Shown here: positions 1-64,000 of the stretch, one piece after another
How the letters are laid out: every line of letters begins with the position of its first letter
How positions within the stretch are numbered: the first letter of the stretch is position 1
Source: an uncultured Candidatus Saccharibacteria bacterium
GTDB taxonomy: Bacteria > Patescibacteriota > Minisyncoccia > Minisyncoccales > PEYH01
Reading direction: 5' to 3'
Length of the DNA stretch: 64,000 nt
Assembly (NCBI GenBank): GCA_964388775.1
Contig: CAYMBW010000001.1
Coordinates: 71,317-135,316 of the forward strand
Translations under genes and position numbers: made by a program
The notes under the pieces: generated by a model
Told to the model about the DNA's origin: nothing
Databases searched by the model: none
The model's input: only the letters and a program-made list of their open reading frames with translations

Positions 1-486
1 TTTGATAAATATTTGGGCACTTCTGATATGCTTTTAGGAGAGGCGGTTTCTTATACTCTTGGCAAGAAAGTTGTGGAGGCCGATGGATTTTCCAATTGGC
101 AGATGATAGTGCCTTTTCACTTTAATCCAGATGATAGTATAACTGTTGGTGCGGTGGCTAAGGAAGGAACCGAATTGTATCTGTTAGAGAGTAACCCTGA
201 ACTATTTATTCAGCGACCAGCATTAGCTGTTAGGTTAGCTCGAAGCCGGGGAGAAATTTCAGAAAAAGAGATTGCCGGTGTGGTGATGGACCAGTGTGGA
301 GGGACATTGTTAGGCATTACCGAAGGCCTACCCGGCTGGAACCGGACGGTCTCCTTAATTGGTCCAGCTGCCGGAGAGGCACCATTCTTAGGAGTATCCA
401 ATTTAGGACCTTATGGTCATTTCCTGGGAATAGGAAATAGGTACGGAGAAGTGACAGCTTCGATAATTGTCTTTAGTAAAGATTAA
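1..486 (+). CDS. C-terminal fragment of a larger protein running off the window start; FIST-C-like sensory domain (tentative)
   Basis: Frame is open back to position 1 with no upstream stop; the tool's M at 13 is TTG; GFSNWQMIVPF...GPYGHFLGIGN resembles FIST_C; lies beside a signalling cluster. Confidence 0.35.
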   Translation, partial: FDKYLGTSDMLLGEAVSYTLGKKVVEADGFSNWQMIVPFHFNPDDSITVGAVAKEGTELYLLESNPELFIQRPALAVRLARSRGEISEKEIAGVVMDQCGGTLLGITEGLPGWNRTVSLIGPAAGEAPFLGVSNLGPYGHFLGIGNRYGEVTASIIVFSKD

Positions 487-557
487 AGATTTTATAAAGA
501 CAGAATAAATGTAGGCAAATTTTTGTTGTTTCTTTATTTTAGGGTTTAAAAAATTTA

Positions 558-1550
558 ATGACTCACAAAAGTTTAAAAGTAAAATTTGTTATTTATTTAA
601 TTCCTTTGATTTTGCTGATTTCTTGCGCCTTTTTATTTTTTTATTTATTCAGGTCTAGTTATTCTATAAAAGAACAATTATCAGAATTTGGTTTTCATTT
701 AGCAAAAGATTTATCTTATTCTTCCCAGCTGGCGGTAGCGTCAGAAGACCCAGTTTTACTCCAGCCTAGTTTGGAGGGCGTGCTCGAAGAAGAAGAGGCG
801 CTTTTAGTGGTAGTTTATAATAAGGCGGGCCATATTATTCTTTCAGAAAGTAAGAGAGAAATTGAAGAACGGATGCCCTTAGATGTGTTGGAAGAGCTTT
901 CAAGGGGAGGGGGGCCATTAAAGAAGCTTAGCCAGAGCAAAGACGATAAGAAGATATATGATTTTTATTCCCCTATTTTCATAAAGAAGACCTTTATGCC
1001 TTTTCCAACTGCTGAAGCTGGCAAATTAGCCGGCTTTGTCAGGGTTAGCTTGTCTTTAGAAAAGATTAAGACAGAGAATAGGGCAGTACTTTTTCAGGGA
1101 TTGAGTATAACTGGCTTGGTTATCTTATTGGGTTTTTTCGTGTCAATTTTCTTGGCTGAGCGATTAGTAATGCCCATTAGAATTTTCATAAAGGGAACGG
1201 AAGAAATCACTAAAGGAAATTTGGATTATCGGTTTGAAATGAAAACAGGGGACGAGATTGAACAATTAGCTGAACAGTTTAATCAGATGACCGAGAGTTT
1301 GAAAGAGTCGCGCAAAGAATTAGAAAAAGCGAGGGATGTTTTAGAGATAAGGGTGGCGGCGCGGACTAGAGAATTGAAGGAATTTGCCGAAGGGCTGGAG
1401 GAAAATATTAAATTAAGAACCAAGGAGTTGCAAGAGAGAATTGACGAATTAGAATCCTTTCATAAGCTTACCGTTGGCCGGGAATTAAAAATGATTGAGC
1501 TCAAGAAAGAGATAGAGTCCCTGAAAGAGCAATTAATTAAAAAAAGATGA
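558..1550 (+). CDS. membrane protein with HAMP domain and C-terminal coiled coil (no kinase domain)
   Basis: N-terminal TM helix, second TM then HAMP-like segment (MPIRIFIKGTEEITKGNLDYRFEMKTGDEIEQLAEQFNQM) followed by heptad-rich coiled coil. Confidence 0.6.
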   Translation: MTHKSLKVKFVIYLIPLILLISCAFLFFYLFRSSYSIKEQLSEFGFHLAKDLSYSSQLAVASEDPVLLQPSLEGVLEEEEALLVVVYNKAGHIILSESKREIEERMPLDVLEELSRGGGPLKKLSQSKDDKKIYDFYSPIFIKKTFMPFPTAEAGKLAGFVRVSLSLEKIKTENRAVLFQGLSITGLVILLGFFVSIFLAERLVMPIRIFIKGTEEITKGNLDYRFEMKTGDEIEQLAEQFNQMTESLKESRKELEKARDVLEIRVAARTRELKEFAEGLEENIKLRTKELQERIDELESFHKLTVGRELKMIELKKEIESLKEQLIKKR

Positions 1551-1554
1551 GAAA

Positions 1555-2157
1555 ATGGCTCAAAAAGTAGAAAAAGAGACAGCGCGTAATCTGATGATTA
1601 TTCCCGGGAACGTAAGAGGAACCGTTATTTTGGCGGATGCGGAATATATCCGCCAGAAATTGGGCAATCAGGGCCTTAAATTAACCGAAAAGCGCTTGCG
1701 AGAATTAGGATGTCCCTTCTTATTTGACGAAATCAAGCCAATGGAATATTATCCCGAGGCGTTTAGTGTTTTAGTTATTCTGCTGGCCAGGGAATTATTG
1801 GATTTAGACGATGAAGGAGTTTTTGAAATGGGAAAGTCAGGCCTGAAACATTCTTTTTTTGTGAGAATTTTAACAAAATATTTTCTTTCTGCCAAAAGGT
1901 GTTTTGAGGAAAGCCCGACATATTGGAAAAAACATTTTGATTTTGGAACAGTGGAGACCGTAAAATTTGACGAACAAAAACGTTCTGCGGTTTTTAGAGT
2001 CAAGGGATATAAATTTCATCCCATTATGTGCATCTATCATGAAGGTTATTTTCAGCAAATCGCTCAAATGGCGATAGGCAAAAAAGACGTTACCATAGAG
2101 GAAACAAAATGTGTGTTTAAGGGAGAGCCGTATCATGAGTATATAATTCGCTGGTGA
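1555..2157 (+). CDS. hypothetical protein co-operonic with sensor kinase
   Basis: 200-aa ORF tightly packed between the HAMP protein and the histidine kinase (4-bp and 10-bp gaps); no recognisable motif. Confidence 0.4.
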   Translation: MAQKVEKETARNLMIIPGNVRGTVILADAEYIRQKLGNQGLKLTEKRLRELGCPFLFDEIKPMEYYPEAFSVLVILLARELLDLDDEGVFEMGKSGLKHSFFVRILTKYFLSAKRCFEESPTYWKKHFDFGTVETVKFDEQKRSAVFRVKGYKFHPIMCIYHEGYFQQIAQMAIGKKDVTIEETKCVFKGEPYHEYIIRW

Positions 2158-2167
2158 CATTGATACA

Positions 2168-3766
2168 ATGAGGAATAAATTTGACTCCAATCAAAAAAGT
2201 TTAAATACTGTGCCGGAATATCAGAGAGAAATAGAAAGATTACAAGAAGACCTAAATGAAGTTACTGCTTATTTGGGTGATTTCCTTTCTTTTTTGCCTT
2301 TGCCGATTTGCGATGTAAGCCCGGCTGGAATGATAAGCAACGTGAACAAGGCCTTTGAGAAATTAACCGGCTTTCGTTTCAGCGAGGCGGTGGGCGAATA
2401 TTTATCAAAGTTTTTTACAGAGCGAGGCGACGTTAATACCTGTCTCACAACATCGGAGAAAGATAATGTGGTACAGAACAAAGAATTATCTTTAGTCACC
2501 AAGGATAATAGGAAAGTATCGGTGAGCGTGTCTTTTGCGGCGAAACGCGATAACAGAGGAGAATTAATGGGTTATTTCGTAGGGGTTACAGACATTACTC
2601 TTCTGAAAGATTTGCAAACCAGAACAGAGGAAAAAATCAAGGTCAGAACAAAGGACTTAGAGAATTCGAGAACCGCTTTGCTCAATATGCTTGAGGACGC
2701 CGAAGTGGCTAAACAGCAAATAGAAAAGGAAAAAAATAGAAGTCAGGTAATTTTTAGCAATTTTATTGATGGGCTGCTGATATTTAATCCTAAAGGAGAA
2801 TTGGAGTTTTTAAACCCCCAAGCGGAGTATTTCTTAAAGATAAAACAAACAACCTTGATTGGGAGAACAACTAAGCAATTGGTTGAGTTGCCGGAAATGC
2901 GGGATTTAGCAAAAATGCTTGCAGATAGAAAGAAAGATATTTTTAGAAAAGAGCTTCCTTTTGAAAAGGGAGAATTAGTTGTGGAAGTCACAACCCAGAC
3001 ATTGAATCCCGGAGAAGAAGACGCATCGACTCTTGTAATCCTTCATGATATTTCAAGAGAGAAGGTCATAGAGCGCCTAAAAAGTCAGTTTGTTTCGGTA
3101 GCCGCTCATCAGCTCAGAACCCCATTGTCTATTATAAAATGGTCATTGTCTATGATTTTGGAAGAGGAAATGGGACCACTTAATTCTGAACAGAAAGAAA
3201 TGCTGTCTCGGGCGAATCAGACAAACGAAAGAATGATTCGATTGATTAATGATTTGTTAAATGTCGCCAGGATAGAAGAAGGAAGATTTATGTATCGCCC
3301 GACGATAATAGATTTAGGTGAATTTGTGGAATCAATCGTTATTTCGTTAAAACCATTAGCCCAGAAGAAGAAAATAAAGCTCGGTCTCAAAATATCCAAA
3401 ACTAAAGCGCCGAAAGTTATAAGAGCTGATATTGAAAAATTAAACTTGGCAATCAAGAATATCATTGAGAACGCCATATTCTATACTGATTCCGGGGGCA
3501 GCGTTGAAGTTTCTTTAAGCAGAAAAAAGGATGAGGTGGAATTGTCTGTTAAGGACAATGGAATTGGTATTCCGAAAGACCAACTGGACAGAGTGTTCGC
3601 TAAATTTTTCAGAGCCGATAATGCCGTAAGGAAAGAGACCGAGGGCACGGGCTTGGGTTTGTTTATCGCCAAGAATGTTGTAGAAGCCCATAGGGGCAAG
3701 ATTTCGTTTGTTTCAGAAGAAAAAAAAGGCACGACCTTTACTATCTCTTTGCCGGCCATAGGGTGA
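2168..3766 (+). CDS. PAS-domain sensor histidine kinase
   Basis: HisKA H-box AAHQLRTPLSIIKWSL, N/G boxes NIIENAIFYT...GTGLGLFIAKNVVEAHRGKISF (HATPase_c); upstream PAS-like segments and coiled coil. Confidence 0.85.
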   Translation: MRNKFDSNQKSLNTVPEYQREIERLQEDLNEVTAYLGDFLSFLPLPICDVSPAGMISNVNKAFEKLTGFRFSEAVGEYLSKFFTERGDVNTCLTTSEKDNVVQNKELSLVTKDNRKVSVSVSFAAKRDNRGELMGYFVGVTDITLLKDLQTRTEEKIKVRTKDLENSRTALLNMLEDAEVAKQQIEKEKNRSQVIFSNFIDGLLIFNPKGELEFLNPQAEYFLKIKQTTLIGRTTKQLVELPEMRDLAKMLADRKKDIFRKELPFEKGELVVEVTTQTLNPGEEDASTLVILHDISREKVIERLKSQFVSVAAHQLRTPLSIIKWSLSMILEEEMGPLNSEQKEMLSRANQTNERMIRLINDLLNVARIEEGRFMYRPTIIDLGEFVESIVISLKPLAQKKKIKLGLKISKTKAPKVIRADIEKLNLAIKNIIENAIFYTDSGGSVEVSLSRKKDEVELSVKDNGIGIPKDQLDRVFAKFFRADNAVRKETEGTGLGLFIAKNVVEAHRGKISFVSEEKKGTTFTISLPAIG

Positions 3767-3820
3767 GCGCTGGTAAAAATTAACCGTATATTGTATTATG
3801 AAAGATGGGAATTAACATTT

Positions 3821-3849
3821 GACAGGGACTACTGAAGAGTTAAAATGAT
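3821..3849 (+). promoter_or_regulatory. sigma70-like promoter upstream of receiver genes
   Basis: TTGACA, 16-nt spacer, TAAAAT; 25 nt upstream of the ATG at 3874. Confidence 0.3.
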
Positions 3850-3873
3850 AATATTATTAAATATCAAGAAATT

Positions 3874-4257
3874 ATGGCCAAAAAGATTTTAATTATAGAA
3901 GATGAAGAGCTGCTTTTAAATCTTTTAAAAAACAAGCTAAGCGAATTGGGCTACGAGGTTTTTACAGCCATCGATGGCTTGCAGGGGTTAGAGGGCATTA
4001 AGGAACTCGCGCCTGACTTAGTATTGCTGGATATAGTGATGCCCAAAATGGGGGGATTTGAAGTGTTGGAGAAAAAACAGGAGGATGATTCCATCAAAAA
4101 TATTCCCGTGATTATTATTTCCAATTCCGGCCAGCCGGTGGAATTAGAAAAGGCAAAACAGTTGGGCGTCAATGATTGGCTGGTGAAAACAGAGTTTGAC
4201 CCCATAGAAGTAGTGGAAAAGGTTATAAAACAAATCGGAGACAGTAACAATAATTAA
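3874..4257 (+). CDS. single-domain response regulator (CheY-like receiver)
   Basis: KILIIEDEELL...PDLVLLDIVMPKMGGFEVL...IIISN...K receiver signature; 127 aa, no output domain. Confidence 0.8.
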   Translation: MAKKILIIEDEELLLNLLKNKLSELGYEVFTAIDGLQGLEGIKELAPDLVLLDIVMPKMGGFEVLEKKQEDDSIKNIPVIIISNSGQPVELEKAKQLGVNDWLVKTEFDPIEVVEKVIKQIGDSNNN

Positions 4258-4274
4258 ATCGGCTAAGCAAAATT

Positions 4275-4670
4275 ATGCAGGAACATATTCTCATAGTAGA
4301 AGATGATAAATTCCTGAGAGAGCTCATATCAAGAAAGCTTTTAAACGAAGGGTTTAAAATAGATGAAGCGATAGACGGAGAAGAAGCTTTAAGAAAAATA
4401 GAGGAGGCAAAACCGGATTTGGTTTTGCTTGACCTTATCTTACCCGGCTTAGATGGTTTCGAGGTTTTGGAGAGAATAAAGGACAATCCGAGCACGAACA
4501 TAGTACCGGTGCTTATCCTTTCAAATTTGGGGCAGAGAGACGAGATTGAAAGAGGGCTGAAACTGGGAGCGGTTGATTTTTTGGTAAAGGCGCATTTTAC
4601 GCCCGAGGAAATAGTGGATAAAATTAAAACTATTTTCCAAAAAAAGCCCGTAACCGGCAAAAACGAATAA
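4275..4670 (+). CDS. single-domain response regulator (CheY-like receiver)
   Basis: HILIVEDDKFL...PDLVLLDLILPGLDGFEVL...LILSN receiver signature; 131 aa. Confidence 0.8.
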   Translation: MQEHILIVEDDKFLRELISRKLLNEGFKIDEAIDGEEALRKIEEAKPDLVLLDLILPGLDGFEVLERIKDNPSTNIVPVLILSNLGQRDEIERGLKLGAVDFLVKAHFTPEEIVDKIKTIFQKKPVTGKNE

Positions 4671-4682
4671 TTTTACGAGTTT

Positions 4683-5675
4683 TTGACAGGAGGAATTTCG
4701 AGAAAAGTCCCGAGCAAGGACTTTTCTTTGCGCAATATGCTTATTTTAATTTTTGGCAAAGATACATATAGAGGATGGCAAAAGCTTAAAGAGATAGTCG
4801 GCGATTTCGAGCAAGAGAACAATATTTCTTTGTCTTTGGATTCTTTGGAAAATGATACTTTTACAATAGAGGATTTGAAAAACGAATTAAGGCATGGCTC
4901 AATGTTTGAGAAAAAAAAGATAGTAGTTTTGAGGAACGGCTTTAGCAAGACGAACTTTAAAGAAGGGTTTATGAAAGAAATTAAAGGCCTATCAGGATAT
5001 AAAGATGCTTTAATGGTTTTTTATGAAGAAGGAGAGGCCTCAATAAATGCGGATTTTTTGAAACTTCTCAAGAAATACGGCGATGTTTACAAGTTCGATT
5101 TTTTAAAAGACAGCGACTTGAAAGAATGGGTTAAAAAAGAGTTATCTTTATTAGGGGCAAGGGTGAACCCGGATGCTCTGGCGTTATTAATTAATTCAAC
5201 GGGTGGCGACTTGTGGCGGTTATCAGCGGAGATTAAAAAACTTGTTGCCTATAAAGTGAGCGAGAAGAATATTGAGAAGAAAGACGTGGAGCTTTTAGTG
5301 AGGCCCAATGTTAATGCCGTGATTTTTAAAACCATTGATGCGATCGCCGCGGGAGACAAAAAAATCGCTCTTGATTTGATATATAGACATTTAGAAAAAG
5401 GCGATTCCCCGCTTTATCTCTTTTCAATGATAATATTTCAATTTAGAAATCTATTGGTTGTTAAAGAATTGGAGGAACGGTCTTTTGAAGAAAAAGTAAA
5501 AATTTTAAAACCTATGCGCCCTTTTGTGGTAAGAAAAAGCTCTTGGTTGGCGGGCAGGTTTTCTCTGAAGCAGCTACAAGACATCTATTTGAAAATTTTT
5601 AAGATGGATTTGGCGATTAAGAAGGGGAAAATAAAACCAGAGACAGCTCTGGAATTATTGGTTGCAGATATCTAA
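4683..5675 (+). CDS. holA: DNA polymerase III delta subunit; start probably the internal ATG near 4736
   Basis: Length and pattern (MLILIFGKDTY... C-terminal IDAIAAGDKKIALDLIYRHLEKGDSPLYLFSMIIFQFRNLL) typical of HolA; 5' end overlaps the preceding gene, so the start is uncertain. Confidence 0.65.
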   Translation: MTGGISRKVPSKDFSLRNMLILIFGKDTYRGWQKLKEIVGDFEQENNISLSLDSLENDTFTIEDLKNELRHGSMFEKKKIVVLRNGFSKTNFKEGFMKEIKGLSGYKDALMVFYEEGEASINADFLKLLKKYGDVYKFDFLKDSDLKEWVKKELSLLGARVNPDALALLINSTGGDLWRLSAEIKKLVAYKVSEKNIEKKDVELLVRPNVNAVIFKTIDAIAAGDKKIALDLIYRHLEKGDSPLYLFSMIIFQFRNLLVVKELEERSFEEKVKILKPMRPFVVRKSSWLAGRFSLKQLQDIYLKIFKMDLAIKKGKIKPETALELLVADI

Positions 5676-5716
5676 AAAGTGTTTGATTTCCGAAATCAGA
5701 CAATCTGATAAGTGTT

Positions 5717-5971
5717 TTATTTCAAAACCCGGGTAATGCTGGATTTTTTTCTGGCCGCCGTATTTTTCTTGATAACATTTTCTTTGGCCGCCTTGTCCAC
5801 CGCCTTATAATACTTAGAGAGCAGTTCGCGCGCTTCTTTTATTTTGTTTTCTTTTTGCAGAGCAAGGATTTGCTTTTGCAGTCCCTTAATGATTTTTTTG
5901 TAGCGCAAATTAGACGCTCTGTTTCGGCGCTCTTTTCTCAATGATTTAATGGCTGATTTTGTAATAGGCAT
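5717..5971 (-). CDS. rpsT: 30S ribosomal protein S20
   Basis: MPITKSAIKSLRKERRNRASNLRYKK...; ATG verified at 5969-5971 on the minus strand; the tool ORF carries a 5-aa upstream extension. Confidence 0.85.
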   Translation of the reverse strand: MPITKSAIKSLRKERRNRASNLRYKKIIKGLQKQILALQKENKIKEARELLSKYYKAVDKAAKENVIKKNTAARKKSSITRVLK

Positions 5972-6080
5972 GTTTCCTTTGGTCAAATTAAAAAATTAAA
6001 ATGAAAAATTAAGAATAAGAATAAAATATTTCTTGTGGTTAATACAATATCATACCCTTTATTTTTTTTCAAGCTTGAGC

Positions 6081-6118
6081 GGTTGAAAGCAAGCGGGGAA
6101 TAGGGAAATTAAATTTGA
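6081..6118 (+). repeat. promoter-like direct repeat, copy 1 (GTTGAAARCAAGCRGGRAATAGGG), upstream of the DGR
   Basis: About 30-nt core shared with 9375-9417 (4 mismatches); contains -35-like TTGAAA. Confidence 0.5.
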
Positions 6119-6126
6119 CTTTGTTT

Positions 6127-6162
6127 TGACAATGTGTTATGATGATGTTGTTATTATAATGA
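6127..6162 (+). promoter_or_regulatory. candidate promoter for the DGR target gene
   Basis: TTGACA followed 20-23 nt later by TATTATAAT; strong SD AAGGAGG 8 nt before the ATG at 6300. Confidence 0.3.
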
Positions 6163-6299
6163 AGTTCTTTGAAAAAAGAGGTTCAACCTTATGAGGCGAG
6201 TTCTTTGGGCGTCCCTCAAAAGGGATTTCTAAAGGTCTCGTCTCATAAAAGAGACAAGACGTTTATCCGAGCGAATCGGGTAAGCAAAACAAAAGGAGG

Positions 6300-7208
6300 A
6301 TGACGATGCCAAAAGCATTGATCACTAGCCGTGACGACAAAGGTCGTCATGCGGTCCACTTGTTCGAGATTGAGTATGACAAAGCAAGACTCGATGATGC
6401 ACGCGCGCAGCGGCTCAACGAGCGTGGAGGCGAACTCCAGGAAGGCATCGCAAAGCTCATCGCAGAGCTCTCGGTGTCCAACCGGTTCGCTGACGAGGAA
6501 ATGGAGTCGAGTTACACCTACCCAGGGGAGTACAAGGGGCCGAAGCCGATCGAGGAGCAGATCAAGGCAATCGCCAAGATCTTTGGACTTGACCCGAGTC
6601 AGGCGTTGGAATACGCCAAGAACTTGCCGGCGCTCCCCGAGGGTGCCGAAGGGTGGTTCGCAATCCCGTCGGTCGACGCACTTGCCAAGAGGCACTTCCC
6701 CGAAGTGACTGACCCGGTTGAGAAGTACTGCCGAGCTGTTCAGCTCGTTCACGCCAAGATCGCGGAATTTCGAACGTTCTGCAACTACCGCGAGGGGCAG
6801 ATCACACCTGACCACCTTCGGATGCATGCTCATACGGCACGCACACTCGAGCAGATCGCTGAGACGCAGAAGGGTGATATCCTAATCATCGCTGCTGAGC
6901 TCGGCATGAGGCACGGGAATCCGATTGCCCGCTCTGTTCGCAGAGCTCGTGAGGTTTTCATCGATAACGAGTTCGGCCTCGGATCAGTGGCAGGAGGATC
7001 CATCCTTCTGACTCATCCAGAGAGAGAGGTTCGATGGGAACAGCTTCACATGGTTCTTCCTGGCGATGAGTTTGCCCCGGGAGCCGGTGGCGATTTCTCG
7101 GGCGCGCCCTGCTTCTACTTCCACGACGGCAGGCTCGGGTTCGGCACGTACTGGCTCGACAATGCCAATCAGAACTATGGCTCGGCGTCCGGCTTTCTCC
7201 CGCAGTAG
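6300..7208 (+). CDS. DGR target (variable) protein with C-terminal variable repeat; no signal peptide; GC-rich relative to host
   Basis: Last 41 codons (AGGDFSGAPCFYFHDGRLGFGTYWLDNANQNYGSASGFLPQ) form the VR; gene is about 55-65% GC in a roughly 34% GC genome; SD AAGGAGG. Confidence 0.85.
   Translation: MTMPKALITSRDDKGRHAVHLFEIEYDKARLDDARAQRLNERGGELQEGIAKLIAELSVSNRFADEEMESSYTYPGEYKGPKPIEEQIKAIAKIFGLDPSQALEYAKNLPALPEGAEGWFAIPSVDALAKRHFPEVTDPVEKYCRAVQLVHAKIAEFRTFCNYREGQITPDHLRMHAHTARTLEQIAETQKGDILIIAAELGMRHGNPIARSVRRAREVFIDNEFGLGSVAGGSILLTHPEREVRWEQLHMVLPGDEFAPGAGGDFSGAPCFYFHDGRLGFGTYWLDNANQNYGSASGFLPQ
7083..7205 (+). repeat. DGR variable repeat (VR), 3' end of target gene
   Basis: 123 nt aligning with 7640-7762; 12 mismatches, every one at an A in the TR copy; identical GC-rich 3' end (IMH-like). 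Confidence 0.85.
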
Positions 7209-7282
7209 TACTTTGGACTCTTGGGACTTTTGAACCCTTTTGGGGGTTTGACTTCTTGTCTCGGGGGCTAACAAGACATCAA

Positions 7283-7325
7283 TGAGGGCTGTTCACCACG
7301 CATGACAGCCCTCACTCTTTTTTTA
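7283..7325 (+). terminator. rho-independent terminator after the target gene
   Basis: GAGGGCTGT-tcaccacgcatg-ACAGCCCTC followed by a T-run; preceded by a second hairpin TCTTGT-ctcgggggcta-ACAAGA (7252-7276). Confidence 0.6.
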
Positions 7326-7639
7326 TTTTCTAAACCTGATATACTGATAGACGAGTATAGGCTAATGTATGGCAGTTTACGCCCGCCTGCAGCGCTTTGC
7401 GCAGCAATGCGGGCAGGGATTGCTATCGCCGAACTCTCTCTTCAATAAAAAGAGATTAAACAACCAGAATCTTGACGACTACGGTTTTCAAGAGCGAGTT
7501 GTCTTGAGGAGATACTGCTTGCTCTTGTCTGGGGCAGATGCCTCGAGTTTATCGAGGGGCTGCTGCCGAATAAAATACAGGAAGAAAAGATTTTCTTAAC
7601 TTCCAGTGATATGGATGGACAAGGGCAAATTAACCGGAA

Positions 7640-7762
7640 GCCGATGGCGATTTCTCGAACGCGCCCTACTTCAACTTCAACGACGGCAAGCTCAAGTTCG
7701 ACACGAACTGGCTCGACAATGCCAATCAGAACTATGGCTCGGCGTCCGGCTTTCTCCCGAAG
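7640..7762 (+). repeat. DGR template repeat (TR)
   Basis: Encodes ADGDFSNAPYFNFNDGKLKFDTNWLDNANQNYGSASGFLPK in the VR frame; the variable codons are AAC, AAG, GAC, GAT and TAC; about 29 A residues, 12 substituted in the VR. Confidence 0.85.
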
Positions 7763-7765
7763 TCT

Positions 7766-7806
7766 CTTCTCAAAGAACAAAGAGTGTCTGTTTTAAGACA
7801 CTCTTT
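7766..7806. terminator. perfect 14-bp hairpin immediately 3' of the TR, also at the 3' end of avd on the minus strand
   Basis: AACAAAGAGTGTCT-gtttta-AGACACTCTTTGTT; possible bidirectional terminator or DGR structural element. Confidence 0.5.
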
Positions 7807-7815
7807 GTTTATCAG

Positions 7816-8166
7816 TTAATTATTCAAGGACCTTATCCAACCGCCGAGCATTCGGCCGATTTCATCAATTTCTTTTTCAATCAAGATATATTTTTTATTA
7901 TCCAATGCCTTTGTATCTTTTAATAAGCGCATAAATATGCGGAGCATATCAAGCATAGAATCAATATTTCTTAAATCTTTAAGTTTTTCATTTTTAGGAA
8001 GACGGCTTACTTTAAGAATGGACTCTATAATCTCAAGCAGGGCATCCTCTGTTTTTGCATATATCGTAAATCTGTCCTGTTTAGGAATCAGGTACCTGAA
8101 TTCATGAAGTAATTTGTATAATTCATACAACTTTTTGAAAATGGGGATTTCATCTTCAATATTCAT
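7816..8166 (-). CDS. avd: DGR accessory variability determinant (Avd-like four-helix-bundle protein)
   Basis: 116 aa; C-terminus EIDEIGRMLGGWIRSLNN and overall pattern match Bordetella bAvd / 23S-IVS four-helix-bundle family (EVGRILGSWIARVN). Confidence 0.75.
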   Translation of the reverse strand: MNIEDEIPIFKKLYELYKLLHEFRYLIPKQDRFTIYAKTEDALLEIIESILKVSRLPKNEKLKDLRNIDSMLDMLRIFMRLLKDTKALDNKKYILIEKEIDEIGRMLGGWIRSLNN

Positions 8167-8187
8167 TTCTTTTAATCTTAATTATAT

Positions 8188-9240
8188 ATGGACTTATTTA
8201 ATCAAATAATTTCTTTAGAGAATTTATTTTTGGCTTGGGATAAATTCAAGAAAGGAAAGGGGAATAAATTAGATGTCCAGGAATTTGAATTTAATCTTGA
8301 AAAGAATATATTCCAACTTCACAAGGATCTTAAAAATAGATGCTATATCCATTCGCCATATGAAAGTTTTTTTATTAAAGATCCGAAAAGAAGGAATATC
8401 CATAAGGCCACTGTCCGAGATCGTGTAGTCCATCATGCTATATTTGCGATAATTAACCCGATTTTTGAGCCGACCTTTATTTCCAATTCTTTCTCTTGTA
8501 GGGTTGGCAAGGGAAATCATAAAGGCGTAGATGCCCTCGCAAGAATGATAAGGAAAGCAAGTAATAATGGTTTTAAAAATTGTTTTATTCTTAAATGCGA
8601 TATTAAAAATTTTTTTGGAACAATTGACCATAGAATTTTATTAGACATTGTCCGCAAGCGGATAAAAGACGATGACTCAATGCGGCTCTTGGAAGAAATT
8701 ATTGAAAGTTTTTCTTCCCAATATTCAACTCTTTTTGAACGAAAAGGTTTGCCGATAGGCAATTTAACTTCTCAATTGTTTGCCAATATCTACCTTAATA
8801 AATTTGACCAATTTATTAAGCACAAATTAAGGATTAAGAATTATCTAAGATATACTGATGATTTTGTAATTTTATCAGGAGATAAAATCTATTTAGGAAA
8901 ACTTATCTCAACGATTAGTTTATTTCTCTCGGATAATCTTGCTCTTAAATTACATCCTAAAAAAGTTACAATTCGCAAATTTCATCAAGGGATAGATTTC
9001 CTTGGCTACATACTTCTGCCGCATTATCGTCTTCTGCGGGCGAAAACAAGACGGCGAATATTTAGAAAGATAGGGGAGCGAATTAGGGAATATAAAAATG
9101 GGACAATCAGTGAGCAGTCCCTCGTACAATCATTACAATCATATCTTGGCGTCCTATCACATGCTAATACATATGAGCTTGAACAAGAATTGAGAAATCA
9201 ATTTTGGTTTTGGCTCAATTCGGTTCCGTCAACCCGATAG
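8188..9240 (+). CDS. DGR reverse transcriptase
   Basis: RT motifs include the DGR-specific GLPIGNLTSQLFANIYL (I/LGxxxSQ) and YxDD box RYTDDFVIL; N-terminal LFLAWDKFKKGK. Confidence 0.9.
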   Translation: MDLFNQIISLENLFLAWDKFKKGKGNKLDVQEFEFNLEKNIFQLHKDLKNRCYIHSPYESFFIKDPKRRNIHKATVRDRVVHHAIFAIINPIFEPTFISNSFSCRVGKGNHKGVDALARMIRKASNNGFKNCFILKCDIKNFFGTIDHRILLDIVRKRIKDDDSMRLLEEIIESFSSQYSTLFERKGLPIGNLTSQLFANIYLNKFDQFIKHKLRIKNYLRYTDDFVILSGDKIYLGKLISTISLFLSDNLALKLHPKKVTIRKFHQGIDFLGYILLPHYRLLRAKTRRRIFRKIGERIREYKNGTISEQSLVQSLQSYLGVLSHANTYELEQELRNQFWFWLNSVPSTR

Positions 9241-9374
9241 TAAGCGATAGCACTCTTTCTATCCGTTCGTTCCATATGTTGCTACGCCACCTTGTTATGT
9301 GCGAGTCCTCTTTACATTGAGTGGAGCATAAAGTCAAATTTTGAAAATAATTGTTTGAAAATTATGGCGAGTGG

Positions 9375-9417
9375 GTAGTTGAAAACAAGCAGGAAATAGG
9401 GTAATATTAAAGTGGAT
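9375..9417 (+). promoter_or_regulatory. direct repeat copy 2 / sigma70-like promoter for the downstream toxin pair
   Basis: TTGAAA, 17 nt, TAATAT; homologous to 6081-6118. Confidence 0.45.
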
Positions 9418-9720
9418 ATGAAACAAATACCCCAATTTTTGCAGAAATATTTTTGGGATGTAGATTTTTTAACTCTAAATGTAAAACAGCATCCCCGATT
9501 TGTTATTGAGAGGATTTTAGAATACGGAGATAAAAAATCAATTAAATGGATGGAAGATAATTTTTCTTTAGGAGAAATTAAGAATACCCTTTTTATTTCT
9601 AAAAATCTTTCGCAAAAATCAGCCAATTTTTGGCAGCTTATTTTCGGCTTAGATAAAGATAAAATTCTATGCTTGAGGAAATCATTTCAAAAAAGACACA
9701 AAGCAATTTGGAGATATTAA
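9412..9720 (+). CDS. small protein upstream of nucleotidyltransferase, putative antitoxin partner (ATG at 9418)
   Basis: 102-aa ORF overlapping the next gene by about 50 nt in another frame (typical TA operon layout); no strong motif. Confidence 0.35.
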   Translation: MDMKQIPQFLQKYFWDVDFLTLNVKQHPRFVIERILEYGDKKSIKWMEDNFSLGEIKNTLFISKNLSQKSANFWQLIFGLDKDKILCLRKSFQKRHKAIWRY

Positions 9721-10283
9721 TAAAATCAGACATAATTGCCGATTTTTATCTTGCCGGCGGGACAGGGTTGGCTTTATATTTAAACCATCGCCTTTCCGTT
9801 GATTTAGATTTTTTTAGCAAAAAAGAATTTGATAATAAATCCCTGCTTCAAGAGATTAAAAAAATAGGCAAATTTTCAATCGGGAAAGAGTCGGAGAATA
9901 CTTTAGCGGGTGTTTTTAATGATACAAAAATCGCTTTTTTGACATACGATTATCCTCTTCTTTTTCCATTAAAAAAAATTAGAAATATTAACGTTGCCGA
10001 TATCAAAGACATTGCTTGTATGAAAATCTCCGCGATTTCTTCGCGGGGCAGTAAAAAAGATTTTATTGATTTATACTTTATTTGCCAGCAGGGCATTTCA
10101 TTAAAACAGGTATTAATGCTGTTTGGAAGAAAATACAGGGGCATTGATTATAATATGATGCATATTTTGAAAAGTTTGGTCTTTTTTAATGACGCCGATA
10201 GCGACCCTATGCCAAAAATGTTGGTTCCTGTTACTTGGGAACAGGTCAAGAAATTTTTTCAAGGAAAAGTAAAAACAAATTAA
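9669..10283 (+). CDS. nucleotidyltransferase of AbiEii/DUF1814-like toxin family (tentative)
   Basis: FYLAGGTGLALYLNHRLSVDLDFF matches the GGTAL...HRxSxDLDF nucleotidyltransferase signature. Confidence 0.5.
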   Translation: MLEEIISKKTQSNLEILIKSDIIADFYLAGGTGLALYLNHRLSVDLDFFSKKEFDNKSLLQEIKKIGKFSIGKESENTLAGVFNDTKIAFLTYDYPLLFPLKKIRNINVADIKDIACMKISAISSRGSKKDFIDLYFICQQGISLKQVLMLFGRKYRGIDYNMMHILKSLVFFNDADSDPMPKMLVPVTWEQVKKFFQGKVKTN

Positions 10284-10852
10284 TGATTTCTTTTATCAGA
10301 GGCAATATCAGAGCGAAAAATGAGGAATTTGTTATTGTCGAAAACAATGATATTGGTTTTAAGGTTTTTGTTTCTCCCAAGACCCTGGAAAAATTGAGTA
10401 TAGGAGAGACCGTAGAATTTTTTATCTTTTTTGCCATTCGCAACGAAAAACCGGAATTATATGGTTCCTTAAGCCAGGAAGAACTGAAAGTTTTTGAAAT
10501 AATAGAAAAAGTTTCCGGGGTCGGCCCCAAAGGAGCGATGCTTATTGCTTCATTGGGGACATTTGACGAGCTTAAAAAAGCGATAGAAATTCAAGATTTC
10601 GAATTTTTTTCCAAGATTAAAGGAATTGGGAAGAAAAAAATCCAAAAGATTATTTTAGAATTAGGCGGGACCATAAGAAGGATTGAAGAAATTGGAAACA
10701 AAGACCTTCAAAACGACGAAGCGTTTAAAGGATTGCTGGCATTAGGGTTTTCTTCCAAGGAAGCGGGAAAGGCGCTGGATAATGTTCCAAAGGATGTAAA
10801 AGACGCAAGCCAAAGGGTTCAGCAGGCCTTAAGGCGCTTCACAAAAAAATGA
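10283..10852 (+). CDS. ruvA: Holliday junction branch migration protein RuvA
   Basis: MISFIRGNI... OB fold, HhH motifs GVGPKGAMLIAS and IKGIGKKKIQKIILEL; ATG at 10283. Confidence 0.85.
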   Translation: MISFIRGNIRAKNEEFVIVENNDIGFKVFVSPKTLEKLSIGETVEFFIFFAIRNEKPELYGSLSQEELKVFEIIEKVSGVGPKGAMLIASLGTFDELKKAIEIQDFEFFSKIKGIGKKKIQKIILELGGTIRRIEEIGNKDLQNDEAFKGLLALGFSSKEAGKALDNVPKDVKDASQRVQQALRRFTKK

Positions 10853-12138
10853 CAAAGAGAATTTTAAAAAAGATTATTCCCCAATTTTTCCTAAACTGGT
10901 ATTACCAGTTTTTTCCTCTATTAGGCGCTGTCTTGTATCGTTTTCCATCAAGAAAGATAATGGTGGTCGGAGTGACCGGAACTAACGGAAAATCCACGAC
11001 CGTTCAGTTGGTTTCAGATGTTTTGAGACAGGCGGGGTTCAACGTTGCTTCTATTTCTTCAATTCGTTTTCAGACAGGAGACGAGATATTGCCGAACAAG
11101 CTTAAAATGACGATGCCCGGTCGATGTAAACTTCAGCGTTTTTTGAGAAAAGCGGTCAATAGCGGATGCCAGTATGCTGTGCTGGAAGTGACTTCTGAAG
11201 GAATCAAGCAGTTCCGCCATAAATTTATTAACTTTGACGCGACAATTTTTACTAATTTAGAGAAAGAACACATTGAGTCGCATGGTTCGTTTGAAAAATA
11301 TAAGCAAGCTAAAGGAAAACTATTTCAAATATCCGGAATCAAAACTTCTATAATCAATTTGGACGATGGTTATACTGATTACTTTTTGAGTTTTCCGATC
11401 AAGGAGAAATGGGGATACCAAATGAAGTCAAAAGTTAAAAGTCAAAAATTAAAAATGAAAAATCCAAATTTGAATATCGTGGAGGGGGAGGAAATAAAAC
11501 TTTTTGAGGACCATTCTGAATTTTTTGTAAACGGACAAGATTTTTCCATCTCATTAGTGGGAGAGTTTAATATTTATAATGCTTTAGCAGCAATTTCTTT
11601 TGGGCTGTCGCAGGGGATAGATTTAAATGTGATGGCAGAGGCGCTGAAAAAAACAGAAGGGCTTTCAGGCAGAATGGAGTTTGTAATAAAAGAGCCGTTC
11701 CGGGTGGTAGTGGATTATGCCCACACGCCCAAAGCGCTTGAAAATGTATACAAAACGCTTTCTATTGGGAAACCGCAGAATGGCAAAAGCAAACTGATAT
11801 GTGTTTTGGGCTCTTGCGGAGGAGGGAGGGATAAGTGGAAGAGGCCGGTATTTGGGGCCTTGGCAGGACAATATTGCGATAGGATTATTTTAACCAACGA
11901 AGACCCTTATGACGAAGACCCGATTCAAATTATTGAGCAGGTTGAAGCGGGCGTTCCGCAGGGCGCTGATTATGAGAAAATTTTTGACAGGCGCGAGGCG
12001 ATTAAAAGAGCGTTGTCTTCAGCTAATCCCGGAGACACGATAGTTGTTACCGGTAAGGGCGGCGAGCCCTGGATTTGTGTAGCTGGAGGGAAAAAAATTC
12101 CTTGGGACGACCGGCAGATAGTCAGGGAAGAATTGTAA
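10849..12138 (+). CDS. Mur ligase family protein (MurE-like UDP-MurNAc-peptide ligase)
   Basis: P-loop VVGVTGTNGKSTT, DYAHTPKAL, C-terminal Mur ligase domain; contains a 7-nt tandem repeat insert (11427-11475). Confidence 0.75.
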   Translation: MTKRILKKIIPQFFLNWYYQFFPLLGAVLYRFPSRKIMVVGVTGTNGKSTTVQLVSDVLRQAGFNVASISSIRFQTGDEILPNKLKMTMPGRCKLQRFLRKAVNSGCQYAVLEVTSEGIKQFRHKFINFDATIFTNLEKEHIESHGSFEKYKQAKGKLFQISGIKTSIINLDDGYTDYFLSFPIKEKWGYQMKSKVKSQKLKMKNPNLNIVEGEEIKLFEDHSEFFVNGQDFSISLVGEFNIYNALAAISFGLSQGIDLNVMAEALKKTEGLSGRMEFVIKEPFRVVVDYAHTPKALENVYKTLSIGKPQNGKSKLICVLGSCGGGRDKWKRPVFGALAGQYCDRIILTNEDPYDEDPIQIIEQVEAGVPQGADYEKIFDRREAIKRALSSANPGDTIVVTGKGGEPWICVAGGKKIPWDDRQIVREEL

Positions 12139-12238
12139 AAAAAGGATTAAAGCTTGCAAAAACAAAGAATTTTGCTAAAGTGTCATTAACCATTAATCAT
12201 TGGTGGTTGCAAAGGGAGAATAAAGAATTAAAAAATTT

Positions 12239-12472
12239 ATGAATAAAAGAATGCCCAAAAGCGTTAGCAAGCATATTCGTCAAGAAAAGGCTCGTATTCG
12301 CAGGGAGAATTCAGATCCCGGAATTAAAGAAGAGATGATTAAACATTTATATGCTCAGTTTAATCCCGTGGCGCAGAAAGAGACAACATCTAAAAAAACA
12401 GACCCAAAACCAAAAATTTTAAAAACGTTTAAAAAAGCAAAGATGCTTAAAAAAGTAAAAACGCCCAAATGA
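12239..12472 (+). CDS. small basic hypothetical protein
   Basis: 77-aa Lys/Arg-rich ORF, 4-nt overlap with the next gene. Confidence 0.3.
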   Translation: MNKRMPKSVSKHIRQEKARIRRENSDPGIKEEMIKHLYAQFNPVAQKETTSKKTDPKPKILKTFKKAKMLKKVKTPK

Positions 12473-13422
12473 TGAGAATAAAAGATATCTATAATTTAGC
12501 TCTTCAGATGGGGATAGCTGCTGACCTTAGGGGAAAAGAAGCGGTAGAAAGATTTTTAAGCAAAAAACAGCGCGATTATGAAAAGCTTTCTGAAAAAGAA
12601 AAGCAGAATTTTGATTTAGAAATGCTCCAAAATCCTTATTCTGATTCCCGTATTTTAAATATATCTGATGACAGAGAGATAAAAAGGATTTTAGTCGGGA
12701 TAGACATAGACCCGGCTGAACTTTTAATGGCAAAAGAAATCGGGAATATTGATTTGATGATTTCTCATCACCCATTGGGAAAGGCCTTAGCCACTCTCCA
12801 TGAAGTGATGGAGCTTCAATGTGAGGTTCTCTCTCAATATGGCGTTCCGATAAATATAGCAGAGGGGTTGATGAAAGAGAAGATATCAGAGGTGGCTCGG
12901 GGCCTGAATAAATCAAATTCCGAAAGAACGGTTGATGCGGCTAAGCTTTTGAAATCTAATTTAATTTGTCTCCATACGGTTTGCGATAATCTGGCAGCCG
13001 ATTTTCTAAAAAAAGCTATTGAGAGCCATGGGCCGGAAACAGTGGGAGAGCTACTGGAGATTATAGAAAAGATTCCTGAATACCAATTATCGGCTAAAAA
13101 TGGAATTGGGCCTAAGATTTTTGTGGGCAAGGAAGAAAACCGTTGCGGGAAAATTGCTTTTACTGAAATCACCGGAGGCACCGAGGGCTCGCCAAAACTT
13201 TATGAAAAGATGGCGCAGGCAGGGATTGGAACTGTTGTCGGAATGCATGTTTCGGAAGAGCATAGGAAAGAGGCCGAGTCAGCTCTTATCAATATGGTAA
13301 TAGCCGGGCATATGCCCTCCGATTCTTTAGGCGTAAATTTATTTTTAGATGAGCTGGAGAAAAGAGGCATTGAGATTATCCCTTGTTCCGGCCTGATTAG
13401 AGTTTCCCGTATTAATAACTAA
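12469..13422 (+). CDS. NIF3 family (GTP cyclohydrolase 1 type 2-like) dinuclear metal centre protein
   Basis: DLMISHHP motif and overall NIF3 architecture with an inserted domain. Confidence 0.65.
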   Translation: MMRIKDIYNLALQMGIAADLRGKEAVERFLSKKQRDYEKLSEKEKQNFDLEMLQNPYSDSRILNISDDREIKRILVGIDIDPAELLMAKEIGNIDLMISHHPLGKALATLHEVMELQCEVLSQYGVPINIAEGLMKEKISEVARGLNKSNSERTVDAAKLLKSNLICLHTVCDNLAADFLKKAIESHGPETVGELLEIIEKIPEYQLSAKNGIGPKIFVGKEENRCGKIAFTEITGGTEGSPKLYEKMAQAGIGTVVGMHVSEEHRKEAESALINMVIAGHMPSDSLGVNLFLDELEKRGIEIIPCSGLIRVSRINN

Positions 13423-13437
13423 CCCGCCCGGGGCGGG
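13423..13437. repeat. GC-rich palindrome CCCGCCCGGGGCGGG (recurs at 62459; related CGCCCATGGCGGGC at 23347)
   Basis: Perfect palindrome directly after the NIF3 stop codon, followed by an AT-rich AATNAATAAT tract and a second palindrome GGCCATGGGCC (13484-13494). Confidence 0.6.
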
Positions 13438-13656
13438 CGAGTGATTAATGATAAATAATCAATAATTAATAATTGGCCATGGGCCGATTTTTTGTTATAA
13501 TAAAGTCATATAATAAAATAAGATGAAAAAATATTTTTCCAAACAAGCCAAAAGAGGCAAGGCGGGCAATACTGCCTTTAGAACCCCTTCTCCTTTTATC
13601 AGCAGAAAATGTCAGACAAAGCGCAAGATAATTCAAGGGAAATAAAAAACGAAGAA

Positions 13657-15258
13657 TTATTTTAGCTTTTTTATCATATATGTGTCTTTGAGAAAATAGC
13701 CGAGATGTCTGTAATAATCTCTTACCCCGACCCCGGAAATGACGGCAATATTTTTCAAACCGAATTCTTTTTGAACAATTTTTTCCGCTTCTTTCATTAA
13801 TCTCTTCCCAAGCCCTTGATGCTGGGGAGCTTTTGTTCTTTGGGAGATGGGCACTAATTTTCCATAAGTGTGAAGTTCCCTTATAATGCCGGAGTCCTTC
13901 AGGGCCGGCAGGACAATTTGGCCGGGAATCCTTAGGCGCAATAAACTGTGGATACGAGTTCGGTCTTTATTCTCAAAACTTAAGAATATCTCCTTTCCCT
14001 TGGAGGCCTCATAATCAGTCCGGAAAAGATATATTTTTTCTTTTGGATTGTAGTTGTCTTTAACTTCCCTGCATCTGATGCATTTGCATCGCCATCCTTG
14101 CTGTTTTGCGATTATTGTTATCATTTGCCTTAAATTAGATGTTTTGGTTCCGCCCTGCACCACATATTGGGAGGGGATGTCTCGGACAATTCTCTGTATC
14201 CGGCAGTAATACGGAACTGTTTTTTTGATTGCAATTATAATTTCCAAGAGCTGTTTTTCTGTGTACGGCTTGTATCCCTGTTTTTTCCAGATGTTATATA
14301 AAGGAGCTTTTTTTAGCAGGGCGCAGGGATATATTTTTAAATAATCAGGCCTAAAATCCGGATTAGAGAAAAGCTCTTTGAACATCTCAACATCCTTGTT
14401 GGGGGCGGCCCCCAACAGGTTGGGCATCATTTGAAAACAAATTTTGAAACCGGCATCTTTCAAGAGCCGGGTTGCCCTTATCGTCGCATCAATATTGTGC
14501 CCCCTTTTGTTTAACTTTAAAACACTGTCATAAACGCTCTGAACACCGAGCTCAACCCTTGTTATGCCCAGTTCTCTTAATCGTCTTATTTCTTTTCCAT
14601 CAATAAAATCCGGTCTTGTTTCAATTGTTATTCCGATTATTCTATGTTTGGCCTTTTCGTTTTCTTTTTGGGCATCCTTTAATTTTTTATTTTTTAGTTT
14701 CCGTTTTATATTTTCCGTTTTACATTTTTCATTATATTCGTTCGCCCCCCTAAAACATTCTTTAATAAACCAATTCTGGTAATTTTTCGGGTAAAAAGAC
14801 CAGGTTCCGCCGATAATCCTTAAATCAATTTTGTCGGTAGGGTGACCGATTGCTTCCAGGGCCTTGATTCTTACCTGAACCTGTTGAAAAGGACGGTACT
14901 TCATCATTATGGCCCGGGCCACGGCCGGCTCTTCTTTCAAATAACTTTTTGGAACTTTATCTTGGCTTGGGCAGAAAATACATTTTCCCGGACAGGGGAA
15001 AGCTTTTGTGAGTACGGCAACAATAACTATTCCTGAAAGCGAGCGGATTTTTCTGATTCGCAAAACTTCCTCAATTTTCGGATTGGGCTTTAATCTTTTA
15101 TCTTTGATTAAGATGTGATAAGCTTCTAATAATTGGGAGTTGGGAATCATTTTTGCGCTTTTTTTCTTGGAATAGAAACGTTTTAGGGAATTCAAAATTT
15201 CAGAGTTCAAGACCTTTTCCTTAGTAAGAGCAATAATGATTTCTTTCGCCGGTTCCAT
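13657..15258 (-). CDS. elp3: Elp3-like radical-SAM/GNAT tRNA wobble-uridine modification enzyme
   Basis: Radical SAM cluster FPCPGKCIFCP, C-terminal GNAT motif QHQGLGKRLMKEAEKI; 533 aa. Confidence 0.85.
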   Translation of the reverse strand: MEPAKEIIIALTKEKVLNSEILNSLKRFYSKKKSAKMIPNSQLLEAYHILIKDKRLKPNPKIEEVLRIRKIRSLSGIVIVAVLTKAFPCPGKCIFCPSQDKVPKSYLKEEPAVARAIMMKYRPFQQVQVRIKALEAIGHPTDKIDLRIIGGTWSFYPKNYQNWFIKECFRGANEYNEKCKTENIKRKLKNKKLKDAQKENEKAKHRIIGITIETRPDFIDGKEIRRLRELGITRVELGVQSVYDSVLKLNKRGHNIDATIRATRLLKDAGFKICFQMMPNLLGAAPNKDVEMFKELFSNPDFRPDYLKIYPCALLKKAPLYNIWKKQGYKPYTEKQLLEIIIAIKKTVPYYCRIQRIVRDIPSQYVVQGGTKTSNLRQMITIIAKQQGWRCKCIRCREVKDNYNPKEKIYLFRTDYEASKGKEIFLSFENKDRTRIHSLLRLRIPGQIVLPALKDSGIIRELHTYGKLVPISQRTKAPQHQGLGKRLMKEAEKIVQKEFGLKNIAVISGVGVRDYYRHLGYFLKDTYMIKKLK

Positions 15259-15261
15259 GTT

Positions 15262-15969
15262 ATGAAAAGCGATTACGCGGAATTTTTATTAGAGAAGACG
15301 AGGCGGGATTATGACGCGATTGCGGATGATTTTGATAAAAAACGGGATTATCTCCCCCCTGATTTTGCGATTTTACAGGATTATGTTGACAAGGGGGATA
15401 AGATTTTGGATTTGGGCTGCGGAAACGGACGACTTAAAGAAGTAATCGGAGACCGGGCTGATTATCACGGAACAGATATCTCCGGTTCTCTCATCAGAAT
15501 CGCTAAAAAGAAATATCCGGATGCCAATTTTTTTGTCAGCAAGCCGTTATCCCTGCCCTTTGAGGATAATTTTTTTGACAAGGTTTTTTGTTTGGCTGTT
15601 TTTCATCATATCCCATCAGTAAGGATAAGAAAAGAGTTTTTAAAGGAAATCAGGCGGGTTTTAAAGCCCGAAGCCCGGATTATCTTAACTGTCTGGGATT
15701 TAAATGGCAGCAAGAAAGCAAAGCGACTTTTATTAAAGTACACCCTGCTCAAATTAACAGGCAGGTCCAAACTTGATTTTAAAGATATTTTTTATCCCTG
15801 GAAGAACAGCGCCGGAAAAGTTGTCATAAACAGGTATATTCATATTTTCTCGGAAAAGGAGCTGGAAGAGATTATTAAAAGCGCCGGATTTATAATAAAA
15901 GAAAAGGGCATTTTGGAAAGAAGTCAAAAAGGAAAGAATATTTTTATAATCGCCCAAAAACCAAAATAG
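15262..15969 (+). CDS. class I SAM-dependent methyltransferase
   Basis: ILDLGCGNGRL motif I; divergent from elp3 with a 3-bp gap. Confidence 0.75.
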   Translation: MKSDYAEFLLEKTRRDYDAIADDFDKKRDYLPPDFAILQDYVDKGDKILDLGCGNGRLKEVIGDRADYHGTDISGSLIRIAKKKYPDANFFVSKPLSLPFEDNFFDKVFCLAVFHHIPSVRIRKEFLKEIRRVLKPEARIILTVWDLNGSKKAKRLLLKYTLLKLTGRSKLDFKDIFYPWKNSAGKVVINRYIHIFSEKELEEIIKSAGFIIKEKGILERSQKGKNIFIIAQKPK

Positions 15970-16024
15970 TTATAACTTTGTAACTTTGGAAACCAGTTGG
16001 GAACCTGGTTCCCAAAATGAGTCA

Positions 16025-16096
16025 GTCCCTGTGGTTCAACGGATAAAACACCTCCCTCCGGAGGAGGAAATGGCTGTTCGAATCAGCCCAGGGACA
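16025..16096 (+). tRNA. tRNA-Arg (anticodon CCG)
   Basis: Hand-folded cloverleaf: acceptor GTCCCTG/CAGGGAC, anticodon stem CCTCC/GGAGG with loop CTCCGGA, T-arm GGCTG-TTCGAAT-CAGCC, discriminator A; CCA not encoded. Confidence 0.7.
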
Positions 16097-16278
16097 CAAA
16101 AGTCCATGGGAGGAAGCATGGAGGGAAGTCCGACTTCCCCCTTTCCCTCGGAATAATTAACCTACAAATCATACTTGATTTTGGTCAGAAATTAAATGAC
16201 TTAACCAATGCCCCTATGTGCCCTTATGGTTAGATTTTAGATGATTCAATGCGAGGCATCGCAAGAATAGAGATTTTT

Positions 16279-16287
16279 TGGTATAAT
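16279..16287 (+). promoter_or_regulatory. extended -10 promoter element (TGgTATAAT) upstream of 16371
   Basis: TG-n-TATAAT about 84 nt upstream of the ATG. Confidence 0.3.
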
Positions 16288-16370
16288 AAACAAAAGAAAG
16301 GTCGGGTTAAGGTTAATTATTAATCGTTTATCACTAATTAATAATTACTTATCATTAATTGTTATCAACT

Positions 16371-16634
16371 ATGCCTGAAGAGGAAATCGAAGGTAAACTA
16401 ATCGGTAAAGTCATTCATTTTTTTGACAAGATTCAAGTTGCGGTGATTGAGCTTTCTGGTCCCCTCAAGACAGGAGACGCGGTCAGGATTATCGGTGGCG
16501 ATACGGACTTTGAACAAACGATAGAATCAATGCAAGTTGACCATAAAGAGATAGTAAAAGCCAAGAAGGGAGATGAAGTTGGATTGAAAATTTCTGAAAA
16601 AGTAAGGGAGGGCTACCGAGTTTATAAAATTTAG
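16371..16634 (+). CDS. small beta-barrel protein resembling EF-Tu domain 2 / translation-factor-like
   Basis: 87 aa; GKVIHFFDKIQVAVIEL...GDAVRIIG...KEIVKAKKGDEVGLKI pattern; the tool ORF begins at an upstream TTG. Confidence 0.45.
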   Translation: MPEEEIEGKLIGKVIHFFDKIQVAVIELSGPLKTGDAVRIIGGDTDFEQTIESMQVDHKEIVKAKKGDEVGLKISEKVREGYRVYKI

Positions 16635-16657
16635 CGACTTAACCAGTTTTTCCCAAA

Positions 16658-17776
16658 ATGACAGCTTTTTGGAAAGCGTTATCTGTTTTTGTTAGCACAA
16701 TTATAGGCGTGGGCATATTCGGTTTGCCCTGGGTCGCTTTTAAAAGCGGATTTTTTGTTTTAATCGGCTATTTTTTAATATTAGGGGCGATAGCCATGGT
16801 CGTTCATTTGACTCTGGGTAAAATTATTGTTGGGACAAAAGAGCAACATCGTTTTCCGGGATATGTTAAGCAATATTTGGGCAGAAAATGGGGGAGGGTT
16901 TCTTCTGTCTCAATGTGCGCAGGACTTTTCGGCGCCCAGTTAGCTTATTTGATAGTCGGCGGGGAATTTTTAGCCAATCTTTTAATCCCTTACTTTGGGG
17001 GAACCAGATTAATTTATATCTTGATTTTCTTTGCCATAGGAAGCATATTAATTTATAAAGATATCAAAAGTGTATCTTTCACGGAGTTTTTAATTTTATT
17101 TTTCTTCTTTGGCATCCTGACCTTTTTTGTCGTTAAGGCCGTGCCCCACATGAATCCTATCAATTTTTTGCAAACTAATTTTAAATATGTTTTTTATCCC
17201 TATGGAGTGATAATGTTTGCTTTGTGGGGCACGGCCATCTTGCCGGAAGTAAAAGAAATTTTAGGGAGAAATAAAAAAGATTTAAATAAGGTAATCCTTT
17301 GGGGGATATGTTTGTCAGTATTTGTTTATCTTGTTTTTATCGTGGCGATATTGGGAGCGAGCGGGACGATAACATCTGAGGACGCAATCTCTGGTTTTGG
17401 TTTGGCCTTGGGAGGCAATGTCGCGAAAATAGGGTTTATTTTCGGACTTCTTACTTGTTTTAGTTCGTATTTAACATTAGGGCTTACTCTGAAAAAGGTT
17501 TTTTGGTATGACCTCAAGTTATCGGAAAAATTTTCTTGGGGCATCGCTTCTTTTATCCCTATGGCATTGTTTGTTCTCGGTGCCAGGGAATTTATCAGCA
17601 TTATTGGCCTGACCGGCGCAGTGGCAGGGGGCATAGAGGGAATTACTATTGTCTTTGTTTATAGGAGTTTTTTAAAGAAAATGGCGGGGCGAAAAATGAG
17701 GCCCGCCTATTTTCTGCTGTCGATATTTTTTGTTTTGGGGATAATCGCGGAAATCTCTCATTTTTTCTGGGGATAG
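16658..17776 (+). CDS. polytopic membrane transporter, amino-acid permease-like (APC/HAAAP-type)
   Basis: About 11 predicted TM helices, N-terminal GVGIFGLP motif typical of amino acid transporters. Confidence 0.55.
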   Translation: MTAFWKALSVFVSTIIGVGIFGLPWVAFKSGFFVLIGYFLILGAIAMVVHLTLGKIIVGTKEQHRFPGYVKQYLGRKWGRVSSVSMCAGLFGAQLAYLIVGGEFLANLLIPYFGGTRLIYILIFFAIGSILIYKDIKSVSFTEFLILFFFFGILTFFVVKAVPHMNPINFLQTNFKYVFYPYGVIMFALWGTAILPEVKEILGRNKKDLNKVILWGICLSVFVYLVFIVAILGASGTITSEDAISGFGLALGGNVAKIGFIFGLLTCFSSYLTLGLTLKKVFWYDLKLSEKFSWGIASFIPMALFVLGAREFISIIGLTGAVAGGIEGITIVFVYRSFLKKMAGRKMRPAYFLLSIFFVLGIIAEISHFFWG

Positions 17777-17795
17777 CCATAATTTTTCAAGCGGT

Positions 17796-17825
17796 TGTTG
17801 CTCTACCGCTTTTTTTATTTTCGGA
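17796..17825 (+). terminator. rho-independent terminator
   Basis: GCGGT-tgttgctct-ACCGC followed by TTTTTTT. Confidence 0.5.
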
Positions 17826-17905
17826 CAAGCAACTTGACAAGGTGTTTTTAATGATTAAAATGAAAATGTAACATAGAATGTATCAAGGTTTATAAAAGTA
17901 AAACC

Positions 17906-18379
17906 ATGGACATAGAGAGAGAAATTTATCTTACAAAAGAGGGGCTGAGGAATCTTGAACAGGAGTATGAAGAGCTCAAGGCCATAAAAAGCCAGAGGAC
18001 AAAAGAAAATTCTCCTACCACTGCCGCTTCTTTGGAAATTGATTCTGAATACATATCATTTCAGGACGATTTGAATTTGTTAGAGTCAAGAATCGCTGAA
18101 TTGGAAACAATTTTAAAGAATCATAAATTAATAACAACGCCTGCCAAAGGCGTCCATAAAGAGGTTTTGTTGGGAGCAACGGTCATTGTGGAAGTAGAGG
18201 GACAGGAGGATGAATTTATGATAGTCGGCTTTTTGGAAGCGAATCCTATGCTCGGCAGAATCAGCAATGAGTCGCCGGTGGGTAGGGCCTTATTGGGGCG
18301 AAGAACCGGAGATGAAGTAAAAGTCCAGTCATCGGTCGCGACTGTTTATAAAATTAAAAAAATTACATATCGACTTTAG
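17906..18379 (+). CDS. greA: transcription elongation factor GreA
   Basis: N-terminal coiled coil LTKEGLRNLEQEYEELK, C-terminal FKBP-like domain ISNESPVGRALLGRRTGDEV. Confidence 0.85.
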   Translation: MDIEREIYLTKEGLRNLEQEYEELKAIKSQRTKENSPTTAASLEIDSEYISFQDDLNLLESRIAELETILKNHKLITTPAKGVHKEVLLGATVIVEVEGQEDEFMIVGFLEANPMLGRISNESPVGRALLGRRTGDEVKVQSSVATVYKIKKITYRL

Positions 18380-18421
18380 AATTAAACATAAAAGAGGGCT
18401 ATGCCCTCTTTTTAAAACTCA

Positions 18422-19768
18422 ATGAGTCCTTTGCTTGATTTTTTTATAAAACTTGGGAAATTAAAAACCAACAAAAGAAAAGGGTGGATTCTCTCCGGGA
18501 TAAAAAACCCGGCATCGACCGCTGACCATATTTTCAGAGCCGCTATTTTAGGTTGGGTTTTAAATAGTGTTAACGAGAAGAAAGCGCTTAATGACGCGAG
18601 AATTATTAAAAGCATTTTAATCCATCATTTAGCCGATATATATATCGGCGAGGAGACTCCCTATGACTCTCTTTGCCCCAAGGATATTGGTTCTGGAAAA
18701 GAGCAGGACATCATTCAAGAAATCCTTAAAAAATTGCCGCAGATTTCCGCCGGATTAGAGAAAAAAAGAGCGGTTCGAAGGCAGCAGCTTGAAGAGAAGA
18801 CTTTTCAGAGGATTGTGACCAAGCTGCCAAACGAAATTAAAAAAGAGCTGGAAGACCTATGGTCAGAGTTGAATAAAAGGAGGACCAATCTAAGTAAATT
18901 CGCTTGGGAGTCAGCCAAGTTGGAAAGCTATCTTCAGGCGTTGGAGTATTATAGAGCAGAAGGGAAGATTCAGTATAAATTATGGAGTAAATGGGTAAAA
19001 AAGAATTTGAAAGAATCATTTGTAATAAAATTCCGGAAAGAAATAGACAAATATTTGTTGGATAAGCATAGAAAATGCGGGAAAGACACCTTGTGCGAGC
19101 TGATTCATTTTTTGGCTGAAGTCGGCAAACTGAAATCGCTCAAAAGGACTGGTTGGATTTTGAGGCGGGTTAAGAAACCGGAAAGCGTTGCTCAACACAC
19201 TTTTCAAATGACAATAATGAGTTGGTTGCTGGGACAAGTGAAAGGACTGGATACCGATAGAATTGTTAAAATCGCTTTAGTCCACGATTTATGTGAGGTT
19301 TATGCCGGAGACCAAACCCCTTACGACCCCATATTGGTGGCAGACAAGGAAGTAGTGCGTAAGCTCCTTGAAAAAGCACCTAGAGTTCCCAGGGCCCAGC
19401 GAATGGAGTGGCTTTTCAAGAAGCGGGAAAAAGAATGGAAAGCAATAGTGGAAATTACTTCTAATCTCCCAAAAATTTTACAAAAAGAGATTATTAGTTT
19501 ATGGCTGGATTGTGAAGAGGGGCTGACCAAAGAAGGAAGATTTGTGTCGCAGGTGGATAAATTGGTCAATCTTTTTCAGGCTATTGAATATTGGAAAAAG
19601 GATAATAAGTTTCCAATTGAGGGCTGGTGGGTTTTTATAAAAGAAAGGGTAGACGACCCTTTGTTATTGAAATTTACCGATGAATTAGATAAAGAGTTTG
19701 CTATAGCAAACAGAATATCTAAAAAAAACAAAAAGTCCAAAAAGGCGAAGAGGCCAAGAAAAAAATAA
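18422..19768 (+). CDS. tandem-duplicated YfbR-like HD-domain phosphohydrolase with Lys-rich tail
   Basis: Two HD modules (HIFRAAILGW...IHHLADIYIGEETPYD and HTFQMTIMSW...VHDLCEVYAGDQTPYD). Confidence 0.65.
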   Translation: MSPLLDFFIKLGKLKTNKRKGWILSGIKNPASTADHIFRAAILGWVLNSVNEKKALNDARIIKSILIHHLADIYIGEETPYDSLCPKDIGSGKEQDIIQEILKKLPQISAGLEKKRAVRRQQLEEKTFQRIVTKLPNEIKKELEDLWSELNKRRTNLSKFAWESAKLESYLQALEYYRAEGKIQYKLWSKWVKKNLKESFVIKFRKEIDKYLLDKHRKCGKDTLCELIHFLAEVGKLKSLKRTGWILRRVKKPESVAQHTFQMTIMSWLLGQVKGLDTDRIVKIALVHDLCEVYAGDQTPYDPILVADKEVVRKLLEKAPRVPRAQRMEWLFKKREKEWKAIVEITSNLPKILQKEIISLWLDCEEGLTKEGRFVSQVDKLVNLFQAIEYWKKDNKFPIEGWWVFIKERVDDPLLLKFTDELDKEFAIANRISKKNKKSKKAKRPRKK

Positions 19769-19846
19769 ATTTACCATAGACATCTTTAAAAGCCCGAGCC
19801 AGGGCTTTTTGCTTTTTAGAAAACAAAGAGATGTGATAAAATAAGA

Positions 19847-20839
19847 TTGATTATGATTAATCAGGAATTGGCAAACATTTTTTACGAAATTGGATATTTT
19901 CTTGAAATGGAAGAAGCGGCTTTCAGGCCTCAGGCCTATGAAAAGGCAGCGATTGTTTTGGAGAGCACAAAAGAGAGTGTGCGCGATATCTATAAAAAAG
20001 GCGGAATCAAAGCGCTTATTGCGATGCCCGGAGTCGGCGAAAGCATTGCGAAAAAAATTGAGGAGTATCTTCAAACAGGAGAAATCCAATATTATGAAAA
20101 GTGGAAGAAGAAAGTGCCGGTTGATATTGAAGGACTAATGGCAATAGAGGGAGTGGGGCCAAAGACAATTCGGGTTTTATACGATGAACTCGGAATCACT
20201 AATATAAAAGAGTTGGAGCTGGCAGCGATGAACCATAAAATTTCTCCCCTTTTTGGATTTGGCGCCAAAAAAGAAAAAAATATTTTGCAAAACATTGTTT
20301 TTTTAAAGGCGACAAGAGAAAAATTTCCTTTTGAAAGAATTTTTCCCACAGCAAGAGACATCAAAACCAAATTAAACTCCTTAAAAGAGGTGAAGAAAGT
20401 TGATTTGGCCGGGTCATTGCGCCGAAGAGAGGATATGGTTGGCGATATTGACATTTTAGCAATAACTTCATGCCCGGAAAAAGTGGTGTCCTTTTTTGTT
20501 GGCTTGCCGGAGGTGATGAAGATTTGGGGCAAGGGCAAGACCAAGGCATCCGTCCGTTTGAAGCAGGGCATAGACGCGGACTTGAGAGTGGTGCCGGAGA
20601 TTAGCTATGGCGCGGCTCTTCAATATTTTACCGGTTCTAAAGAACATAATGTGGCTTTAAGAAAAATAGCCATTGAAAAAGGAATGAAACTTAATGAATA
20701 CGGGCTTTTTAAGGGGAAAAGAAGGATTGCCGGACAGAAAGAAAAAGATATTTATACAGCCCTTGGCGTCAAGTGGATTTTGCCTGAATTAAGGAAAGGC
20801 AAAAAAGAGATTGAATTTTTGATTGACGACAAGAGGTAG
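19847..20839 (+). CDS. DNA polymerase X family (Pol-beta-like, no PHP domain)
   Basis: HhH motifs (GVGESIAKKI, GVGPKTI) and nucleotidyltransferase motif GSLRRREDMVGDIDIL. Confidence 0.75.
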   Translation: MIMINQELANIFYEIGYFLEMEEAAFRPQAYEKAAIVLESTKESVRDIYKKGGIKALIAMPGVGESIAKKIEEYLQTGEIQYYEKWKKKVPVDIEGLMAIEGVGPKTIRVLYDELGITNIKELELAAMNHKISPLFGFGAKKEKNILQNIVFLKATREKFPFERIFPTARDIKTKLNSLKEVKKVDLAGSLRRREDMVGDIDILAITSCPEKVVSFFVGLPEVMKIWGKGKTKASVRLKQGIDADLRVVPEISYGAALQYFTGSKEHNVALRKIAIEKGMKLNEYGLFKGKRRIAGQKEKDIYTALGVKWILPELRKGKKEIEFLIDDKR

Positions 20840-20904
20840 CATTATCTGCGAGATTTTGTTATTATTAACAAAGGTTTAATAATTAATAATTAATAACTGA
20901 TAAT

Positions 20905-23172
20905 ATGAATCAAAAATACGCAAAAATTTCAATAGTTTCTCTCTTTTTGCTGTCTTTTGCTTTTGGCGCTTCAGCCCTGACCGCTGAATCTTCTTGCGGG
21001 TCCTTATACGAAATGCATATGAAGATTATTGATAGATACGATAGCGACCAAAACAAAAAAATATCTTTACAAGAATCATATAGTGCCGTATCCGCTTGGT
21101 TTGATTCTGTTTGGACTGATGCGGATTTATTGGGATTATTAAAATTTGCTAGGCAGGAATGCGTTATTCCCTCTATTGAGAATGACCCGGCGTCTGGGAC
21201 GCTTTCCGCTTCCGCTACCCAAGTAAATGTCGGAGAAACAATTATACTGACAGTAATTGGCAAAGACAACGACGGTCTGCAAAATCTGTGGGTCTATTAT
21301 CAAGGGAGTTGGCATAATAAACCAACGCAAGGGACAATTGCCACTACCACATTTTCTTTTTCAGAGCCAAAGGCAGGAACTTATATTTATAAAGGGTATA
21401 TATATGGAAGTCAGCCGAGTGGAGTGAAAGAAACCGCCTGGACCATTCCCCAAGAGGTAAGGGTAACAGTTTTGCCAGCAGCAGTTATTGATTGCCACTA
21501 TTATTATTGGTTTGACAGCGATACAACCGCTTGTGGCTATAAGCAATTTTGCGGCGAGTTTATGTATTATGGATTAAGAACTTTTTCCACCCAGCAAGAG
21601 TGCGAACAGGCATTGCCAGTAAATCCTTCTCAAAATGACCCGGTTTCCGGAACATTATCTGTTTCATCTGCGACAGTAGAGCCGGGAGACAATATTATTC
21701 TGACTATTACAGGGCAGGACGATAATGGATTGTATGCCCTTTTGACCTATTATCAAGGGGAATGGCACCAAAAATTAATTCAAGGAACGGCTGCTGACGC
21801 AACCTTTACTTTTTCCGAGTCCCAAGAGGGAGTTTACACCTATTTAGGGTATGTTTATGGCAAGACGGCTAACAATAATTTGGAGTTTGGCTGGACTGAG
21901 CCGAAGATGCTAAGTGTTACGGTTCGCAAGAAACCGACAGAAGGCCCGGATTTGATTATCTCCTCGGTGAGCACAAACCCGGTTTCTCTTACTTCGTCAG
22001 ACGAGGTTGATTTCAAGGTGATTATTAAGAATATCGGTTCAGAGCGAATGCCGGTGGTGGATGGAGGAATTATAACAAAAATTTCCTCTTCTTCTATGGT
22101 AGATTCGGGTTATAGAATTTGTGACGCTATGACAACTCGCTTAGGAGCGGGAGAAAGCGCGACCATAGATTGTCCGATTGTGCAAACTCTTTCTGTTGGT
22201 ACTCATAACTTTACATTTTCAACAGATGACGGAAACAGGTTGTCAGAGGCCAACGAAAACAATAACGGAAAAACAATTTCCCTAACAGTGGGACAGACCT
22301 CAACTCTTTCAGTCAATCTTACTGCCTCTCCTTCTTCCGGTGTCGTTCCTTTGACCGTGGTAGAGCTAAAAGCTACTGCGTCAGGGACAGCAGTTGGAGA
22401 TACCACTTTCCGGTTTGATTGTACTAACGATGGAGTTTGGGATGGAACATATTCCAATCGTCCAGAAGCCAGTCGCTATCATTATTGCGACTATTTTCAA
22501 GCCGGCGCATACACTGCAAAAGTTCGGGTTGAAGCAGGAGGACTAACAGCTCAAGATACGGCAACCATAATAGTTTCTGCAACAGGAACAGGGCAAAGCG
22601 ACCCGATATCAGGAATATTCTCTACAAGCGCGGCAAGTGTTGCGGAAGGAGAATTCTTCACTCTCAAAGTAGTGGCGCAGGATGACCAGGGAGTGGATAA
22701 AATTAAGATTTATTACAAGGGTTCGTGGCATACTTTTGATTGTGGAAGACAGACATCCTGCACTAAGAGTTATGAACTATATGAGTCAACGGCCGGGGCC
22801 TATACATACTATGCTAAGGTTTATGGGTACGATTTAAGCGGGAATTCAGAGAATAATGATGCCAGCCCGAATTATCTAAGAGTTACAGTAACAACGCCAG
22901 TTGTTGCTACTTGTACGGACTCTGATGGAGGGGCGAATTATTCTGTTAAGGGCAGTTCATCCTCAACCGTTTCTGGGGTTGAAGGGAGAGTCGATTGTTG
23001 CAAATTAGAATATTCAACCTATATGGGTGATTCAGTTAATCATATTGGTACAGGAGGAGGAGCTTGTGTAACAAGCGGTCCCTATCTCTATGAAGCGATT
23101 TGTCAGAACGGAGTGCCTTATACCACGGTATATACTTGTCCCTGGGGTTGCCAAGATGGCATTTGCAAGTAA
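20905..23172 (+). CDS. secreted/cell-surface protein with three ~100-aa internal repeats, CARDB-like and PKD-like domains and a Cys-rich C-terminus
   Basis: Signal peptide; repeats NDPASGTLSASATQV..YYQGSWH, NDPVSGTLSVSSATV..YYQGEWH, SDPISGIFSTSAASV..YYKGSWH; PDLIISSVSTNPVS...IKNIGS (CARDB). Confidence 0.7.
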   Translation: MNQKYAKISIVSLFLLSFAFGASALTAESSCGSLYEMHMKIIDRYDSDQNKKISLQESYSAVSAWFDSVWTDADLLGLLKFARQECVIPSIENDPASGTLSASATQVNVGETIILTVIGKDNDGLQNLWVYYQGSWHNKPTQGTIATTTFSFSEPKAGTYIYKGYIYGSQPSGVKETAWTIPQEVRVTVLPAAVIDCHYYYWFDSDTTACGYKQFCGEFMYYGLRTFSTQQECEQALPVNPSQNDPVSGTLSVSSATVEPGDNIILTITGQDDNGLYALLTYYQGEWHQKLIQGTAADATFTFSESQEGVYTYLGYVYGKTANNNLEFGWTEPKMLSVTVRKKPTEGPDLIISSVSTNPVSLTSSDEVDFKVIIKNIGSERMPVVDGGIITKISSSSMVDSGYRICDAMTTRLGAGESATIDCPIVQTLSVGTHNFTFSTDDGNRLSEANENNNGKTISLTVGQTSTLSVNLTASPSSGVVPLTVVELKATASGTAVGDTTFRFDCTNDGVWDGTYSNRPEASRYHYCDYFQAGAYTAKVRVEAGGLTAQDTATIIVSATGTGQSDPISGIFSTSAASVAEGEFFTLKVVAQDDQGVDKIKIYYKGSWHTFDCGRQTSCTKSYELYESTAGAYTYYAKVYGYDLSGNSENNDASPNYLRVTVTTPVVATCTDSDGGANYSVKGSSSSTVSGVEGRVDCCKLEYSTYMGDSVNHIGTGGGACVTSGPYLYEAICQNGVPYTTVYTCPWGCQDGICK

Positions 23173-23275
23173 TTTGACGATGAAAATTCTTTTTCGCAAG
23201 AGAGTTTATCGGGCGGAAAAAATATTTCTCCCGGAAAAACTTCTTAAAAAAGAGGGAGTGCTTTAAAAAACTCAA

Positions 23276-23306
23276 AAACCCGCTTCAAGCGGGTTTTTGA
23301 GTTTTC
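23276..23306. terminator. bidirectional rho-independent terminator between convergent genes
   Basis: AAAAACCCGCTTCAAGCGGGTTTTT flanked by A- and T-runs. Confidence 0.7.
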
Positions 23307-23385
23307 AGTAGTTAGTAATCAACAATCAATAGTTAATAATCAATCGCCCATGGCGGGCAAGTAATTAATGATTAGTGATAAATGA

Positions 23386-23733
23386 TTATTTGACCGCTTC
23401 TTTTACAATCTCTTCAAATATTTTTGGTTGTTCTTGGGCCAATTGGGCCAAAATTTTTCTGTCTATTGCGATATTTTTCTTCTTCAAGGCGCCCATTAGC
23501 TTACTGTAGGAAATATTTTGTTTTCTGGAACCGGCATTAATCTGGACTTGCCATAGTTGTCTTTTCTCCCGTTTTCTCACTTTTCTATCTCTGTAATTAT
23601 AAGCCAGGGCATGGAACAATGCTTCTTTGGCTAAGGTATATCTGTTTTTTCTGCCCCAACGGAATCCCTTGGTTTGTTCTAATAGTTTTTTTCTGCGTTT
23701 GTGGGCTGTTGTCCCTCGTTTTACTCTTACCAT
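23386..23733 (-). CDS. rplT: 50S ribosomal protein L20
   Basis: MVRVKRGTTAHKRRKKLLEQTKGFRWGRKN... Confidence 0.9.
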   Translation of the reverse strand: MVRVKRGTTAHKRRKKLLEQTKGFRWGRKNRYTLAKEALFHALAYNYRDRKVRKREKRQLWQVQINAGSRKQNISYSKLMGALKKKNIAIDRKILAQLAQEQPKIFEEIVKEAVK

Positions 23734-23734
23734 A

Positions 23735-23956
23735 TTATATAGACATCAATTTTTTAATTTTTTTGGACTCGGACTTTGGCAATTCCACCCATTTTCTTTT
23801 CTCCTGTATTATTTTCCCTGATTTCTTTGACCGAAAATGATTCTGCCCGGTTGCTTTGCGTAAAAGTTTTCCGCTTTTGGTTAGTTTAAATCTTTTGGTC
23901 AACGACTTTTTTGTCTTCGCCTTTCTTGTCTTCGTTTTTTTTGTCTTCTGCGACAT
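23735..23956 (-). CDS. rpmI: 50S ribosomal protein L35
   Basis: KSLTKRFKLTKSGKLLRKATGQNHF; conserved infC-rpmI-rplT order; start probably a non-ATG codon downstream of the tool start. Confidence 0.8.
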   Translation of the reverse strand: MSQKTKKTKTRKAKTKKSLTKRFKLTKSGKLLRKATGQNHFRSKKSGKIIQEKRKWVELPKSESKKIKKLMSI

Positions 23957-24470
23957 TTTTTTGTCCTCGTTTAATAATAAGAATTAATATATTTGGTAAT
24001 CTCCTGGGCGGCTGTTCGGTTTCTATCGGGACTTGGTTGCCCAATATCTCCACAAATTTTTTTATCTGTTCTTCGGCGTGTTGCCGCAGCGCTCTTTCTC
24101 GTCCCCTTAATCGCAATTCTATCTTAATTTTGTTTCCCTGTTTCAGAAATTTGTACGCTTGATTTGCCTTGGTTTCTATATCGTGGATAGAAGTATTAAA
24201 TTTTATCCTTACTCCCTTAATCTCTCCGCCCTTTTGGCGGGATTGCTTTTTTTCTTTCTTTTTTAATTGATAAAGATATTTTCCATGGTCGCCGAGCTTG
24301 CATATCGGGGGAGAGGCCTTGTCAGTGACCTGTATTAAATCTAAACCGCGCTCGGAAGACATTTTGAGCGCTTGTTCCAGGGATACTATTCCTACCTGTT
24401 TATCGTCTTCGTCAATCAATCTTACCTCTTTTGCTTTTATTTGATGATTTAATAAGGGTTTGTGCAGAAT
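23886..24470 (-). CDS. infC: translation initiation factor IF-3 with non-AUG (probably AUU/AUA) start upstream of the tool ORF
   Basis: The tool M at 24419 is TTG; in-frame upstream codons give ...HQIKAKEVRLIDEDDKQVGIVS, matching the IF3 N-terminus; the C-terminal domain is conserved. Confidence 0.85.
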   Translation of the reverse strand: MLHKPLLNHQIKAKEVRLIDEDDKQVGIVSLEQALKMSSERGLDLIQVTDKASPPICKLGDHGKYLYQLKKKEKKQSRQKGGEIKGVRIKFNTSIHDIETKANQAYKFLKQGNKIKIELRLRGRERALRQHAEEQIKKFVEILGNQVPIETEQPPRRLPNILILIIKRGQKNVAEDKKNEDKKGEDKKVVDQKI

Positions 24471-24491
24471 ACTTTTATAATTATTTATTTT

Positions 24492-24870
24492 AGTGGAGAT
24501 GGCGGGATTTGAACCCGCGTATGGGAAGGCGTTTGAATTGTTTCTACAAGCTTACCTTGATTAATGTTGTCGGTCAGAGGCCTTGAATCAAGGGAAACAG
24601 CTTCTGGCTTAGGCCTAATTTTGGCAATTCTTTTCGGCCAACGAAGAATCGCTTATCTCGATAAATTACACCCGTTTTGCTTATCGAGAGTCCGCAAAAC
24701 AGATGGGCGTTGATTATTGCTAATCAAGCGCCGACCGTGGCGTTATGCATAAGCATAAGCCGGTCTTTGAAATAAGTTGGCACTTATTTGATTCTTGGAA
24801 GTTTAGCCAGATTCCAAGAGCTGGGCTTGCGCAATTCATCAGCTGTTTCCTATCGATGCCTTTCACCCCC
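24492..24870 (-). ncRNA. ssrA: tmRNA (SsrA)
   Basis: 5' GGGGGTGAAAGGCATCG..., 3' tRNA-like end GGGTTCAAATCCCGCCATCTCCAC; candidate tag frame GCC AAC TTA TTT CAA AGA CCG GCT TAT GCT TAT GCA TAA (ANLFQRPAYAYA); adjacent to smpB. Confidence 0.7.
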
Positions 24871-25315
24871 ATTCTTTAAGCTCTCTTCTGATGTCTTTTT
24901 CCGTTGCTCTTTTTTTAAGGATATCTCTTTTGTCAAATTTGCTTTTATGTTTGGCAATTGCTATTTCAATCTTTATTTTTCCGTGCTTAGTATACATTTT
25001 TAAAGGCACCAATGTCAAGCCCTTTTGCGCTGATTTCCCTATCAGATGCTTGATTTCCGATTTATTTAACAGTAACTTTCTGGTTCTTCTTTCGTTGTAA
25101 TTATTAGGAGTGTTGTTTGGCTGATAAGGAGGGACGCTGGCATTAAGGAGATAGGGGTCCTCGTCTTTGAAAACCACAAAAGCTCCCTGCAGGTTGGCCC
25201 TGCCGAGCTTGATTGATTTTACTTCAAAGCCGTTTAAGACAATACCCGCCTCAAATTTTTCAATAGGGAGGTAGTCAAAAAAGGCCTTTTTGTTTTCTGC
25301 TAAATTCTTTGCCAT
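24863..25315 (-). CDS. smpB: SsrA-binding protein SmpB
   Basis: FFDYLPIEKFEAGIVLNGFEVKS...LLLNKSEIKHLIGKSAQKGLTLVPL. Confidence 0.9.
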   Translation of the reverse strand: MAKNLAENKKAFFDYLPIEKFEAGIVLNGFEVKSIKLGRANLQGAFVVFKDEDPYLLNASVPPYQPNNTPNNYNERRTRKLLLNKSEIKHLIGKSAQKGLTLVPLKMYTKHGKIKIEIAIAKHKSKFDKRDILKKRATEKDIRRELKEWG

Positions 25316-25419
25316 TGTTTTATGGTATCATAAACAAGCGAAATAGTAAGGGGAATGGAAAAATATTAATTGGAAAAGGTCGGGAAGATACAATCATTAA
25401 TCATTAAATATTTTTTAAT

Positions 25420-26229
25420 ATGGAGGATACAAAACAATTTTTTCATCACCGACATCCCAAAGGGATTTTGAGAGGAGTTTTAGTTTTATTTCTACTCGCT
25501 TTGACCATTTCCGTGTCGGTGGGAATTTCTAATCAAATAAAGACAGGCAGATATATTGGTCAGGATGTGGTTTCAAGAAATACTGTTTCTGTCAGTGGAA
25601 CAGGGGAAATATATGCTAAACCGGATTTGGCGATTACCGCTTTTTCAGTAAAAACAGAAGCCAAAACAGTAGAAGGGGCGATGTCGGACAATACCAAAAA
25701 AATGAATGCCGTTATTGAGGCGATGAAAGGTGCCGGGGTTGAAGAAAAAGACCTGAAGACAACTAATTTTAATATTTCTCCGAGATATGAATATGTGACT
25801 GATTATTCTGTTGACTATTGGCCAAAACCACAAAAAAGAGTTTTAACAGGATATGAAATTACTCAATCAATTGAAGTCAAGATAAGAGATATGGCCAAAA
25901 TTGGAGATATTATTCAAAAAGCGGTTGATGCCGGGGCCAATCAGGCAGGAGGGCTTCAGTTCACTTTTGATGACCCGGATGGCTTGAAGAATCAAGCGCG
26001 AGAAGAAGCGATTAAGGAAGCAAAAGAAAAAGCAGAATTATTGGCAAAACAGCTTGGCGTGAAATTAACCAAGATAACCAATTTTAGCGAAGGGGGTTAT
26101 TATCCGCCGGTTTATTATGATAACGCAATAAGCGCTAAGGCAATGGGCGAAGCGGAAGCTGCCCCGCAGATAGAAACAGGAGAGAATAAAATCACGGTGA
26201 ATATAACCATCACCTACGAAATAAATTAA
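25420..26229 (+). CDS. SIMPL/DUF541 domain protein with N-terminal membrane anchor
   Basis: Signal/anchor helix, then the DUF541 pattern (AKPDLAITAFSVKTEAKT...). Confidence 0.65.
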   Translation: MEDTKQFFHHRHPKGILRGVLVLFLLALTISVSVGISNQIKTGRYIGQDVVSRNTVSVSGTGEIYAKPDLAITAFSVKTEAKTVEGAMSDNTKKMNAVIEAMKGAGVEEKDLKTTNFNISPRYEYVTDYSVDYWPKPQKRVLTGYEITQSIEVKIRDMAKIGDIIQKAVDAGANQAGGLQFTFDDPDGLKNQAREEAIKEAKEKAELLAKQLGVKLTKITNFSEGGYYPPVYYDNAISAKAMGEAEAAPQIETGENKITVNITITYEIN

Positions 26230-26282
26230 GCTCTGTTAGTTCTGTTAGGGTCAGACCCTAACAGAACAGATAACATTTGCCA

Positions 26283-26310
26283 AAATTACGAGGCCCGGCC
26301 TCGTAATTTT
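26283..26310. repeat. palindromic hairpin element AAATTACGAGGCC-CG-GGCCTCGTAATTT (copy 1 of 3)
   Basis: Perfect 12-bp stem; other copies at 26353-26373 and 58691-58717; a distinct hairpin TCTGTTAGGGTC/GACCCTAACAGA at 26241-26270. Confidence 0.7.
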
Positions 26311-26352
26311 GGCAAAACGCCGGAACCCACGTCAGTGTTGAGGATTCTCACT

Positions 26353-26373
26353 ACGAGGCCCGGCCTCGTAATT
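26353..26373. repeat. palindromic hairpin TACGAGGCCCGGCCTCGTA (copy 2)
   Basis: Same core as 26283 and 58691. Confidence 0.7.
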
Positions 26374-26421
26374 TTTTGGAAAAAGTTATCCACAGGGCAG
26401 AGAGGATTGAAATGCGAATAG

Positions 26422-26452
26422 TTGACAAAGATTTTCAAGCAGAGTTATAATT
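26422..26452 (+). promoter_or_regulatory. near-consensus sigma70 promoter
   Basis: TTGACA, 18 nt, TATAAT; 25 nt upstream of the small ORF at 26480. Confidence 0.45.
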
Positions 26453-26479
26453 AACTTAGTTATAATTAATCATAAAAAT

Positions 26480-26608
26480 ATGGATTTTAAAAAAGCTTTA
26501 ACAGGTGGTTATGGGCCAGATGACGAATATAGAGGAGATGTTTCGGGGAGAGGAGAAAGCACTCTTAGCAGAGGAGATTTTTCGGGGAGAGGAGAGCGAG
26601 GGATTTAA
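26480..26608 (+). CDS. 42-aa small protein with tandem GD(V/F)SGRGE repeat
   Basis: ATG...TAA, below the ORF-track cutoff; internal 21-nt direct repeat gatgtttcggggagaggagaa / gatttttcggggagaggagag; own promoter and terminator. Confidence 0.35.
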   Translation: MDFKKALTGGYGPDDEYRGDVSGRGESTLSRGDFSGRGERGI

Positions 26609-26635
26609 AATAATAAAAGACATTTTTGAAATTAG

Positions 26636-26665
26636 ACAAAACGCTTTTTAAGCGTTTTGTTTTTA
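26636..26665 (+). terminator. rho-independent terminator
   Basis: AAAACGC-ttttta-AGCGTTTTGTTTTT. Confidence 0.6.
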
Positions 26666-26770
26666 TTTGTTATATTATGAGGCCAGTCCTCTTTACGAGG
26701 CTGGGTCTCTTTGCGTTTTTTGCTTATAATAAAAATATGAGATAAAATTATATAATATGAGCAACTACAT

Positions 26771-27607
26771 ATGAGCAATTACTATGTCGTCAATCTAAAA
26801 GGAGAGAGAGAACCATTTTCTTTGGTAAAAGTTTTGAGAAGCGCAAGGCGCGCCGGCGCTTCAAAGGACTTAGCGCAAAAAGTGGCATTGGAAATAGAAA
26901 AGATTGTTTATCCGGGCATAAAAACCAGTGAAATTTTTAGGAAAGTCCATCAATTTCTCAAAAAAGAGGACAAACAATCAAGTTTGCGATTCAGCTTGAA
27001 GGAAGCGATGAGGAAATTGGGCCCTAGCGGTTTTCCTTTTGAGAAATACATAGGGGAAATTTTCTCCGCGCATAAATACGAGGTCTCGTTAAATCGGAAA
27101 ATAAAAGGAAAATTCGCTCTTCATGAAATTGATTTTTTGGCGCGGAATAAAGAAAAATTATATATTGGAGAATGTAAATTCCGTATTTTTCCCGGAGAAA
27201 AAATTGATTTAGCGATAGTTCTGGCATTTTATGCCAAATTTTTAGACCTCAAGAATGGCAATTATTTTAATCTGCCAAGAAACGTTGTTTTAAAGCCAAT
27301 TTTGGTTACCAACGCAAAATTCAGCTCGCAAGCCATCAGGTACGCCAATGGTATGGAAATTGAGCTTTTGGGTTGGAGACATCCGCCAAGCAGGGGGCTG
27401 GAGTTCATGATTGAGGCGGAACAACTTTATCCCATTACAATTTTACCTTCATTTAAGGGATATTTAATGGAAGCGTGTTCGCAGGCAAGATTGATGTTCG
27501 CCAGAGATATGTTGAAAAGGAGTTCCGGAGAAATTGCCGGAGAGATTGGCATTGACGAGAACAAACTTTCTCCTTTGGTTAAAGAAGCCAAAACATTATT
27601 GGAATAG
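26771..27607 (+). CDS. ATP-cone domain fused to a restriction-endonuclease-like (Mrr/PD-(D/E)xK) domain
   Basis: N-terminal ATP-cone pattern (VVNLKGEREPFSLVKVLRSARRAG), then EIDFLARNKEKLYIGECKF (PD-ExK-like). Confidence 0.5.
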   Translation: MSNYYVVNLKGEREPFSLVKVLRSARRAGASKDLAQKVALEIEKIVYPGIKTSEIFRKVHQFLKKEDKQSSLRFSLKEAMRKLGPSGFPFEKYIGEIFSAHKYEVSLNRKIKGKFALHEIDFLARNKEKLYIGECKFRIFPGEKIDLAIVLAFYAKFLDLKNGNYFNLPRNVVLKPILVTNAKFSSQAIRYANGMEIELLGWRHPPSRGLEFMIEAEQLYPITILPSFKGYLMEACSQARLMFARDMLKRSSGEIAGEIGIDENKLSPLVKEAKTLLE

Positions 27608-27686
27608 CTTGGAAAAAAATTAAAAGACCGTTTTCACGCGGTTTTTGGTTTTACAAAACCATATTTTAAGGTTAAACTGAAAAAAT

Positions 27687-29402
27687 ATGGACAAAGAGGA
27701 ATTAATAGGCCTTGTCAAAAAGGCGATTTTAATAGCTCAAAAAGAAGGCAAACTTCCTGATTTTAATATTGCGGAAATCTCGATAAATTATTCTGAAAAA
27801 AAGGAATATGGAGATTACAATACTCCGATAGCGTTTTCTATTGCCAAACAAATCAATCAGACCCCGGATTCAGTGGCAAAAATTTTGGCTGATTATCTAT
27901 CACAGAAAGAAGAGACAAAATCTGCAAAAGCACAGGGCGGGTTTGTAAACTTTTATCTTACAGATAAAGACCTGCAAGATTCCTTGAAAATTATTTTGAA
28001 ACAGAAAGACAAATACGGCTCCAGCAACAAAGGCAAAGACAAAACAATGGTCATAGATTATTCCGCGCCCAATATTGCCAAGCCGTTTGGAGTCGGTCAT
28101 TTGCGTTCTACAATTATCGGGCAGGCAATCTATAATTTGTATAAATTTTTGGGCTGGAAGTGCATAGGCGACAATCATCTCGGCGATTGGGGAACTCAAT
28201 TCGGTAAACTTATTATTGCAATCAAGAAATGGAATAAAAAGCCGTTAAAAGAATTAACTGTCTTGGATTTGCAGGCATTATATGTTCGGCTCCATACGGA
28301 AGCGGAAACCCAGCCAGAACTTTTAAAAGAATCAAGAGAATGGTTTAGAAAGCTTGAACAGGGAGATAAAGAGGCCCAAGAAATTTGGAAAATATGTGTG
28401 GATATAAGTATGGAAGAATTTAAAAAGATTTATGATATTCTTGGGGTTAAGATAGATGAGGCCTTGGGAGAAAGTTTTTATGAGGATAAAATGAAAGCGA
28501 TAATTGAGAGCGCTAAAAAAAAGGGCATCGCCCAAAAGAGCCGAGGTGCATTAGTAATCGTCTTGCCCGGGATGAATGTTCCTTTAATGCTTTTAAAATC
28601 AGATGGAGCCACTACTTACGAAACAAGGGATTTGGCAACCATCAAATATAGGTTGGAAAAATGGAAACCGGACTTGATTGTCTATGAAGTTGGGGCTGAC
28701 CAACGGTTTCATTTTGAAAAAGTATTTAAGGCAGCAGAAATGCTCGGCTACAGCAAGGGCATTAAGCTCAAACATATTGCCCATGGATTGATTCGCTGGG
28801 AAGATAGAAAATTTTCTACCAGAAAAGGAGACACTATTGCCTTGGAAGAGGTCTTGAACGAAGCGGTCAAAAGAGCCAAAGATATTATTTTAAAATCAAA
28901 AGAAAATCAAGATATCAGCGCTGAACAGAGAGAGCAAATTGCCGAGCAGGTCGGAATCGGGGCGGTGAAATATAATGACTTATCCCGCCAACCGGAGAAA
29001 GATATTATATTTGACTTGGACGATATGGTAACATTGGAAGGTAATTCGGGTCCCTATCTTCAATATACCGCTGTGCGATGCCAAAGCGTTTTGGACAAGG
29101 CCGGCAAAATAAAGAAAGAGACAGGGATTGCTGCTTTAAACCCAGAAGAAAAATCCGTAATATGTCTTTTAAAAATTTTCCCGGAGATTATAGAAGAATC
29201 AGCCAAAACTTTTTCCCCGAATTTGATTTGTAATTTTGCTTTTGATTTGTCTCAAAAATATAATATTTTTTATGAAAAATGCTCAATTTTAAATGCCGAT
29301 AGCGAGCAGAAGAAGCTCCGCCTTGCCATAACCGCTGCGACCAGGCAAGTTTTAGAAAATAGCTTGGAATTATTGGGAATAGCCGTTCCCGAAAAAATGT
29401 AA
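27687..29402 (+). CDS. argS: arginyl-tRNA synthetase
   Basis: PNIAKPFGVGHLRSTIIGQAI (HIGH region), DALR anticodon-binding domain; 571 aa. Confidence 0.9.
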   Translation: MDKEELIGLVKKAILIAQKEGKLPDFNIAEISINYSEKKEYGDYNTPIAFSIAKQINQTPDSVAKILADYLSQKEETKSAKAQGGFVNFYLTDKDLQDSLKIILKQKDKYGSSNKGKDKTMVIDYSAPNIAKPFGVGHLRSTIIGQAIYNLYKFLGWKCIGDNHLGDWGTQFGKLIIAIKKWNKKPLKELTVLDLQALYVRLHTEAETQPELLKESREWFRKLEQGDKEAQEIWKICVDISMEEFKKIYDILGVKIDEALGESFYEDKMKAIIESAKKKGIAQKSRGALVIVLPGMNVPLMLLKSDGATTYETRDLATIKYRLEKWKPDLIVYEVGADQRFHFEKVFKAAEMLGYSKGIKLKHIAHGLIRWEDRKFSTRKGDTIALEEVLNEAVKRAKDIILKSKENQDISAEQREQIAEQVGIGAVKYNDLSRQPEKDIIFDLDDMVTLEGNSGPYLQYTAVRCQSVLDKAGKIKKETGIAALNPEEKSVICLLKIFPEIIEESAKTFSPNLICNFAFDLSQKYNIFYEKCSILNADSEQKKLRLAITAATRQVLENSLELLGIAVPEKM

Positions 29403-29403
29403 C

Positions 29404-32400
29404 ATGGAAATAATTTTTCCTAAAATTGAAGAGAAAATAATAAAGTTTTGGAAAGAAAACCGGATTTTTGAAAAATCCTTGGAGAAAAAAGGAGGAGATT
29501 TTATTTTTTATGAAGGTCCGCCAACGGCCAATGGAAAGCCGGGAGTTCATCACGTTTTAGCGAGAGCGCTAAAAGATATAATCTGCCGTTATCAGACAAT
29601 GAAAGGGAAAAGGGTTTTAAGAAAAGCGGGATGGGATGTGCATGGGCTTCCGGTTGAACTGGAAGTTGAAAAACAGCTTGGATTACGGGATAAGAAAGAC
29701 ATAGAGAAATACGGAATAGCGCAATTTAATAAAGAGTGCAAGAAATCCATTTGGAAATATGCCGGCGAGTGGAAGGACCTTACGGAAAGAATTGGCTATT
29801 GGCTGGATATGGAGAATCCTTATGTCACTTCCGACCCTTATTATATGGAAAGTGTTTTTTATATAATTAAAAGGGTCTGGGAAAAGGGGCTGTTGTATCA
29901 AGGATATAAAGTTCTGCCTTATTGTCCGCGTTGCGGGACCGGGCTTTCGTCCCATGAAGTGGCGCAGGGATACAAAAAAATAGCGGAGAAAGCCATATAT
30001 GTGAAGTTTAAAGTCCAAAGTCCAAAGTCAAAAGTCCAAAGTCCAAAGTCCAAGGTCAAAAATGTAGAGACGGAAGACAATACTTATTTATTGGTTTGGA
30101 CAACAACCCCGTGGACCTTGCCGGCAAATGTGGCCATAGCCGTTAATCCGAAAATTGAATATGTCTTGGCAGAAAAAAATGGAGAGCAATTAATTTTGGC
30201 TAAAGCGAGGCAGGCAGTTTTGGGTGATGATTTTGAAATAATGCAGGAATTTAAAGGAAAGGATTTGGTCGGATTAAATTATGCTCCATTGTTCGACGAG
30301 AGCGTTGTTTCCGCGCAATCAGAAGGAAAGAATATTTATCAAGTTTTGCCGGCGCACTTTGTCACCACAGAGGAAGGAACCGGATTAGTCCATATTGCTC
30401 CTGCCTTTGGTCAGGATGATATGGAACTTATAAAAAGTCAAAATACAAAACCCAAAACAAAAAGTGGCGGAAGCGGAGAATTTCCGATTTTATTACCCGT
30501 GGATGAAAGCGGTAGATTCAGGCCGGAGGTAAAAGAATGGGCAGGGATATTTGTAAAAGACGCTGACCCGTTGATTACGGAACACTTGAGACAAAAGGGG
30601 CTTCTATTTAAGGAAGAAACACATGAACATGATTATCCATTTTGCTGGAGGTGCGATACTCCGCTTTTATACTACGCCAAAAAAAGCTGGTTTATAAAAA
30701 CAACAGCTCTTAAGAATAAATTAATAAGCAATAATCAAAAAATTAACTGGATGCCTTTGCACATAAAGGATGGAAGATTCGGCGAGTGGTTAAACGAGCT
30801 TAAGGATTGGGCTATTTCCCGCGAAAGATATTGGGGCACGCCCTTACCTATTTGGGAATGCCAAAAGTGCGCCGAAAAAATAGTTATTGGTTCAAGAAGT
30901 GATTTATTAAAACAAACATTTACGGCTAACAAATATTTTGTATTAAGGCACGGAGAGGCCGTCTCTAATGTAGAGGATTCGTTTTCTTCTTGGCCGGAGG
31001 GCAAAAAAGCGCCGCTTACTGAAAAAGGAAAAGAACAGCTGAAAAAACAAATACCATCATTGAAAAATAAAAAAATTGATTTAATAATTTCGTCAGATAT
31101 TTTGCGGACTTCGCAAACCGCGGAGATAATGGCAGATGCCCTGGGCGCCCAGGTTGTTTATGATGAACGTTTACGCGAGATAAACACCGGCTTATTGAAC
31201 GGAAGAGCGGTTCAGGAGGGAGTCAAGTACTTTAACCCGGACAATAGTTTGACTCGCGACCAGATTCTTTTGAAAAGATTTGAAGCCCAATTCCCCGAGG
31301 GAGAGAATTATTCAGAGGTAAAATTAAGAGAGCTGGATTTCATAGATGATATTAATAGAAAATATAAGGGCAAAAAGATATTGCTCGTGAGCCACGAGTT
31401 GCCAATTATGATGCTTAAAAGCATTGTCCTTGGTTTGACGAATAAAGAGTTCGTTGATAACGAGGAGGACCTTTCTATCGATACGGGAAAATTTCAGGAA
31501 TTGGATTTTCGTGCTTTTCCATATAATACAGAGGGAGAATTGGATTTTCATAGGCCATATATTGATGAAATAAAATTTGCTTGTCCCAAATGCGGAGGGA
31601 TAATGCAGCGAGTGCCGGAAGTTATGGATTGCTGGCTTGACTCCGGCTCAATGCCATTCGCTCAAGGCCATTGGCCCCTTAATGACCAATTATCAATAAT
31701 CAAAAATCATTTAGCGCCGCCGGAGTTATTCCCTGCTGACTACATCAGCGAGGCGATAGACCAAACAAGAGGATGGTTTTATACTCTTTTAGCGATTTCC
31801 ACTTTATTGGGATTCGGGCCGAGCTATAAAAATGTGATTGTTTCGGGGCACGTGCTGGATGAGAATAGTCAAAAAATGTCTAAATCCAAGGGCAATGTGG
31901 TTGACCCCTGGGAGATGGTGAAGAAATATGGAGCAGACGCTTTAAGATGGTATTTTTATACGGTTAACCAGCCGGGAGACCCAAAATCATTTATTGAAAA
32001 AGATGTTGATAACGCCCTAAAGAAATTCATTCTCACTTTATGGAATTGTCATATTTTCCTCCAGACATACAAGCCCAAAAATTTAGACCTAAATTCGCAG
32101 AGATTAAAGCCAAACAATTTGCTTGACAAATGGATTCTGTCTAAACTTAATGGTTTAATTATGGAAGTAACCGTCAACATTGATGCCTATAATATTACTG
32201 CCGCAGCGCGTCTGATTGAGGATTTTGTCATAAATGATTTGTCCCTATGGCATATTAGACGTTCCCGCAATCGATTGCAGAGACCCAAGGACGCAAAAGA
32301 AGCGGAAGAATCAGCATCTATTTTAGCAGCCGTTCTTACCAATATTTGTAAATTAACTGCGCCATTTATTCCTTTTTTGAGCGAAGAGATTTATCGAGAG

Positions 32401-32982
32401 ATAAATGGAAAAGACAAGAGCGTTCATTTAGCAAGCTGGCCGAAAGCGGATAAGGCGAAAATTAACAAGGAATTGGAAGAAGAAATGAAGGCGATTAGAG
32501 AGATTGTCGCCCTTGGCCTTAAAATAAGGAGCGATGAAGGAATCAAAGTAAGGCAACCGCTCAAAAAACTAAAAATTAAAAATGAAAAATTAAAAGTAGG
32601 GGAAGGACTGATTGAGTTGATAAAAGAGGAATTAAATGTTAAAGAGGTGGAGTTTCAGGTTGATGGAGAAAAGAGTGACAGTTGGGATTTGGAATATGAC
32701 CTTGAAATCACCGAAGAGCTTAAAAACGAAGGGATTATTAGGGACATTATCAGACAGATTCAAAATATGAGGAAAAAATCCGGGTGTAAACCAGAGGACA
32801 GAATTACGATTTATTACTCCGCAATAGGGAGTTTGTCCGGGTTGATGACCGGGAAAAAACAGGAATTATTGTCTCAAGTCGGAGCAGAGGATTTAATTTC
32901 TTCAAAAGAAGACAAGGGACTTAAAATAGAATCAATTTCAAAAATAGACGGTCAAGAGCTTTGGTTGGGCTTAAAATTATAG
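29404..32982 (+). CDS. ileS: isoleucyl-tRNA synthetase with ~200-aa inserted histidine-phosphatase (PGAM-like) domain and a 7-nt-repeat insert
   Basis: HIGH (PPTANGKPGVHHVLA), KMSKS (KMSKSKGN); an RHGE domain (VLRHGEAVSN...LTEKGKEQ...SSDILRTSQTA...SHE) lies between the CQKC and CPKCGG zinc motifs; KVQSPKSKVQSPKSKV encoded by 30012-30060. Confidence 0.9.
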   Translation: MEIIFPKIEEKIIKFWKENRIFEKSLEKKGGDFIFYEGPPTANGKPGVHHVLARALKDIICRYQTMKGKRVLRKAGWDVHGLPVELEVEKQLGLRDKKDIEKYGIAQFNKECKKSIWKYAGEWKDLTERIGYWLDMENPYVTSDPYYMESVFYIIKRVWEKGLLYQGYKVLPYCPRCGTGLSSHEVAQGYKKIAEKAIYVKFKVQSPKSKVQSPKSKVKNVETEDNTYLLVWTTTPWTLPANVAIAVNPKIEYVLAEKNGEQLILAKARQAVLGDDFEIMQEFKGKDLVGLNYAPLFDESVVSAQSEGKNIYQVLPAHFVTTEEGTGLVHIAPAFGQDDMELIKSQNTKPKTKSGGSGEFPILLPVDESGRFRPEVKEWAGIFVKDADPLITEHLRQKGLLFKEETHEHDYPFCWRCDTPLLYYAKKSWFIKTTALKNKLISNNQKINWMPLHIKDGRFGEWLNELKDWAISRERYWGTPLPIWECQKCAEKIVIGSRSDLLKQTFTANKYFVLRHGEAVSNVEDSFSSWPEGKKAPLTEKGKEQLKKQIPSLKNKKIDLIISSDILRTSQTAEIMADALGAQVVYDERLREINTGLLNGRAVQEGVKYFNPDNSLTRDQILLKRFEAQFPEGENYSEVKLRELDFIDDINRKYKGKKILLVSHELPIMMLKSIVLGLTNKEFVDNEEDLSIDTGKFQELDFRAFPYNTEGELDFHRPYIDEIKFACPKCGGIMQRVPEVMDCWLDSGSMPFAQGHWPLNDQLSIIKNHLAPPELFPADYISEAIDQTRGWFYTLLAISTLLGFGPSYKNVIVSGHVLDENSQKMSKSKGNVVDPWEMVKKYGADALRWYFYTVNQPGDPKSFIEKDVDNALKKFILTLWNCHIFLQTYKPKNLDLNSQRLKPNNLLDKWILSKLNGLIMEVTVNIDAYNITAAARLIEDFVINDLSLWHIRRSRNRLQRPKDAKEAEESASILAAVLTNICKLTAPFIPFLSEEIYREINGKDKSVHLASWPKADKAKINKELEEEMKAIREIVALGLKIRSDEGIKVRQPLKKLKIKNEKLKVGEGLIELIKEELNVKEVEFQVDGEKSDSWDLEYDLEITEELKNEGIIRDIIRQIQNMRKKSGCKPEDRITIYYSAIGSLSGLMTGKKQELLSQVGAEDLISSKEDKGLKIESISKIDGQELWLGLKL
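30012..30060 (+). repeat. 7 tandem units of the heptanucleotide AGTCCAA/GTCCAAA inside ileS
   Basis: Period 7 nt; in frame overall (encodes SKVQSPK heptads); related arrays at 11427-11475, 43048-43075, 46214-46248, 46893-46920, 47164-47195 and 47570-47625. Confidence 0.85.
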
Positions 32983-32994
32983 TAAAATAAATAT

Positions 32995-33429
32995 ATGGCG
33001 ATTCCTAAATTTTTAAAAACTTTTTTAACTACGGTCAGCTCCAAGCCCCAGTCATCTACGGGGAGTTTTGGCGAAAAGCGTGCTCTTGAAGGGGAAATTA
33101 CGAAACGTCTCGGCGGAGACAAGGGGCTTTTCAAGGGGAAGCCCTTTCTAAGGAGACCTGATTTTCGTCGGGCGTTGAAAAAGGCGCCGGAAAGATTCCC
33201 CGGAGTAGTCGGCGGATTTACCGAAAAAGAGAGAGTGGCCCTTGAAGAAGGATTATTCCCGAAAGAGAAATTCGGAGTATATATTACACCCTATGAAGTG
33301 AACCGCCGCTTAAAGAGTTTAAAGAGCGAGATGATACGCGAAAGGGACATAGGCAGAAAACTCGAAACAAGAAAACAAATGCAGTATTTAGAAGCATTAA
33401 AGGGGAAAAAAGAAGAAAATGAGAAATAA
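32995..33429 (+). CDS. hypothetical basic protein
   Basis: 144-aa ORF; 11-bp overlap with the next gene. Confidence 0.35.
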   Translation: MAIPKFLKTFLTTVSSKPQSSTGSFGEKRALEGEITKRLGGDKGLFKGKPFLRRPDFRRALKKAPERFPGVVGGFTEKERVALEEGLFPKEKFGVYITPYEVNRRLKSLKSEMIRERDIGRKLETRKQMQYLEALKGKKEENEK

Positions 33430-35056
33430 AATATTGCTTATTATCATAGTCGCCTTTTTTATTTTAGGAGCAGTTGGCTATTGGCTCTATCAAAGAAACG
33501 ATTATTCTAAAGAGGTTTTACGGGTGGACATTTTGGGACCGGATTCCGCTTCCGCAGGACAACAAGTGGAATACACCGTAAGGATTAAAAATAACGGTGA
33601 TGTTCGTTTAGAAGAACCTCGTCTTATTTTTGAATTTCCAAATACTGTTCAGCCGATGAATGGCGAGGGATTAAGAGTAACGAAAGAAAGCGATGCGTTC
33701 GATGATAGGGCAATATACCCCGGACAAGAAAAAACTTTCCGTTTCCAAGCGATAATTTTTGGGAAACAGGGAGAGCTGAAAGAGGCAAAAGCGACGGTTT
33801 CTTACCATCCAAAAAACATCAAAGCAACATATGTTTCGAGAACCAGCCAGCTGATGACTATCAATGATGTCCCCTTGACTTTTGAATTTGATATTCCTTC
33901 AAGTTTGGGAGGAGGGCAGGAATTGGATTTTTCCTTAAATTATTTTTCCAGCATTGATTATCCTTTGTCTGATTTACAGATTAAAATCACTTATCCTTCG
34001 GATTTCTCTCTTAAAGAAACCGACCCGAAGGGGCTCTCTGATATTGAGTGGAGCATCCCTTTGTTGAATAAGGCAGAAGGCGGAAGAATTGATATAAAGG
34101 GGAGTTTGTCAGGAGAGGTCGGTTCAACAAAAATATTTAAAGCCGAGCTTGGGATGTGGAAAGACGGCAATCTCATAGTTCTTAAAGAAACGGCAAAACA
34201 GGTAAAAATCGTAGAGCAGTCGTTGTATATTACCCAGATAATTAATGGTTCTCCCGAGTATGTCGCTAACCCGGGAGACCTGCTCCATTACGAAATTGCT
34301 TTTAGGAACATAGGGAGTTCTCCCCTACAGAATTTGTTTTTGGCCAGTAAGCTCAATAGCCAATTATTTGATTTCGGGACTATTAAAACGCCCGACGGCC
34401 AAACGCAAACGGGCGATAACTCCATAATTTGGGACTGGCATAAAATTCCCAAACTGCAGTTTTTGGATGCCGGGGAAGAGGGCTTGGTTGAGTTCTGGGT
34501 TGAATTAAAAAGAGAAGCAGAAGGAATGAGCAGCGCCAAGATAGAGAGTGAAATTATTCTGGGACAAGCAAGAAGAAAATTTGTTAATAAGGTTAATGCC
34601 AATGTGGAGCTTGCTCAAGATGCCTTTGTGGACGATGAGATTTTTGGCAGTCAGGGCAATTTCCCGCTTACAATTGATAAAGAAAGCAATTTTACCGTTG
34701 TTTGGAAAATAAAAAATTACTATAACCCGGTTAAAGGCGCTAAGGTAAGGGCGGTTCTGCCGGCAGGCATTAGTTTGACCGGACAAATAATACCCCAGAA
34801 ACTTAGTTTTGACCCGGAGACAAGAGAAATAATTTGGACGGCCGGTGATTTGCCGGCTAATCAAGGGATAAATGAACCGCTTCAGCTCGCTTTTCAAGTT
34901 AAATTAAAACCAAATGCCAGTCAGCAAGGAAATTTTGTTGAGTTGGTGAAAGATACGGTGTTTAGCGGACTTGATGAGTGGACCGAGAAGGACCTGCAAA
35001 CAGGGCCATCACTTTTAACTACTGAAGCTTTTGGCGATAACGGAAAAGTAAGATAA
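33419..35056 (+). CDS. membrane-anchored surface protein with DUF11/CARDB-like repeat domains
   Basis: N-terminal TM helix; SASAGQQVEYTVRIKNNGDV and ANPGDLLHYEIAFRNIGSSPL resemble DUF11 repeats. Confidence 0.55.
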   Translation: MRNKILLIIIVAFFILGAVGYWLYQRNDYSKEVLRVDILGPDSASAGQQVEYTVRIKNNGDVRLEEPRLIFEFPNTVQPMNGEGLRVTKESDAFDDRAIYPGQEKTFRFQAIIFGKQGELKEAKATVSYHPKNIKATYVSRTSQLMTINDVPLTFEFDIPSSLGGGQELDFSLNYFSSIDYPLSDLQIKITYPSDFSLKETDPKGLSDIEWSIPLLNKAEGGRIDIKGSLSGEVGSTKIFKAELGMWKDGNLIVLKETAKQVKIVEQSLYITQIINGSPEYVANPGDLLHYEIAFRNIGSSPLQNLFLASKLNSQLFDFGTIKTPDGQTQTGDNSIIWDWHKIPKLQFLDAGEEGLVEFWVELKREAEGMSSAKIESEIILGQARRKFVNKVNANVELAQDAFVDDEIFGSQGNFPLTIDKESNFTVVWKIKNYYNPVKGAKVRAVLPAGISLTGQIIPQKLSFDPETREIIWTAGDLPANQGINEPLQLAFQVKLKPNASQQGNFVELVKDTVFSGLDEWTEKDLQTGPSLLTTEAFGDNGKVR

Positions 35057-35061
35057 AAAAT

Positions 35062-36384
35062 ATGGATTTAATGCAAAAAATCATATCTCTTTCAAAACGC
35101 CGGGGATTTATCTTCCCCTCTTCGGAAATTTACGGCGGATTCGGGTCCAGTTATGATTTTGGCCCCTTAGGAGTGTTGTTGAAAAACAACATCAAAAAAG
35201 CGTGGTTGGGTGAAATGCTCAAGAAACAAGATAATATTGTCGGACTTGACGCAGCCATTTTAATGTCGCCGAAAGTTTGGGAGGCCTCCGGTCACCTTAC
35301 GGCGGGATTCGCCGACGAATTGGTGGAATGCCTGTCCTGCCACAAAAGATTTCGCGTAGATGAGATTAAAAAGGATAAATGTCCGGAATGCGGAGGAAAG
35401 CTTACAAAGCCGAAGCAATTTAATTTAATGATGAAAACATTTGTCGGTTCTCTTGAAGATGAAAGCGCGATTGCTTATCTGCGCGCCGAAACCTGTCAGG
35501 GAATCTACATTAATTTCAAAAATGTTCTAAATTCCGGACGGCTGAAACTGCCGTTCGGCATCGCCCAAATCGGAAAATCGTTTCGCAACGAAATTACTAC
35601 CAAGAATTTTATTTTCCGGATGAGAGAATTTGAGCAAATGGAGATGCAGTGGTTCTGCCATCCCAAGGAGGCGGATAAATGGTTTGAGTATTGGAAAGAG
35701 CAACGGCTTAATTGGTATTTTGATTTAGGTGTAAAAAAGGAAAACTTAAAATTATTGGAAGTTCCCGAGGGCAAAAGAGCGCACTATGCCAAAAGACAAA
35801 TTGATTTGGAATATAATTTTCCATTCGGCTGGCAGGAGATTGAAGGTATCCATAACCGCGGGGATTGGGATTTATCCCAGCACCAGAAACATAGTGGTCA
35901 GGATTTGAGCTATAAAGACCCGGTAACAGGAGAAGAATATATTCCTCACATAATTGAAACATCGGCGGGAGTTGAAAGGAGCTTTCTGGCATTTTTCACG
36001 GAAGCGTATCAGGAAATTTCAGGGGGAAGGACAGAGACCACGGAAGCAACCAAAGAAGAAGAAATATTGCTGAAGCTTGATAAAAAATTAGCTCCGATTA
36101 AAGTGGCGGTTTTGCCTTTAGTTAAAAACAAGCCGGATATCTCCAAGAAAGCCAAAGAGGTTTATCAGCTTATTAAGCCCCGTTTTATGGCGCGATATGA
36201 TGAATCCGGTTCTATCGGCAGACGATATCGCCGGCAGGATGAAATAGGCACGCTTTACTGCGTCACTATTGATTTTGATACCTTAGACGATAATGATGTC
36301 ACTGTCAGAGACAAAGACACAATGAAGCAAAAAAGAGTGAGAATAGAAAAACTTTTAGATTACCTCGCCGAAAAATTAAATTGA
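35062..36384 (+). CDS. glyQS: glycyl-tRNA synthetase (class II, dimeric archaeal/eukaryotic type)
   Basis: FIFPSSEIYGGFGSSYDFGPLG N-terminus, zinc ribbon CLSCHKRFR...CPECGG, class II motifs. Confidence 0.9.
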   Translation: MDLMQKIISLSKRRGFIFPSSEIYGGFGSSYDFGPLGVLLKNNIKKAWLGEMLKKQDNIVGLDAAILMSPKVWEASGHLTAGFADELVECLSCHKRFRVDEIKKDKCPECGGKLTKPKQFNLMMKTFVGSLEDESAIAYLRAETCQGIYINFKNVLNSGRLKLPFGIAQIGKSFRNEITTKNFIFRMREFEQMEMQWFCHPKEADKWFEYWKEQRLNWYFDLGVKKENLKLLEVPEGKRAHYAKRQIDLEYNFPFGWQEIEGIHNRGDWDLSQHQKHSGQDLSYKDPVTGEEYIPHIIETSAGVERSFLAFFTEAYQEISGGRTETTEATKEEEILLKLDKKLAPIKVAVLPLVKNKPDISKKAKEVYQLIKPRFMARYDESGSIGRRYRRQDEIGTLYCVTIDFDTLDDNDVTVRDKDTMKQKRVRIEKLLDYLAEKLN

Positions 36385-36415
36385 ACCCACGGGCTTTGGA
36401 AAAATTAAGAGAAAA

Positions 36416-37675
36416 ATGATGGCGAACAAAGAAGACGATTTTGACGTGGCTGTTATTGGAGCCGGCCCGGCCGGAATGATTGCCGCAGGCAGGGCTGGAG
36501 AACTTGGCGCAAAAGTTATTTTATTGGAAAGAAACAAAAAACCGGGCAGAAAATTGATTTTAACCGGTAAAGGGAGATGTAATCTTACTAACGCTGAGTT
36601 TAATTTAAATAAGCTTGTTGAAAATTACGGCAAGAAAGGAAAATTTTTATTCCATTCTTTTTTTGTTTTCGGACCTAAAAATGTCATTAATTTGTTTGAA
36701 AAGCTCGGAGTAAAGACAAAGATTGAAAGAGGAAAAAGAGTTTTTCCGGAAAGCGACAAGGCGGGCGACATATTGATGGCATTGGTTAAATATTTATTGA
36801 AAGGGAGAGTAAAAATCGTTTACAATTCAGAAGTAGCCGGAATTGTTCGCCAGAAAAATAGGATTAAAAAATTAATACTAAAAGACAAGACCGTCATTGC
36901 CAAGAAATATATTTTTTGTACCGGCGGAAAATCATATCCTTTAACCGGCTCAACGGGCGACGGACTTAAGTGGGCAAAAATTTTAGGCCATAAAATCGAA
37001 GAATTATCCCCTGTCTTGGTCCCGATTAAAATAAAAGAAAGCTGGGTTTGGGACCTTCAAGGGTTGGGTCTAAAAAATGTGAAAGTGAGCGCTTGGCAGG
37101 ACGGTGAGAAGCAATGTAGCGGATTCGGGGAATGTCTTTTTACCCATTTCGGATTAAGCGGGCCGATTATTTTGGACATAAGTAAGAAAGTCGGGGAGTT
37201 ATTAAAAAACGGAAAAGTAAAAATAGCCATTGATTTAAAGCCGGCGTTGGACTTGGTAAAATTAGATGAGCGTATTAAAAGGGATTTTCAAAAATATCAA
37301 AATAAATCATTCAAAAATTCCTTAAATGATTTATTGCCTCGCAATTTAATAGGTATTGTCGTGAGAATGTCTAGAATAGACCCGGAGAAAAAAGCGAATA
37401 GCATAACTAAAGAAGAAAGGGCTCGTTTAGCAAAAATTTTAAAAAATTTGGAAATGACTGCGGAAGGATTGCTTGGGTTTGATTCAGCCATAGTCACCGA
37501 AGGAGGAATTTCCTTGAAAGAAATAGAGAGCCGGACAATGAAGTCAAAAATAATTGATAATCTGTATTTTGCCGGAGAAATCATTGATATAGATGGCCCG
37601 ACCGGTGGTTTTAATCTTCAGTTGTGCTGGAGCACCGGTTTCTTGGCCGGAGAAAACGCGGCAAAAGAAGAATAA
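36416..37675 (+). CDS. HI0933/YhiN-like FAD-dependent flavoprotein
   Basis: VAVIGAGPAGMIAAGRAGELGAKVILLERNKKPGRKLILTGKGRCNLTN. Confidence 0.75.
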   Translation: MMANKEDDFDVAVIGAGPAGMIAAGRAGELGAKVILLERNKKPGRKLILTGKGRCNLTNAEFNLNKLVENYGKKGKFLFHSFFVFGPKNVINLFEKLGVKTKIERGKRVFPESDKAGDILMALVKYLLKGRVKIVYNSEVAGIVRQKNRIKKLILKDKTVIAKKYIFCTGGKSYPLTGSTGDGLKWAKILGHKIEELSPVLVPIKIKESWVWDLQGLGLKNVKVSAWQDGEKQCSGFGECLFTHFGLSGPIILDISKKVGELLKNGKVKIAIDLKPALDLVKLDERIKRDFQKYQNKSFKNSLNDLLPRNLIGIVVRMSRIDPEKKANSITKEERARLAKILKNLEMTAEGLLGFDSAIVTEGGISLKEIESRTMKSKIIDNLYFAGEIIDIDGPTGGFNLQLCWSTGFLAGENAAKEE

Positions 37676-37687
37676 TGCGATTGATAT

Positions 37688-38218
37688 ATGGCGCTGGATA
37701 CAAGCATTTTCTATTTTTTAAACGGATTAGCAGGCAAATCGCATGTCTGCGATATTTTAATTATTTTTTCTGCCCAGTATTTCCAATACTTGTTGATTAT
37801 TGCGTTTTTCGTATTTCTTTTCTATTGTTTAAAGGACAAACGGGAGAAAATCCGCATTTTTCTGGCGATTGTTATTTCCATTATTGTGTCACGGGTTTGT
37901 GTTGCCGGAGTTATCCGGTTTTTTTATCATCGTCCCCGGCCGTTTATCTTTGATGATGTTCACCAATTAATATTTCCTAATGGCTATTCTTTTCCTTCGG
38001 GGCATTCGGCATTTTTTTTCGCAATGGCAACAGCGATTTATTTTTACAACAAAAAATTAGGCATAATTTTTTTTATCGCAGCGCTCTTTATGAATGTAAG
38101 CCGAGTTATTGCCGGGGTCCATTATCCTTCTGACATCATCGGAGGAATGATTATAGGCGCAATATCCGCCTTATTTGTGCATTTTCTCACGATGAAGAGA
38201 TATAATAAAAAAATTTAA
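37688..38218 (+). CDS. PAP2-family phosphatase (undecaprenyl-diphosphatase-like)
   Basis: PSGHS and SRVIAGVHYPSDIIGG motifs, TM helices. Confidence 0.8.
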   Translation: MALDTSIFYFLNGLAGKSHVCDILIIFSAQYFQYLLIIAFFVFLFYCLKDKREKIRIFLAIVISIIVSRVCVAGVIRFFYHRPRPFIFDDVHQLIFPNGYSFPSGHSAFFFAMATAIYFYNKKLGIIFFIAALFMNVSRVIAGVHYPSDIIGGMIIGAISALFVHFLTMKRYNKKI

Positions 38219-38270
38219 TAATTCATTTTATAAAAAAATTTATTTGCCGAATTGTTAATAACTTTTTCTA

Positions 38271-38300
38271 TTGACACGCATTGTGTGTAATCTATTATTA
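38271..38300 (+). promoter_or_regulatory. sigma70-like promoter (TTGACA, 16 nt, TATTAT) driving a short structured transcript
   Basis: Followed by hairpin CCTTACCGCCTTTC-gttg-GAAAGCGGTTTGGTAAGG (38330-38367), a 9-codon ORF and a terminator. Confidence 0.35.
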
Positions 38301-38414
38301 ATAATAGAAAGGGACATTAAGGGTTGGTCTCCTTACCGCCTTTCGTTGAAAGCGGTTTGGTAAGGCAAGGGATAATTTAGATTATTCTTTTTGCCCCAGA
38401 GAGCCGTTGGTCAA

Positions 38415-38444
38415 ATGCCAGCAAAGAAAAAGAAGAAGAAATAA
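38415..38444 (+). CDS. mini-ORF MPAKKKKKK (candidate leader peptide; speculative)
   Basis: ATG then 6 consecutive Lys codons, stop, and an intrinsic terminator 7 nt later. Confidence 0.2.
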   Translation: MPAKKKKKK

Positions 38445-38450
38445 AACAGA

Positions 38451-38477
38451 AGGCACCCTTGCGGTGCCTTTTGTTTT
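38451..38477 (+). terminator. rho-independent terminator
   Basis: AGGCACC-cttgc-GGTGCCT followed by TTTTGTTTT. Confidence 0.6.
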
Positions 38478-38507
38478 GGCTCGAATCCCATTTCTGGATA
38501 ACTCCAC

Positions 38508-38535
38508 TTGACAGTTTTTTTAGTTAGAATATAAT
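38508..38535 (+). promoter_or_regulatory. consensus sigma70 promoter (TTGACA, 16 nt, TATAAT)
   Basis: Both hexamers perfect; followed by a 15-bp 5' hairpin GAATGATTTTATGAG...CTCATAATCATTC (38552-38588). Confidence 0.45.
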
Positions 38536-38650
38536 TTTCTCAGAATGATTTTATGAGGTTGGTCTCTCATAATCATTCAGGTAAAATATGGACTTGATTG
38601 TATCAAGGAGCAGAAATATTCTTAAGATATTAGCAGGCCCATAAAAAATA

Positions 38651-38779
38651 ATGATTAACGACGAATTAATGTTTGATGACTGGGAGGAAGATGCGGAAGA
38701 AGAAAAGTCAGGAGAAGAAGATGTCGAGGGATTGTCTTCGGAGGGAGACGACGAAGATGAGGAGGGTGACGAAGAGTAA
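38651..38779 (+). CDS. 42-aa highly acidic small protein (MINDELMFDDWEEDAEEEKSGEEDVEGLSSEGDDEDEEGDEE)
   Basis: ATG...TAA with a consensus promoter upstream and a terminator immediately downstream; the tool's minus-strand Ser-rich ORF 38551-38796 is its antisense. Confidence 0.3.
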   Translation: MINDELMFDDWEEDAEEEKSGEEDVEGLSSEGDDEDEEGDEE

Positions 38780-38800
38780 AGGGTGAAGAAGAGCAAAAAA

Positions 38801-38835
38801 GAAGCGCCGATTAAGGCGCTTCCTTTTTGCTTTTT
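38801..38835 (+). terminator. rho-independent terminator
   Basis: GAAGCGCC-gattaa-GGCGCTTC followed by CTTTTTGCTTTTT. Confidence 0.65.
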
Positions 38836-38896
38836 AAACCTTGTTTAATGTGATATTGTAGAATAGAATAGAAGTCATTAATTGTTCTGATTATTT

Positions 38897-40165
38897 ATGT
38901 ATCAAAAAACTGTTTTAAAAAATGGGCTAAGAATTATCGCTGTGCCGGACAAGAGTACCCAAGCAGTGACGGTTTTACTTTTGGTGAAAATAGGAAGCAA
39001 ATATGAGATTAAAGGAACCAGCGGCATTTCCCATTTTTTGGAGCATATGCTTTTTAAGGGGACCAAAAAGCGTCCCACTTCCACCGATGTCGCAGAAGCG
39101 CTGGATAAGGTGGGGGGAAATTATAACGCTTTTACCGGCGAAGAATTCACCGGCTATTTTGCTAAAGTAGAGTCGTCCCACTTTGACTTGGCCCTGGACT
39201 GGGTGGCAGATATTTATTTAAATTCCCTTTTGCCCGAAAAAGAAATCAAAAAAGAGAAAGGAGTGATAGTGGAAGAAATCAATATGTACCACGATAATCC
39301 AATGGCGCATATCCAGAATTTATGGAAAAAATTACTTTATGGAGACCAGCCGGCTGGCTGGAGTGTGGCAGGCGAAAAATCAGGCGTAAAGAAGATTACC
39401 AAAGAACAACTATCGTCTTACCGAAAAAACCATTACACCGCCTCAAATTCTTTGGTCTGCATAGCCGGCAATTTTGATGGGGCAGAAGCAAAGAGAAAAG
39501 TAAGGGAATATTTTTCTAAATTGTCGAAAGGTAAAGTTCATCTTAAGCCAAAAGTTATTGAAAGCCAAAAAAAGCCGAATTCCTTGATTCATTTTAGAAA
39601 AATCGACCAAACGCATCTTTGTTTGGGGGTTCGGGCATACAATCTTTTCCATCCCCAAAGATATGCTTTAGAATTGTTAGCCGTAATATTAGGCGGAATG
39701 ATGAGTTCCCGCTTGTTTGTAGAAGTGCGCGAGAAATTAGGGCTTGCCTATTATGTTGTCACCTTGCCGGAAAGCGACTCGGACACTGGCTTTCTGTTAA
39801 CAAGGGCAGGAGTGGATAACAAAAATGTTGATAAAGCCATTAAGGCGATTTTAAGAGAATACAAGAAGATAAAAGAAGAGCTTGTTGGGCCGGCAGAACT
39901 CCAAAAAGCAAAGGATTATATTAAAGGCAAAATGGCTCTTTCTCTGGAAGTATCCGATGCCTTGGCTGCTTTTTACGGAGGCCAGGAACTTTTAGAAAAT
40001 AGGATTTTAAGCCAAAAACAAATTTTTAAAAAGATTGATAGCGTTAAATCAAAAGATATTTTAGAGGTGGCGCAGGATATTTTTCAACCGCAGAAATTAA
40101 ATCTTGTTTTACTTGGTCCGCTGAAAGACAAAAAAGCATTTGAAAACTTATTAAAAGAGTTTTAA
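38897..40165 (+). CDS. M16 family zinc peptidase (pitrilysin/insulinase-like)
   Basis: HFLEHMLFKGT (HxxEH) zinc motif; two M16 domains. Confidence 0.85.
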   Translation: MYQKTVLKNGLRIIAVPDKSTQAVTVLLLVKIGSKYEIKGTSGISHFLEHMLFKGTKKRPTSTDVAEALDKVGGNYNAFTGEEFTGYFAKVESSHFDLALDWVADIYLNSLLPEKEIKKEKGVIVEEINMYHDNPMAHIQNLWKKLLYGDQPAGWSVAGEKSGVKKITKEQLSSYRKNHYTASNSLVCIAGNFDGAEAKRKVREYFSKLSKGKVHLKPKVIESQKKPNSLIHFRKIDQTHLCLGVRAYNLFHPQRYALELLAVILGGMMSSRLFVEVREKLGLAYYVVTLPESDSDTGFLLTRAGVDNKNVDKAIKAILREYKKIKEELVGPAELQKAKDYIKGKMALSLEVSDALAAFYGGQELLENRILSQKQIFKKIDSVKSKDILEVAQDIFQPQKLNLVLLGPLKDKKAFENLLKEF

Positions 40166-40175
40166 TATTAATGTA

Positions 40176-41252
40176 ATGGATGAGGAACGGCCACTGAATT
40201 ATATTCCGGAAAATATCGGAAGAGGCAACGGCTCCCGTGTTTTAGATATTTCCTGGGCGACTATCCTAAAAATTATTTTTGCCTTAGGCGCGCTTTATTT
40301 TGTCTTTTTAGTAAGAGATATCCTTATTTGGTTTATTTTTGCGCTGGTAATTTCTATCCTGTTCAACCCAGCTATAAATTTTCTCCACAAGTTGCATATT
40401 CCAAGAGTGATGGCGGCGATTTTGGTTTATTTAAGCATTTTTGTTTTTTTGGGAGTGTTTATGTATATCCTCGCTCCTTTGCTTTTTTCCGAATTACAGC
40501 AATTCAGTGTTAACTTGCCCACTTATTTTGACCAAGGAGCTCCATATTTCAGCGGTCTAAAAATAGAGGCCTTGCAAAATTTTCAATCATTTACCGAAGC
40601 ATTGAGCAAAGGGCTTTCTAATGCTTCATCTAATATATTCACTGCTATGTCAGCCATTTTCGGAGGCATTGCCTCTACAATAGCTATCTTTTCCATTGCT
40701 TTTTTCTTGTCGCTGGAAGAAGAAGGTTTGCTCAAAGCGATAATGCTTGTTTCCCCGCCTCGTTATAAAACAAAGATTCTGACCGTCTGGCAGAGAAGTC
40801 AGAAAAAAGTGGCTTCTTGGTTTGGGGTAAGGATTATTTGTTGTTTCTTCATAGGGCTGACAATAGGAATCGCCTGCTATGTTTTGGATATTAGATATGC
40901 CGCCTTTCTTGGACTTTTCGCCGGACTCTTTAATATAATTTTTACAATCGGTCCATTCTTAAGTGGAACCGCTATTACCTTGTTTATTTTGGCGATTGCC
41001 GGTTTGCCCAAAGCGATTATATTCCTTATTATATTTTTTGTCGCGCAGGAAATAGAAAGCTATGTCATTATGCCGGTTTTGACCAAAAGACTTTTACGGC
41101 TTTCACCTTCTCTTGTGTTAATATCTTTATTAATCGGCGCTAAACTCTGGGGGCTTCTGGGAGCGATTTTAGCCATTCCCTTGGTGGGGATGTTCTTTGA
41201 GTTTGCCCAAGGATTTCTTACAAAAAGAGAAGCTATAGAGCAAGAGCTGTAA
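40176..41252 (+). CDS. AI-2E family transporter (PerM/UPF0118)
   Basis: 8 TM helices and AI-2E-like topology. Confidence 0.65.
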   Translation: MDEERPLNYIPENIGRGNGSRVLDISWATILKIIFALGALYFVFLVRDILIWFIFALVISILFNPAINFLHKLHIPRVMAAILVYLSIFVFLGVFMYILAPLLFSELQQFSVNLPTYFDQGAPYFSGLKIEALQNFQSFTEALSKGLSNASSNIFTAMSAIFGGIASTIAIFSIAFFLSLEEEGLLKAIMLVSPPRYKTKILTVWQRSQKKVASWFGVRIICCFFIGLTIGIACYVLDIRYAAFLGLFAGLFNIIFTIGPFLSGTAITLFILAIAGLPKAIIFLIIFFVAQEIESYVIMPVLTKRLLRLSPSLVLISLLIGAKLWGLLGAILAIPLVGMFFEFAQGFLTKREAIEQEL

Positions 41253-41262
41253 CAGAATTAGA

Positions 41263-41949
41263 ATGCCAGAATTTTTTGTCGTTGCTACTCCAATAGGAAA
41301 TCTTCAAGATATATCCTTCCGAGCCCTTGAAGCGCTGAAAAGGGCTGATTTCATTTTGTGCGAGGATACGAGAGTAAGCCAAAAATTGTTAAATCACTTC
41401 GGAATAAGCAAGCCATTGATAAGTTATCATCAGCATTCAAAATCGGCAAAAGTAGAATCAATTATAAGATTATTAAAGCAAGGCAAGAATGTTGCCCTTA
41501 TAACTGATGCCGGCACGCCGGGCATATCTGACCCGGGGAATAAGTTGATATGGGACATAACTCAAGAGCTGGGTGAGAGCGTAAATATTATTCCGATTCC
41601 CGGGCCATCTGCGCTCGCAACAATCGCCTCAGTGGCAGGCATCCCTATGGACAAGTTTTTGTTCTTAGGTTTCCCGCCTCAGAAAAAAGGAAGAAATAAA
41701 TTTTTCAAGGAAGTTATTGATTCTAAATATCCGGTAATTTTTTATGAGTCGCCCTATAGAATTATAAAATCCCTTAAACAACTTCAAGAATTAGACCTGG
41801 AAATTGAGGCAATAGTTGGCAGGGAATTGACTAAAAAATTTGAAACAATTTATCGCGGGAGAATTGACAAAGTGATAGAGTTAATAGAAAAAGACAAGAC
41901 AAAAGGCGAATTCGCCGTTATTGTCAAAAGAGATGGCAAAGAAAAATAA
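41263..41949 (+). CDS. rsmI: 16S rRNA (cytidine1402-2'-O)-methyltransferase
   Basis: FFVVATPIGNLQDISFRALEALKRADFILCEDTR (tetrapyrrole methylase fold). Confidence 0.85.
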   Translation: MPEFFVVATPIGNLQDISFRALEALKRADFILCEDTRVSQKLLNHFGISKPLISYHQHSKSAKVESIIRLLKQGKNVALITDAGTPGISDPGNKLIWDITQELGESVNIIPIPGPSALATIASVAGIPMDKFLFLGFPPQKKGRNKFFKEVIDSKYPVIFYESPYRIIKSLKQLQELDLEIEAIVGRELTKKFETIYRGRIDKVIELIEKDKTKGEFAVIVKRDGKEK

Positions 41950-43396
41950 AAAATTCTATATCTCCACGGCCTTGCCTTATGTCAATTCCATTCCCCATAT
42001 CGGCTTTGCTTTGGAAATCATATATGCAGATGTCTTGGCCCGTTATCATCGCAGTTTAGGCGAGGATGTCTTCTTTTTGACCGGCACTGACGAAAATGGG
42101 TTGAAAATTGCTCGGGCAGCGGAAGAATCAGGAGTTCCGGTGAAAGAATTTGCCAGGAAGAATGCCGAGGCCTTCCGCGAACTCAAAGAAATCCTTAACT
42201 TGTCTTTTGATGATTTTATAAGAACCACCGAAGAAAGGCATATTAAAGCGGTTTATAAATTATGGCAGACGTGTAAGCAAGATATCTATAAAAAGAAGTA
42301 TCAAGGCCTTTATTGTGTCGGATGCGAACGATTCTATAAAGAAGAAGATTTGGCCGATGGACTGTGTCCGGAACACAAAACAAAACCGGAATTTATAGAA
42401 GAAGAAAATTATTTTTTTAAGCTTTCTAAATACGAAGAACAGCTCAAAGAATTGATAGAAGAAGATATTTTGAAAATTGTCCCGCAAACCCGCAAAAACG
42501 AAGTTTTAAGTTTTATTAACAAAGGGCTTGAGGATATTTGTATTTCTCGTTCGTCTAAGAGAGCGAGGAATTGGGGCATACCGGTGCCGGGCGACGAGAG
42601 CCAATTTTGCTGGTGCTGGTTTGATGCGGTGATAAACTATATCAGTGCTTTGGGATATGGGGTTGATGATAAAAATTTTCAGCAATGGTGGCAGGCAAAT
42701 AATAATAATAAAATTCATGTTATTGGCAAGGGAATTTTAAATTTCCATGCCCTTTACTGGCCCGCAGCCCTTCTGTCCGCTGGATTATCCCTGCCTAATA
42801 TTTTGTTTGTTCACGGTTATGTCACCGTGGGAGGGCAGAAAATGTCTAAAAGTTTGGGGAACATTGTTAGCCCCAAAGAATTAGCCGGGAAATACGGGAT
42901 TGACGCGGTGCGATACTTTTTTTTAAGAGAGGCATCTCCTTTTGATGACAGCGATTTTACCATTGAGAAATTTGAAGAGAGATATAATGCGGATTTGGCG
43001 AAGGGGCTGGGGAATCTCGTTGCGAGGGTAGTAACCCTCGCAAGTAAGTCCAAAGTCCAAAGTCCAAAGTCCAAAGTAAAAATTACAATTCAAAACCCAA
43101 AACCAAAAGAAGAAATAGCCAAAACTCAAGAGAATTATAAAAGGGCATTAGAGGAATTTAAATTTAATGAAGCGTTGCGAACAATCTGGGGGCTAATAGG
43201 ATTTTGCGATAGATATATTGAGCAGGAGCGGCCTTGGGAGGGCACGGAAAACAAATCATTAATTATTAATGATTTGTTGTTGGCAATTGAAGAAGTCGCC
43301 AAATTACTTGAACCATTCTTGCCAGAGACCTCGCAAAAAATAACGGCCCAACTCCAATCCTTAGAATCTGTTCCTCTCTTTCCCCGTTTGGCCTGA
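41921..43396 (+). CDS. metG: methionyl-tRNA synthetase (short form) with 7-nt-repeat insert
   Basis: YVNSIPHIGF (HIGH-like), KMSKSLGN, zinc knuckle CVGCERF...CPEH; SKSKVQSPKSKVKI encoded by GTCCAAA repeats at 43048-43075. Confidence 0.9.
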   Translation: MSKEMAKKNKKFYISTALPYVNSIPHIGFALEIIYADVLARYHRSLGEDVFFLTGTDENGLKIARAAEESGVPVKEFARKNAEAFRELKEILNLSFDDFIRTTEERHIKAVYKLWQTCKQDIYKKKYQGLYCVGCERFYKEEDLADGLCPEHKTKPEFIEEENYFFKLSKYEEQLKELIEEDILKIVPQTRKNEVLSFINKGLEDICISRSSKRARNWGIPVPGDESQFCWCWFDAVINYISALGYGVDDKNFQQWWQANNNNKIHVIGKGILNFHALYWPAALLSAGLSLPNILFVHGYVTVGGQKMSKSLGNIVSPKELAGKYGIDAVRYFFLREASPFDDSDFTIEKFEERYNADLAKGLGNLVARVVTLASKSKVQSPKSKVKITIQNPKPKEEIAKTQENYKRALEEFKFNEALRTIWGLIGFCDRYIEQERPWEGTENKSLIINDLLLAIEEVAKLLEPFLPETSQKITAQLQSLESVPLFPRLA

Positions 43397-43432
43397 TTTT
43401 TAATTTCAATATGTTATTTTTCGTTTTTCATT

Positions 43433-44311
43433 ATGTTCATAGACACCCACGCCCATCTTAATTTCCCTGCTTTTGTGAAAGACAGGGATAAGCTCATAAA
43501 AGAGTGCCTTAAAAAAGATATTTGGCTTATAAATGTTGGCACTAATCTTTTTACTTCCAAAAAAGCAGTTGAAATTGCCCAGCGTTATGGTGAGGGAGTT
43601 TACGCTTCAATTGGTCTGCATCCGCTTAATCTTGACACCGGTTTTGTCAAAATAAAAATTGACAAGGATGAAGTAGACAAGGAAGAAAGTCCGTTTGAAT
43701 CAGAATTTGATTATGAGACCTATCAAAAACTCGCTTTTGACAAAAAAGTAGTGGCAATAGGGGAAATCGGGCTGGATTATTATTGGAAACCGAAAACCAA
43801 AATAAAATTGGAGAAATTTAAAGAGGCCCAGAATATTTTATTCCGTCAACAGTTAAGATTGGCGAAAGAATTGGATTTACCGATTATCATCCACTGCCGA
43901 ATGGCTCATGATGATTTAATAAGAATTTTGAAAGAGCAATCCTTAATTTATGATTCCAATTTCAAGGGAGTAATTCATTGTTTCACCGGCAACTGGGAAC
44001 AGGCAAGGGCCTATATGGCAATGGGATTTCATATCGGGTTCAATGGTATAATTTTTAAATTTGATCAAGACGATATTATTAAGAAAATGCCTTTAGAAAA
44101 AATGTTAATTGAGACAGATTGTCCCTATTTGTTACCGCCAAAATATAAGAAAAAAATCAATGACCCGATGGGCGTGGAATATGTGGCTAAGGAAATCGCT
44201 AAAATCAGAAACATTTCTCTTAAAGAGGTTGCTGACCAAACCACCCAAAACGCCCAAAAATTGTTCATTGGCATTAGTAAGCTGGTTGACAAAAGTGGCA
44301 AAAAAGTTTAA
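43433..44311 (+). CDS. tatD: TatD family metal-dependent hydrolase
   Basis: MFIDTHAHLNF..., conserved His/Glu/Asp pattern. Confidence 0.85.
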   Translation: MFIDTHAHLNFPAFVKDRDKLIKECLKKDIWLINVGTNLFTSKKAVEIAQRYGEGVYASIGLHPLNLDTGFVKIKIDKDEVDKEESPFESEFDYETYQKLAFDKKVVAIGEIGLDYYWKPKTKIKLEKFKEAQNILFRQQLRLAKELDLPIIIHCRMAHDDLIRILKEQSLIYDSNFKGVIHCFTGNWEQARAYMAMGFHIGFNGIIFKFDQDDIIKKMPLEKMLIETDCPYLLPPKYKKKINDPMGVEYVAKEIAKIRNISLKEVADQTTQNAQKLFIGISKLVDKSGKKV

Positions 44312-44336
44312 AATAAAACCAATTCAGAGATTCAAG

Positions 44337-44462
44337 GAGGAAAGACATGAAATGGAATCCAATTTCCCCAATAAAGAGGGACCTGAAGAAAGATTTAACA
44401 GTTCTTTTCAATTGGCTTATTGGTTTAGCCAAAAGACATAAGAACAGACCCCGCTCTTATTG
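44337..44462 (+). CDS. 41-aa small hypothetical protein
   Basis: Strong SD AAGGAGG 7 nt upstream of the ATG; followed by a terminator; below the ORF-track cutoff. Confidence 0.3.
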
Positions 44463-44487
44463 GGATGTTTAGTATGAGGAGATTATA

Positions 44488-44512
44488 ACCGAGCCTAGCT
44501 CGGTTTTTTTTA
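44488..44512 (+). terminator. rho-independent terminator
   Basis: ACCGAGC-cta-GCTCGGT followed by TTTTTTTT. Confidence 0.7.
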
Positions 44513-44541
44513 TTGAAAAATTTGGGGATTCTGGATAGAAT
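44513..44541 (+). promoter_or_regulatory. promoter copy 1 (TTGAAA, 17 nt, TAGAAT); duplicate of the leuS promoter
   Basis: 40-nt direct repeat with 45469-45508 (TTATTGAAAAATTTGGGGATTYTG..TAGAAT). Confidence 0.5.
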
Positions 44542-44598
44542 AGAATTAGTGTTTTTTTATTTTAACTGTTTTATCACTTTTTCCATTCCGTTATCCAT

Positions 44599-44620
44599 TT
44601 CGTTACCGAGTAACGAAACG
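44599..44620 (+). repeat. REP-like palindrome TTCGTTACCGAGTAACGAAA (copy 1)
   Basis: Second direct copy at 44640-44660; inverted copy at 45413-45431 on the far side of the transposase gene. Confidence 0.7.
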
Positions 44621-44639
44621 ATATTACAGATATTAGATA

Positions 44640-44660
44640 TTCGTTACCGAGTAACGAAAT
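44640..44660 (+). repeat. REP-like palindrome (copy 2)
   Basis: TCGTTACCGAGTAACGAAAT. Confidence 0.7.
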
Positions 44661-44699
44661 ATGTAACGAAATATAACGAAATGGAATGAAATATATTAT

Positions 44700-45383
44700 A
44701 TGAGAAAAACGCAATTGGTTTCGGGAGAATATTATCATATCTATAATCACGGAGTTGATGATCGTAAAGTTTTTGAAAATAATACTGATTTTATGAGAGC
44801 AGCAGTCAATCTAACGGTTTTTAATGATGCGAAGTCTTCTCCCGGAATACTTTCTCGTTTTGTTAAAGACCCCTCAAAACTTATTGATTCCTATATGCCC
44901 GATAATCGAGAACGGTTGATCGATATTATTGCTTTCACATTAAACTCTAATCATTATCATCTTTTTGTAAGGCAAAAAGCTGAAAAAGGAATTTCTCGTT
45001 TTATGCATTCTTTTGACAAAGGTTATGCCCGCTATTTTAATCTTAAAAACGATCGAAGGGGCGCGCTTTGGGAAGGCAGTTTTGGAATTAAACTAATTGA
45101 TAATGAGTCCTATTTTTTTCACATCATGGACTATGTCCATCTGAATGTTCTTGATAATTTCCAACCCAAGTGGCGTGATGGCAGGATAGAGAATTGGGAA
45201 AGGGCTGCTGTAGACATGAAGAATTATATTTGGTCAAGCTATCCTTATTATCGCACCGGGACAAGTCAAATTCCTTTTATGAATTTGATAATCACAAGAC
45301 CTGATTGGTTAAAGGAATATTGTCCAAAGCCAGAGGATTTTGAGAAAAGCGTTCATCTTTGGTCAATGCGAAACACTTTATGA
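44700..45383 (+). CDS. REP-associated tyrosine transposase (RAYT, IS200/IS605-like Y1 HUH transposase)
   Basis: YYHIYNHGVDDRKVF (motif I), HuH motif NHYHLFV, catalytic Tyr region NYIWSSYPYY; flanked by inverted REP palindromes. Confidence 0.7.
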   Translation: MRKTQLVSGEYYHIYNHGVDDRKVFENNTDFMRAAVNLTVFNDAKSSPGILSRFVKDPSKLIDSYMPDNRERLIDIIAFTLNSNHYHLFVRQKAEKGISRFMHSFDKGYARYFNLKNDRRGALWEGSFGIKLIDNESYFFHIMDYVHLNVLDNFQPKWRDGRIENWERAAVDMKNYIWSSYPYYRTGTSQIPFMNLIITRPDWLKEYCPKPEDFEKSVHLWSMRNTL

Positions 45384-45412
45384 ATATTATGATAGCTATC
45401 GTTATCCGCGTA

Positions 45413-45431
45413 TCGTTACTCGGTAACGAAA
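45413..45431 (-). repeat. REP-like palindrome (inverted copy)
   Basis: TCGTTACTCGGTAACGAAAG, reverse complement of the upstream copies (the central CGA/TCG gives the orientation). Confidence 0.7.
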
Positions 45432-45474
45432 GATAACACTAAGTGGATGATGTCATATGAACCAGCGCATTTTA

Positions 45475-45503
45475 TTGAAAAATTTGGGGATTTTGCGTAG
45501 AAT
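45475..45503 (+). promoter_or_regulatory. leuS promoter (TTGAAA, 17 nt, TAGAAT) giving a leaderless or near-leaderless mRNA
   Basis: -10 hexamer ends 8 nt before the leuS ATG at 45512. Confidence 0.5.
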
Positions 45504-45511
45504 GAAGAGTA

Positions 45512-48085
45512 ATGAACAGTTATGACCCAAAAGCAATAGAGGGCAAATGGCAGGCAAAATGGGAAGAGGGGAAGATGTTTGAAGCCAAGGATTCTTCAAA
45601 AAAACCCAAGTTTTTTGTTTTGGATATGTTCCCCTATCCTTCGGGTGACGGTCTTCATGTCGGTCATCCGCGGGGATATGTGGGGACTGATGTGATTGCC
45701 CACTATATGAGGATGAAAGGATATAATGTCTTGCATCCTATGGGTTGGGATGCTTTTGGTTTGCCGGCAGAGAATTACGCCATTAAAACAGGAATTCTTC
45801 CTGCTATTTCCACAAAGAAAAACATAGCAAGATTTAAAGAGCAGATGAAGTTAATCGGCCTTTCTTATGATTGGTCGCGGGAAATTAATACCACTGACCC
45901 GAATTATTATAAATGGACTCAATGGATTTTTCTTTTACTTTTTGAACGAGGCCTTGCGTACCAAGAAACATTGCCGATTAATTGGTGTCCTTCCTGTAAA
46001 ACGGGCCTTGCCAACGAAGAAGTAGTAGCCGGCAGATGTGAGCGTTGTGGCGCGGAAGTTACGAAAAAGAACATTAAACAGTGGGTTTTGAAAATTACGG
46101 ATTATGCGGAAGAATTACTTGAAGGATTAAATAAATTGGATTGGCCGGAAAAAATAAAAGAGATGCAGAGAAATTGGATAGGGAAATCTGTTGGCGCGGA
46201 TATAATATTTCAAGTTAAAAGTCCAAAGTTAAAAGCCCAAAGTCCGAATCCGGAAATCGGAAATTTTATCAAAGTATTTACAACGAGGCCGGATACGATT
46301 TTCGGAGCGACATTTATGGTCTTAGCGCCCGAACATGAATTGGTAGAAAAAATTACCACTCCGGGACAATCGGCTCGGGTGAAGGAATATCAAGAAAATA
46401 CAAAAAACAAGATGGATATTGAGCGTCAACTTGAGGACAAAGAGAAAACAGGAGTTTTTACCGGCGCTTTCGCTATCAATCCGGCCAATAGCAAAGAAAT
46501 CCCGATTTATATTGCGGATTATGTCTTGCCTTTTTATGGCTACGGCGCAATTATGGCAGTGCCGGGGCACGATGAGAGAGATTTTTCATTCGCCAAAAAA
46601 TATAATCTGCCGATTGTAAAAGTGATAGAGGACCAAGGCCCAAAGTTCGAAGTCCAAAATTTAGAAGAAAGAGGAATAGAGGAGGTTTATGAAGGGGAGG
46701 GGATTTTGATTAACTCCGACAGATTTGACGGGACGGAATCCGAAAAGGCGGGCAAAAAGATTGTAAAATGGATAGAGGGAGCTGAGCCGACCGTGAATTA
46801 TAAATTAAGGGATTGGATATTTTCAAGACAAAGATATTGGGGAGAGCCCATCCCGCTAATTTTTTGCGAGAACTGCAAAAAATTAGCGGAAAATCCAAAG
46901 TCCAAAATTCAAAAACCAAAATTTAGCAAAGGAGAATTATTAAATCCGGGATGGATTGCTTTGCCAAAAGAGAATTTGCCTTTAGTTTTGCCGGAGCTTG
47001 AAAAATATGAGCCGACCGGCACGGGCGAGTCGCCTTTGGCAAGCCGGCCTGAGTGGGTAAAAACAATTTGTCCCAGGTGCGGCGGCCGGGCTTTCCGTGA
47101 GACCAATACAATGCCCCAGTGGGCTGGCTCTTGTTGGTATTTCCTCGCGTATGTAATGCGAGAAAATCCAAAATCCAAAATCCAAAATCCAAAATTGGTT
47201 TGGGACAAAAAGAAGATTAAATATTGGTTGCCTGTTGATTTCTATATTGGCGGGGCAGAACACGCCGTCTTACATCTTTTGTACTCCCGCTTTTGGATAA
47301 AAGTTTTATCTGACGCAAAAATTATAGAATTTGACGAGCCGTTTAAAAAGTTGGTTACCCTCGGCTTGATTTTGGCGTCCAATGGTCAAAAAATGTCCAA
47401 GTCGCGGGGCAATGTAATTAATCCAGACGATATTATTGAGCAATACGGAGCTGATGCGTTCCGTCTTTATGAAATGTTTATGGGTCCCTTCAACCAGCCG
47501 ATTGCTTGGGATACTGAAAATATCATAGGGGTTAGAAGATTTTTAGAGAAAATCTGGAAGTTTTTTGAAAAATCTCAAATTCCAAATTCCAAATCTCAAA
47601 AAAATTCCAATATTCAGAATACAAACATTGAAAGAATGCTGCATCAAACAATAAAGAAAGTTACCGGAGATATTGAAACTCAAAAATTTAATACTGCCAT
47701 TGCTTCTATGATGGAGCTTATTAATAAAATTCAAAATTCGAAAGCTCAAATTCAAATCAATACCTTAGAAACTTTTTTAAAGATTTTAGCGCCGTTTGCC
47801 CCGCATATTGCGGAAGAGCTATGGAGCAGATTGGGACATGAAGAATCTCTATTCAAGGAGAAATGGCCGGAATATAATCCGAAGATGATTGTTGAAGAAG
47901 AAGTCAAATTAGTCATTCAAATTAATGGCAAGGTTCGTGGTACGATTGTTGTTTCGGCGGATTTGCCTGGAAAAGAGGCGGTCAAATTAGCCATTGAGTC
48001 CGATGTTGCCGAAAAATGGCTTGAGAACAAAAAAATCCAAAAAACGATTTTTGTCAAAGGCAAATTAATTAATTTTGTGATTTAG
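45512..48085 (+). CDS. leuS: leucyl-tRNA synthetase with several 7-nt-repeat inserts
   Basis: HVGHPRGY (HIGH), KMSKSRGN; inserts KSPKLKAQSPNP, ENPKSKIQKPKF, ENPKSKIQNPK and KSQIPNSKSQKNSNIQ encoded by heptanucleotide repeats. Confidence 0.9.
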   Translation: MNSYDPKAIEGKWQAKWEEGKMFEAKDSSKKPKFFVLDMFPYPSGDGLHVGHPRGYVGTDVIAHYMRMKGYNVLHPMGWDAFGLPAENYAIKTGILPAISTKKNIARFKEQMKLIGLSYDWSREINTTDPNYYKWTQWIFLLLFERGLAYQETLPINWCPSCKTGLANEEVVAGRCERCGAEVTKKNIKQWVLKITDYAEELLEGLNKLDWPEKIKEMQRNWIGKSVGADIIFQVKSPKLKAQSPNPEIGNFIKVFTTRPDTIFGATFMVLAPEHELVEKITTPGQSARVKEYQENTKNKMDIERQLEDKEKTGVFTGAFAINPANSKEIPIYIADYVLPFYGYGAIMAVPGHDERDFSFAKKYNLPIVKVIEDQGPKFEVQNLEERGIEEVYEGEGILINSDRFDGTESEKAGKKIVKWIEGAEPTVNYKLRDWIFSRQRYWGEPIPLIFCENCKKLAENPKSKIQKPKFSKGELLNPGWIALPKENLPLVLPELEKYEPTGTGESPLASRPEWVKTICPRCGGRAFRETNTMPQWAGSCWYFLAYVMRENPKSKIQNPKLVWDKKKIKYWLPVDFYIGGAEHAVLHLLYSRFWIKVLSDAKIIEFDEPFKKLVTLGLILASNGQKMSKSRGNVINPDDIIEQYGADAFRLYEMFMGPFNQPIAWDTENIIGVRRFLEKIWKFFEKSQIPNSKSQKNSNIQNTNIERMLHQTIKKVTGDIETQKFNTAIASMMELINKIQNSKAQIQINTLETFLKILAPFAPHIAEELWSRLGHEESLFKEKWPEYNPKMIVEEEVKLVIQINGKVRGTIVVSADLPGKEAVKLAIESDVAEKWLENKKIQKTIFVKGKLINFVI
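48035..48084 (+). repeat. 50-bp direct repeat copy 1 (native 3' end of leuS)
   Basis: ATCCAAAAAACGATTTTTGTCAAAGGCAAATTAATTAATTTTGTGATTT identical to 48814-48863; both copies end in a stop codon (TAG vs TGA). Confidence 0.8.
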
Positions 48086-48196
48086 TCAACGGAACATTGA
48101 GGTTAATTTTATTTTTCTAATGTTTGTCCTCTGGTGTCCAGAATCTCCGGTTTTGTTTTCTTGAAAGTAGATTTTTATTGTGGTACATTAAAGGAT

Positions 48197-48412
48197 ATGA
48201 ACCATATCATCGCTAATCCAAAAGTTTTTGGAGGCAAACCCATTGTTAAGGGAACCAGGATTTCTGTTGAATTTATTATGGAATTGACCGCTTCTGGTAT
48301 GACGATTGATGAAATCGTGAAAGAATACCCGATTCTTAAGAGAGGTGATATCCTGGCAGCCATTAAATACGCCACTCAGGTCTTCAAAAAGCAAGAGCTT
48401 GTTTTTGCTTAA
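48197..48412 (+). CDS. DUF433-family small protein (putative antitoxin)
   Basis: MNHIIANPKVFGGKPIVKGTRISVEFIMELTASGMTIDEIVKEYPILKRGDILAAIKYA matches the DUF433 consensus; SD AAAGGA. Confidence 0.6.
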   Translation: MNHIIANPKVFGGKPIVKGTRISVEFIMELTASGMTIDEIVKEYPILKRGDILAAIKYATQVFKKQELVFA

Positions 48413-48420
48413 TTTTTCCT

Positions 48421-48777
48421 ATGAAATTTTTAGCTGATGCTAATATTGCTCCGAGGACAATTAAAGCTCTTAGACAAGCGGACTTTAATGTTAAGAGCAT
48501 AATCGAGGAAGGCCAAGGAGAGATATCCGACGAAAAAGTAATTAAGTTGGCCACCAAAGAGAGTCGTATCATTTTGACGCACGATAAAGATTTCGGAAAT
48601 ATTTTAATTTACCCCGTCTTAAAACACAAAGGGGTTATTTTAATTCGGCTTAGAAATCAAAGACCCCAGAATGTTATTAGACGTCTTGTTCCTTTTTTGG
48701 AGGCAATCTCTCTAAAGAAAATAAAAAATAATCTTATAATTTTAACCGAGAAAGGAATTAGAGCATATAAAGAATAA
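48421..48777 (+). CDS. DUF5615-family PIN-like protein (putative toxin partner of DUF433)
   Basis: MKFLADANIAPRTIKALRQADFNV...ILTHDKDFG; 8-nt spacing after the DUF433 gene. Confidence 0.55.
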   Translation: MKFLADANIAPRTIKALRQADFNVKSIIEEGQGEISDEKVIKLATKESRIILTHDKDFGNILIYPVLKHKGVILIRLRNQRPQNVIRRLVPFLEAISLKKIKNNLIILTEKGIRAYKE

Positions 48778-48813
48778 AAAAAGTTAATATTTATGAATTT
48801 ATTGAATAAAAAG

Positions 48814-48863
48814 ATCCAAAAAACGATTTTTGTCAAAGGCAAATTAATTAATTTTGTGATTTG
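48814..48863 (+). repeat. 50-bp direct repeat copy 2
   Basis: Identical to 48035-48084 except for the terminal stop-codon bases. Confidence 0.8.
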
Positions 48864-48886
48864 ATTGATTTTTATTTTGTTCCTTT

Positions 48887-48920
48887 ATTTTTAACTTTTC
48901 ACTTTTAATTTTTAACTTGG
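48887..48920 (+). repeat. T-rich element ATTTTTAACTTTTCAYTTTTAAYTTTTAAYTTG (second copy at 58728-58760)
   Basis: About 33-nt near-identical direct repeat in two distant intergenic regions. Confidence 0.5.
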
Positions 48921-48949
48921 ACAAGCCCGCTTTGAGGGGGCGAAGGAAT

Positions 48950-50779
48950 ATGTGCGGTATAATTGGATACATTGGTAAAAAAGATGCCCTTCCTATAATC
49001 ATGGAAGGGCTAAAGCGACTTGAGTATAGGGGATACGACTCGGCCGGAGTCGTTATTTTAGACAAAAACAATAGTGCTCAAGTTGTGAAAGCAAAAGGCA
49101 AAATCAAAGATTTGGAGGAAAAATTAAGGGGAAAAGAGATAAAAGGAAATTTCGGAATTGGACATTCAAGATGGGCAAGTCACGGGCAACCATCAGAGAT
49201 AAATGCACATCCGCATTGGGATTGCAAAAAAGAAATTTTTGTTGTCCACAATGGAATCATTGAAAATTATTCAATATTGAAGGAAGTATTAGAAAAAGAG
49301 GGGCACAAATTTATTAGCGAAACAGACACAGAAATTTTGGCTCATTTGATTGAAAAATATTTTAAGGGAAACTTGGAAGAGGCGACGCGATTAGCCCTGA
49401 AAGAAGTTGTTGGCGCTTATGCAATTGCTGTTGTTTCTCCCAAAGACCCTAATAAAATTGTTTTTGCCCGCCAGTCGAGCCCCTTGCTTGTTGGCTTGGG
49501 CGATGAAGAAAATTTTGTTGCCTCTGACGCCCCGGCAATTTTGGGGCACACAAGACAAGTTATTTATTTAGAGGATGGAGAAATGGGGGTAATTACTCCA
49601 AATGATTTTCAGATTTTTAACTTAAATAGGGAAATAATAAACAAAGAAACTAATCATTTGGAATGGAATATTCAACAGGCAGAAAAGGGTGGCTATGAGT
49701 ATTTTATGCTTAAGGAAATTATGCAAGAGCCGGAAGCGATTAGGAATGCGATTAGAGGAAGAATAATTTTAAATGAAGGGACCGCTAAATTAGGCGGGAT
49801 AGAATCTATAGCTGATAAATTGAAAGGAATAGATAGATTAATAATCGTTGGCATGGGAAGCGCTCTCTTGGCGGGTAGAGTCGGGGAATATATGATTGAA
49901 GAATATGCCGGTATTTCAGTAGAGATTGAGGACGCTTCGGAATTTCGGTATAAGAAACAAGTGTTTCGTAAAAATGATGCAATTTTGGCAATTTCTCAAT
50001 CAGGGGAAACAGCTGACACGCTTTTTGCCGTTAAAGAAGCAAAAAGAAAAGGAATTTTATGCTTGTCTATTGTTAATGTGGTCGGCTCAAGCATTACCAG
50101 AGAGGTAGACGCCGGGATTTATAATCATGCTGGTCCGGAGATAGGAGTGGCTGCCACTAAATCCTTTGTTGCCCAATTATCTATCTTAGCGCTTTTAACT
50201 GTATTTTTAGGAAGACAAAGGGAGATGTCTTTGGTTATGGGGAAAAGAATCTTAGAAGAACTTGCCAAAATGCCGGATTTAATAATGGACGTTCTCGTGC
50301 AGAAAGATAAAATTAAAGAGCTCGCTCAAAAATATTATCAATACAAAAATTTTCTTTATCTTGGACGGAAGTATAATTCTCCGATTGCCTTTGAAGGAGC
50401 ATTAAAATTAAAAGAAATTTCTTATATCCATGCCGAAGGTCTTGTTGCAGGAGAAATGAAGCATGGTTCTATAGCAATGATAGACAAGGACTTCCCTTGC
50501 TTTGTTGTCGCCCTCAAAGACAGTGTTTATGAGAAAATGATTTCAACTATCCAAGAAATTAAAGCTAGGAACGGAAAGGTTATTGCATTGACCACGGAAG
50601 GCAATCAAGAGATTTTGAATCTAGTGGATGATTGTATTTTCATTCCAAAAATTTTAGAAATACTTACGCCTATTTTGTCAGTTATTCCTTTCCAGCTTTT
50701 CGCTTATTATGTGTCGGTTTTGCGTGGTTATGACCCGGATAAGCCGAGAAATCTGGCAAAAAGCGTTACCGTCGAATAA
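48950..50779 (+). CDS. glmS: glutamine--fructose-6-phosphate aminotransferase
   Basis: MCGIIGYIGKK N-terminal nucleophile, two SIS domains; ATG at 48950 with a GAAGGA SD. Confidence 0.9.
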   Translation: MCGIIGYIGKKDALPIIMEGLKRLEYRGYDSAGVVILDKNNSAQVVKAKGKIKDLEEKLRGKEIKGNFGIGHSRWASHGQPSEINAHPHWDCKKEIFVVHNGIIENYSILKEVLEKEGHKFISETDTEILAHLIEKYFKGNLEEATRLALKEVVGAYAIAVVSPKDPNKIVFARQSSPLLVGLGDEENFVASDAPAILGHTRQVIYLEDGEMGVITPNDFQIFNLNREIINKETNHLEWNIQQAEKGGYEYFMLKEIMQEPEAIRNAIRGRIILNEGTAKLGGIESIADKLKGIDRLIIVGMGSALLAGRVGEYMIEEYAGISVEIEDASEFRYKKQVFRKNDAILAISQSGETADTLFAVKEAKRKGILCLSIVNVVGSSITREVDAGIYNHAGPEIGVAATKSFVAQLSILALLTVFLGRQREMSLVMGKRILEELAKMPDLIMDVLVQKDKIKELAQKYYQYKNFLYLGRKYNSPIAFEGALKLKEISYIHAEGLVAGEMKHGSIAMIDKDFPCFVVALKDSVYEKMISTIQEIKARNGKVIALTTEGNQEILNLVDDCIFIPKILEILTPILSVIPFQLFAYYVSVLRGYDPDKPRNLAKSVTVE

Positions 50780-50823
50780 TTCCGGTTTATCTTCTTCTTC
50801 TTATATGATAAAATATCTTTACT

Positions 50824-52500
50824 ATGGATATTGCAAAATTACTCTATAAACCAGCTGGCGAGAGAGCGATTCTCTTGGGGAATTTTGCGGTGATAAGGGG
50901 AGCTCTGGAATCAGGGGTTCAGTTTGTCTCAACATATCCGGGCACGCCGGCCTCGGAAATCGGCGATGGATTTTCCTTGCTCGAAAAAGCAGGCAAGAGT
51001 AGTTTTTATTTTGAATATTCCACCAATGAAAAAGTTGCCTTAGAAGCCGGCATCGGAGCCAGTTTTTCTAATTTAAGAACCTTGGTGGCAATGAAAAGCT
51101 TTGGCTTGAATGTGGCGAGCGATGCCTTATTGCCTTTTGTCTATACCGGCTCCAAGGGCCCTACGGTTATAGTGGTGGCAGATGACCCCTCTTGCCACAG
51201 CTCTGGGCAAGAAGAAGAGAATGCCAGAGGATTTGCCTATTTGGCGCACATACCCATTCTTGAGCCGTCAGACCCGCAGGAATGCAAGGATTTTACAAAG
51301 ATTGCTTTTGAACTCTCTGAAAAATTTAAAATTCCGGTTATTTTGCGTTTAACCACAAGAGTTGCCCACCAAAGCAGTATTGTGAAATTGGGCAAAATAG
51401 AAAAAGCAAATAGGAAGGTCGGATTTCAAAAGGATTACCAAAGATTCGTTACTATGCCCCCTAGGGTTTTGGAAATGCATCAGGAGCTTTTGGAAAAATT
51501 GCGAAAGATTAGAGAGTTTTCAAAAAATTCTCCCATAAATTGTCTGTTGAAATCTGATTTCAACAGACGAGGAGTGGGAATAATCACTTCAGGCGTAAGC
51601 TATTTATATACACAAGAAGCTCTCCAATCCCTTAACTTGAAAATTCCTGTTTTGAAATTGGGATTCTTTTATCCCTTGCCGGAGAAAAAAATAGAGAAGT
51701 TTATAAAGCCACTGAAAAAAGTTTTAATAGTGGAAGAATTGGAATCGTATCTGGAAAAAGAAATAAAGATTTTAGCAAAAGACATTAATCCAAAATTGGA
51801 GGTATTTGGCAAAAATTTACTTCCCGAAGTAAGAGAATTAAGGCCGGAGCAGGTTATGGAAGCAATCGCCAGAGTGGCCGGAAAGAAATATCGCGTGCCT
51901 AAAGTTAAACTGCCTGTCGGTATCAAAAGGTTTCCTAACCTTTGCCCCGGCTGCCCTTATTGGTCTATTTTTAACGGCGTTAAACAGGCCCTGAAAGAAG
52001 CGGGCGTAAAAAAAGAAGATGTGGTTTTCGGCGGAGGAATTGGCTGTTATATGCTGGCTTCTTTTGCTCCGCACAACCTGCAGGACTACTTGCTTTGTAT
52101 GGGCTCATCCATAGGCATAGCTCATGGCATTAAAAAGGCGAATAAAAAACAAAAATTGATTTCTTTTGTCGGCGATTCAAGTTTTTTCCACGCCGGAATT
52201 CCCGCGCTCATCAATATCGTCCACAACCAATCAAATCCCTTGATTATTTTAATGGATAATCAAATTACAGCAATGACCGGCCAACAACCCTATCCTGGCA
52301 TTGCCGAGTCAGGCAGAAAAGAAAAAGGGCAGAAAGTTAAATTAGAAGAGATTGTGAAAGCGTGCGGGGTAAAATATTTGAAAGTGATTGAGCCGGCAGA
52401 GGATTATAAGAATTTTGTAGAAACAGTGAAGGACTTTCTTAAAAAGGAAACGGTGGCCGTTATTATCGCTCGCCGTCCTTGTGTCCGAATAAAGCGATGA
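50824..52500 (+). CDS. iorA: indolepyruvate/2-oxoacid:ferredoxin oxidoreductase alpha subunit (TPP-binding)
   Basis: N-terminal pattern AILLGNFAVIRGALESGVQFVSTYPGTPASEI; TPP-binding domain with GDS motif. Confidence 0.8.
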   Translation: MDIAKLLYKPAGERAILLGNFAVIRGALESGVQFVSTYPGTPASEIGDGFSLLEKAGKSSFYFEYSTNEKVALEAGIGASFSNLRTLVAMKSFGLNVASDALLPFVYTGSKGPTVIVVADDPSCHSSGQEEENARGFAYLAHIPILEPSDPQECKDFTKIAFELSEKFKIPVILRLTTRVAHQSSIVKLGKIEKANRKVGFQKDYQRFVTMPPRVLEMHQELLEKLRKIREFSKNSPINCLLKSDFNRRGVGIITSGVSYLYTQEALQSLNLKIPVLKLGFFYPLPEKKIEKFIKPLKKVLIVEELESYLEKEIKILAKDINPKLEVFGKNLLPEVRELRPEQVMEAIARVAGKKYRVPKVKLPVGIKRFPNLCPGCPYWSIFNGVKQALKEAGVKKEDVVFGGGIGCYMLASFAPHNLQDYLLCMGSSIGIAHGIKKANKKQKLISFVGDSSFFHAGIPALINIVHNQSNPLIILMDNQITAMTGQQPYPGIAESGRKEKGQKVKLEEIVKACGVKYLKVIEPAEDYKNFVETVKDFLKKETVAVIIARRPCVRIKR

Positions 52501-53099
52501 AAAAGAAGAATCGACAATTCAATATAGTACTTTTAGGAGTAGGCGGACAGGGCCTGATAACTTTGGGAAACATAATCACCCAGGCCGGATTTTTAGAGGG
52601 TAATGAGGTGAAAATGTCCGAGCTTCATGGTCTTTCCCAAAGAGGCGGTTCGGTCGCAGTGCAGATTCGGCTCGGAAAAGACATTTTTTCACCCCTGATT
52701 CCTCAAGGAGAGGCGGATTTAGTTCTGGCAATGGAAAGAAACGAATCTTTAAAAGGTTGTTATTTTTCTTCCAAGAAGAAAACAATATTTCTAATTAATG
52801 ATTTTGAAATCTATTCCCCGTCTTTCGGAGGCCAAAAACTTCCCGGATTAGGGGAAGTTATTTCTGAAATTAAGCCATTCGCTAAAAAAGTTTACAGCAT
52901 TAAGGCCTCGGATATTGTAAAAGAACACTTGGGATTAGGTATTTTGGCCGGAGTTTTTATGTTATCCGGAGCAACCCACAAAGAACTGATTCCCATAAGT
53001 CCGGCTAATGTTTTAAAAGCGATTAAGGAAAATGTGCCAAGAGAGTTCGGGCTGAATAAGAAGGCCTTTTTTTTGGCTAAAAATAATTTTAACTTGTAA
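52479..53099 (+). CDS. iorB: indolepyruvate ferredoxin oxidoreductase beta subunit / POR-gamma family
   Basis: NIVLLGVGGQGLITLGNIITQAG; overlaps iorA by 22 nt. Confidence 0.7.
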   Translation: MCPNKAMKKKNRQFNIVLLGVGGQGLITLGNIITQAGFLEGNEVKMSELHGLSQRGGSVAVQIRLGKDIFSPLIPQGEADLVLAMERNESLKGCYFSSKKKTIFLINDFEIYSPSFGGQKLPGLGEVISEIKPFAKKVYSIKASDIVKEHLGLGILAGVFMLSGATHKELIPISPANVLKAIKENVPREFGLNKKAFFLAKNNFNL

Positions 53100-53106
53100 T
53101 GTTAAG

Positions 53107-54048
53107 ATGCCTAAAAAAATTGTGGCGATGGGCGGAGGAAATGCAATGCCAAAAACTGTTTTGGCAGGATTGAGGGACTCGGAGGTAGAGCTTTTCGTAA
53201 TTTGCGCTATGCTTGATACTGGAGGATCCAGCGGTAGATTAAGGAAAGATTATAAAATTTTAGCGCCCGGAGACATAAGGAGGGCGTTTCTGGCTTTGGC
53301 TCACACATCGCCCGTAATAGAGAATCTTTTCAATTATCGTTTTGAAGCAGGAGAGCTTAAGGGGCATAATATGGCGAATCTTTTGATTGCGGCCTTAGAA
53401 CTTTCCGCCCAAAACTACGAGGACACGATAGAAGTTTTAAGTGAGATTCTTAATGTAAATCATCATGTCTTGCCGGTTACGTTAGAAAAATCAGAGGTTT
53501 GCGCAGTACTGGAGAATGGCCAAGTCGTTAAGGGAGAAAAAAATATTGATAAGCCGAAACATAAGCCGGAATTTAAGATACATAGCATCTACCTGGATCC
53601 TCCTGCCCGGGCCTACCCTAAGGCCATAGAAGCAATCAAAAACGCGGACTTGATTGTAATCGGACCCGGAGACCTTTATTCAACACTGGCCCAAATTCTT
53701 TTATGCGAAGGGGTAAAGGAGGCAATAATGGAAAGTAAAGGAAGGACTGCTTATATCGTAAATGTAATGACCAAACAAGGGGAGACAAACAATTATGGAG
53801 TCATTGATTTTACGCTGGCAATTGAAAAATTTTTAGGGGACGAATTGGATTATGTGATATATAACAACAATATTCCTTCGGCAGAGCGGGTTAGAAAATT
53901 TAAAGAGATTCATCCTGAATTATTGGAAATTACAAAAATAGACGAAAAACTTTCAGGGGATAAATTTATGGGCGCTGATTTGATAAATGATGATGGGGAG
54001 ATAGTCCATAATCCTTTTAAAATAGCGAAATTATTATTGGATATTTAA
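53107..54048 (+). CDS. YvcK/CofD-family (UPF0052) gluconeogenesis-factor-like protein
   Basis: IVAMGGGNAMPKTVLAGLRD...TGGSSGRLRKDY. Confidence 0.7.
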   Translation: MPKKIVAMGGGNAMPKTVLAGLRDSEVELFVICAMLDTGGSSGRLRKDYKILAPGDIRRAFLALAHTSPVIENLFNYRFEAGELKGHNMANLLIAALELSAQNYEDTIEVLSEILNVNHHVLPVTLEKSEVCAVLENGQVVKGEKNIDKPKHKPEFKIHSIYLDPPARAYPKAIEAIKNADLIVIGPGDLYSTLAQILLCEGVKEAIMESKGRTAYIVNVMTKQGETNNYGVIDFTLAIEKFLGDELDYVIYNNNIPSAERVRKFKEIHPELLEITKIDEKLSGDKFMGADLINDDGEIVHNPFKIAKLLLDI

Positions 54049-54050
54049 AA

Positions 54051-55286
54051 ATGTTTTTATTACTTAAGAAACCAAAAGAAAGAAAATATGGCGCAGATGG
54101 CTTAAACGCTGTTATTATGGCGGCAGGCCGAGGGGAAAGGATGCAGCCCCTTTCATCTGAAAAACAAAAACATTTGTTGAAGATATTGGGTAAAAGTATT
54201 TTAGAACACAACTTAGAACAATTAGATGGGTTAGTGGGAACTGCGATTTTAGTAATTAGGCCGGATGAGAGATGTAAAGAGATTAGAAGGATAATCGGAA
54301 GAAAATATGGAGGAGTTAAAATAAAATACGCGCTGGAAGAAGAGCCATTAGGCACGGCAGATGCTGCTAAAGCCGCCTTGCCTCTTATCAAGGAAAGATT
54401 TTTGCTTCTGAACGGAGATGATTTGTACAGTCGCGATGATATTAAAAATGTCTTGGACAAGTTTCCTTGTATTTTGGTTAAAAAAGTTGAGCAGCCAAAA
54501 TTCTTCGGGATTGTGGGCGTTGCTAATAAAATAGCAGAATCATTTGTAGAAAAACCGAAAATTCCAACTTCTAATTTGGCCAATACGGGGATGTACTATT
54601 TACCGAGAGATATTTTTAGTTTTTCAATTGAAAAATCCGAAAGAGGAGAATACGAATTTACTGACTATATTAAACAGTTCATCGCCAAAGAAAAACTTAA
54701 CGTTCAGGAGGCAGAGCAATGGATTCCGATTTCATTCTGCTGGCATCTTATCGAGGCCAGTGAGGCGCTATTAAAAAAAGCAGGAGGAGCCAATCAGGGG
54801 AGGATAGATGAGAATTGCGTGGTTTCCGGAAATTTATTGATAGGCAAGGGAACGATTATAGAAAAAGGGACACGAGTGGAAGGCCCTGTCTATATCGGAA
54901 AAAGTTGTTTGATTGAGCCAAATTGCTTTATTAGAAAATTTAGCAGTATCGGAGATGGAGTTAAGGTAAGAGAAGGGGCAACTATTGATAACACTGTTAT
55001 TGGTAGTAATACGGAGATAGGCCCCAAGTGTTTAGTCGCTGATTCTGTAATTGGAGATAACTGCAATTTAGGGGCAGGGACAACCACCTTGAATTTTAAC
55101 GAAGATGGAACAACGGTAAGAACGTCGGCCAAAGGAAAAATTGTTGACACCAAAAGGGCAAAATTTGGAGCAGTCATAGGGGACAAAGTAAAGACCGGAG
55201 CCGGAGTCATTATTTCTCCGGGTAAAAAGATTTGGCCCAATAGGTCATTGCCTGACGGCCAAAGAGTTACGGAAGACATTCGATAA
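54051..55286 (+). CDS. bifunctional sugar-phosphate nucleotidyltransferase / hexapeptide-repeat (left-handed beta-helix) protein, GlmU-like
   Basis: NAVIMAAGRGERM NTP-transferase motif; C-terminal hexapeptide repeats. Confidence 0.65.
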   Translation: MFLLLKKPKERKYGADGLNAVIMAAGRGERMQPLSSEKQKHLLKILGKSILEHNLEQLDGLVGTAILVIRPDERCKEIRRIIGRKYGGVKIKYALEEEPLGTADAAKAALPLIKERFLLLNGDDLYSRDDIKNVLDKFPCILVKKVEQPKFFGIVGVANKIAESFVEKPKIPTSNLANTGMYYLPRDIFSFSIEKSERGEYEFTDYIKQFIAKEKLNVQEAEQWIPISFCWHLIEASEALLKKAGGANQGRIDENCVVSGNLLIGKGTIIEKGTRVEGPVYIGKSCLIEPNCFIRKFSSIGDGVKVREGATIDNTVIGSNTEIGPKCLVADSVIGDNCNLGAGTTTLNFNEDGTTVRTSAKGKIVDTKRAKFGAVIGDKVKTGAGVIISPGKKIWPNRSLPDGQRVTEDIR

Positions 55287-55298
55287 ACATTCAATAAA

Positions 55299-56237
55299 TT
55301 GCTGATGAAAAAAGCAAGAGCATTGGTTTTACTGTCAGGCGGGTTAGATTCTATCCTGACGGTTAAATTATTATTGGAGCAAAAGATAAAAGTAGAAACC
55401 CTGGTTTTTAAGAGTTGTTTTTTTGGTTCCGAACATGCGCAAATAACAGCCGAAAAACTTGGCGTTAATCTTAAAATAGTTGACTTTTCTCGCAAGCATT
55501 TTGAAATGGTTAAAAATCCAAGGCATGGTTATGGTAAAAATATGAATCCCTGTATAGATTGCCATATGTTGATGCTTAGAGTTGCCAAAGAGATAATGAC
55601 GAGAAAGGGCTTTGATTTTGTCGCCACCGGAGAGGTTTTGGGAGAAAGGCCGATGTCTCAAAATAAACAATCTCTAAAGTTGATAGAAAAACAGAGCGGA
55701 CTTAAGGGATATCTTTTGAGGCCTTTGTCGGCTAAGTTGCTTGAACCGACAGAGGCAGAGAAGCAAGGGCTTATTAACAGGAGTAAGCTTCTGTCAATCA
55801 GCGGCCGCTCGCGAAAAGAACAATTGGCAATGGCAAAAAAATGGAAAATTGATTGGTTCCCTACACCCAGTGGAGGATGCCTCTTGACTGATTCCCGGTT
55901 CTCCGAAAAATTAAGGGACTTAATCAAGAATATTGCAAAGCCGAGTATGGATGATATTGATTTGTTGAAAGTAGGCAGGCATTTTTGGGATAATGGCGTT
56001 AAAATAATTATAGGAAGAAACCACCAAGAGAATTTAAAATTGAGAGAGTTAGGTAAAAATAACGATGTCTTGTTGGAAATGAAAGAGCCGGCCGGTCCGA
56101 CTGCCTTGATAAGGGGATATAAAAAAGAAATTAGCGAAAAATCAATTCAAAAAGCAAAAGAATTGATAAGGGCGTATGCCCCAAAAGCAAGGGATAAGAA
56201 AAGAATATCTTTTGATATGTTTTCACTGGATTCTTGA
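55299..56237 (+). CDS. PP-loop ATP pyrophosphatase, ThiI/tRNA-thiolation-like (no THUMP domain)
   Basis: SGGLDS PP-loop; NPCIDCHMLM and GEVLGERPMSQN resemble the ThiI catalytic region. Confidence 0.55.
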   Translation: MLMKKARALVLLSGGLDSILTVKLLLEQKIKVETLVFKSCFFGSEHAQITAEKLGVNLKIVDFSRKHFEMVKNPRHGYGKNMNPCIDCHMLMLRVAKEIMTRKGFDFVATGEVLGERPMSQNKQSLKLIEKQSGLKGYLLRPLSAKLLEPTEAEKQGLINRSKLLSISGRSRKEQLAMAKKWKIDWFPTPSGGCLLTDSRFSEKLRDLIKNIAKPSMDDIDLLKVGRHFWDNGVKIIIGRNHQENLKLRELGKNNDVLLEMKEPAGPTALIRGYKKEISEKSIQKAKELIRAYAPKARDKKRISFDMFSLDS

Positions 56238-56292
56238 TTTGGGCTAATTGTTTGCATCTGTTATAATATAAAAATATAGATTCTAAAAAGAA

Positions 56293-57393
56293 ATGATAAA
56301 CATAGCCGTTATAAAAGATTATTTATCTCAAGCATTGAGCAATAGGCCGGAGGTATTAAGCAAAGTTTTTTGGGGAAATACGTTTTTTGATTACTTGATA
56401 GCGTTTTTTGTTTTTATAGTGGTTATTTTAATTTTAAGAATTTTTAAGGAGTTTATAATCGTAAAATTAAAGAATTTCGCAAAGCACACTAAAACCAAAA
56501 TTGACGATGTGTTGGTTAGAGTTATTGATTCCGTGGGTTGGCCCCTATATGTTATTCTTTCTTTTTATTTGGCATTCCTTTTTATCCGTATTCCGGAAGC
56601 CATAGAGAAATATTTTCCGACAGTAATTTTTGTTTTCTTGGTTTTTTACATAGTAAAAGCCGTTCAGGTTTTGATAGATTACAGCACAGAGAGAGCCGTA
56701 TCAGAAGATGAAAAAGACGGGAAGATAGATCGTCCGGGCCTGCGGTTTGTCGGCAAATTAACAAAGGTTATAGTATGGGCATTTGGATTTATTGTCATCT
56801 TGCGGTCTTTTGGATATAATGTCACCGCTTTGGCAGCCAGCTTGGGAATCGGCGGTATCGCTATCGCTTTTGCTTTACAAAATGTTCTGGCCGATATTTT
56901 TGCTTCGTTTGCGATTGACATTGACCGACCCTTCAAAGTAGGGGATTTTATTTCTATTGGCGAAGAAATGGGCAAAGTAAAGAGTATTGGGATAAAATCT
57001 ACTCGTTTGCAAAGTTTACAAGGAGAAGAATTGGTTATCTCCAACAAGGAGCTCACTAATTCTCGAATTCATAATTTCGGCCAAATGCAGAGAAGAAGGT
57101 CTGTTTTTATGATAGGAGTTGCTTATGATACGCCGCTAAAAAAATTAGAAAAAATTCCCGGAATAATCAAGGATATTTTAAAAAACATTAAAGGAGTTAT
57201 GGTGGATAGGGTATATTTTAAAGAATTTGGGACATTTAATTTGGGGTTTGAAATCGCCTATTTTTTCAAATCAGCCAATTTCAATGACTTTGTTAAAGTC
57301 AGGGAAACGATTAATTTTGGCATTAAAAAGGCCTTTGACAAAGAAGGGATTTCCATAGTCAATTCGGCGCCGAGAGTTCTACCAAAGAAATAA
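56293..57393 (+). CDS. small-conductance mechanosensitive channel (MscS family)
   Basis: TM helices followed by the MS_channel beta-domain FKVGDFISIGEEMGKVKSIGIKSTRLQSLQGEELVISN. Confidence 0.8.
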   Translation: MINIAVIKDYLSQALSNRPEVLSKVFWGNTFFDYLIAFFVFIVVILILRIFKEFIIVKLKNFAKHTKTKIDDVLVRVIDSVGWPLYVILSFYLAFLFIRIPEAIEKYFPTVIFVFLVFYIVKAVQVLIDYSTERAVSEDEKDGKIDRPGLRFVGKLTKVIVWAFGFIVILRSFGYNVTALAASLGIGGIAIAFALQNVLADIFASFAIDIDRPFKVGDFISIGEEMGKVKSIGIKSTRLQSLQGEELVISNKELTNSRIHNFGQMQRRRSVFMIGVAYDTPLKKLEKIPGIIKDILKNIKGVMVDRVYFKEFGTFNLGFEIAYFFKSANFNDFVKVRETINFGIKKAFDKEGISIVNSAPRVLPKK

Positions 57394-57453
57394 CTTTATT
57401 AGAGAAAAAAAGGCCGGGTCTCGCGACTCGGCTTTACTCGTTTCCGCTGTTTC

Positions 57454-57807
57454 TCAATTTTCCGGAGAGAGCATTCTCCGAACCGTTTCGCCCACTTGTT
57501 CCGGGCGGCAGAATTCGCATCCTAACTTTTCAAAAACCGTACGTTCGTAGGAAAACTGTGAGACAGCGACAGCAGTCATCCCCGGCCTATTGACGATAGA
57601 AAAGGCAACAGCGCGCGGGTCCTCGTAGTGGTCTCCGTCAAACCCGCGAGCATTGAAAAGGACGATGTCGGGATGAATCTCACCGATTTGCCGCATTCCT
57701 GTTTCCTCGGTCAACGCCACAGCAAGGTTGCACTTGCCTTTTGCCACTTCTTTTTCTATCTCTCGGCGTACTCCTTCGGGTGTGTTTATCAGTAGCACTG
57801 TCTTCAT
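57454..57807 (-). CDS. GC-rich hypothetical protein with receiver-like (CheY-fold) pattern lacking the phospho-acceptor Asp residues
   Basis: KTVLLINT...PDIVLFNARGFDGD resembles a receiver domain with Asn in place of Asp; the gene is about 52-55% GC in a roughly 34% GC background. Confidence 0.35.
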   Translation of the reverse strand: MKTVLLINTPEGVRREIEKEVAKGKCNLAVALTEETGMRQIGEIHPDIVLFNARGFDGDHYEDPRAVAFSIVNRPGMTAVAVSQFSYERTVFEKLGCEFCRPEQVGETVRRMLSPEN

Positions 57808-57915
57808 TTTTTGTTTCCCCCTTCAGAAGTTAGAGTAATTTAAATATTACCATATAGTTGTTGCGAAGTCAAATTTTAAATTGTGTTTTTAAGGCAAATA
57901 TACTAACCTATAATA

Positions 57916-58665
57916 ATGGTTAAAATTATTGCTTTAGCCAATTTGAAGGGCGGAACAGGGAAGACAAATGTGGCGGTAAATCTTTCTATGTTTCTTTCTG
58001 CTCTTGGGAAAAGGGTTTTACTCATTGATTTAACTCCGCAAGGAGATGCCACTTTTTCTTTGGGAATCAAAAGCAGCCCGAATTATGTGGGCGATGTTTT
58101 ATTGCAAAAAATCAGACCAAAATTGGCGGTCAAAAGCACCCCTTATTTCGCTTTTGATATTATGCCTTCTTTCCCGGAGCTAATCTCTGCCATCAGTAAA
58201 CTAAGAGAAGTGCGCAAGCCGGAAACTCGACTGAAAGAAGCGATTGAGAAAATGGAAGAGGACTACGATTTTGTTATTGTAGACACTTGCCCGGATTTTA
58301 ATATTCTTACCCTTAACGCTCTTTATACCGCTGATGAAATTATGATTCCAATTCAATCAGAATGCCTGGCCCTAAGAAATGCTAATCAATTAGTTTCTAT
58401 GATTCATTCTTTTATCTCTCTGAAAGAAAAAGAAGTGAGCGCTGTCTTGACAATGTATGGTTGGAGAAGCAAGATTTCAAGAAGCGTTTCCAAGGCGGTT
58501 AAAAACGAATTTGAAGGTTATGTTTATAATACTGTTATTCCCAGAACCGCTATTTTATCCCAAGTAACGGGTTCAAAAGAGCCGATTTTAAAATCCGCTC
58601 CCAATTCCCGCGCCGCTCGCGCGTTCAAGCAGTTAGCCGAAGAAGTAATCTCCCGCACCCCATAA
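57916..58665 (+). CDS. parA: ParA/Soj-family partitioning ATPase
   Basis: Deviant Walker A KGGTGKTNVAVNLS. Confidence 0.85.
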   Translation: MVKIIALANLKGGTGKTNVAVNLSMFLSALGKRVLLIDLTPQGDATFSLGIKSSPNYVGDVLLQKIRPKLAVKSTPYFAFDIMPSFPELISAISKLREVRKPETRLKEAIEKMEEDYDFVIVDTCPDFNILTLNALYTADEIMIPIQSECLALRNANQLVSMIHSFISLKEKEVSAVLTMYGWRSKISRSVSKAVKNEFEGYVYNTVIPRTAILSQVTGSKEPILKSAPNSRAARAFKQLAEEVISRTP

Positions 58666-58690
58666 TCAATAATCACTAATCACTAATTAA

Positions 58691-58717
58691 AAATTACGAG
58701 GCCCGGCCTCGTAATTT
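58691..58717. repeat. palindromic hairpin AAATTACGAGGCCCGGCCTCGTAATTT (copy 3)
   Basis: Identical to the 26283 copy; directly after the parA stop. Confidence 0.7.
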
Positions 58718-58792
58718 TGGTTTCTCTATTTTTAACTTTTCATTTTTAACTTTTAATTTGAGCGAAGTTCGCCCAAGGCGGACAAGCGATTG

Positions 58793-58876
58793 TGCCGGAG
58801 GAGGGAATCGAACCCACAAGTCCTTGCGGACAATGGATTTTGAATCCATCGTGTTTACCTATTTCACCACTCCGGC
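58793..58876 (-). tRNA. tRNA-Leu (anticodon CAA)
   Basis: Minus strand reads GCCGGAGTGGTGAAATAGGTAAACACGATGGATTCAAAATCCATTGTCCGCAAGGACTTGTGGGTTCGATTCCCTCCTCCGGCA: 7-bp acceptor, long variable arm, T-loop TTCGATT, anticodon loop TTCAAAA. Confidence 0.8.
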
Positions 58877-58902
58877 ATATTTATCTATTAGCAAATTTAA
58901 TG

Positions 58903-60948
58903 CTATTTTTCAACTTTTTTAGAGGTTTCTCCGCACTCTTTATTTGAGCATTTTGTTTGCTTCCTTTTTGTTATTATCATTAATGCTCCGCATTGCTCGC
59001 ATTTTTTACCGGTTGGCTTGTCCCATAAAGCAAAATCGCATTTCGGAAATTTATTGCAACCGTAAAATATTTTTCCTTTTTTAGTCCGTTTTTCAGTAAT
59101 TTCTCCTTGTTTGCATTTGGGGCAGGGAATTCCGAGTTTATTGTCTTTAAGCGATTCCGTATACCGGCATTTTGGGAAATTGGTGCAGGCGTAAAATTTG
59201 CCGAACCTCCCTAATTTTATAATCAATTCCGCTCCGCATTCGGGGCATTTTTTATCGGTTTTTTCTTCCGCAATTTCCTGCTTGGAAAGCTCTTTTTCCT
59301 TTCTGGACAACGTCTCGGCGAATGGCTGATAAAAATCACTTACTACTTTCTGCCATTCCTTTTCCCCTTCGGCGATTTCATCTAAATCCGCCTCCATTTT
59401 AGCGGTGAATTCAATATCAACAATTTTAGGAAAATTTTCCACCAGCAAATCATTTACCACCGTGCCGATTTCTGTTGGTTGGAATTTTTTTTGTTCGTTC
59501 TTAGAAACATAATTCCGCCTTTGGATGGTAGAAATAATCGGGGCATAAGTGGATGGCCGGCCGATTCCGTATTGTTCCAATGCTTTGATTAAAGAGGGCT
59601 CGTTATAGCGGGCAAGGGGCTGAGTAAAATGTTGTGAAGGAGTCAGTTTGATTAATTCCAATATTTCTTTTTCTTGAAGTTCCGGAATCTCATTTTCTCC
59701 AAATTGCAATGGATAAATTTTCAAAAATCCCTCAAATTTTAATATTTGTCCTCTTGCCTGAAAAATATATTTGCAGGACTCCGGATTTCTCGCTTCAATC
59801 TTTACATCCGTAGAATCAATAATCGCTTCGCTCATTTGGCTTGCCATAAATCTTGACCAGATTAATTGATAAAGTTTTGCTTGGGCCCCTTCTAAATTAA
59901 GTTTTTGGGGGTCGTTTTGGGGGTTGGAAGGCCTGATTGCTTCGTGCGCTTCCTGTGCTCCTTTGCTTTTTGTTTTGTATTTACGCGAAAAACCGGGCCA
60001 ATATTTTTCTCCAAAATTTTCAATAATATATTTTTTGGCTGCGAAAGTGGATTCAGCGGAAAGATTTAAAGAATCGGTCCGATGATAGGAAATCAGCCCT
60101 CTTTCATAAAGGTTTTGAGCCAGAGACATTGTTTTGTATGAGCTTAACCGCAATCGTTGTCCGGCGGTTTGTTGGAGCGTGCTGGTGGTGAATGGGGGAA
60201 GAGGATTTCTTTTCGTCGCCTTCTTATCAATAGATGTTACTTCAAAAATCGCATCCTTTAAATCATTGACTATCGTTTCCGCTTCTTTCTGCGTCTTAAT
60301 CCCCAATTTCGGAATTTTTTTGTCGTCTTTTTCTATCAAAATAGCGTCAAATTCGTTTTTCGTTTTGAGTGAAGCGATTATATTCCAATATTCTTCTGCT
60401 TTGAATTTTTCGATTTCCCTTTCCCGTTCCACTATTAGCCGGACTGTTGCTGACTGGACTCGACCGGCAGAAAGTCCGCGAGCGACTTTTTTCCACAAGA
60501 GAGGCGATAGTTTATAGCCCACGATTCTATCTAACACTCTTCGCGCCGTTTGAGCGTCCACTAAATTCAGATAAAGCTGACGCGGATTTTTCAGCGCTTC
60601 CTTGATTGCTTTTTCAGTTATTTCGTGAAAAACGATTCTTTGATAACTTTTTAAACCCAAAATTTCTTTAAGATGATAGGCAATCGCTTCTCCTTCTCTG
60701 TCCTCGTCGGTAGCGAGGATGACTTCAGAAGCATCTTTAACCAATTTTTTCAAAGAATTTACGGTTTTTCTTGATTTTGTGGGGATGACATACTGAGGGG
60801 CAAAATTATTTTCAATATCAACGCCCAATTTTGATTTGGGCAAATCTCTGACATGGCCAAAACTGGCCGCGAGCTCATACTCTTTGCCCAAGAAGTTGCC
60901 GAGAGTTTTTCCCTTAGTAGGGCTTTCCACAATAATTAATTTTGCCAT
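58903..60948 (-). CDS. topA: DNA topoisomerase I
   Basis: Toprim N-terminus LIIVESPTKGKT, catalytic Tyr region, C-terminal Cys4 zinc ribbons. Confidence 0.9.
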   Translation of the reverse strand: MAKLIIVESPTKGKTLGNFLGKEYELAASFGHVRDLPKSKLGVDIENNFAPQYVIPTKSRKTVNSLKKLVKDASEVILATDEDREGEAIAYHLKEILGLKSYQRIVFHEITEKAIKEALKNPRQLYLNLVDAQTARRVLDRIVGYKLSPLLWKKVARGLSAGRVQSATVRLIVEREREIEKFKAEEYWNIIASLKTKNEFDAILIEKDDKKIPKLGIKTQKEAETIVNDLKDAIFEVTSIDKKATKRNPLPPFTTSTLQQTAGQRLRLSSYKTMSLAQNLYERGLISYHRTDSLNLSAESTFAAKKYIIENFGEKYWPGFSRKYKTKSKGAQEAHEAIRPSNPQNDPQKLNLEGAQAKLYQLIWSRFMASQMSEAIIDSTDVKIEARNPESCKYIFQARGQILKFEGFLKIYPLQFGENEIPELQEKEILELIKLTPSQHFTQPLARYNEPSLIKALEQYGIGRPSTYAPIISTIQRRNYVSKNEQKKFQPTEIGTVVNDLLVENFPKIVDIEFTAKMEADLDEIAEGEKEWQKVVSDFYQPFAETLSRKEKELSKQEIAEEKTDKKCPECGAELIIKLGRFGKFYACTNFPKCRYTESLKDNKLGIPCPKCKQGEITEKRTKKGKIFYGCNKFPKCDFALWDKPTGKKCEQCGALMIITKRKQTKCSNKECGETSKKVEK

Positions 60949-61814
60949 TTGTTTTTTATAATAAAGACATTGCTTCCTAAATTTTTTATTATCCCTGTCA
61001 TTTCTAAATTAATCAAACAAGAATTTATTTTCATTGGAGATAATTTGGTCTTTTCAATTATTTGATTGATATGCAAGGCCTGATTTTTTAGGGCGTTTAA
61101 TATTGATTTTTCCTCATTTGTCGCGCTTACCAGTTTTTGGCTTATTATTTTTGGAGTAATTCCAAATTCTTTCAAAATATCTTCTCCGTTTTCAACCAAT
61201 TTTGCCCCGCATTTAATAAGGCCGTTACATCCTCTGGAATTTAGGGCATAAATGGAGCCGGGTAAAGCAAAAATCGTTTTTTTCTGTTGGAATCCGTGGC
61301 GAGCGGTAATCAAAGCGCCGGACCGTTCTTTCGCCTCAATTACCAAGAGGGCATTGCTGATTCCTGAAATTATCCTGTTTCTTTTCGGAAAATTGCTTTT
61401 ATGGCCCGGTGTGTTTGGGGGATACTCTGAAATAACGGCCCCGTTGCTTTCAATAATTTTTTGGAACAAGCCGAGGTTTTCTTGGGGATAAACACTCTTT
61501 TCGTCAAGGCCGGTTCCCAGTACGGCGATTGTTTTGGAATTATAGTCCAATGCGGTTTGGTGAGCAATGGTGTCAATGCCTTTTGCCATTCCGCTTACGA
61601 TTACAAATCCGGCTTGGGCCAGCTTGGAAACAATTTCTATTGTTGCCTGTTTCCCATAATCCGAGCATCGCCTTGTGCCGACAACGGCTATCACCGGCTC
61701 TCTGCCGAGACCTAAGTTTCCTTTATAATATAAGACCCTTGGCGGGTCAATTATTTCTTTCAGCAGTCGGGGATAGAAAGGGTCATCTATACCGATTGTT
61801 TTTATATCTTCCAT
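60936..61814 (-). CDS. dprA: DNA processing protein DprA
   Basis: Rossmann-like GIDTIAHQTAL...LGTGLD...ISEYPPNTP...RNRIISG. Confidence 0.85.
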   Translation of the reverse strand: MEDIKTIGIDDPFYPRLLKEIIDPPRVLYYKGNLGLGREPVIAVVGTRRCSDYGKQATIEIVSKLAQAGFVIVSGMAKGIDTIAHQTALDYNSKTIAVLGTGLDEKSVYPQENLGLFQKIIESNGAVISEYPPNTPGHKSNFPKRNRIISGISNALLVIEAKERSGALITARHGFQQKKTIFALPGSIYALNSRGCNGLIKCGAKLVENGEDILKEFGITPKIISQKLVSATNEEKSILNALKNQALHINQIIEKTKLSPMKINSCLINLEMTGIIKNLGSNVFIIKNKWQN

Positions 61815-61832
61815 TAGGGTCCTGATGTTTTT

Positions 61833-62363
61833 CTATAAAGAAGAGAATAAAGAGATTATCGCTTCTTCCTTTATATTTTTTAGTTGTTTTGATTCTTCTT
61901 TGGTAAATTTTTGCAAAACAAATTTTTTTGTATCTATTTTGCTTTTTGCTTTGTTTAGAATACCTATTTTAAGCTGTTTAAAATTTTTGTTCCCGAGTAA
62001 AGAGATAATGGATTCAATTCCTTTGTGTCCGCCGGAGCCAGATTCATTTTTAATTCTTATTTTTCCGAATTCCAAATCTATATCATCATGCACAATCCAA
62101 AGTTCGTCCGGCGATATTTTATAAAAAGCGGTTAATGGTTTTACCGCTTCGCCGGAATTGTTCATAAATGTTTGGGGCTTTGCCAGAATCAATTTTTTAT
62201 CTCCGTATTCCCCGATACACAACTTTGTTTTAAGCCGTTTTTTATTTTCCCAAACAGAAAAATCGCCATTTTTTCTTATTTGGTCCAAGATTTCAAATCC
62301 AATATTATGGCGGGTGTTTTTAAATTTTAGACCCGGGTTTCCAAGCCCGACTATCAAAATCAT
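61833..62363 (-). CDS. pth: peptidyl-tRNA hydrolase
   Basis: ILIVGLGNPGLKFKNTRHNIGF. Confidence 0.9.
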   Translation of the reverse strand: MILIVGLGNPGLKFKNTRHNIGFEILDQIRKNGDFSVWENKKRLKTKLCIGEYGDKKLILAKPQTFMNNSGEAVKPLTAFYKISPDELWIVHDDIDLEFGKIRIKNESGSGGHKGIESIISLLGNKNFKQLKIGILNKAKSKIDTKKFVLQKFTKEESKQLKNIKEEAIISLFSSL

Positions 62364-62456
62364 GTTTTCATTATATATCTATTTTTAAAAATCAGGCAAT
62401 CAATCAATGTCAATAATAAAATTTGTTCCGTCGGTTTTGAATTATTATGTTATTTT

Positions 62457-62473
62457 ACCCGCCCGGGGCGGGT
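62457..62473. repeat. GC-rich palindrome ACCCGCCCGGGGCGGGT in a divergent promoter region
   Basis: Same 15-nt palindrome as 13423-13437; here it lies between the divergent pth and lepB genes, so it is not simply a terminator. Confidence 0.6.
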
Positions 62474-62624
62474 AATTTTTCACATTTGCGCAGGAAGGGA
62501 GATGTCTCCTCCTCAAATAATAGAAAACTATCTTCCAATGGCGCAGTTTAGAATTGAGAGGTTCTTCTAACTCTTGCGTTTTCGGCTCATCAGCGTGGAT
62601 TACCAACCGGCCCCCGCTTTTTTG

Positions 62625-62653
62625 TTGTCAAAACATCGCTTTTGGTTTACAAT
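62625..62653 (+). promoter_or_regulatory. sigma70-like promoter for lepB (TTGTCA, 17 nt, TACAAT)
   Basis: 31 nt upstream of the ATG at 62685. Confidence 0.35.
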
Positions 62654-62684
62654 GATTGAATTGTCACTAAATTGTTATCAGATT

Positions 62685-63218
62685 ATGAAAAAATTTATTC
62701 TTTTTATTTGGGAGATAGTTAAGATAAGCATTATCGCTTTGCTCATAGTCGTGCCTATCAGGGCTTTTGTTTTCCAGCCCTTTTTTGTGAGTGGTGCGAG
62801 CATGGAACCCAATTTCCATGATTATGACTATATCATAGTTGATGAAATTTCTTATCGTTTAGGCAGCCCTCATCGGGGCGATGTGATAATTTTCTATAAC
62901 CCGCAAGATACGAGCAAAAGATTAATAAAAAGGGTGGTTGGCTTACCCGGAGAGACGATAAAAGTCCTTGATGGGCAGATTTTTATAAAAAATGACGATG
63001 AGGATTTTTCTATCTTAAATGAATCAAAATATTTGCCTTTTGAAACTAAAACTGCCGGGCATCTTGAAATAACCCTTGACGATAATCAATATTTTGTTTG
63101 CGGCGATAATCGCAATGTTTCCTTGGACTCCCGGTCGTTCGGTCCCTTGAAAAAGGATTTAATTATCGGCAGAAGCGTCTTCCGATTATGGCCCTTAAAT
63201 ACTTTTGTCAGCAAATGA
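62685..63218 (+). CDS. lepB: signal peptidase I
   Basis: TM anchor, Ser box SGASMEPNF, RVVGLPGETI, GDNRNVSLDSRSFGP; the tool ORF has an unsupported 37-aa N-terminal extension. Confidence 0.8.
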   Translation: MKKFILFIWEIVKISIIALLIVVPIRAFVFQPFFVSGASMEPNFHDYDYIIVDEISYRLGSPHRGDVIIFYNPQDTSKRLIKRVVGLPGETIKVLDGQIFIKNDDEDFSILNESKYLPFETKTAGHLEITLDDNQYFVCGDNRNVSLDSRSFGPLKKDLIIGRSVFRLWPLNTFVSK

Positions 63219-63221
63219 TGA

Positions 63222-64000
63222 TATGACAGGAAAACAGGTGAGCAAAAAAATTCAGGCGCCTCAGGGAATGTTTGATATTCTCCCGGAAGAACAGCCGTTT
63301 TATAAGAAGGTTTACGGAACCGGAGAAAAAATTTCTTCATTTTATGGATTTAAAGAAATCACTCCGCCGATTTTAGAATCAACTGAACTTTTTGAGAAAG
63401 GTACCGGTGAAGCAACCGAAATAGTAGAAAAACAAATGTATTCGCTTAGGACTAAAGGCGGGGATTCCTTAACTCTGAGGCCGGAATTTACTCCGTCCCT
63501 GGCAAGGGTCTATCTTGAACAAGGGATGATAAGTTTGCCTCAGCCGGTCAAAATGTTTTCTTTTGGTCCGGTCTTCAGACACGAGAGGCCGCAGGCAGGC
63601 AGGTACCGCCAATTTAACCAATTCAATCTGGAGGTTTTTGGTTCCGAGCACCCGATAGTGGACGTGGAAGTTATTTATGTCTTTTATAATATTCTTCAAT
63701 CCCTGGGGATTAAAAAATTGATTATTGAACTTAACAGTATCGGAGACAAAGAGTGTATAGGAGAATATAAGAAGCTTTTAGTAAGATATTTAAAGAAAAA
63801 CGAGGATTCTTTATGCGCAGATTGCAAAAGACGGCTCAAGGCAAATCCTTTGAGGATAATGGATTGCAAGCAGGAAAGGTGTAAGCAGATAGCTCTTGGC
63901 GCCCCCCAAATTATTGACCATCTTTGTAAAGAATGCCATAATCATTTCAAAAAGGTTTTGGAGTTTTTAGATGGCTTAGGTCTGCCCTATAGTCTGAATC
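63222..64000 (+). CDS. hisS: histidyl-tRNA synthetase (3'-truncated by the window end)
   Basis: ATG 4 nt after the lepB stop; GMFDILPEE, class II motifs FRHERPQAGRYRQFNQ; absent from the ORF track because no stop is reached. Confidence 0.9.

Follow-up and report, generated by a model that had tools for sequence, protein, structure and literature searches.

Gene content and organisation

The 64-kb stretch of DNA analysed here (the window) contains a diversity-generating retroelement (DGR). Every component that the initial annotation had assigned to a complete DGR is found: a target gene with a VR, a TR, avd and a reverse transcriptase (RT) gene. All ORFs of the cassette are intact. The target gene (6300-7208, + strand) encodes a 302-aa member of a family that is specific to CPR and has no Pfam model. 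Its last 43 codons form the VR, which had correctly been placed at the 3' end of this ORF and lies 430 nt upstream of a non-coding stretch of ~450 nt (7353-7806). This stretch begins with a structured 5' domain of 280 nt, continues with the 130-nt TR and ends in a hairpin, and it is adjoined by a divergent avd/RT pair.

The avd gene (7816-8166, 116 aa) had been recognised as Avd-like with the C-terminus EIGRMLGGWIRSL; the gene stands, but its strand is corrected here to minus. It is head-to-head with the RT gene (8188-9240, + strand, 350 aa), with 21 nt between the start codons. The succession of TR (7634-7763, + strand), avd (- strand) and RT (+ strand) reproduces the order and strands of the published TR-(avd)-RT or 'B3' architecture, which in the CPR set accounts for 90% (Wu et al. 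2018, PMC5758913); the element therefore belongs to a known kind of DGR. Of 80 related loci in Patescibacteria, nearly all share this order. The locus is very probably a chromosomal, active DGR of the Patescibacteria (CPR) type.

Several signals flank the target gene. A promoter-like site, called from a 10/12 consensus match only, lies at 6115-6143 (+ strand; TTGACT-17-TATGAT, with TG before the second hexamer). By folding, the target mRNA has a structured 5' leader (6150-6299, + strand) of -61 kcal/mol (z = -7.3; none of 200 shuffles folds equally well), followed by the conserved AAGGAGGATGACGATG, which contains the Shine-Dalgarno sequence and start codon. This Shine-Dalgarno/start block is conserved in eight loci; the hairpins vary. 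Downstream of the gene, an inverted repeat read from the sequence (GAGGGCTGT/ACAGCCCTC, then a T run; 7284-7325, + strand) resembles a terminator.

The end points first given for the cassette, 6081 and 9417, coincide with an imperfect direct repeat. Its left copy (GTTGAAAGCAAGCGGGGAATAGGG; 6082-6105, + strand) and right copy (9378-9401, + strand) are the two matches in the window, with none expected by chance and no further copy within the 64 kb. The right copy overlaps a promoter-like consensus match (TTGAAA-17-TAATAT) before a DUF6922 gene. An insertion scar was considered in view of the uniqueness of this repeat; against it, the cassette in locus L004 has no comparable bracketing repeat and no empty site was found.

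The TR/VR repeat pair

VR (7077-7206, + strand) and TR are 130 nt long, at an offset of 557 nt and with 90% identity. The pair had previously been reported as 123 nt (VR 7083-7205, TR 7640-7762); the repeat itself is upheld and its length is extended. TR has no other copy pair within the window. Of the 130 positions, 13 differ between VR and TR, and each of these is an adenine in TR. Since TR contains 31 adenines in 130 nt, the chance of this is (31/130)^13, or ~8e-9. All mismatches fall at codon position 1 or 2, and they change 11 codons rather than the 10 counted earlier.

The IMH at the VR end differs from the IMH* at the TR end, a criterion by which DGRs are recognised. Both contain the GC-rich stretch GGCTCGGCGTCCGGCTTTCTCCCG, followed by CAGTAGTAC in VR and AAGTCTCTT in TR. 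The final TR/VR mismatch (7760/7203) is probably a fixed IMH/IMH* difference and not a product of mutagenesis. Residue 302 of the target is always Q while TR encodes K; this is expected if that base is not copied.

Reverse transcriptase and Avd

The RT matches RVT_1 and contains the LPIGNLTSQ and YxDD motifs noticed earlier, the latter as YTDD. It is 61-71% identical to RTs of other Patescibacteria DGR cassettes, and the range over 80 such cassettes is 45-71%. The solved structure that it matches best is a 328-residue 'Reverse transcriptase' (entries 8ub7-8ube; E 2e-42, 149 bits), presumably that of the Bordetella phage (bRT); group II intron RTs among solved structures reach at most 94 bits. 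Avd matches both the Pfam model bAvd (PF22296; 69.1 bits, cut-off 40, 5e-19) and the NCBIfam equivalog DivGenRetAVD (NF033474; 86 bits, cut-off 80). Simple-repeat frameshifts are present in some related RT genes.

An RT derived from a group II intron, a retron or a defence system, next to a coincidental repeat pair, has next to no probability. The top NCBIfam match of the RT is indeed the group II RT/maturase model TIGR04416, and there are weaker matches to Drt and retron models. However, the group II score of 161 bits is far below the curated cut-off of 300, the adjacent gene is an Avd equivalog, and the top solved-structure match is the 8ub7 RT. Such an origin would also leave the adenine-specific TR/VR pattern and the VR-only variation (see below) without explanation. 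Model and structure-match scores thus support an RT closer to DGR RTs than to those of group II introns or retrons.

Group II intron and retron RNA families in Rfam give no match, even at E up to 10. A group II intron was rejected on the lack of any Rfam intron family in the window and the RT score below the TIGR04416 cut-off; a retron was rejected on the lack of an Rfam retron RNA match and an RT score (64 bits) below the retron model cut-off of 235.

Variation within the strain

The initial annotation had proposed to test whether variation is confined to ten codons of VR. The window was compared with four other assemblies of the same strain (L001, L085, L086 and L087), which together give five DNA alleles, and the test was passed: the differences lie almost only in VR and almost only at TR adenines. 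Over 7.3-7.9 kb, the four depart from the window only at 12-14 positions in VR and one SNP; the flanks of the five alleles show 0-1 differences over this length. Among the alleles, 22 VR positions are variable, all within 7087-7173, and 21 of these correspond to TR adenines. The single exception is position 7105 (C to T). TR (in those assemblies that reach it), avd and RT are unchanged. At the protein level, ten alleles are identical over the N-terminal 259 aa; their 17 variable residues all lie within 263-292. At least nine VR alleles occur on an otherwise identical 8-kb background, which provides a clean natural experiment.

These VR-only, adenine-directed differences between assemblies of one strain show that the element is active. 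Decayed relatives do exist: locus L003 has a target homologue with an altered C-terminus, without the array of short motifs described below and without an RT within 8 kb, and L024 has a truncated avd and no TR. It is nevertheless extremely improbable that the cassette in the window is such a relic, with old TR/VR differences and a target that is no longer mutagenised. Its ORFs are all intact, and the five DNA and ten protein alleles differ only in VR, at TR adenines, between flanks with 0-1 differences.

According to established DGR biology, RT and Avd would reverse-transcribe the TR RNA with misincorporation opposite adenines, and the cDNA would then replace VR. Of the 31 TR adenines, 29 are upstream of the predicted cDNA start (C7758). 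Rewriting would therefore reach up to ~20 codons, or roughly 10^17 DNA variants.

Target protein

Sequence and profile searches of Pfam, NCBIfam and PDB return nothing for the target, and inspection by eye reveals neither a signal peptide nor a transmembrane segment. It has more than 2000 homologues in CPR. Between two of the genomes, the target is more conserved than ribosomal protein S20 (sequences compared by eye). CPR DGR targets in general have no known domain and no membrane anchor (PMC5758913, PMC8144416); the same applies here.

An AlphaFold2 model of the target was obtained with a homologue search seeded from a divergent member; the 119 close homologues alone gave a pLDDT of 60. Foldseek finds no match for the target in PDB or BFVD. 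The C-terminal part of the model aligns to TvpA (2y3c), Mtd (1yu0) and TaqVP (5vf4), and also to FGE/C-type lectins, with weak resemblance. The modelled C-terminus thus weakly resembles the C-type-lectin fold of DGR variable proteins. TvpA, Mtd and TaqVP carry VR at the extreme C-terminus, as does this target. The codons open to rewriting may sit on a C-type-lectin-like surface of this conserved CPR protein, which appears to be cytoplasmic.

The target gene is unusually GC-rich (58% GC, 68% GC3), the window as a whole having 39% GC. Target genes are 10-20 GC points above their own genomes, and the pattern of GC-rich targets holds as an average of 40 loci. Recent horizontal transfer was rejected as a sufficient cause: dS between the window gene and its homologues in L002-L004 is above 1, yet GC3 is kept at 68-81% in these targets, compared with 30-34% in the linked avd and RT genes.

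Structured RNA upstream of TR

Transcription of the TR RNA is predicted to start near 7353. A -10-like hexamer, TATACT, lies at 7340-7345 (+ strand), and TATACT, TATAAT or TATATA is present at the same place in related loci; in several of these it is accompanied by a TTGCAA/TTCACT -35. Downstream lies a structured 5' domain of ~280 nt (7353-7632, + strand) with eight helices, identified by covariation and with boundaries inferred from sequence. It has 56 pairs, of which 48 show compensatory changes. Across the alignment, 95.8% of cells are paired, against 72% in shuffles (none of 500 reaches the observed value) and at most 48% when partners are slid. An ORF at 7369-7599, inside this domain, was rejected as a gene, since indels and compensatory pairs show that the alignment of this region is that of an RNA.

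The covariance model R1 built on this RNA matches the window at 7503-7630 (114.6 bits) and finds it at a fixed position in 53 related loci. Rfam, including RT-1 to RT-19, gives no match in 6050-9450, even at E up to 10. The 5' domain seems to represent an RNA family without earlier record, with members in at least 53 related cassettes.

On the other side of TR, a hairpin (AAAGAGTGTC/GACACTCTTT, then TTTGTTTAT) occupies 7779-7806 (+ strand), and its stem is kept by compensatory changes in related loci. It probably terminates transcription in both directions, of the TR RNA and of avd. It is also a candidate Avd-binding stem-loop; a published DGR survey places such stem-loops just downstream of TRs.

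Priming of cDNA synthesis

Within the 5' domain, a conserved unpaired stretch, SS5 (UGAGGAGAUACUGCUU; 7505-7520, + strand), is complementary to the 3' end of TR and the bases after it (7759-7772). The predicted duplex has an energy of -13.1 kcal/mol, which 3 of 300 shuffles reach. Comparable duplexes can be formed in 24 of 25 loci, in 23 of 25 the energy is -10 to -15 kcal/mol, and cognate pairs average -12.0 kcal/mol compared with -9.05 for cross-group pairs. SS5 bases A12, U14, C16, U17 and U18 are invariant in the 25 loci.

Between the strand of SS5 that pairs (7505-7518) and the 5' strand of helix P5 (7520-7529) there are only 1-2 nt; the P5 partner strand (7618-7628) lies just before TR. 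With the P5 partner abutting the 5' side of TR and SS5 paired to its 3' end, TR would be looped out between adjacent duplexes. Cryo-EM of the BPP-1 RNP has revealed template:primer and cPRT-stop duplexes (Handa et al., bioRxiv 10.1101/2023.10.23.563531). By analogy, we propose that SS5 is the cis-primer strand and C7518 the priming nucleotide. With priming at C7518, cDNA synthesis would begin opposite C7758 and end at P5. On this reading, which is less certain than the DGR assignment, the RNA core would be a circularly permuted form of that in the Bordetella phage DGR.

The point at which TR and VR diverge lies exactly at the predicted cDNA start, in both target families. The VR bases just past this start (GCAGTA) match SS5 and not TR. 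Complementarity between SS5 and the VR end extends over 6-10 bp in most loci and is weak in L019, L021 and L035. Coding (Q-stop or R-K-F-stop) puts a constraint of its own on the VR end, and the match to SS5 could therefore be in part a by-product.

A different role for SS5 is unlikely, though it deserves weight: the conserved 5' RNA would be real, the SS5:TR-3' duplex would do no more than close the TR loop, serving as a structural or 'stop'-type element, and the primer would lie elsewhere. A survey of other DGRs applies the term cPRT-stop to duplexes between sequences that lie upstream of TR and others downstream of it; the duplex here has 1-2 internal mismatches, and the post-TR hairpin may not terminate every transcript. 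An alternative primer could be sought in the post-TR hairpin region or in a read-through transcript antisense to avd. Three observations favour SS5 as primer instead: the order of SS5, 1-2 nt and the P5 strand reproduces the primer/stop arrangement of BPP-1, the five invariant bases are kept in all 25 loci, and the TR/VR divergence coincides with the predicted start in both target families.

A motif array downstream of VR

Directly after the target stop codon lies an array of six YTTGR motifs, 8-10 nt apart (7213-7259, + strand; TTGG at 7213, TTGG at 7221, TTGA at 7230, TTGG at 7240, TTGA at 7248 and TTGT at 7256), which is a candidate homing or recognition element. Such an array follows all 29 VRs in 25 related loci, with a dominant spacing of 8 nt; the 75 nt after VRs contain on average 3.97 TTGR motifs, compared with 0.84 in shuffles. 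No array follows TR. Tandem Repeats Finder does not report the array; this can be explained by its units being too degenerate. In DGR function, the array may mark VR, and not TR, as the acceptor.

The array is transcribed, since it sits between the stop codon and the terminator, and short repeats at a constant interval are typical where ring-shaped proteins bind RNA. Both features would suit a 3'-UTR element of the target mRNA, unrelated to homing, that affects stability, translation or termination through an RNA-binding protein. This is a real possibility, if not the favoured one: the array follows VR in two target families that are unrelated and have only the RT, Avd and RNA type in common, and it is absent after TR and from the decayed orphan L003.

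A role in homing can be combined with the priming scheme into a general, still tentative proposal for CPR-type (B3) DGRs. Their RNA would be circularly permuted, with the primer strand and 'stop' domain upstream of the template. Two undescribed cis elements would set the acceptor. One is a few bases at the end of VR that match the primer strand rather than TR; the other is the array, in which about five or more CTTGA motifs recur with a period of 8 nt and which pentameric Avd, or a different factor of ring shape, could recognise. If true, these elements would offer, for the first time at the level of sequence, a handle on what directs DGR cDNA to VR and keeps it away from TR.

Comparison with known systems

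DGRs have been known in Patescibacteria since 2017. Because this layout is common there, the element is a well-documented active example and not a new system. It shares gene order, strands and host group with the CPR DGRs of B3 architecture (Wu et al. 2018, PMC5758913) and of DGR clade 2 (Roux et al. 2021, PMC8144416); there is no essential difference, and it is a member of this group. The covarying 5' RNA domain, SS5:TR-3' pairing, YTTGR array and GC-rich targets are not found in these two papers, and prior description of the RNA or the array in the CPR DGR literature is possible.

The Bordetella phage BPP-1 DGR (mtd-avd-TR-brt) has the same adenine-specific transfer from TR to VR, with RT and Avd. 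Its RNA core also resembles the one proposed here, with two adjacent duplexes, TR looped out and a hairpin just after TR. In BPP-1, VR lies at the C-terminus of a protein with a C-type-lectin fold; the target here also has VR at its C-terminus, and its model weakly resembles this fold. There are several differences. The functional RNA is mostly 5' of TR (~280 nt), whereas in BPP-1 it is 3' of TR, in a 140-nt spacer. After VR there is a YTTGR array, in contrast to the GC-rich inverted repeat after the IMH in BPP-1. Finally, BPP-1 is a phage, while the host here is cellular and the target is not a tail fibre.

The Rfam RT-10 motif (Weinberg et al. 2017, PMC5737381) corresponds in BPP-1 to the RNA that separates TR from brt. 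Like the 5' domain, it is a structured RNA within a DGR, and it has been proposed to act in priming (PMC5737381); unlike RT-10, the RNA described here is on the opposite side of TR.

With more than 2000 members, a GC-rich composition in every case and no known domain or export signal, the target family is among the commonest unexplained hypervariable proteins of CPR. The 5' RNA and the YTTGR array may bear on how DGRs prime and aim their cDNA. They lead to concrete proposals, open to falsification, on two unsettled points of DGR biology: how priming can occur without a spacer after TR, and how the cDNA finds VR.

Components of the diversity-generating retroelement

The window contains a complete diversity-generating retroelement (DGR), as the initial annotation had claimed: a target gene with a variable region (VR), a template region (TR), the accessory gene avd and a reverse transcriptase (RT) are each present. 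The VR (7077-7206, plus strand) is the first copy of a 130-nt direct repeat and forms the 3' end of the 302-aa target ORF (6300-7208, plus strand); the second copy, the TR, is intergenic (7634-7763, plus strand). The copies are offset by 557 nt and are 90% identical. The 350-aa RT ORF (8188-9240, plus strand) is an RVT_1 protein with LPIGNLTSQ and YTDD motifs, and a 116-aa ORF (7816-8166, minus strand) lies head to head with it. For this minus-strand ORF, both the Pfam bAvd model and the NCBIfam equivalog 'diversity-generating retroelement protein Avd' give scores above their curated cut-offs.

The ORF and repeat evidence agrees with the coordinates and motifs first annotated, with three corrections. 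The repeat pair is real but measures 130 rather than 123 nt; the adenine pattern of the mismatches holds but alters 11 codons rather than 10; and the gene called Avd-like is indeed avd, with its ORF on the minus strand and the RT on the plus strand.

The TR base is A at all 13 VR/TR differences, and the VR base is G at nine, T at two and C at two. Mismatches occur only at codon positions 1 or 2. With 31 A in the 130-nt TR, the chance of all 13 falling at A, calculated from these counts, is ~8e-9. No further TR partner and no paralogues of the target or RT are found within the 64-kb window.

Compared with solved structures, the RT has as its top match a 328-residue RT (entries 8ub7-8ube, 149 bits), which we take to be the Bordetella phage bRT; group II intron RT structures reach at most 94 bits. 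The RT scores far under the cut-offs of the NCBIfam models for group II, retron and Drt RTs, and Rfam group II, retron and RT-associated RNA families have no match in the cassette region at E-values up to 10.

Variation among alleles of the strain

The element is active. L001, a 52-kb JGI contig of the same strain that ends at window position 7299, has 13 differences over 7299 nt and is otherwise identical; all lie between 7093 and 7173, 12 of them at TR adenines. Contigs L085, L086 and L087, from other assemblies of the strain, span window 2806-10708 and differ from the window at 12, 12 and 15 positions, respectively. Apart from one SNP outside the VR (3714), each of these differences is in the VR at a TR adenine; the TR, upstream RNA, avd and RT are unchanged. 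The initial annotation had proposed checking for variation restricted to the VR at TR adenines, and the strain alleles bear this out: when pooled, they have 22 variable VR positions, of which 21 are TR adenines. The one VR difference off the TR adenines is a C to T change at window 7105 (L001 10800), resulting in A269V. Since 6/10 target protein alleles have it in common, inheritance is a more probable source of this change than recurrent mutation.

Clustering of the target protein at 90% identity groups ten sequences, which come from assemblies in JGI, ENA, Logan and NCBI. Residues 1-259 are invariant; the 17 variable residues are all in 263-292, and 16 are encoded by adenine-containing TR codons. 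In BPP-1 retrohoming the 5' crossover is variable; consistent with this, several alleles have the 5' half of the VR in common and differ only in the 3' half.

Related loci

When the RT was used to search one genome per species, 80 loci were recovered, almost all from Patescibacteria; with few exceptions, avd lies 5' of the RT and in the opposite orientation. L004, a locus in a Pacebacteria MAG, resembles the window in having the TR on the RT strand with avd in between; its target is in reverse orientation. The entire L004 cassette (RT, avd, TR and target; 5947-8900) lies between rpsJ and rplC in the S10 ribosomal-protein operon. The target adjoins rpsT in both the window and the related locus L002, and ribosomal protein genes have been described inside CPR DGRs by Wu et al. 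(PMC5758913). Three loci (L026, L069 and L071) have one TR and two VR-bearing targets, each VR being followed by its own YTTGR array.

Ten related cassettes have an RT frame interrupted by an insert immediately 5' of the GxPIGNLTSQ motif (L067, about 4531-4627; L071, about 4522-4635; L076, about 4528-4573; and L069, L070, L072, L073, L077, L080 and L081). The inserts contain a simple repeat, either (GA)6-16 plus a hairpin or a G7 tract, which suggests that RT expression in these cassettes may be phase-variable or slippage-dependent. The window RT has no such insert.

Composition of the target gene and surroundings

The target gene has 58% GC and 68% GC3; for the genes around it, avd and the RT among them, GC3 is 25-48%. 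Homologues from three further genomes (L002 8001-8978, L003 8001-8900 and L004 8001-8900) have 78-81% GC3, yet their dS to the window's gene is >1. Averaged over 40 Patescibacteria loci, the target stretch has 50-54% GC against 40% in the background and 35% in RT/avd; avd and RT genes linked to GC-rich targets are at or under genome GC level. The target mRNA leader (6150-6299) has an unusually stable predicted fold (-61 kcal/mol, z = -7.3). Leaders of related loci also form long hairpins of differing sequence, with a conserved block, AAGGAGGATGACGATG.

An imperfect direct repeat, GTTGAAARCAAGCNGGNAATAGGG, encloses the whole cassette (6082-6105 and 9378-9401) and has no further copy in the window. 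By sequence match, the right-hand copy is at the same time a promoter-like site. The repeat may have arisen as an insertion scar or by promoter duplication; around the L004 cassette no equivalent is seen. Directly 3' of the RT, a DUF6922 gene (9412-9720) overlaps an AbiEii nucleotidyltransferase toxin gene (9669-10283); this is a type IV toxin-antitoxin or abortive-infection pair. Housekeeping RNAs in the window are a tmRNA with tag ANLFQRPAYAYA (24491-24870, minus strand), tRNA-Arg(CCG) (16025-16097, plus strand) and tRNA-Leu(CAA) (58792-58876, minus strand).

Conserved RNA upstream of the TR

The 280 nt 5' of the TR align better between the window and L004 than do their proteins, and this region can be aligned over 25 loci of two target families, the window's own and an unrelated one. 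The structure predicted by RNAalifold has 8 helices and 56 pairs, with compensatory changes in 48/56. Paired cells make up 95.8% of the alignment versus 72% in column shuffles (0/500 as high) and at most 48% after sliding partners by 1-3 columns. For covariation, the corresponding scores are 0.74 versus 0.27 and at most 0.17. A covariance model built on the 3' half (147 positions) has a single match in the window (7503-7630, 114.6 bits) and matches in 53 related loci, 27 of them outside the model-building set. In all but one, the match is ~550-700 nt 5' of the RT and on its strand; in L030 (2185-2337, minus strand) the domain is opposite to the RT and more distant.

A TATACT/TATAAT hexamer lies 5' of the domain; 3' of the TR come a hairpin, in which compensatory changes preserve the stem, and then a T-rich tail. 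We infer a discrete DGR RNA of ~450 nt (7353-7806).

Proposed priming model

Within this RNA, an unpaired, conserved stretch termed SS5 (7505-7520, plus strand; UGAGGAGAUACUGCUU in the window family, AGAGAUAGAACUUCUU in the other) is complementary to the TR end and about 10 nt beyond it (7759-7772). The SS5:TR-3' duplex has -10 to -15 kcal/mol in 23/25 loci, shuffles are seldom as stable, and cognate pairs are stronger than cross-family pairs. Only one or two invariant U separate SS5 from the 5' strand of helix P5, whose partner strand stops 5-10 nt 5' of the TR. Two adjacent duplexes on one continuous strand would therefore loop out the TR between them.

A similar arrangement is found in the Bordetella element. 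In its cryo-EM structure, Sp47-56 pairs with TR117-129, with A56 as the priming nucleotide; after two nucleotides, Sp59-70 pairs with the segment directly 5' of the TR, and a stem-loop and adenosines come after that duplex (bioRxiv 10.1101/2023.10.23.563531). In the window RNA, helix P6 and an invariant A-rich CGAAUAAAAUACAG (7567-7580) come after P5. Both elements would thus loop out the TR between adjacent duplexes sharing a strand. Unlike in Bordetella, where this continuous strand is 3' of the TR, it is 5' of the TR in the window, a circular permutation.

Mapping onto the Bordetella structure places the predicted priming nucleotide at C7518 and the first copied base at C7758; TR A7760 would therefore never be copied. 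The VR base corresponding to A7760 is C in 14/14 VRs of the window's target family, and target residue 302 is Q in 10/10 strain alleles. VR bases past the predicted start (GCAGTA; GAAGTTCT in the other family) are fully complementary to SS5, whereas pairing of the TR with SS5 is broken by one or two mismatches at exactly those positions in both families. This difference could help distinguish acceptor from donor; coding constraint on the last codons could also account for part of the match at the VR end.

YTTGR array downstream of the VR

Across the 25 loci, each of the 29 VRs has 3-8 YTTGR motifs (mostly CTTGA) after it, with 8 nt the commonest spacing; in the window the array lies 3' of the VR at 7213-7259. 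TTGR occurs 3.97 times per 75 nt after the VR versus 0.84 in shuffles, and no comparable array follows the TR. We suspect that the array is an acceptor-site signal, because it is common to two unrelated targets which share only RT, Avd and RNA. The main alternative is a 3'-UTR regulatory element.

For two target homologues, neither an RT nor a TR lies within 5-8 kb. The L002 orphan (8001-9120) keeps both the array and the CAGTAG end, and may for this reason be served in trans. The L003 orphan (8001-9040) has lost both and has an altered C-terminus; consequently, it has probably decayed. As observations, both the conserved RNA and the array are firm; their mechanistic reading is put forward as a hypothesis.

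Relation to described Patescibacteria elements

The TR-(avd)-RT order, architecture B3, was found in 90% of the CPR set of Wu et al. (PMC5758913). According to Roux et al. (PMC8144416), such elements belong to a clade that is restricted to Patescibacteria and whose targets have no membrane or known domains. The B3 order and the restricted clade assign the window cassette to this described class, of which it is a new member, both complete and active.

Follow-up and report, generated by a model that had tools for sequence, protein, structure and literature searches.

The locus between positions 6300 and 9240 of the window (the whole stretch of 64,000 nucleotides that was analyzed) is a Patescibacteria-type DGR, chromosomal and active, and its genes deviate from the base composition of the host in opposite directions, with the target gene 19 GC points over the host mean, and avd, RT and the adjacent toxin-antitoxin pair 5 to 10 points under it. 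The compositional step at the DGR is real and confirmed, and it is probably explained by inherited GC-rich composition combined with horizontal replacement and slow amelioration. The step would then be a by-product of mosaic ancestry and local constraints, that is, neither a requirement of the mechanism nor an assembly error. Thus viewed, a DGR cassette is not a single evolutionary unit: in Patescibacteria, the target gene and the RNA-TR-avd-RT machinery have separate histories and opposite deviations. The locus consists of the following features (window coordinates, with the strand in parentheses).

6115-6143 (+): putative promoter, TTGACT-17-TATGAT with TG, from a consensus scan (10 of 12 matches)
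6237-6299 (+): 5' leader of the target, where blastn homology with many loci begins (at 6237-6294) and GC starts to climb
6300-7208 (+): DGR target gene, 302 aa, 57.8% GC, GC3 0.680, of a Patescibacteria-wide family without a curated domain
7077-7206 (+): variable repeat (VR), 64.6% GC, covering the last 43 target codons
7175-7206 (+): IMH-like 3' end of VR, assigned by analogy; the invariant GC-rich GGCTCGGCGTCCGGCTTTCTCCCG, after which VR and TR diverge
7230-7327 (+): two hairpins past the target stop, at 7230-7251 and at 7284-7313, the second followed by a T run
7461-7628 (+): five-helix RNA domain immediately upstream of TR, structured and conserved in at least 20 loci
7504-7512 (+): 5' strand of a long-range duplex, UUGAGGAGA, which pairs with 7765-7773 and encloses TR
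7634-7763 (+): template repeat (TR), 56.2% GC, 31 adenines
7765-7773 (+): 3' strand of the long-range duplex, UCUUCUCAA, directly after TR
7776-7809 (+): perfect 14-bp hairpin, 100% complementary, between TR and the convergent avd
7816-8166 (-): avd accessory gene, 116 aa, 31.6% GC, matching PF22296, NF033474 and phrog_3206
8188-9240 (+): DGR reverse transcriptase (RT), 350 aa, 33.2% GC, with IGNLTSQ and YTDD in the translation

The locus combines an A-specific TR/VR pair, a C-terminal VR, RT, Avd, an IMH-like end, VR diversification and a structured RNA, in the layout target(+), structured RNA, TR(+), hairpin, avd(-), RT(+). The RT matches PF00078 (1e-21) and phrog_1423 (4.8e-115), and the motifs [I/L/V]GxxxSQ and YxDD are diagnostic of DGR-type RTs; the avd product is recognized by PF22296 bAvd (5e-19, 69 bits compared with the cutoff of 40) and by the NCBIfam equivalog NF033474 DivGenRetAVD (86 bits compared with the cutoff of 80). 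VR and TR form a 130-nt repeat with 90% identity in which all 13 mismatches fall on an A in TR, and 30 of the 31 TR adenines fall on the first or second codon position in the reading frame of VR. A 24-nt GC-rich stretch at 7179-7202 is identical in VR and TR and is followed by CAGTAG in VR and AAGTCT in TR; by analogy with the IMH/IMH* (PMC5758913), the 3' end of VR can be regarded as a putative IMH-like element. Outside VR, the window matches four further contigs without a difference over 5-11 kb, each contig being from a sample of its own (JGI 3300028193 and 3300028272; ENA ERZ27248937 and ERZ27248939), save for one position; the population contigs show 12-16 differences within VR (7081-7174), plus one elsewhere, and in contig L081, 12 of the 13 differences sit at TR adenines. 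With that one exception, the population contigs differ only in VR, almost always at TR adenines, which implies that the DGR is active. The same layout, with A-only VR/TR mismatches, is kept in about 20 related loci, and RNA-TR-avd-RT is a conserved module in more than 20 loci, where it can lie on either side of the target.

The cassette is flanked by rpsT on one side and also by DUF6922, AbiEii and ruvA, and the promoter-like site lies in the AT-rich intergenic stretch after rpsT, upstream of the target. No integrase domain was seen in these neighbor genes, and the nearest tRNA is at 16025. Another locus, L009, shares the rpsT-holA synteny and has a target homolog nearby, in the opposite orientation.

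The 50 other ORFs in the window have a mean GC content of 38.6% (sd 2.9) and GC3 of 0.388 +/- 0.041, with the maximum of 0.484, and background windows of the same length average 38.8% GC (sd 2.4, maximum 45.8%), so that the target is about 8 sd higher. GC1 and GC2 of the target are elevated too; inside the gene, GC3 stays even, and it returns to host values no more than 150 nt beyond the ORF. The GC profile across the island has three tiers, not two. On the left, GC climbs from about 6180 onward (45% at 6181-6299 compared with 25% at 5987-6180), with the maximum likelihood change point at about 6328; the next such point, 7204, is at the target stop codon, where GC declines from 59% to 46%, and the right one is at 7859. 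Measured per 120 nt, GC is 0.53 at 7660-7779 and only 0.325 at 7780-7899. The contrast between a GC-rich target and TR and AT-rich avd and RT, drawn in an earlier note on this DNA, is borne out by the window GC and codon-position statistics, and the boundary that it placed near the TR 3' end, at about 7765, is roughly right. The range of 53-68% GC given there for the target, spacer and TR holds for the target and TR but not for the VR-TR spacer, which has 45.4% GC, and the range of 32-36% fits avd and RT but not the rest of the window, which is at 38.8-39%; such low GC is confined to avd, RT and their DUF6922/AbiEii neighbors (28-33%). One more ORF in the window, 57454-57807(-), is mildly GC-rich (51%).

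The GC content of the VR-TR spacer is raised because it encodes a covarying structured RNA. RNAalifold places 43 pairs in the domain at 7461-7628, 34 of these with compensatory changes; 96.1% of the cells are paired, compared with 38-51% when the partners are slid, and none of 500 shuffles matches. For the duplex that encloses TR, 85% of the cells are paired in 22 loci, compared with 47-65% for slid partners, with compensatory changes in seven of the nine pairs. A search of Rfam with 7200-7830 gave no match at E<=1. Each related locus carries its own hairpin at the position of 7776-7809 (alignment columns 517-570), which could be a terminator and/or an Avd-binding stem-loop, whereas the region 7220-7410 is unconserved among the loci; the hairpins at 7230-7327 are likely to function as a terminator or to represent post-IMH inverted repeats. 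The direct repeats that had been said to bracket the unit together with AT-rich flanks do not exist, VR/TR being the sole significant direct repeat. A 16-nt imperfect inverted pair (6164-6179 and 7763-7778), the right arm of which falls within the conserved RNA duplex, was judged to be due to chance.

The homology search with the target yields 2067 homologs (cluster representatives), about 70% identical, and all named relatives are Patescibacteria. The nearest of these beyond the same population are 74-75% identical to the window target, and dS exceeds 1.1 in the comparison with every relative beyond the population, no close donor having been sampled; the NG86 dS estimates are unreliable at such divergence and codon bias and are used here as supporting evidence only. 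The target has no match in Pfam, NCBIfam, PHROG or PADLOC, and a sequence profile search of PDB found nothing; an AF2 model built from 84 more diverse sequences reaches pLDDT of 90.7 (an earlier model from 26 close homologs, with pLDDT of 37, was useless), and a Foldseek comparison of it with PDB and BFVD gave nothing significant. In the annotated frame, dN/dS is 0.1-0.25, and the ORFs 6243-6833(-), 6331-6708(+) and 6984-7274(-) inside the target were set aside as high-GC by-products. Codon usage in the target is foreign: NNY two-fold codons end in C with the frequency of 0.69, compared with 0.31 in host genes, and NNR codons end in G with the frequency of 0.76, compared with 0.36. The two classes of synonymous sites differ in that four-fold sites are near the host value (0.52 vs 0.48), whereas two-fold sites, at 0.74, have scarcely shifted from the family value of about 0.80 and are far from the host value of 0.34.

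The step is general among Patescibacteria. The GC content of the target homolog exceeds that of the flanks in 62 of the 63 species genomes (host GC 30-61%), with the mean excess of 14.3 points (63 species genomes; Wilcoxon p 6e-12), and in 45 of 55 loci, the target is the most GC-rich window of its length. The GC content of RT follows that of the host (slope 0.89, r 0.81, offset -4 points). The target, by contrast, is decoupled from both host and RT: with one low-GC clade left out, its GC4 is 0.72 +/- 0.06 across host GC4 of 0.27-0.73, with the slope on host GC4 of 0.16 +/- 0.08 and the logit slope of 0.17 +/- 0.10. Target GC3 of 0.76-0.86 persists in hosts with 33-36% GC, and in GC-rich hosts, the target is about at host composition. 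The same order, target over flank over RT, is observed in at least 12 unrelated target families with related RTs, where the GC content of the target body is above that of RT in all 28 loci (mean +15 points) and above that of the flank in 20 of 22. Nevertheless, in a monophyletic target clade, GC3 is 0.41-0.56 in hosts with 33-46% GC, and intact A-biased DGRs with host-like target bodies occur, so that high GC of the body is not required for function. In all loci, including the ameliorated ones, VR has 57-73% GC and TR 49-63%, and in the lineages where the body is down at 42-46% GC, VR is still at 57-65% and TR at 49-57%. The suggestion that the template is kept GC-rich for functional reasons therefore agrees with the behavior of VR and TR, the GC content of which holds when the body falls, but not with that of the gene body, given the intact DGRs with host-like bodies.

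The decoupling can also be gleaned from pairs of loci. L001 and L002 share a target body with 93% amino acid identity, about 0.9-0.97 nucleotide identity and dS of 0.28, whereas their RTs are 57% identical, their VRs are about 60% identical, and the orientation of the cassette differs. Between L002 and L005, target dS is 0.23 compared with 28-52% identity of six syntenic flank proteins, host taxonomy and divergence here being derived from sequence-record names, flank GC and a few syntenic proteins rather than from a genome phylogeny. The identity profile of the target is mosaic in L004/L018, and several genomes carry two or three target copies. Phylogenetic incongruence was detected for the target family and not for the window's own copy. 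Derived synonymous singletons show ratios of S>W to W>S changes of 9:1 in the window and 12:1 in L008, and pooled counts of 30:4 in hosts with GC of at most 39% and 19:10 in hosts with at least 50%; this test is biased, because the unanimous outgroup under-counts W>S changes, and is likewise only supporting evidence.

Under the favored explanation, the target body would come from a gene pool with a composition of its own, about 58-63% GC and about 0.72 at four-fold sites, that is exchanged horizontally among Patescibacteria, frequently by swapping the gene body alone, so that target composition would be inherited rather than set by the present host. The sharp, gene-bounded edges and the flat GC3 inside the gene fit gene-sized exchange. 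About half of the 19-point excess resides at codon positions 1 and 2, with Ala, Arg, Glu and His enriched and Lys, Asn and Ile depleted, where it would be kept by purifying selection; the remaining half is at synonymous sites, where it would be slowly decaying, with the window copy partly ameliorated. TR is GC-rich as a copy of VR, which in turn is rewritten from TR; the TR adenines are restricted to positions 1 and 2 of the codons that are diversified, and VR is about 8 points above TR since A becomes N. The spacer would be intermediate because of the structured RNA domain encoded there, and avd and RT would evolve with the host, a few points lower, as accessory genes commonly do. Of this scheme, the step, the activity of the DGR, the generality of the step, the decoupling of the target from host and RT, and the RNA structure are directly demonstrated, whereas we infer the direction and timing of the transfer, as well as the reason why the pool is GC-rich at all.

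Several observations stand against this historical explanation. The bias has the same sign in the unrelated families, and a GC-richer source would be needed for every one of them, which makes a systematic GC-favoring force more economical. By a rough estimate, at dS above 1.1, a constant stay in a host with 39% GC should have pushed GC3 below 0.68. The combination of host-like four-fold sites with unmoved two-fold sites is not what simple neutral decay predicts, and the tip-branch excess of S>W changes is also expected from universal AT-biased mutation with GC maintained.

It is possible, although doubtful, that a GC-favoring force acts on DGR targets as such and holds them well above host GC, the candidates being GC-biased gene conversion via frequent recombination among paralogous or foreign copies, and selection on target DNA or mRNA. 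Such active maintenance is suggested by the same sign of the bias in the family of the window target (famA) and in the unrelated target families, by the high GC3 retained in hosts of 33-36% GC, by the gene-bounded edges and flat GC3, as expected for homology-limited conversion tracts, by the visible mosaic recombination and the two or three copies in several genomes, and by the A/(A+T) ratio on the coding strand at four-fold sites, 0.33 compared with 0.42 in GC-matched host genes, a modest extra depletion of A in famA and a comparison confounded by phylogeny. However, a force that is gene-specific and constant should give a logit slope of about 1, far from the slope observed; the target is about at host composition in GC-rich hosts; intact DGRs go together with host-like or even lower GC3 in one entire clade and in several other families; the tip changes are S>W, and more strongly so in low-GC hosts; the other families lack A-specific depletion (A3 0.20, T3 0.23), and no gradient is seen with distance from VR. 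That targets of Patescibacteria DGRs across unrelated families are held far above host GC by a target-linked process seems, in this form, rather unlikely; if true, the step at the TR/avd boundary would delimit a real compositional compartment tied to the mechanism, rather than being an accident of history.

The acquisition of the target and TR as one block, recently and once, from a high-GC donor outside the lineage, followed by joining to a resident RT, is improbable. It would account for the foreign codon usage in the target, the AT-rich avd and RT, and the absence of the cassette from the conserved flanks, with the homology to other loci stopping at about 6237 and about 9220. Nevertheless, the nearest relatives beyond the population are as distant as indicated above and all named ones belong to Patescibacteria, the RT and target similarities agree for the nearest relatives (RT 65% and target 75% with L001, 65% and 70% with L008), and the host-like four-fold sites imply that the event was not recent. 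Of the proposal in the earlier note that a target/TR module from a high-GC donor was paired with a host-like RT, the foreign codon usage and the decoupling hold, whereas the one-off event does not, the pattern being clade-wide and recurrent, and TR has to be taken out of the acquired module because it belongs to the conserved RNA-TR-avd-RT module.

Codon bias linked to very high expression of the target, with translationally optimal codons, is very unlikely. C-ending codons do dominate NNY sites, with 16 of the 18 Ile codons being ATC, and rpsT has GC3 of 0.467, the second highest among the host ORFs, but G-ending NNR codons are equally enriched (AAG 10/13, GAG 20/28, CAG 9/9), which differs from the usual wobble-driven preference and led to the rejection of translational selection; moreover, GC1 and GC2 are elevated as well, and host genes peak at 0.43 for NNY-C and 0.46 for NNR-G, so that none approaches the target. 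Avoidance of adenine, or mutagenesis of the entire target by read-through, was rejected as well, given the flat GC3 that reaches the host level so close to the ORF, and the similar A3 and T3 in other target families. A chimeric or misjoined assembly, with the junction at 6200-6300 or 7760-7830, to which the abrupt GC change and the end of the related contig L081 at window position 7299, soon after VR, might point, is effectively refuted by identical contigs from independent assemblies, with both junctions spanned by three of the four (L085, JGI, 130 kb; L086 and L087, ENA, k141-named), by the exact RT protein being present in 32 blocks of the sequence collection, and by the same architecture in more than 20 other species; a chimera had rightly been dismissed before, although the evidence is these contigs and not bracketing direct repeats.

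In the Lawrence and Ochman model, horizontally acquired genes are said to undergo amelioration. The target resembles such genes in the atypical GC at all three codon positions and foreign codon usage, in the phylogenetic incongruence of the family, and in having copies that range from un-ameliorated to host-like. Unlike typical acquired genes, it comes with atypical composition and codon usage but without the signatures of mobility (integrase, tRNA target, flanking direct repeats), it is one atypical gene in a functional cassette in which the other genes deviate oppositely, its bias recurs in unrelated families, and its four-fold and two-fold sites are at different stages of decay. The target family is very widespread and highly conserved and moves between lineages with very different GC; its copies grade from freshly imported to fully ameliorated and so form a natural series in which amelioration or GC-biased conversion can be measured in unculturable bacteria. 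About 20% of DGRs have been reported to deviate by at least 5% GC from the host, which was read as recent horizontal transfer, and GC-rich segments flank the mutagenized part of TR/VR (Wu et al. 2018, PMC5758913). That study treats a DGR as one compositional unit, whereas here, deviations of opposite sign would be hidden by a whole-element average, so that tests for horizontal transfer based on whole-element GC can cancel out.

In other respects, the locus is an ordinary DGR, and in the DGR literature searched, neither its compositional pattern (target over host over RT) nor RT-independent exchange of the target body was found described. Like 'DGR clade 2' of Patescibacteria (CPR) (Roux et al. 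2021, PMC8144416), it is chromosomal, in a small AT-rich genome, and has RT plus Avd and a short C-terminal VR; CPR targets have no transmembrane segment and no recognizable domain (PMC8144416), and the window target is alike. The locus may thus belong to DGR clade 2, a likeness of features rather than of RT phylogeny that nothing contradicts. Related RT loci in metagenomes number in the hundreds, about 600 or more.

With the prototype, the DGR of Bordetella phage BPP-1 (mtd-avd-TR-brt), the locus shares the A-specific TR-to-VR differences, Avd with a group-II-like RT containing IGxxxSQ, and the GC-rich invariant 3' end of VR/TR (IMH-like). The BPP-1 DGR is phage-borne, whereas the window element is chromosomal, and there is no sign of a GC-rich viral vehicle: among the 2.9 million contigs of IMG/VR, three matches were found, with flanks of 35-50% GC, like those of cellular loci. 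The RNA elements around TR may be comparable with the cPRT-stop duplex and the Avd-binding stem-loop of BPP-1 (bioRxiv 10.1101/2023.10.23.563531), and the covarying RNA domain 5' of TR offers a concrete hypothesis for the organization of priming in this DGR clade that could be modeled and searched for. The gene order is unlike that in BPP-1, with the target followed by RNA-TR, the convergent avd and RT, and the structured RNA is mostly 5' of TR (about 170 nt), with only about 50 nt and one hairpin after TR, in contrast to the 140-nt spacer 3' of TR in BPP-1.

The compositional step within the diversity-generating retroelement (DGR) is real, highly non-random and no artefact. The earlier note set a GC-rich target gene, which carries the variable repeat (VR) at its 3' end, and template repeat (TR) against an AT-rich accessory gene (avd) and reverse transcriptase (RT) gene, and this step is borne out by measurement.

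Features of the DGR and their GC content
6300-7208, + strand, target ORF, 57.8%
7077-7206, VR, 64.6%
7209-7633, spacer between VR and TR, 45.4%
7634-7763, TR, 56.2%
7764-7815, gap between TR and avd, 34.6%
7816-8166, - strand, avd, 31.6%
8188-9240, + strand, RT, 33.2%

The segment 6300-7763 has a GC content of 54%, compared with the window mean of 39.1%, and the target is an extreme outlier both against background windows of the same length (mean 38.8%, sd 2.4, maximum 45.8%) and, at all codon positions, among the 51 ORFs, with GC1/GC2/GC3 of 0.63/0.42/0.68 compared with means of 0.449/0.321/0.388 (sd ~0.04-0.05) for the other ORFs of the window. By simple arithmetic, about half of its 19-point excess comes from positions 1 and 2 and about half from position 3. 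The avd and RT genes and the adjoining DUF6922/AbiEii genes (28-33% GC) lie 2-3.5 sd under the host mean, and GC change points fall at ~6328, 7204 and 7859. Some details of the initial description have to be corrected: the spacer falls below the 53-68% GC attributed to it, the window mean exceeds the 32-36% given for the rest of the window, and no direct repeats bracketing the unit were found around the DGR. The sole other GC-rich ORF in the window, 57454-57807(-), encodes 117 amino acids (51% GC, GC3 0.53), has no family in Pfam or NCBIfam, and is flanked by genes for an MscS-type channel and a ParA-like ATPase.

In itself, the element is an ordinary DGR of the Patescibacteria clade described by Roux et al. 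(PMC8144416). The VR and TR, 130 nt each, are 90% identical, with all 13 differences at TR adenines, and 30 of the 31 TR adenines occupy codon positions 1 or 2. The avd product scores above the NCBIfam equivalog cutoff for DGR Avd, and the RT, with the motifs IGNLTSQ and YTDD, has hits to RVT_1 and, at 5e-115, to a PHROG of phage DGR RTs; in the public collection, 32 index blocks contain the identical RT protein. Four contigs from the same population, L085 (JGI 3300028193, 130 kb), L086 and L087 (ENA, k141-named) and L081 (JGI 3300028272), match the window exactly over 5-11 kb except for 12-16 positions within 7081-7174 and, in L085, one site elsewhere; in L081, 12 of 13 differences are at TR adenines. 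This pattern shows that the VR is under diversification in the population and that the DGR is active. Because three of these independent contigs (L085, L086 and L087) cross both compositional junctions, a chimeric assembly, already considered less likely in the earlier note, is excluded.

On one side the cassette borders rpsT, and on the other a DUF6922/AbiEii pair, beyond which come ruvA and a Mur ligase gene. At 28-32% GC, the pair (9412-10283(+), type IV toxin-antitoxin or abortive-infection-like), located directly after the RT and before ruvA, is the most GC-poor part of the window; it is present in all same-population contigs, yet is not conserved beside the DGR in other species. The ordinary housekeeping RNAs of the window, a tmRNA at 24491-24870(-) with the tag ANLFQRPAYAYA, tRNA-Arg(CCG) at 16025-16097(+) and tRNA-Leu(CAA) at 58792-58876(-), are located away from the DGR.

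The GC step belongs to the target family and not to the genome of the window alone. A scan for target homologues, with one genome per GTDB species, yielded 80 loci, and the GC comparison was limited to the 63 loci with sufficient flanks (host GC 30-61%). Target GC (mean 57.8%, sd 6.3) exceeds flank GC in 62 of these 63 loci, by 14.3 points on average, and no other window of its length within up to 20 kb is more GC-rich than the target in 45 of 55 loci. The RT tracks the host (slope 0.89, r 0.81, offset -4 points), and the target depends on it weakly (slope 0.46). About 20 loci share a layout, target, ~370-460 nt, TR of ~130 nt, avd(-) and RT(+), with mismatches confined to adenines; two loci have the TR-avd-RT block in reverse orientation upstream of the target. 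The stretches of the window with nucleotide homology to these loci are 6237/6256-7209, 7414-7770, avd and the RT to ~9220, and the homology does not extend beyond. Within our incomplete coverage of the literature, neither the clade-wide order target > host > RT in GC nor independent exchange of target bodies was found.

The GC profile probably reflects three superimposed causes, namely, an exchanged pool of GC-rich targets, a TR that mirrors the VR, and a structured spacer RNA. The target would have inherited its composition from a pool of GC-rich genes that is shared by horizontal exchange, with partial amelioration in the window, the TR would mirror the composition of the VR, structured RNA would raise the GC of the spacer, and avd and RT would follow the host composition, undershooting host GC.

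Horizontal exchange of target bodies, sometimes without VR, TR and RT, is evident. Some target copies from hosts of 35 and 53% GC are separated by a dS of only 0.23-0.40. In L002 and L005, the target dS is 0.23 and six syntenic flank proteins are 28-52% identical; in L001 and L002, the target bodies show 93% protein and 0.9-0.97 nucleotide identity, compared with ~60% identity in the VR region, 57% between the RT proteins, and unlike cassette orientations. Such similarity of target bodies despite distant RTs, VRs and flanks implies horizontal exchange. Together with the mosaic of L004 and L018 (an internal block of ~60 codons at 0.59-0.73, the rest at 0.92-1.00), the L001/L002 profile indicates recombination inside target genes. 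In a neighbour-joining tree, one low-GC clade (L022, L029, L030, L032, L033, L037 and L058; GC3 0.41-0.56, hosts 33-46% GC) stands apart from the remaining clades (GC3 0.67-0.94), in which low-GC and high-GC hosts are interleaved.

The alternative is that high target GC is actively maintained by GC-biased gene conversion or selection. A constant gene-specific force on top of the host bias is expected to give a logit slope near 1; with the low-GC clade left out, target four-fold-site GC is 0.72 +/- 0.06 at host values of 0.27-0.73 (slope 0.16 +/- 0.08, logit slope 0.17). The low-GC clade itself has a slope of 0.55, and in GC-rich hosts the target is near host composition. The main ground for active maintenance is that the GC bias recurs in unrelated target families. 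A metagenome scan with an RT alignment yielded 598 related loci, and among the 80 examined, 49 have an A-biased TR/VR pair, with 16 targets in the family of the window and 33 outside it; the latter have no HMM match at E<=10 and form at least 12 BLAST clusters. Their body GC exceeds RT GC in 28 of 28 loci (mean +15 points) and flank GC in 20 of 22 (mean +10), and a few bodies are at or under the host level (GC3 0.17-0.38) with the DGR intact. This shared sign in unrelated families weakens a purely historical account, since a systematic force would explain it more readily. Active maintenance is the less likely of the two accounts, and the rest of the probability goes to minor alternatives. Read-through adenine mutagenesis or adenine avoidance is argued against by a GC3 that is flat along the target body, sharp ORF edges, with the host level reached within 150 nt beyond the ORF, and the lack of adenine-specific depletion in the other target families (A3 0.20, T3 0.23).

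The copy in the window is old, with a dS >1.1 to all copies outside its own population, and compositionally intermediate (GC3 0.68): its GC reaches 0.52 at four-fold sites (host 0.48, family ~0.74) and 0.74 at two-fold sites (host ~0.34, family ~0.80). Derived synonymous singletons, in a test that is biased toward G/C to A/T changes and with AT-biased recent change expected anyway, have G/C to A/T versus reverse ratios of 9:1 in the window, 12:1 in its sister L008, 30:4 pooled over hosts of <=39% GC and 19:10 over hosts of >=50% GC, which fits decay toward host composition. In the partly ameliorated copies (window 6300-7076, L008, L016, L043 and L050), four-fold GC has fallen toward the host level (0.52-0.64) and two-fold GC is almost unchanged from the family value (0.73-0.81), a gap that exceeds the simple transition/transversion prediction.

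The TR shares the composition of the target gene because it must encode the VR, which is overwritten from it. As a result of adenine replacement, VR GC is above TR GC by ~8-12 points at every locus. Even where target bodies drop to 42-46% GC, the VR is still at 57-65% and the TR at 49-57%, and the 49 metagenomic loci have means of 0.64 and 0.53, respectively. Thus, the earlier suggestion that the template is kept GC-rich for functional reasons holds for TR and VR and fails for the gene body. This persistence agrees with the GC-rich segments that Wu et al. (PMC5758913) described beside the mutagenised TR/VR region.

The spacer consists of an unconserved part with terminator-like hairpins (7220-7410) and a conserved part (7414-7633). 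Directly 5' of the TR, at 7461-7628(+), are five predicted helices with compensatory changes in 34 of 43 pairs (RNAalifold, 15 loci) and 96.1% of cells paired, compared with 38-51% for slid partners; none of 500 shuffles matches the observed value. A predicted long-range duplex of 7504-7512 with 7765-7773 (7 of 9 pairs compensatory; 85% paired versus 47-65% slid) encloses the TR, and immediately 3' of the TR each locus carries a hairpin of its own (7776-7809 in the window). There is no Rfam match for this RNA. Similar elements, an upstream-downstream duplex and a downstream stem-loop, have been reported for BPP-1 and other DGRs (bioRxiv 10.1101/2023.10.23.563531), but in the present DGR most of the structure is 5' of the TR, unlike the large structured segment 3' of the TR in the BPP-1 prototype, and priming may be organised differently in this clade.

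The 302-aa target protein has no match in Pfam, NCBIfam, PHROG or PADLOC and no sequence relative in PDB. Its AlphaFold model, from a more diverse, 84-sequence alignment, is confident (pLDDT 90.7); Foldseek against PDB and BFVD gave nothing significant, and the sole hints of a lectin-like C-terminus are alignments of ~40 columns with TvpA and phage tail-collar proteins (E ~1-5). Homologues number >2000 cluster representatives, typically ~70% identical, and those named are labelled Parcubacteria, Pacebacteria or Vogelbacteria. In about 50 of the 80 species loci, the target homologue lacks an RT or avd gene within 10 kb; a further VR-like copy, or else a second target gene in tandem, adjoins the first in L020, L027, L067 and L074, and several MAGs (VXOY01, JAQVXM01 and LCIO01) have 2-3 homologues on separate contigs. 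Many TPA-assembled MAGs (L001, L007, L023, L025, L030 and others) are titled 'uncultured Gammaproteobacteria', 'Saccharibacteria' or 'Bdellovibrionales' despite a Patescibacteria-type gene, as in the 1.0-Mb 'Gammaproteobacteria' chromosome OZ246408.1, and their taxonomic labels look unreliable.

Follow-up and report, generated by a model that had tools for sequence, protein, structure and literature searches.

Is the imperfect repeat at the 3′ end of a gene in a Patescibacteria (CPR) chromosome the work of a DGR, and is that system still running? DGRs (diversity-generating retroelements) are a known kind of reverse-transcriptase system that changes only adenine-encoded positions at the tip of one protein, and a repeat pair of this type is their textbook signature. 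The window, i.e. the whole 64-kb stretch of DNA that was analyzed, holds a single pair, composed of a variable repeat (VR) and a template repeat (TR); no third repeat or VR copy was found in it. It is almost certain that the locus is a complete and currently active DGR. The positions of its parts are given in Table 1.

Table 1. Features of the locus, numbered from the first nucleotide of the window
Feature	Position	Strand	Remarks
Promoter-like site upstream of the target	6115..6143	+	TTGACT-17-TATGAT with TG; weak, from a consensus scan only
DGR target (variable-protein) gene	6306..7208	+	300 aa; GC 58% (window mean 39%)
Variable repeat (VR)	7077..7206	+	Last 43 codons of the target; all 13 TR mismatches on TR adenines
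Tract identical to TR in this assembly	7150..7202	+	53 nt; 0/10 adenines mutated
IMH-like 3′ end of VR	7174..7206	+	Invariant TATGGCTCGGCGTCCGGCTTTCTCCCG, then fixed C7203 (A in TR) and AGT, where the homology ends
Hairpin after VR	7230..7251	+	TTGAACCC-TTTT-GGGGGTTTGA; 24 nt past the end of VR homology; candidate target-recognition hairpin
Terminator-like hairpin	7283..7314	+	Followed by a T-run (7315-7329); presumed end of the target transcript
-10-like box	7340..7345	+	TATACT; almost all loci have TATAnT with TG before it (family alignments)
Structured leader RNA upstream of TR	7360..7633	+	Helices H1-H5
H1	7360-7378/7417-7430	+	Leader helix
H2	7461-7479/7484-7501	+	Leader helix
H3	7519-7530/7617-7628	+	Leader helix; 3′ strand in the TR 5′ flank
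H4	7534-7537/7563-7566	+	Leader helix
H5	7580-7590/7594-7604	+	Leader helix
Helix P, 5′ strand	7504..7516	+	TTGAGGAGATACT; pairs with 7761-7773; two bases before the H3 5′ strand
Template repeat (TR)	7634..7763	+	31 adenines, 30/31 at first or second codon positions in the VR frame
Helix P, 3′ strand	7761..7773	+	AGTCTCTTCTCAA; begins at the second A of the TR-terminal AAG
Stem-loop just after helix P	7775..7810	+	15-bp stem; structure conserved, sequence not
avd (accessory variability determinant)	7816..8166	-	116 aa; strand opposite to target, TR, and RT
DGR reverse transcriptase (RT)	8188..9240	+	350 aa; IGNLTSQ ([I/V/L]GxxxSQ motif) and YTDD; RVT_1 E = 1.2e-21

An ungapped alignment (offset 557) of VR residues 7083-7205 with TR residues 7640-7762 has 12 mismatches in 123 nt, at VR positions 7087, 7101, 7102, 7111, 7116, 7122, 7132, 7137, 7138, 7144, 7149, and 7203. 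At all 12 of them the TR base is A (29 A per 123 nt; hypergeometric P = 3.6e-9). A sequence-only reading of this DNA had claimed exactly this, namely 12 mismatches in 123 nt, all on template adenines; the alignment and a per-base tabulation reproduced the claim to the letter, and the ten codon changes listed there are all correct. The full repeat is longer, 130 nt, and contains a 13th mismatch, G7081 in the VR against A7638 in the TR (GAA>GGA). A mismatch at a non-A template position, which would have contradicted the claim, was looked for in the window, and none was found among the 13 (P = 7.9e-10). The same rule was found in 21 related loci, which were collected with an alignment of close homologues as the query: a TR adenine underlies 376 of their 390 VR/TR mismatches, and 62% of their TR adenines are mutated. 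In 22 loci, the TR adenines number 371 at the second codon position, 253 at the first, and only 9 at the third.

The genes downstream of the repeats also belong to a DGR. The best solved relative of the RT is 8ub7_A, an unnamed 328-aa reverse transcriptase which I take to be the bRT of BPP-1 (E = 1.9e-42, with the IGxxxSQ motif aligned), and the RT did not reach the cut-offs set for group II introns, retrons, and DRTs. The Avd protein was recognized by both NF033474 DivGenRetAVD (86 bits, cut-off 80; E = 1.8e-24) and PF22296 bAvd (69 bits, cut-off 40; E = 5e-19). The inverted orientation of avd is shared by nearly all related loci with the cassette, and ~27 of 80 genome loci, as well as ~45 metagenome loci, have their parts in the order target(+)-TR(+)-avd(-)-RT(+). 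The locus has an adenine-restricted TR/VR pair, the hallmark of a DGR, next to a DGR-type RT ([I/V/L]GxxxSQ in motif 4, catalytic YxDD) and an Avd, a partner that most DGRs have. Two further ORFs were rejected as genes; ORF 7369-7599 (76 aa) has no family match, and both this ORF and the antisense ORF 7442-7780 lie in a region that behaves as a structured RNA.

Several elements between the two repeats are also conserved. The hairpin after the VR is part of a conserved CTTG...CTTTTG...CTTG element. Most related loci have a similar element behind the VR, even where the family member lacks an RT within 4 kb. The terminator-like hairpin and its T-run are kept at the same position in the family alignment. 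The TATACT box that follows is presumably the promoter of the DGR RNA.

Is the system active? Eight loci of the same species were found in other assemblies. Over as much as 6.9 kb, they show 0-1 SNP against the window outside the VR, while their VRs differ from the window VR at 12-16 positions. The TR is identical in all five of the loci that include it. Except for one shared C>T, every VR/TR difference in these loci lies on a TR adenine, and the positions varying within the species are found between 7087 and 7173. At the protein level, one 90% cluster contains 9 distinct VR variants whose N-terminal 258 residues are identical. All of these same-species variants come from metagenome assemblies and may include consensus or chimeric paths through the variable region. 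Nevertheless, the VR is undergoing diversification in this population, and the TR is invariant. Furthermore, three distinct variants among the loci (six in the protein cluster) have one 5′ block in common and differ in the 3′ part, which fits a 3′-anchored partial replacement.

Where does the variation end? The sequence-only reading described the 3′ 60 nt of the VR as identical to the TR, and judged the identity to fit an IMH-like invariant region and a structurally constrained WLDNANQNYG segment. The identical tract is actually 53 nt in length, as AAG>CAG at 7203 falls within the final 60. This change had been counted among the mutations. However, the difference between CCGAAGT in the TR and CCGCAGT in the VR (A7760/C7203) is fixed in 21 of 22 loci, the exception being a TR that reads CCGGCGT (L059); thus, it is an IMH/IMH*-type discriminator and not a result of mutagenesis. 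Both G7081 and C7203 are constant in all variants. Just before C7203, residues 7174-7202 are unchanged across all same-species variants and contain a G+C-rich run (7179-7193). An IMH is known to start with a G+C-rich sequence and to mark the 3′ limit of VR mutagenesis, while its TR counterpart, IMH*, is non-identical (PMC5758913). In terms of sequence, the 3′ end of this VR and its TR counterpart are such an IMH and IMH*. The remainder of the 53-nt tract behaves differently. In the window, none of its 10 adenines is mutated, as against 11 of the 18 that lie further 5′ (Fisher p = 0.003). In the sister assemblies of the same species, 3-5 of these 10 adenines are mutated, and in the 21 related loci the mean is 61% and the minimum 33%. 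The unmutated tract of the window is an outlier.

Might the two repeats simply stem from a duplication, tandem or dispersed, of the gene's 3′ end, with the copies diverging by point mutation beside an unrelated or relic RT? When translated, the TR 5′ flank is faintly similar to the target residues from ~232, as would be expected if the TR arose by duplication. Point mutation, however, does not explain why the mismatches all involve the same base in the same copy (P about 1e-9), why the TR is constant while the VR varies among otherwise clonal genomes, or why the same architecture and adenine bias are found at more than 40 other loci. The adenine restriction, the same-species variation, and the 21 related loci refute the duplication, whose probability is negligible. 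Within an active DGR, the 53-nt tract still calls for an explanation. The view that the whole tract is invariant, being an IMH plus a WLDNANQNYG segment intolerant of change, agrees with the lack of mutated adenines in the window and with the truly invariant last 29 nt (7174-7202). It does not agree with the sister assemblies, in which the segment reads WLDGAYQDYG, WLDNAPQHYG, WLDYAYQDYG, WLDSANRYYG, WLDYASQGYG, or WLDNAHQDYG, nor with the related loci, in which its codons are mutated as well. Columns 288, 290, 291, and 292 (N, N, Q, N) are even among the most variable of the family (2.4-3.4 bits in 120 homologues). Thus, the structural constraint on WLDNANQNYG is disproved and the IMH-like invariance does not extend to 7150-7173, surviving only for ~7174-7202; as an explanation of the whole tract, this view is very improbable.

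It is quite plausible, if just short of probable, that the tract is a real variant produced by a recent TR-to-VR transfer without mutagenesis, either by 3′-anchored partial homing of a faithful cDNA or by RecA-type gene conversion from the TR DNA. Anchoring at the 3′ side is expected of homing, and the variants do share 5′ blocks and diverge in the 3′ part. TR-like patches also recur, since one other variant (L004) has an unmutated tract in the middle. At the sister rate of ~0.38 per adenine, the probability that none is mutated is ~0.01 per variant, which is unusual but possible among 9 variants. On the other hand, a single cDNA faithful at 10 adenines is unlikely given the misincorporation of ~50% per adenine in BPP-1 (PMC7826257) and the 61% observed here. 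The tract might instead be an assembly artefact, TR k-mers or a consensus having been threaded through the 3′ part of the hypervariable VR. Sister contigs often break at the VR (two of them, L001 and L006, end 56-91 nt past the gene), the exact window protein is found on one contig only, and TR reads raise the coverage of the unmutated path. However, the tract is just 53 nt and is bounded by the VR-specific T7149 and C7203, so that one 100-150-nt read spans it, and a chimera with two VR-specific flanks needs a small final k. An artefact is therefore rather unlikely. Selection at the population level for the TR-encoded N, N, Q, N, and Y is a doubtful explanation with a small chance of being right: some of these residues recur, N288 in three other variants and Q291 in most, but no other variant keeps all of them, and selection would hardly bring back the TR nucleotide at each of the 10 adenines simultaneously.

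The TR is surrounded by a structured RNA. RNAalifold analysis of 18 loci gave a leader with 52 pairs, 37 of which show compensatory changes. As many as 96.8% of the leader cells are paired, versus 38-50% when the partner is slid, and none of 500 shuffles reached the observed values. For helix P, which connects the leader with the 3′ end of the TR, 232 of 273 cells are paired in register versus 73-146 when shifted (85.4% paired versus 35-54% slid), and 8 of 13 pairs are compensatory. In 28 independent metagenome loci, the leader helices are 88-99% paired and helix P is 81% paired. A scan of metagenomes with the leader block gave 119 matches, of which ~70 are one unrelated human-gut sequence, ACAGGCAGAGCAGAGATACTGCTTGCAAAAAA, without RT, Avd, or target. 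Both these and two chance matches, L092 and L103, were removed. Rfam had no credible match over 5900-9500. A stem of ~9-17 bp follows the TR in 22 of 22 loci, and in the window it takes up the mere ~50 nt between the TR and the avd stop codon. By analogy with the Avd-binding stem-loops just downstream of the TR (Handa et al.), it is a candidate for an Avd-binding stem-loop and/or a bidirectional terminator.

One strand of the leader, 7504-7530, lies upstream of the TR and pairs with both of its ends, and both duplexes are supported by covariation. The TR would then form a closed loop. A BPP-1-like pairing of the TR upstream flank with the sequence past the stem-loop was also considered and rejected; by eye, the match is just 6 nt long in the window and absent from the corresponding place at L009, the one other locus inspected, and H3 covaries strongly instead. 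I tentatively propose, at somewhat less than even confidence, that in this large clade of Patescibacteria DGRs the non-coding RNA is a circular permutation of the BPP-1 one: a ~280-nt upstream leader would provide the single strand for both duplexes, first the one with the TR 3′ end and next the one with the TR 5′ flank, and would place a nucleotide near U7516/G7517 to prime cDNA synthesis at ~A7760. This proposed start is the position fixed as A in the TR and as C in the VR. Cellular DGRs of Patescibacteria/CPR have reportedly been treated by Paul et al. 2017. That paper was outside the reach of the literature search, in which no description of a permuted layout was found; nor does the layout have an Rfam family.

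What kind of protein is diversified? The target has no signal peptide and no transmembrane segment. It has no match in Pfam/NCBIfam even at E <= 10, like 89 diverse members of its family, and PDB sequence searches gave no match; weak matches to PhoB and L32e (E ~0.3-1) were dismissed. A profile search for more diverse relatives mostly returned the same close relatives. The family is CPR-wide and comprises more than 1,500 clusters at 50% identity, without a Pfam model. An RT was absent within 4 kb at about 50 of 80 family loci, and therefore a role as a DGR target is not claimed for every member. The accepted AF2 model was built on 89 aligned sequences, each representing a 50%-identity cluster (pLDDT 97.4, pTM 0.91), and an earlier one from 53 close homologues (~70% identical) was discarded (pLDDT 48.6). 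A Foldseek search with the model against PDB and BFVD returned nothing significant. The C-terminal domain, as modelled, appears to be a divergent C-type-lectin-like domain, a fold which hints at ligand binding. The adenine codons alternate with conserved Phe/Leu on the model strands 266-273 and 276-283. From this strand periodicity, the variable residues would lie on one face.

By analogy with BPP-1, the system may work as follows. A ~460-nt RNA, running from ~7350 to ~7810, would consist of the structured leader, the TR, and the terminal stem-loop. The RT with Avd would copy the TR to cDNA, misincorporating opposite template adenines only. The cDNA would then replace the VR at the 3′ end of the target gene, anchored at the IMH-like end (~7174-7206) and reaching variably far in the 5′ direction. 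As a result, up to ~19 adenine-containing codons may be rewritten, probably for alternate residues of a β-hairpin and for the next loop. The window VR would be a variant whose 3′-proximal 53 nt happen to equal the TR.

The locus is a clean and verifiably active example of a DGR in CPR. The nine VRs in otherwise clonal assemblies may serve as a natural record of homing, possibly including partial 3′-anchored replacements. For the target family, which lacks an export signal, a confident structure model is now available; this bears on a question from Roux et al. 2021, whether the CPR DGR targets are genuinely non-membrane proteins. The RNA architecture backed by covariation yields a prediction of where RT and Avd would sit in a lineage that is distant from BPP-1. 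What is conserved, it suggests, is the topology of the ribonucleoprotein and not the order in which its RNA parts follow one another. If the permuted RNA is real, the same three-dimensional logic has been reached from the opposite side of the template.

How does the locus compare with known systems? In contrast to Treponema denticola TvpA and other variable proteins of the FGE-type/C-type-lectin fold, the target has no sequence match to FGE-sulfatase (PF03781), DUF1566, another described CLec family, or any Pfam, its model has no significant Foldseek match, its helical N-terminal half is without a structural match, and it carries neither a lipoprotein nor a secretion signal. More is shared with the prototype, the DGR of Bordetella phage BPP-1 (mtd-avd-TR-brt): the adenine-specific TR-to-VR transfer, the [I/V/L]GxxxSQ RT, the Avd partner, a VR at the target C-terminus (in a CLec-type fold, which the model here appears to show as well), a G+C-rich IMH at the VR 3′ end and, in the TR, an IMH* of differing sequence, and a hairpin after the VR. 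In both, one bridging RNA strand clamps the two TR ends by forming adjacent duplexes with them; in BPP-1 these are a primer duplex with the TR 3′ end and a stop duplex with the TR upstream flank. Both also have a stem-loop just downstream of the TR, which binds Avd in BPP-1 and is a candidate for doing so here. In contrast, the gene order here is target-TR-avd(inverted)-RT, the bridging RNA is upstream of the TR while that of BPP-1 is in the downstream spacer (Sp), and only one fixed base distinguishes the IMH from the IMH* up to the end of the homology. The accepted VRs have A>G (64%), A>T (23%), and A>C (13%) substitutions, whereas BPP-1 cDNA made in vitro has A>T, then A>G, then A>C. The locus is chromosomal in a CPR bacterium, and its target is not a phage tail fibre. 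The closest resemblance is to the cellular DGRs of Patescibacteria/CPR ('DGR clade 2'; Roux et al. 2021, PMC8144416). The targets of CPR DGRs have no recognizable transmembrane or conserved domain (Roux et al. 2021, PMC8144416), and the same applies here. All named relatives are Patescibacteria, and the context is cellular, with 3 loci in IMG/VR versus 103 in genomes. Most likely, the locus is a member of this Patescibacteria/CPR clade 2.

The variable repeat (VR) at the 3′ end of the target gene and the template repeat (TR) downstream of it form a direct repeat of 130 nt (7077-7206 and 7634-7763; 90% identity) with a fixed offset of 557 nt, and no third copy was found in the 64-kb window. The sequence-only reading had counted 12 mismatches over 123 nt (7083-7205 against 7640-7762), all on TR adenines, and had named ten codon changes; re-alignment reproduced the count exactly and the codon changes are all correct. 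This part of the TR has 29 adenines, and the chance that 12 out of 12 mismatches fall on them is 3.6e-9. The repeat starts six bases further 5′, adding a 13th mismatch, G7081 against A7638, which is also on an adenine (13/13, P = 7.9e-10). With one exception, the window TR adenines occupy codon positions 1 and 2 in the VR frame. Is this common in other genomes having the target family? In 21 related loci, codon position 2 holds 371 TR adenines, position 1 holds 253, and position 3 holds 9; non-A bases account for about 3.6% of the mismatches. Of the adenine substitutions accepted in the VRs of these loci (L009-L082), 64% are A>G (240 of 376), 23% A>T, and 13% A>C; the window has A>G at 9 of its 13 mismatches. 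This A>G bias differs from the in vitro preference of the BPP-1 enzyme, whose cDNA has A>T as the commonest change, followed by A>G and A>C (PMC7826257). The difference may come from the enzyme itself or from selection on the protein, favouring for instance codons for Gly, Asp, and Ser.

Sister assemblies of the same species provided direct population evidence that diversification is ongoing, TR-directed, and adenine-specific. The 90% cluster of the target comprises ten proteins with identical first 258 residues and nine different C-termini; its NCBI member P0126 is the window protein. Eight same-species loci differ from the window by zero or one SNP (position 3714) over up to 6.9 kb, and their TR is identical wherever it is included, while their VRs differ from that of the window at 12-16 positions. 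The VR/TR differences are on adenines throughout, with a single C>T exception (TR index 28, VR 7105). This change (TR C7662, VR T; GCG>GTG, A>V) is common to one variant lineage (L001, L004, L005, L006, and L008). One 5′ block is common to three distinct variants in these loci, and to six in the protein cluster, whose 3′ parts differ, the pattern that 3′-anchored partial replacement would give. Another same-species variant, P0124 from an ENA assembly, is 326 aa long and has a frame shift inside the VR (…WLDYADQILWLGVRLSPAVV…), which reflects either an assembly error or an indel that arose during homing.

Two of the 13 mismatches, G7081 and C7203, are constant among the same-species variants. 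C7203 corresponds to AAG>CAG, which had been listed as one of the twelve mutations. However, the TR has CCGAAGT and the VR has CCGCAGT in 21 of 22 loci across the family (the exception is L059, whose TR has CCGGCGT), and the final Q is kept in 101 of 113 target-family sequences. Thus, AAG>CAG is a fixed TR/VR discriminator of the IMH/IMH* kind (PMC5758913), the VR 3′ end and its TR counterpart, and the C7203/A7760 position only happens to be on an A.

The 3′ tract had also been taken as an IMH-like invariant region with a constrained WLDNANQNYG segment. The invariance holds for about 7174-7202 (TATGGCTCGGCGTCCGGCTTTCTCCCG, one A), which is unchanged in all same-species variants, but not for 7150-7173. 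Across the family, even the Y codon in 7174-7202 varies (Y 37, F 70, C 10). The WLDNANQNYG codons are unmutated in the window assembly only; sister assemblies have WLDGAYQDYG, WLDNAPQHYG, WLDYAYQDYG, WLDSANRYYG, WLDYASQGYG, and WLDNAHQDYG. Columns 288, 290, 291, and 292 rank with the most variable in the family (2.4-3.4 bits), and 61% of the adenines of this part are mutated in the 21 related loci (minimum 33%). In the window, the 53-nt TR-identical tract 7150-7202 has all 10 of its adenines unmutated, but 11 of the 18 adenines on its 5′ side are mutated (Fisher p = 0.003). The window tract is an outlier, not a constraint. It may be a real haplotype that arose by a recent transfer without mutagenesis, or it may reflect selection or the path taken by the assembler. 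The VR-specific bases T7149 and C7203 flank the tract within one read length of each other, which argues mildly for a real haplotype.

The cassette is a complete diversity-generating retroelement (DGR) in the order target(+), TR(+), avd(-), and reverse transcriptase (RT)(+). The features are listed in the table. The target start was set at 6306 because all homologues begin with MPKAL or MSQTL and an AGGAGG lies 9 nt upstream. The closest solved relative of the RT is 8ub7_A, a 328-aa reverse transcriptase (E = 1.9e-42), which I take to be the BPP-1 bRT. The cassette is chromosomal, since rpsT/holA flank it on one side and a DUF6922-AbiEii pair, with ruvA/murE beyond, on the other. In this pair (9412-10283, directly 3′ of the RT gene), which is a type IV toxin-antitoxin/abortive-infection pair present in every same-species locus, the DUF6922 protein overlaps the AbiEii-family nucleotidyltransferase toxin.

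Features of the DGR cassette and RNA genes in the window (window coordinates)
Feature	Position	Strand	Remarks
Target ORF	6306-7208		300 aa; VR = last 43 codons
Hairpin element after VR	7230-7251		also 3′ of 'orphan' members without RT within 4 kb
Terminator	7283-7314 + T-run		conserved
TATAnT box	7340-7345		conserved
Leader			~280 nt; conserved, upstream of TR
Helix P	7504-7516 with 7761-7773		complementarity of TTGAGGAGATACT (nearly invariant) and AGTCTCTTCTCAA
Helix H3	7519-7530 with 7617-7628		long-range; ends 5 nt 5′ of TR
AAGTCTCTCC	after TR		conserved sequence
Stem-loop	7775-7810		stem ~9-17 bp; sequence not conserved
Avd	7816-8166	minus	116 aa; 86 bits (NCBIfam equivalog cut-off 80)
DGR RT	8188-9240	plus	350 aa; IGNLTSQ ([I/V/L]GxxxSQ DGR RT signature) and YTDD
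tRNA-Arg(CCG)	16025-16097		
tmRNA	24493-24870		tag ANLFQRPAYAYA
tRNA-Leu(CAA)	58792-58876		

The target has no sequence match in Pfam, NCBIfam, or PDB even at E <= 10, nor have 89 diverse members of its family scanned likewise. The family is nonetheless very large, with 2067 matches in the 90% database; clustering at 50% identity gives 1535 clusters, of which 345 have E < 1e-30. The named genomes are all Patescibacteria, including Paceibacterota and Vogel-, Uhr-, Wolfe-, Berkel-, Nomura-, Ryan-, Jorgensen-, and Yanofskybacteria. Only 3 loci are in IMG/VR, versus 103 in genomes. Like the CPR 'clade 2' targets (Roux et al. 2021), the window target has neither a signal-peptide-like N-terminus nor a hydrophobic segment (maximum 19-residue hydropathy 1.18). 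AF2 failed with a shallow alignment (pLDDT 48.6) and gave a pLDDT of 97.4 and a pTM of 0.91 with 89 diverse representatives. The names set beside this model were the Lcl C-terminal domain, intimin, pFGE, PvdO, and many CTLDs. The C-terminal domain is predicted to be CLec-like, behind a helical N-terminal half with no match; it was graded as divergent because Foldseek found nothing significant with the model. In the model, antiparallel strands 266-273 and 276-283 have conserved Phe/Leu alternating with the adenine-codon residues, which also fill the following loop. This alternation, rather than the model coordinates, implies that the variable residues would lie on one exposed face.

The target gene exceeds its flanks in G+C by 14.8 points on average and by more than 5 points in 65 of 69 loci (means: target 0.60, RT 0.38, flanks 0.42). 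RT and avd are at the host level or lower, the RT mean being below the flanks. The window target has 58% G+C (39% overall) and a GC3 of 0.68 (about 0.42 in neighbouring genes). Simple adenine avoidance was rejected as the cause, since T is depleted as well as A. About 50 of 80 loci (L011-L088) have family members without RT, Avd, or TR within 4 kb; these keep the GSASGFLPQ end and the CTTG...CTTTTG hairpin 3′ of the stop codon, and may serve as targets that are diversified in trans. Multiple copies occur in some genomes, including some tandem ones (L019, L027, and L067). The 'ribosomal protein S16' label given by JGI to P0006, P0018, and P0023 has probably been propagated in error, as the family lacks any S16 match in Pfam or NCBIfam.

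An alignment of the VR-TR spacer from 21 loci revealed a conserved order of hairpin, terminator, TATAnT box, leader, TR, AAGTCTCTCC, stem-loop, and avd stop codon. The RNA around the TR is conserved and structured over about 460 nt (7340-7810; also L009-L088 and L094-L206), with five leader helices and a long-range helix, and it has no Rfam family. RNAalifold on 18 loci gave 52 leader pairs, 37 of which have compensatory changes; 96.8% of the leader cells are paired, compared with 38-50% when the partners are slid, and no shuffle reached the observed values. The 5′ strand of helix P lies two bases upstream of H3, and its 3′ strand starts with the second A of the AAG that ends the TR. In register, 232 of 273 helix P cells are paired, versus 73-146 in other registers; sliding the partner lowers pairing from 85% to 35-54%. 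Compensatory changes occur at 8 of the 13 pairs. Scanning metagenomes with part of the leader block found about 45 further loci, which keep the cassette order (target, TR, avd, RT) as far as their contigs extend. In 28 non-redundant ones, pairing is 97% for H1, 98% for H2, 89% for H3, 99% for H4, 88% for H5, and 81% for P, of whose 13 leader bases 8 were set by the scan pattern itself. Thus, one contiguous leader strand clamps both TR ends.

The window leader has a G+C-rich insertion of about 36 nt in the H1 loop (7379-7416, ACGCCCGCCTGCAGCGCTTTGCGCAGCAATGCGGGCAGG), itself a hairpin, which is lacking in all 17 other alignment loci; the metagenome locus L153 has a shorter one at the same place. 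The TR 5′ flank (7570-7633 against 7020-7076) has faint translated similarity to the target from about residue 232 (tblastn, several loci), as if the TR had been duplicated from a longer piece of the target gene. Part of this flank is now the 3′ strand of H3.

Overall, adenine-directed TR-to-VR mutagenesis is real and was correctly recognised, and the DGR is of an already known kind, most likely a member of the Patescibacteria DGR clade. What is most novel is the RNA scaffold around the TR, permuted and supported by covariation, rather than the adenine finding. By analogy with BPP-1, priming would begin around U7516/G7517 with A7760 as the template base, the very position that is never transferred to the VR. 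In the BPP-1 cryo-EM structure, the TR:Sp primer duplex adjoins an upstream-flank:Sp 'stop' duplex, with the bridging strand in the spacer downstream of the TR; the accompanying survey of other DGRs covered only 40 nt upstream (Handa et al., bioRxiv 10.1101/2023.10.23.563531). In both systems, adjacent duplexes on one bridging strand clamp the TR ends, but this strand is upstream of the TR here and downstream in BPP-1.
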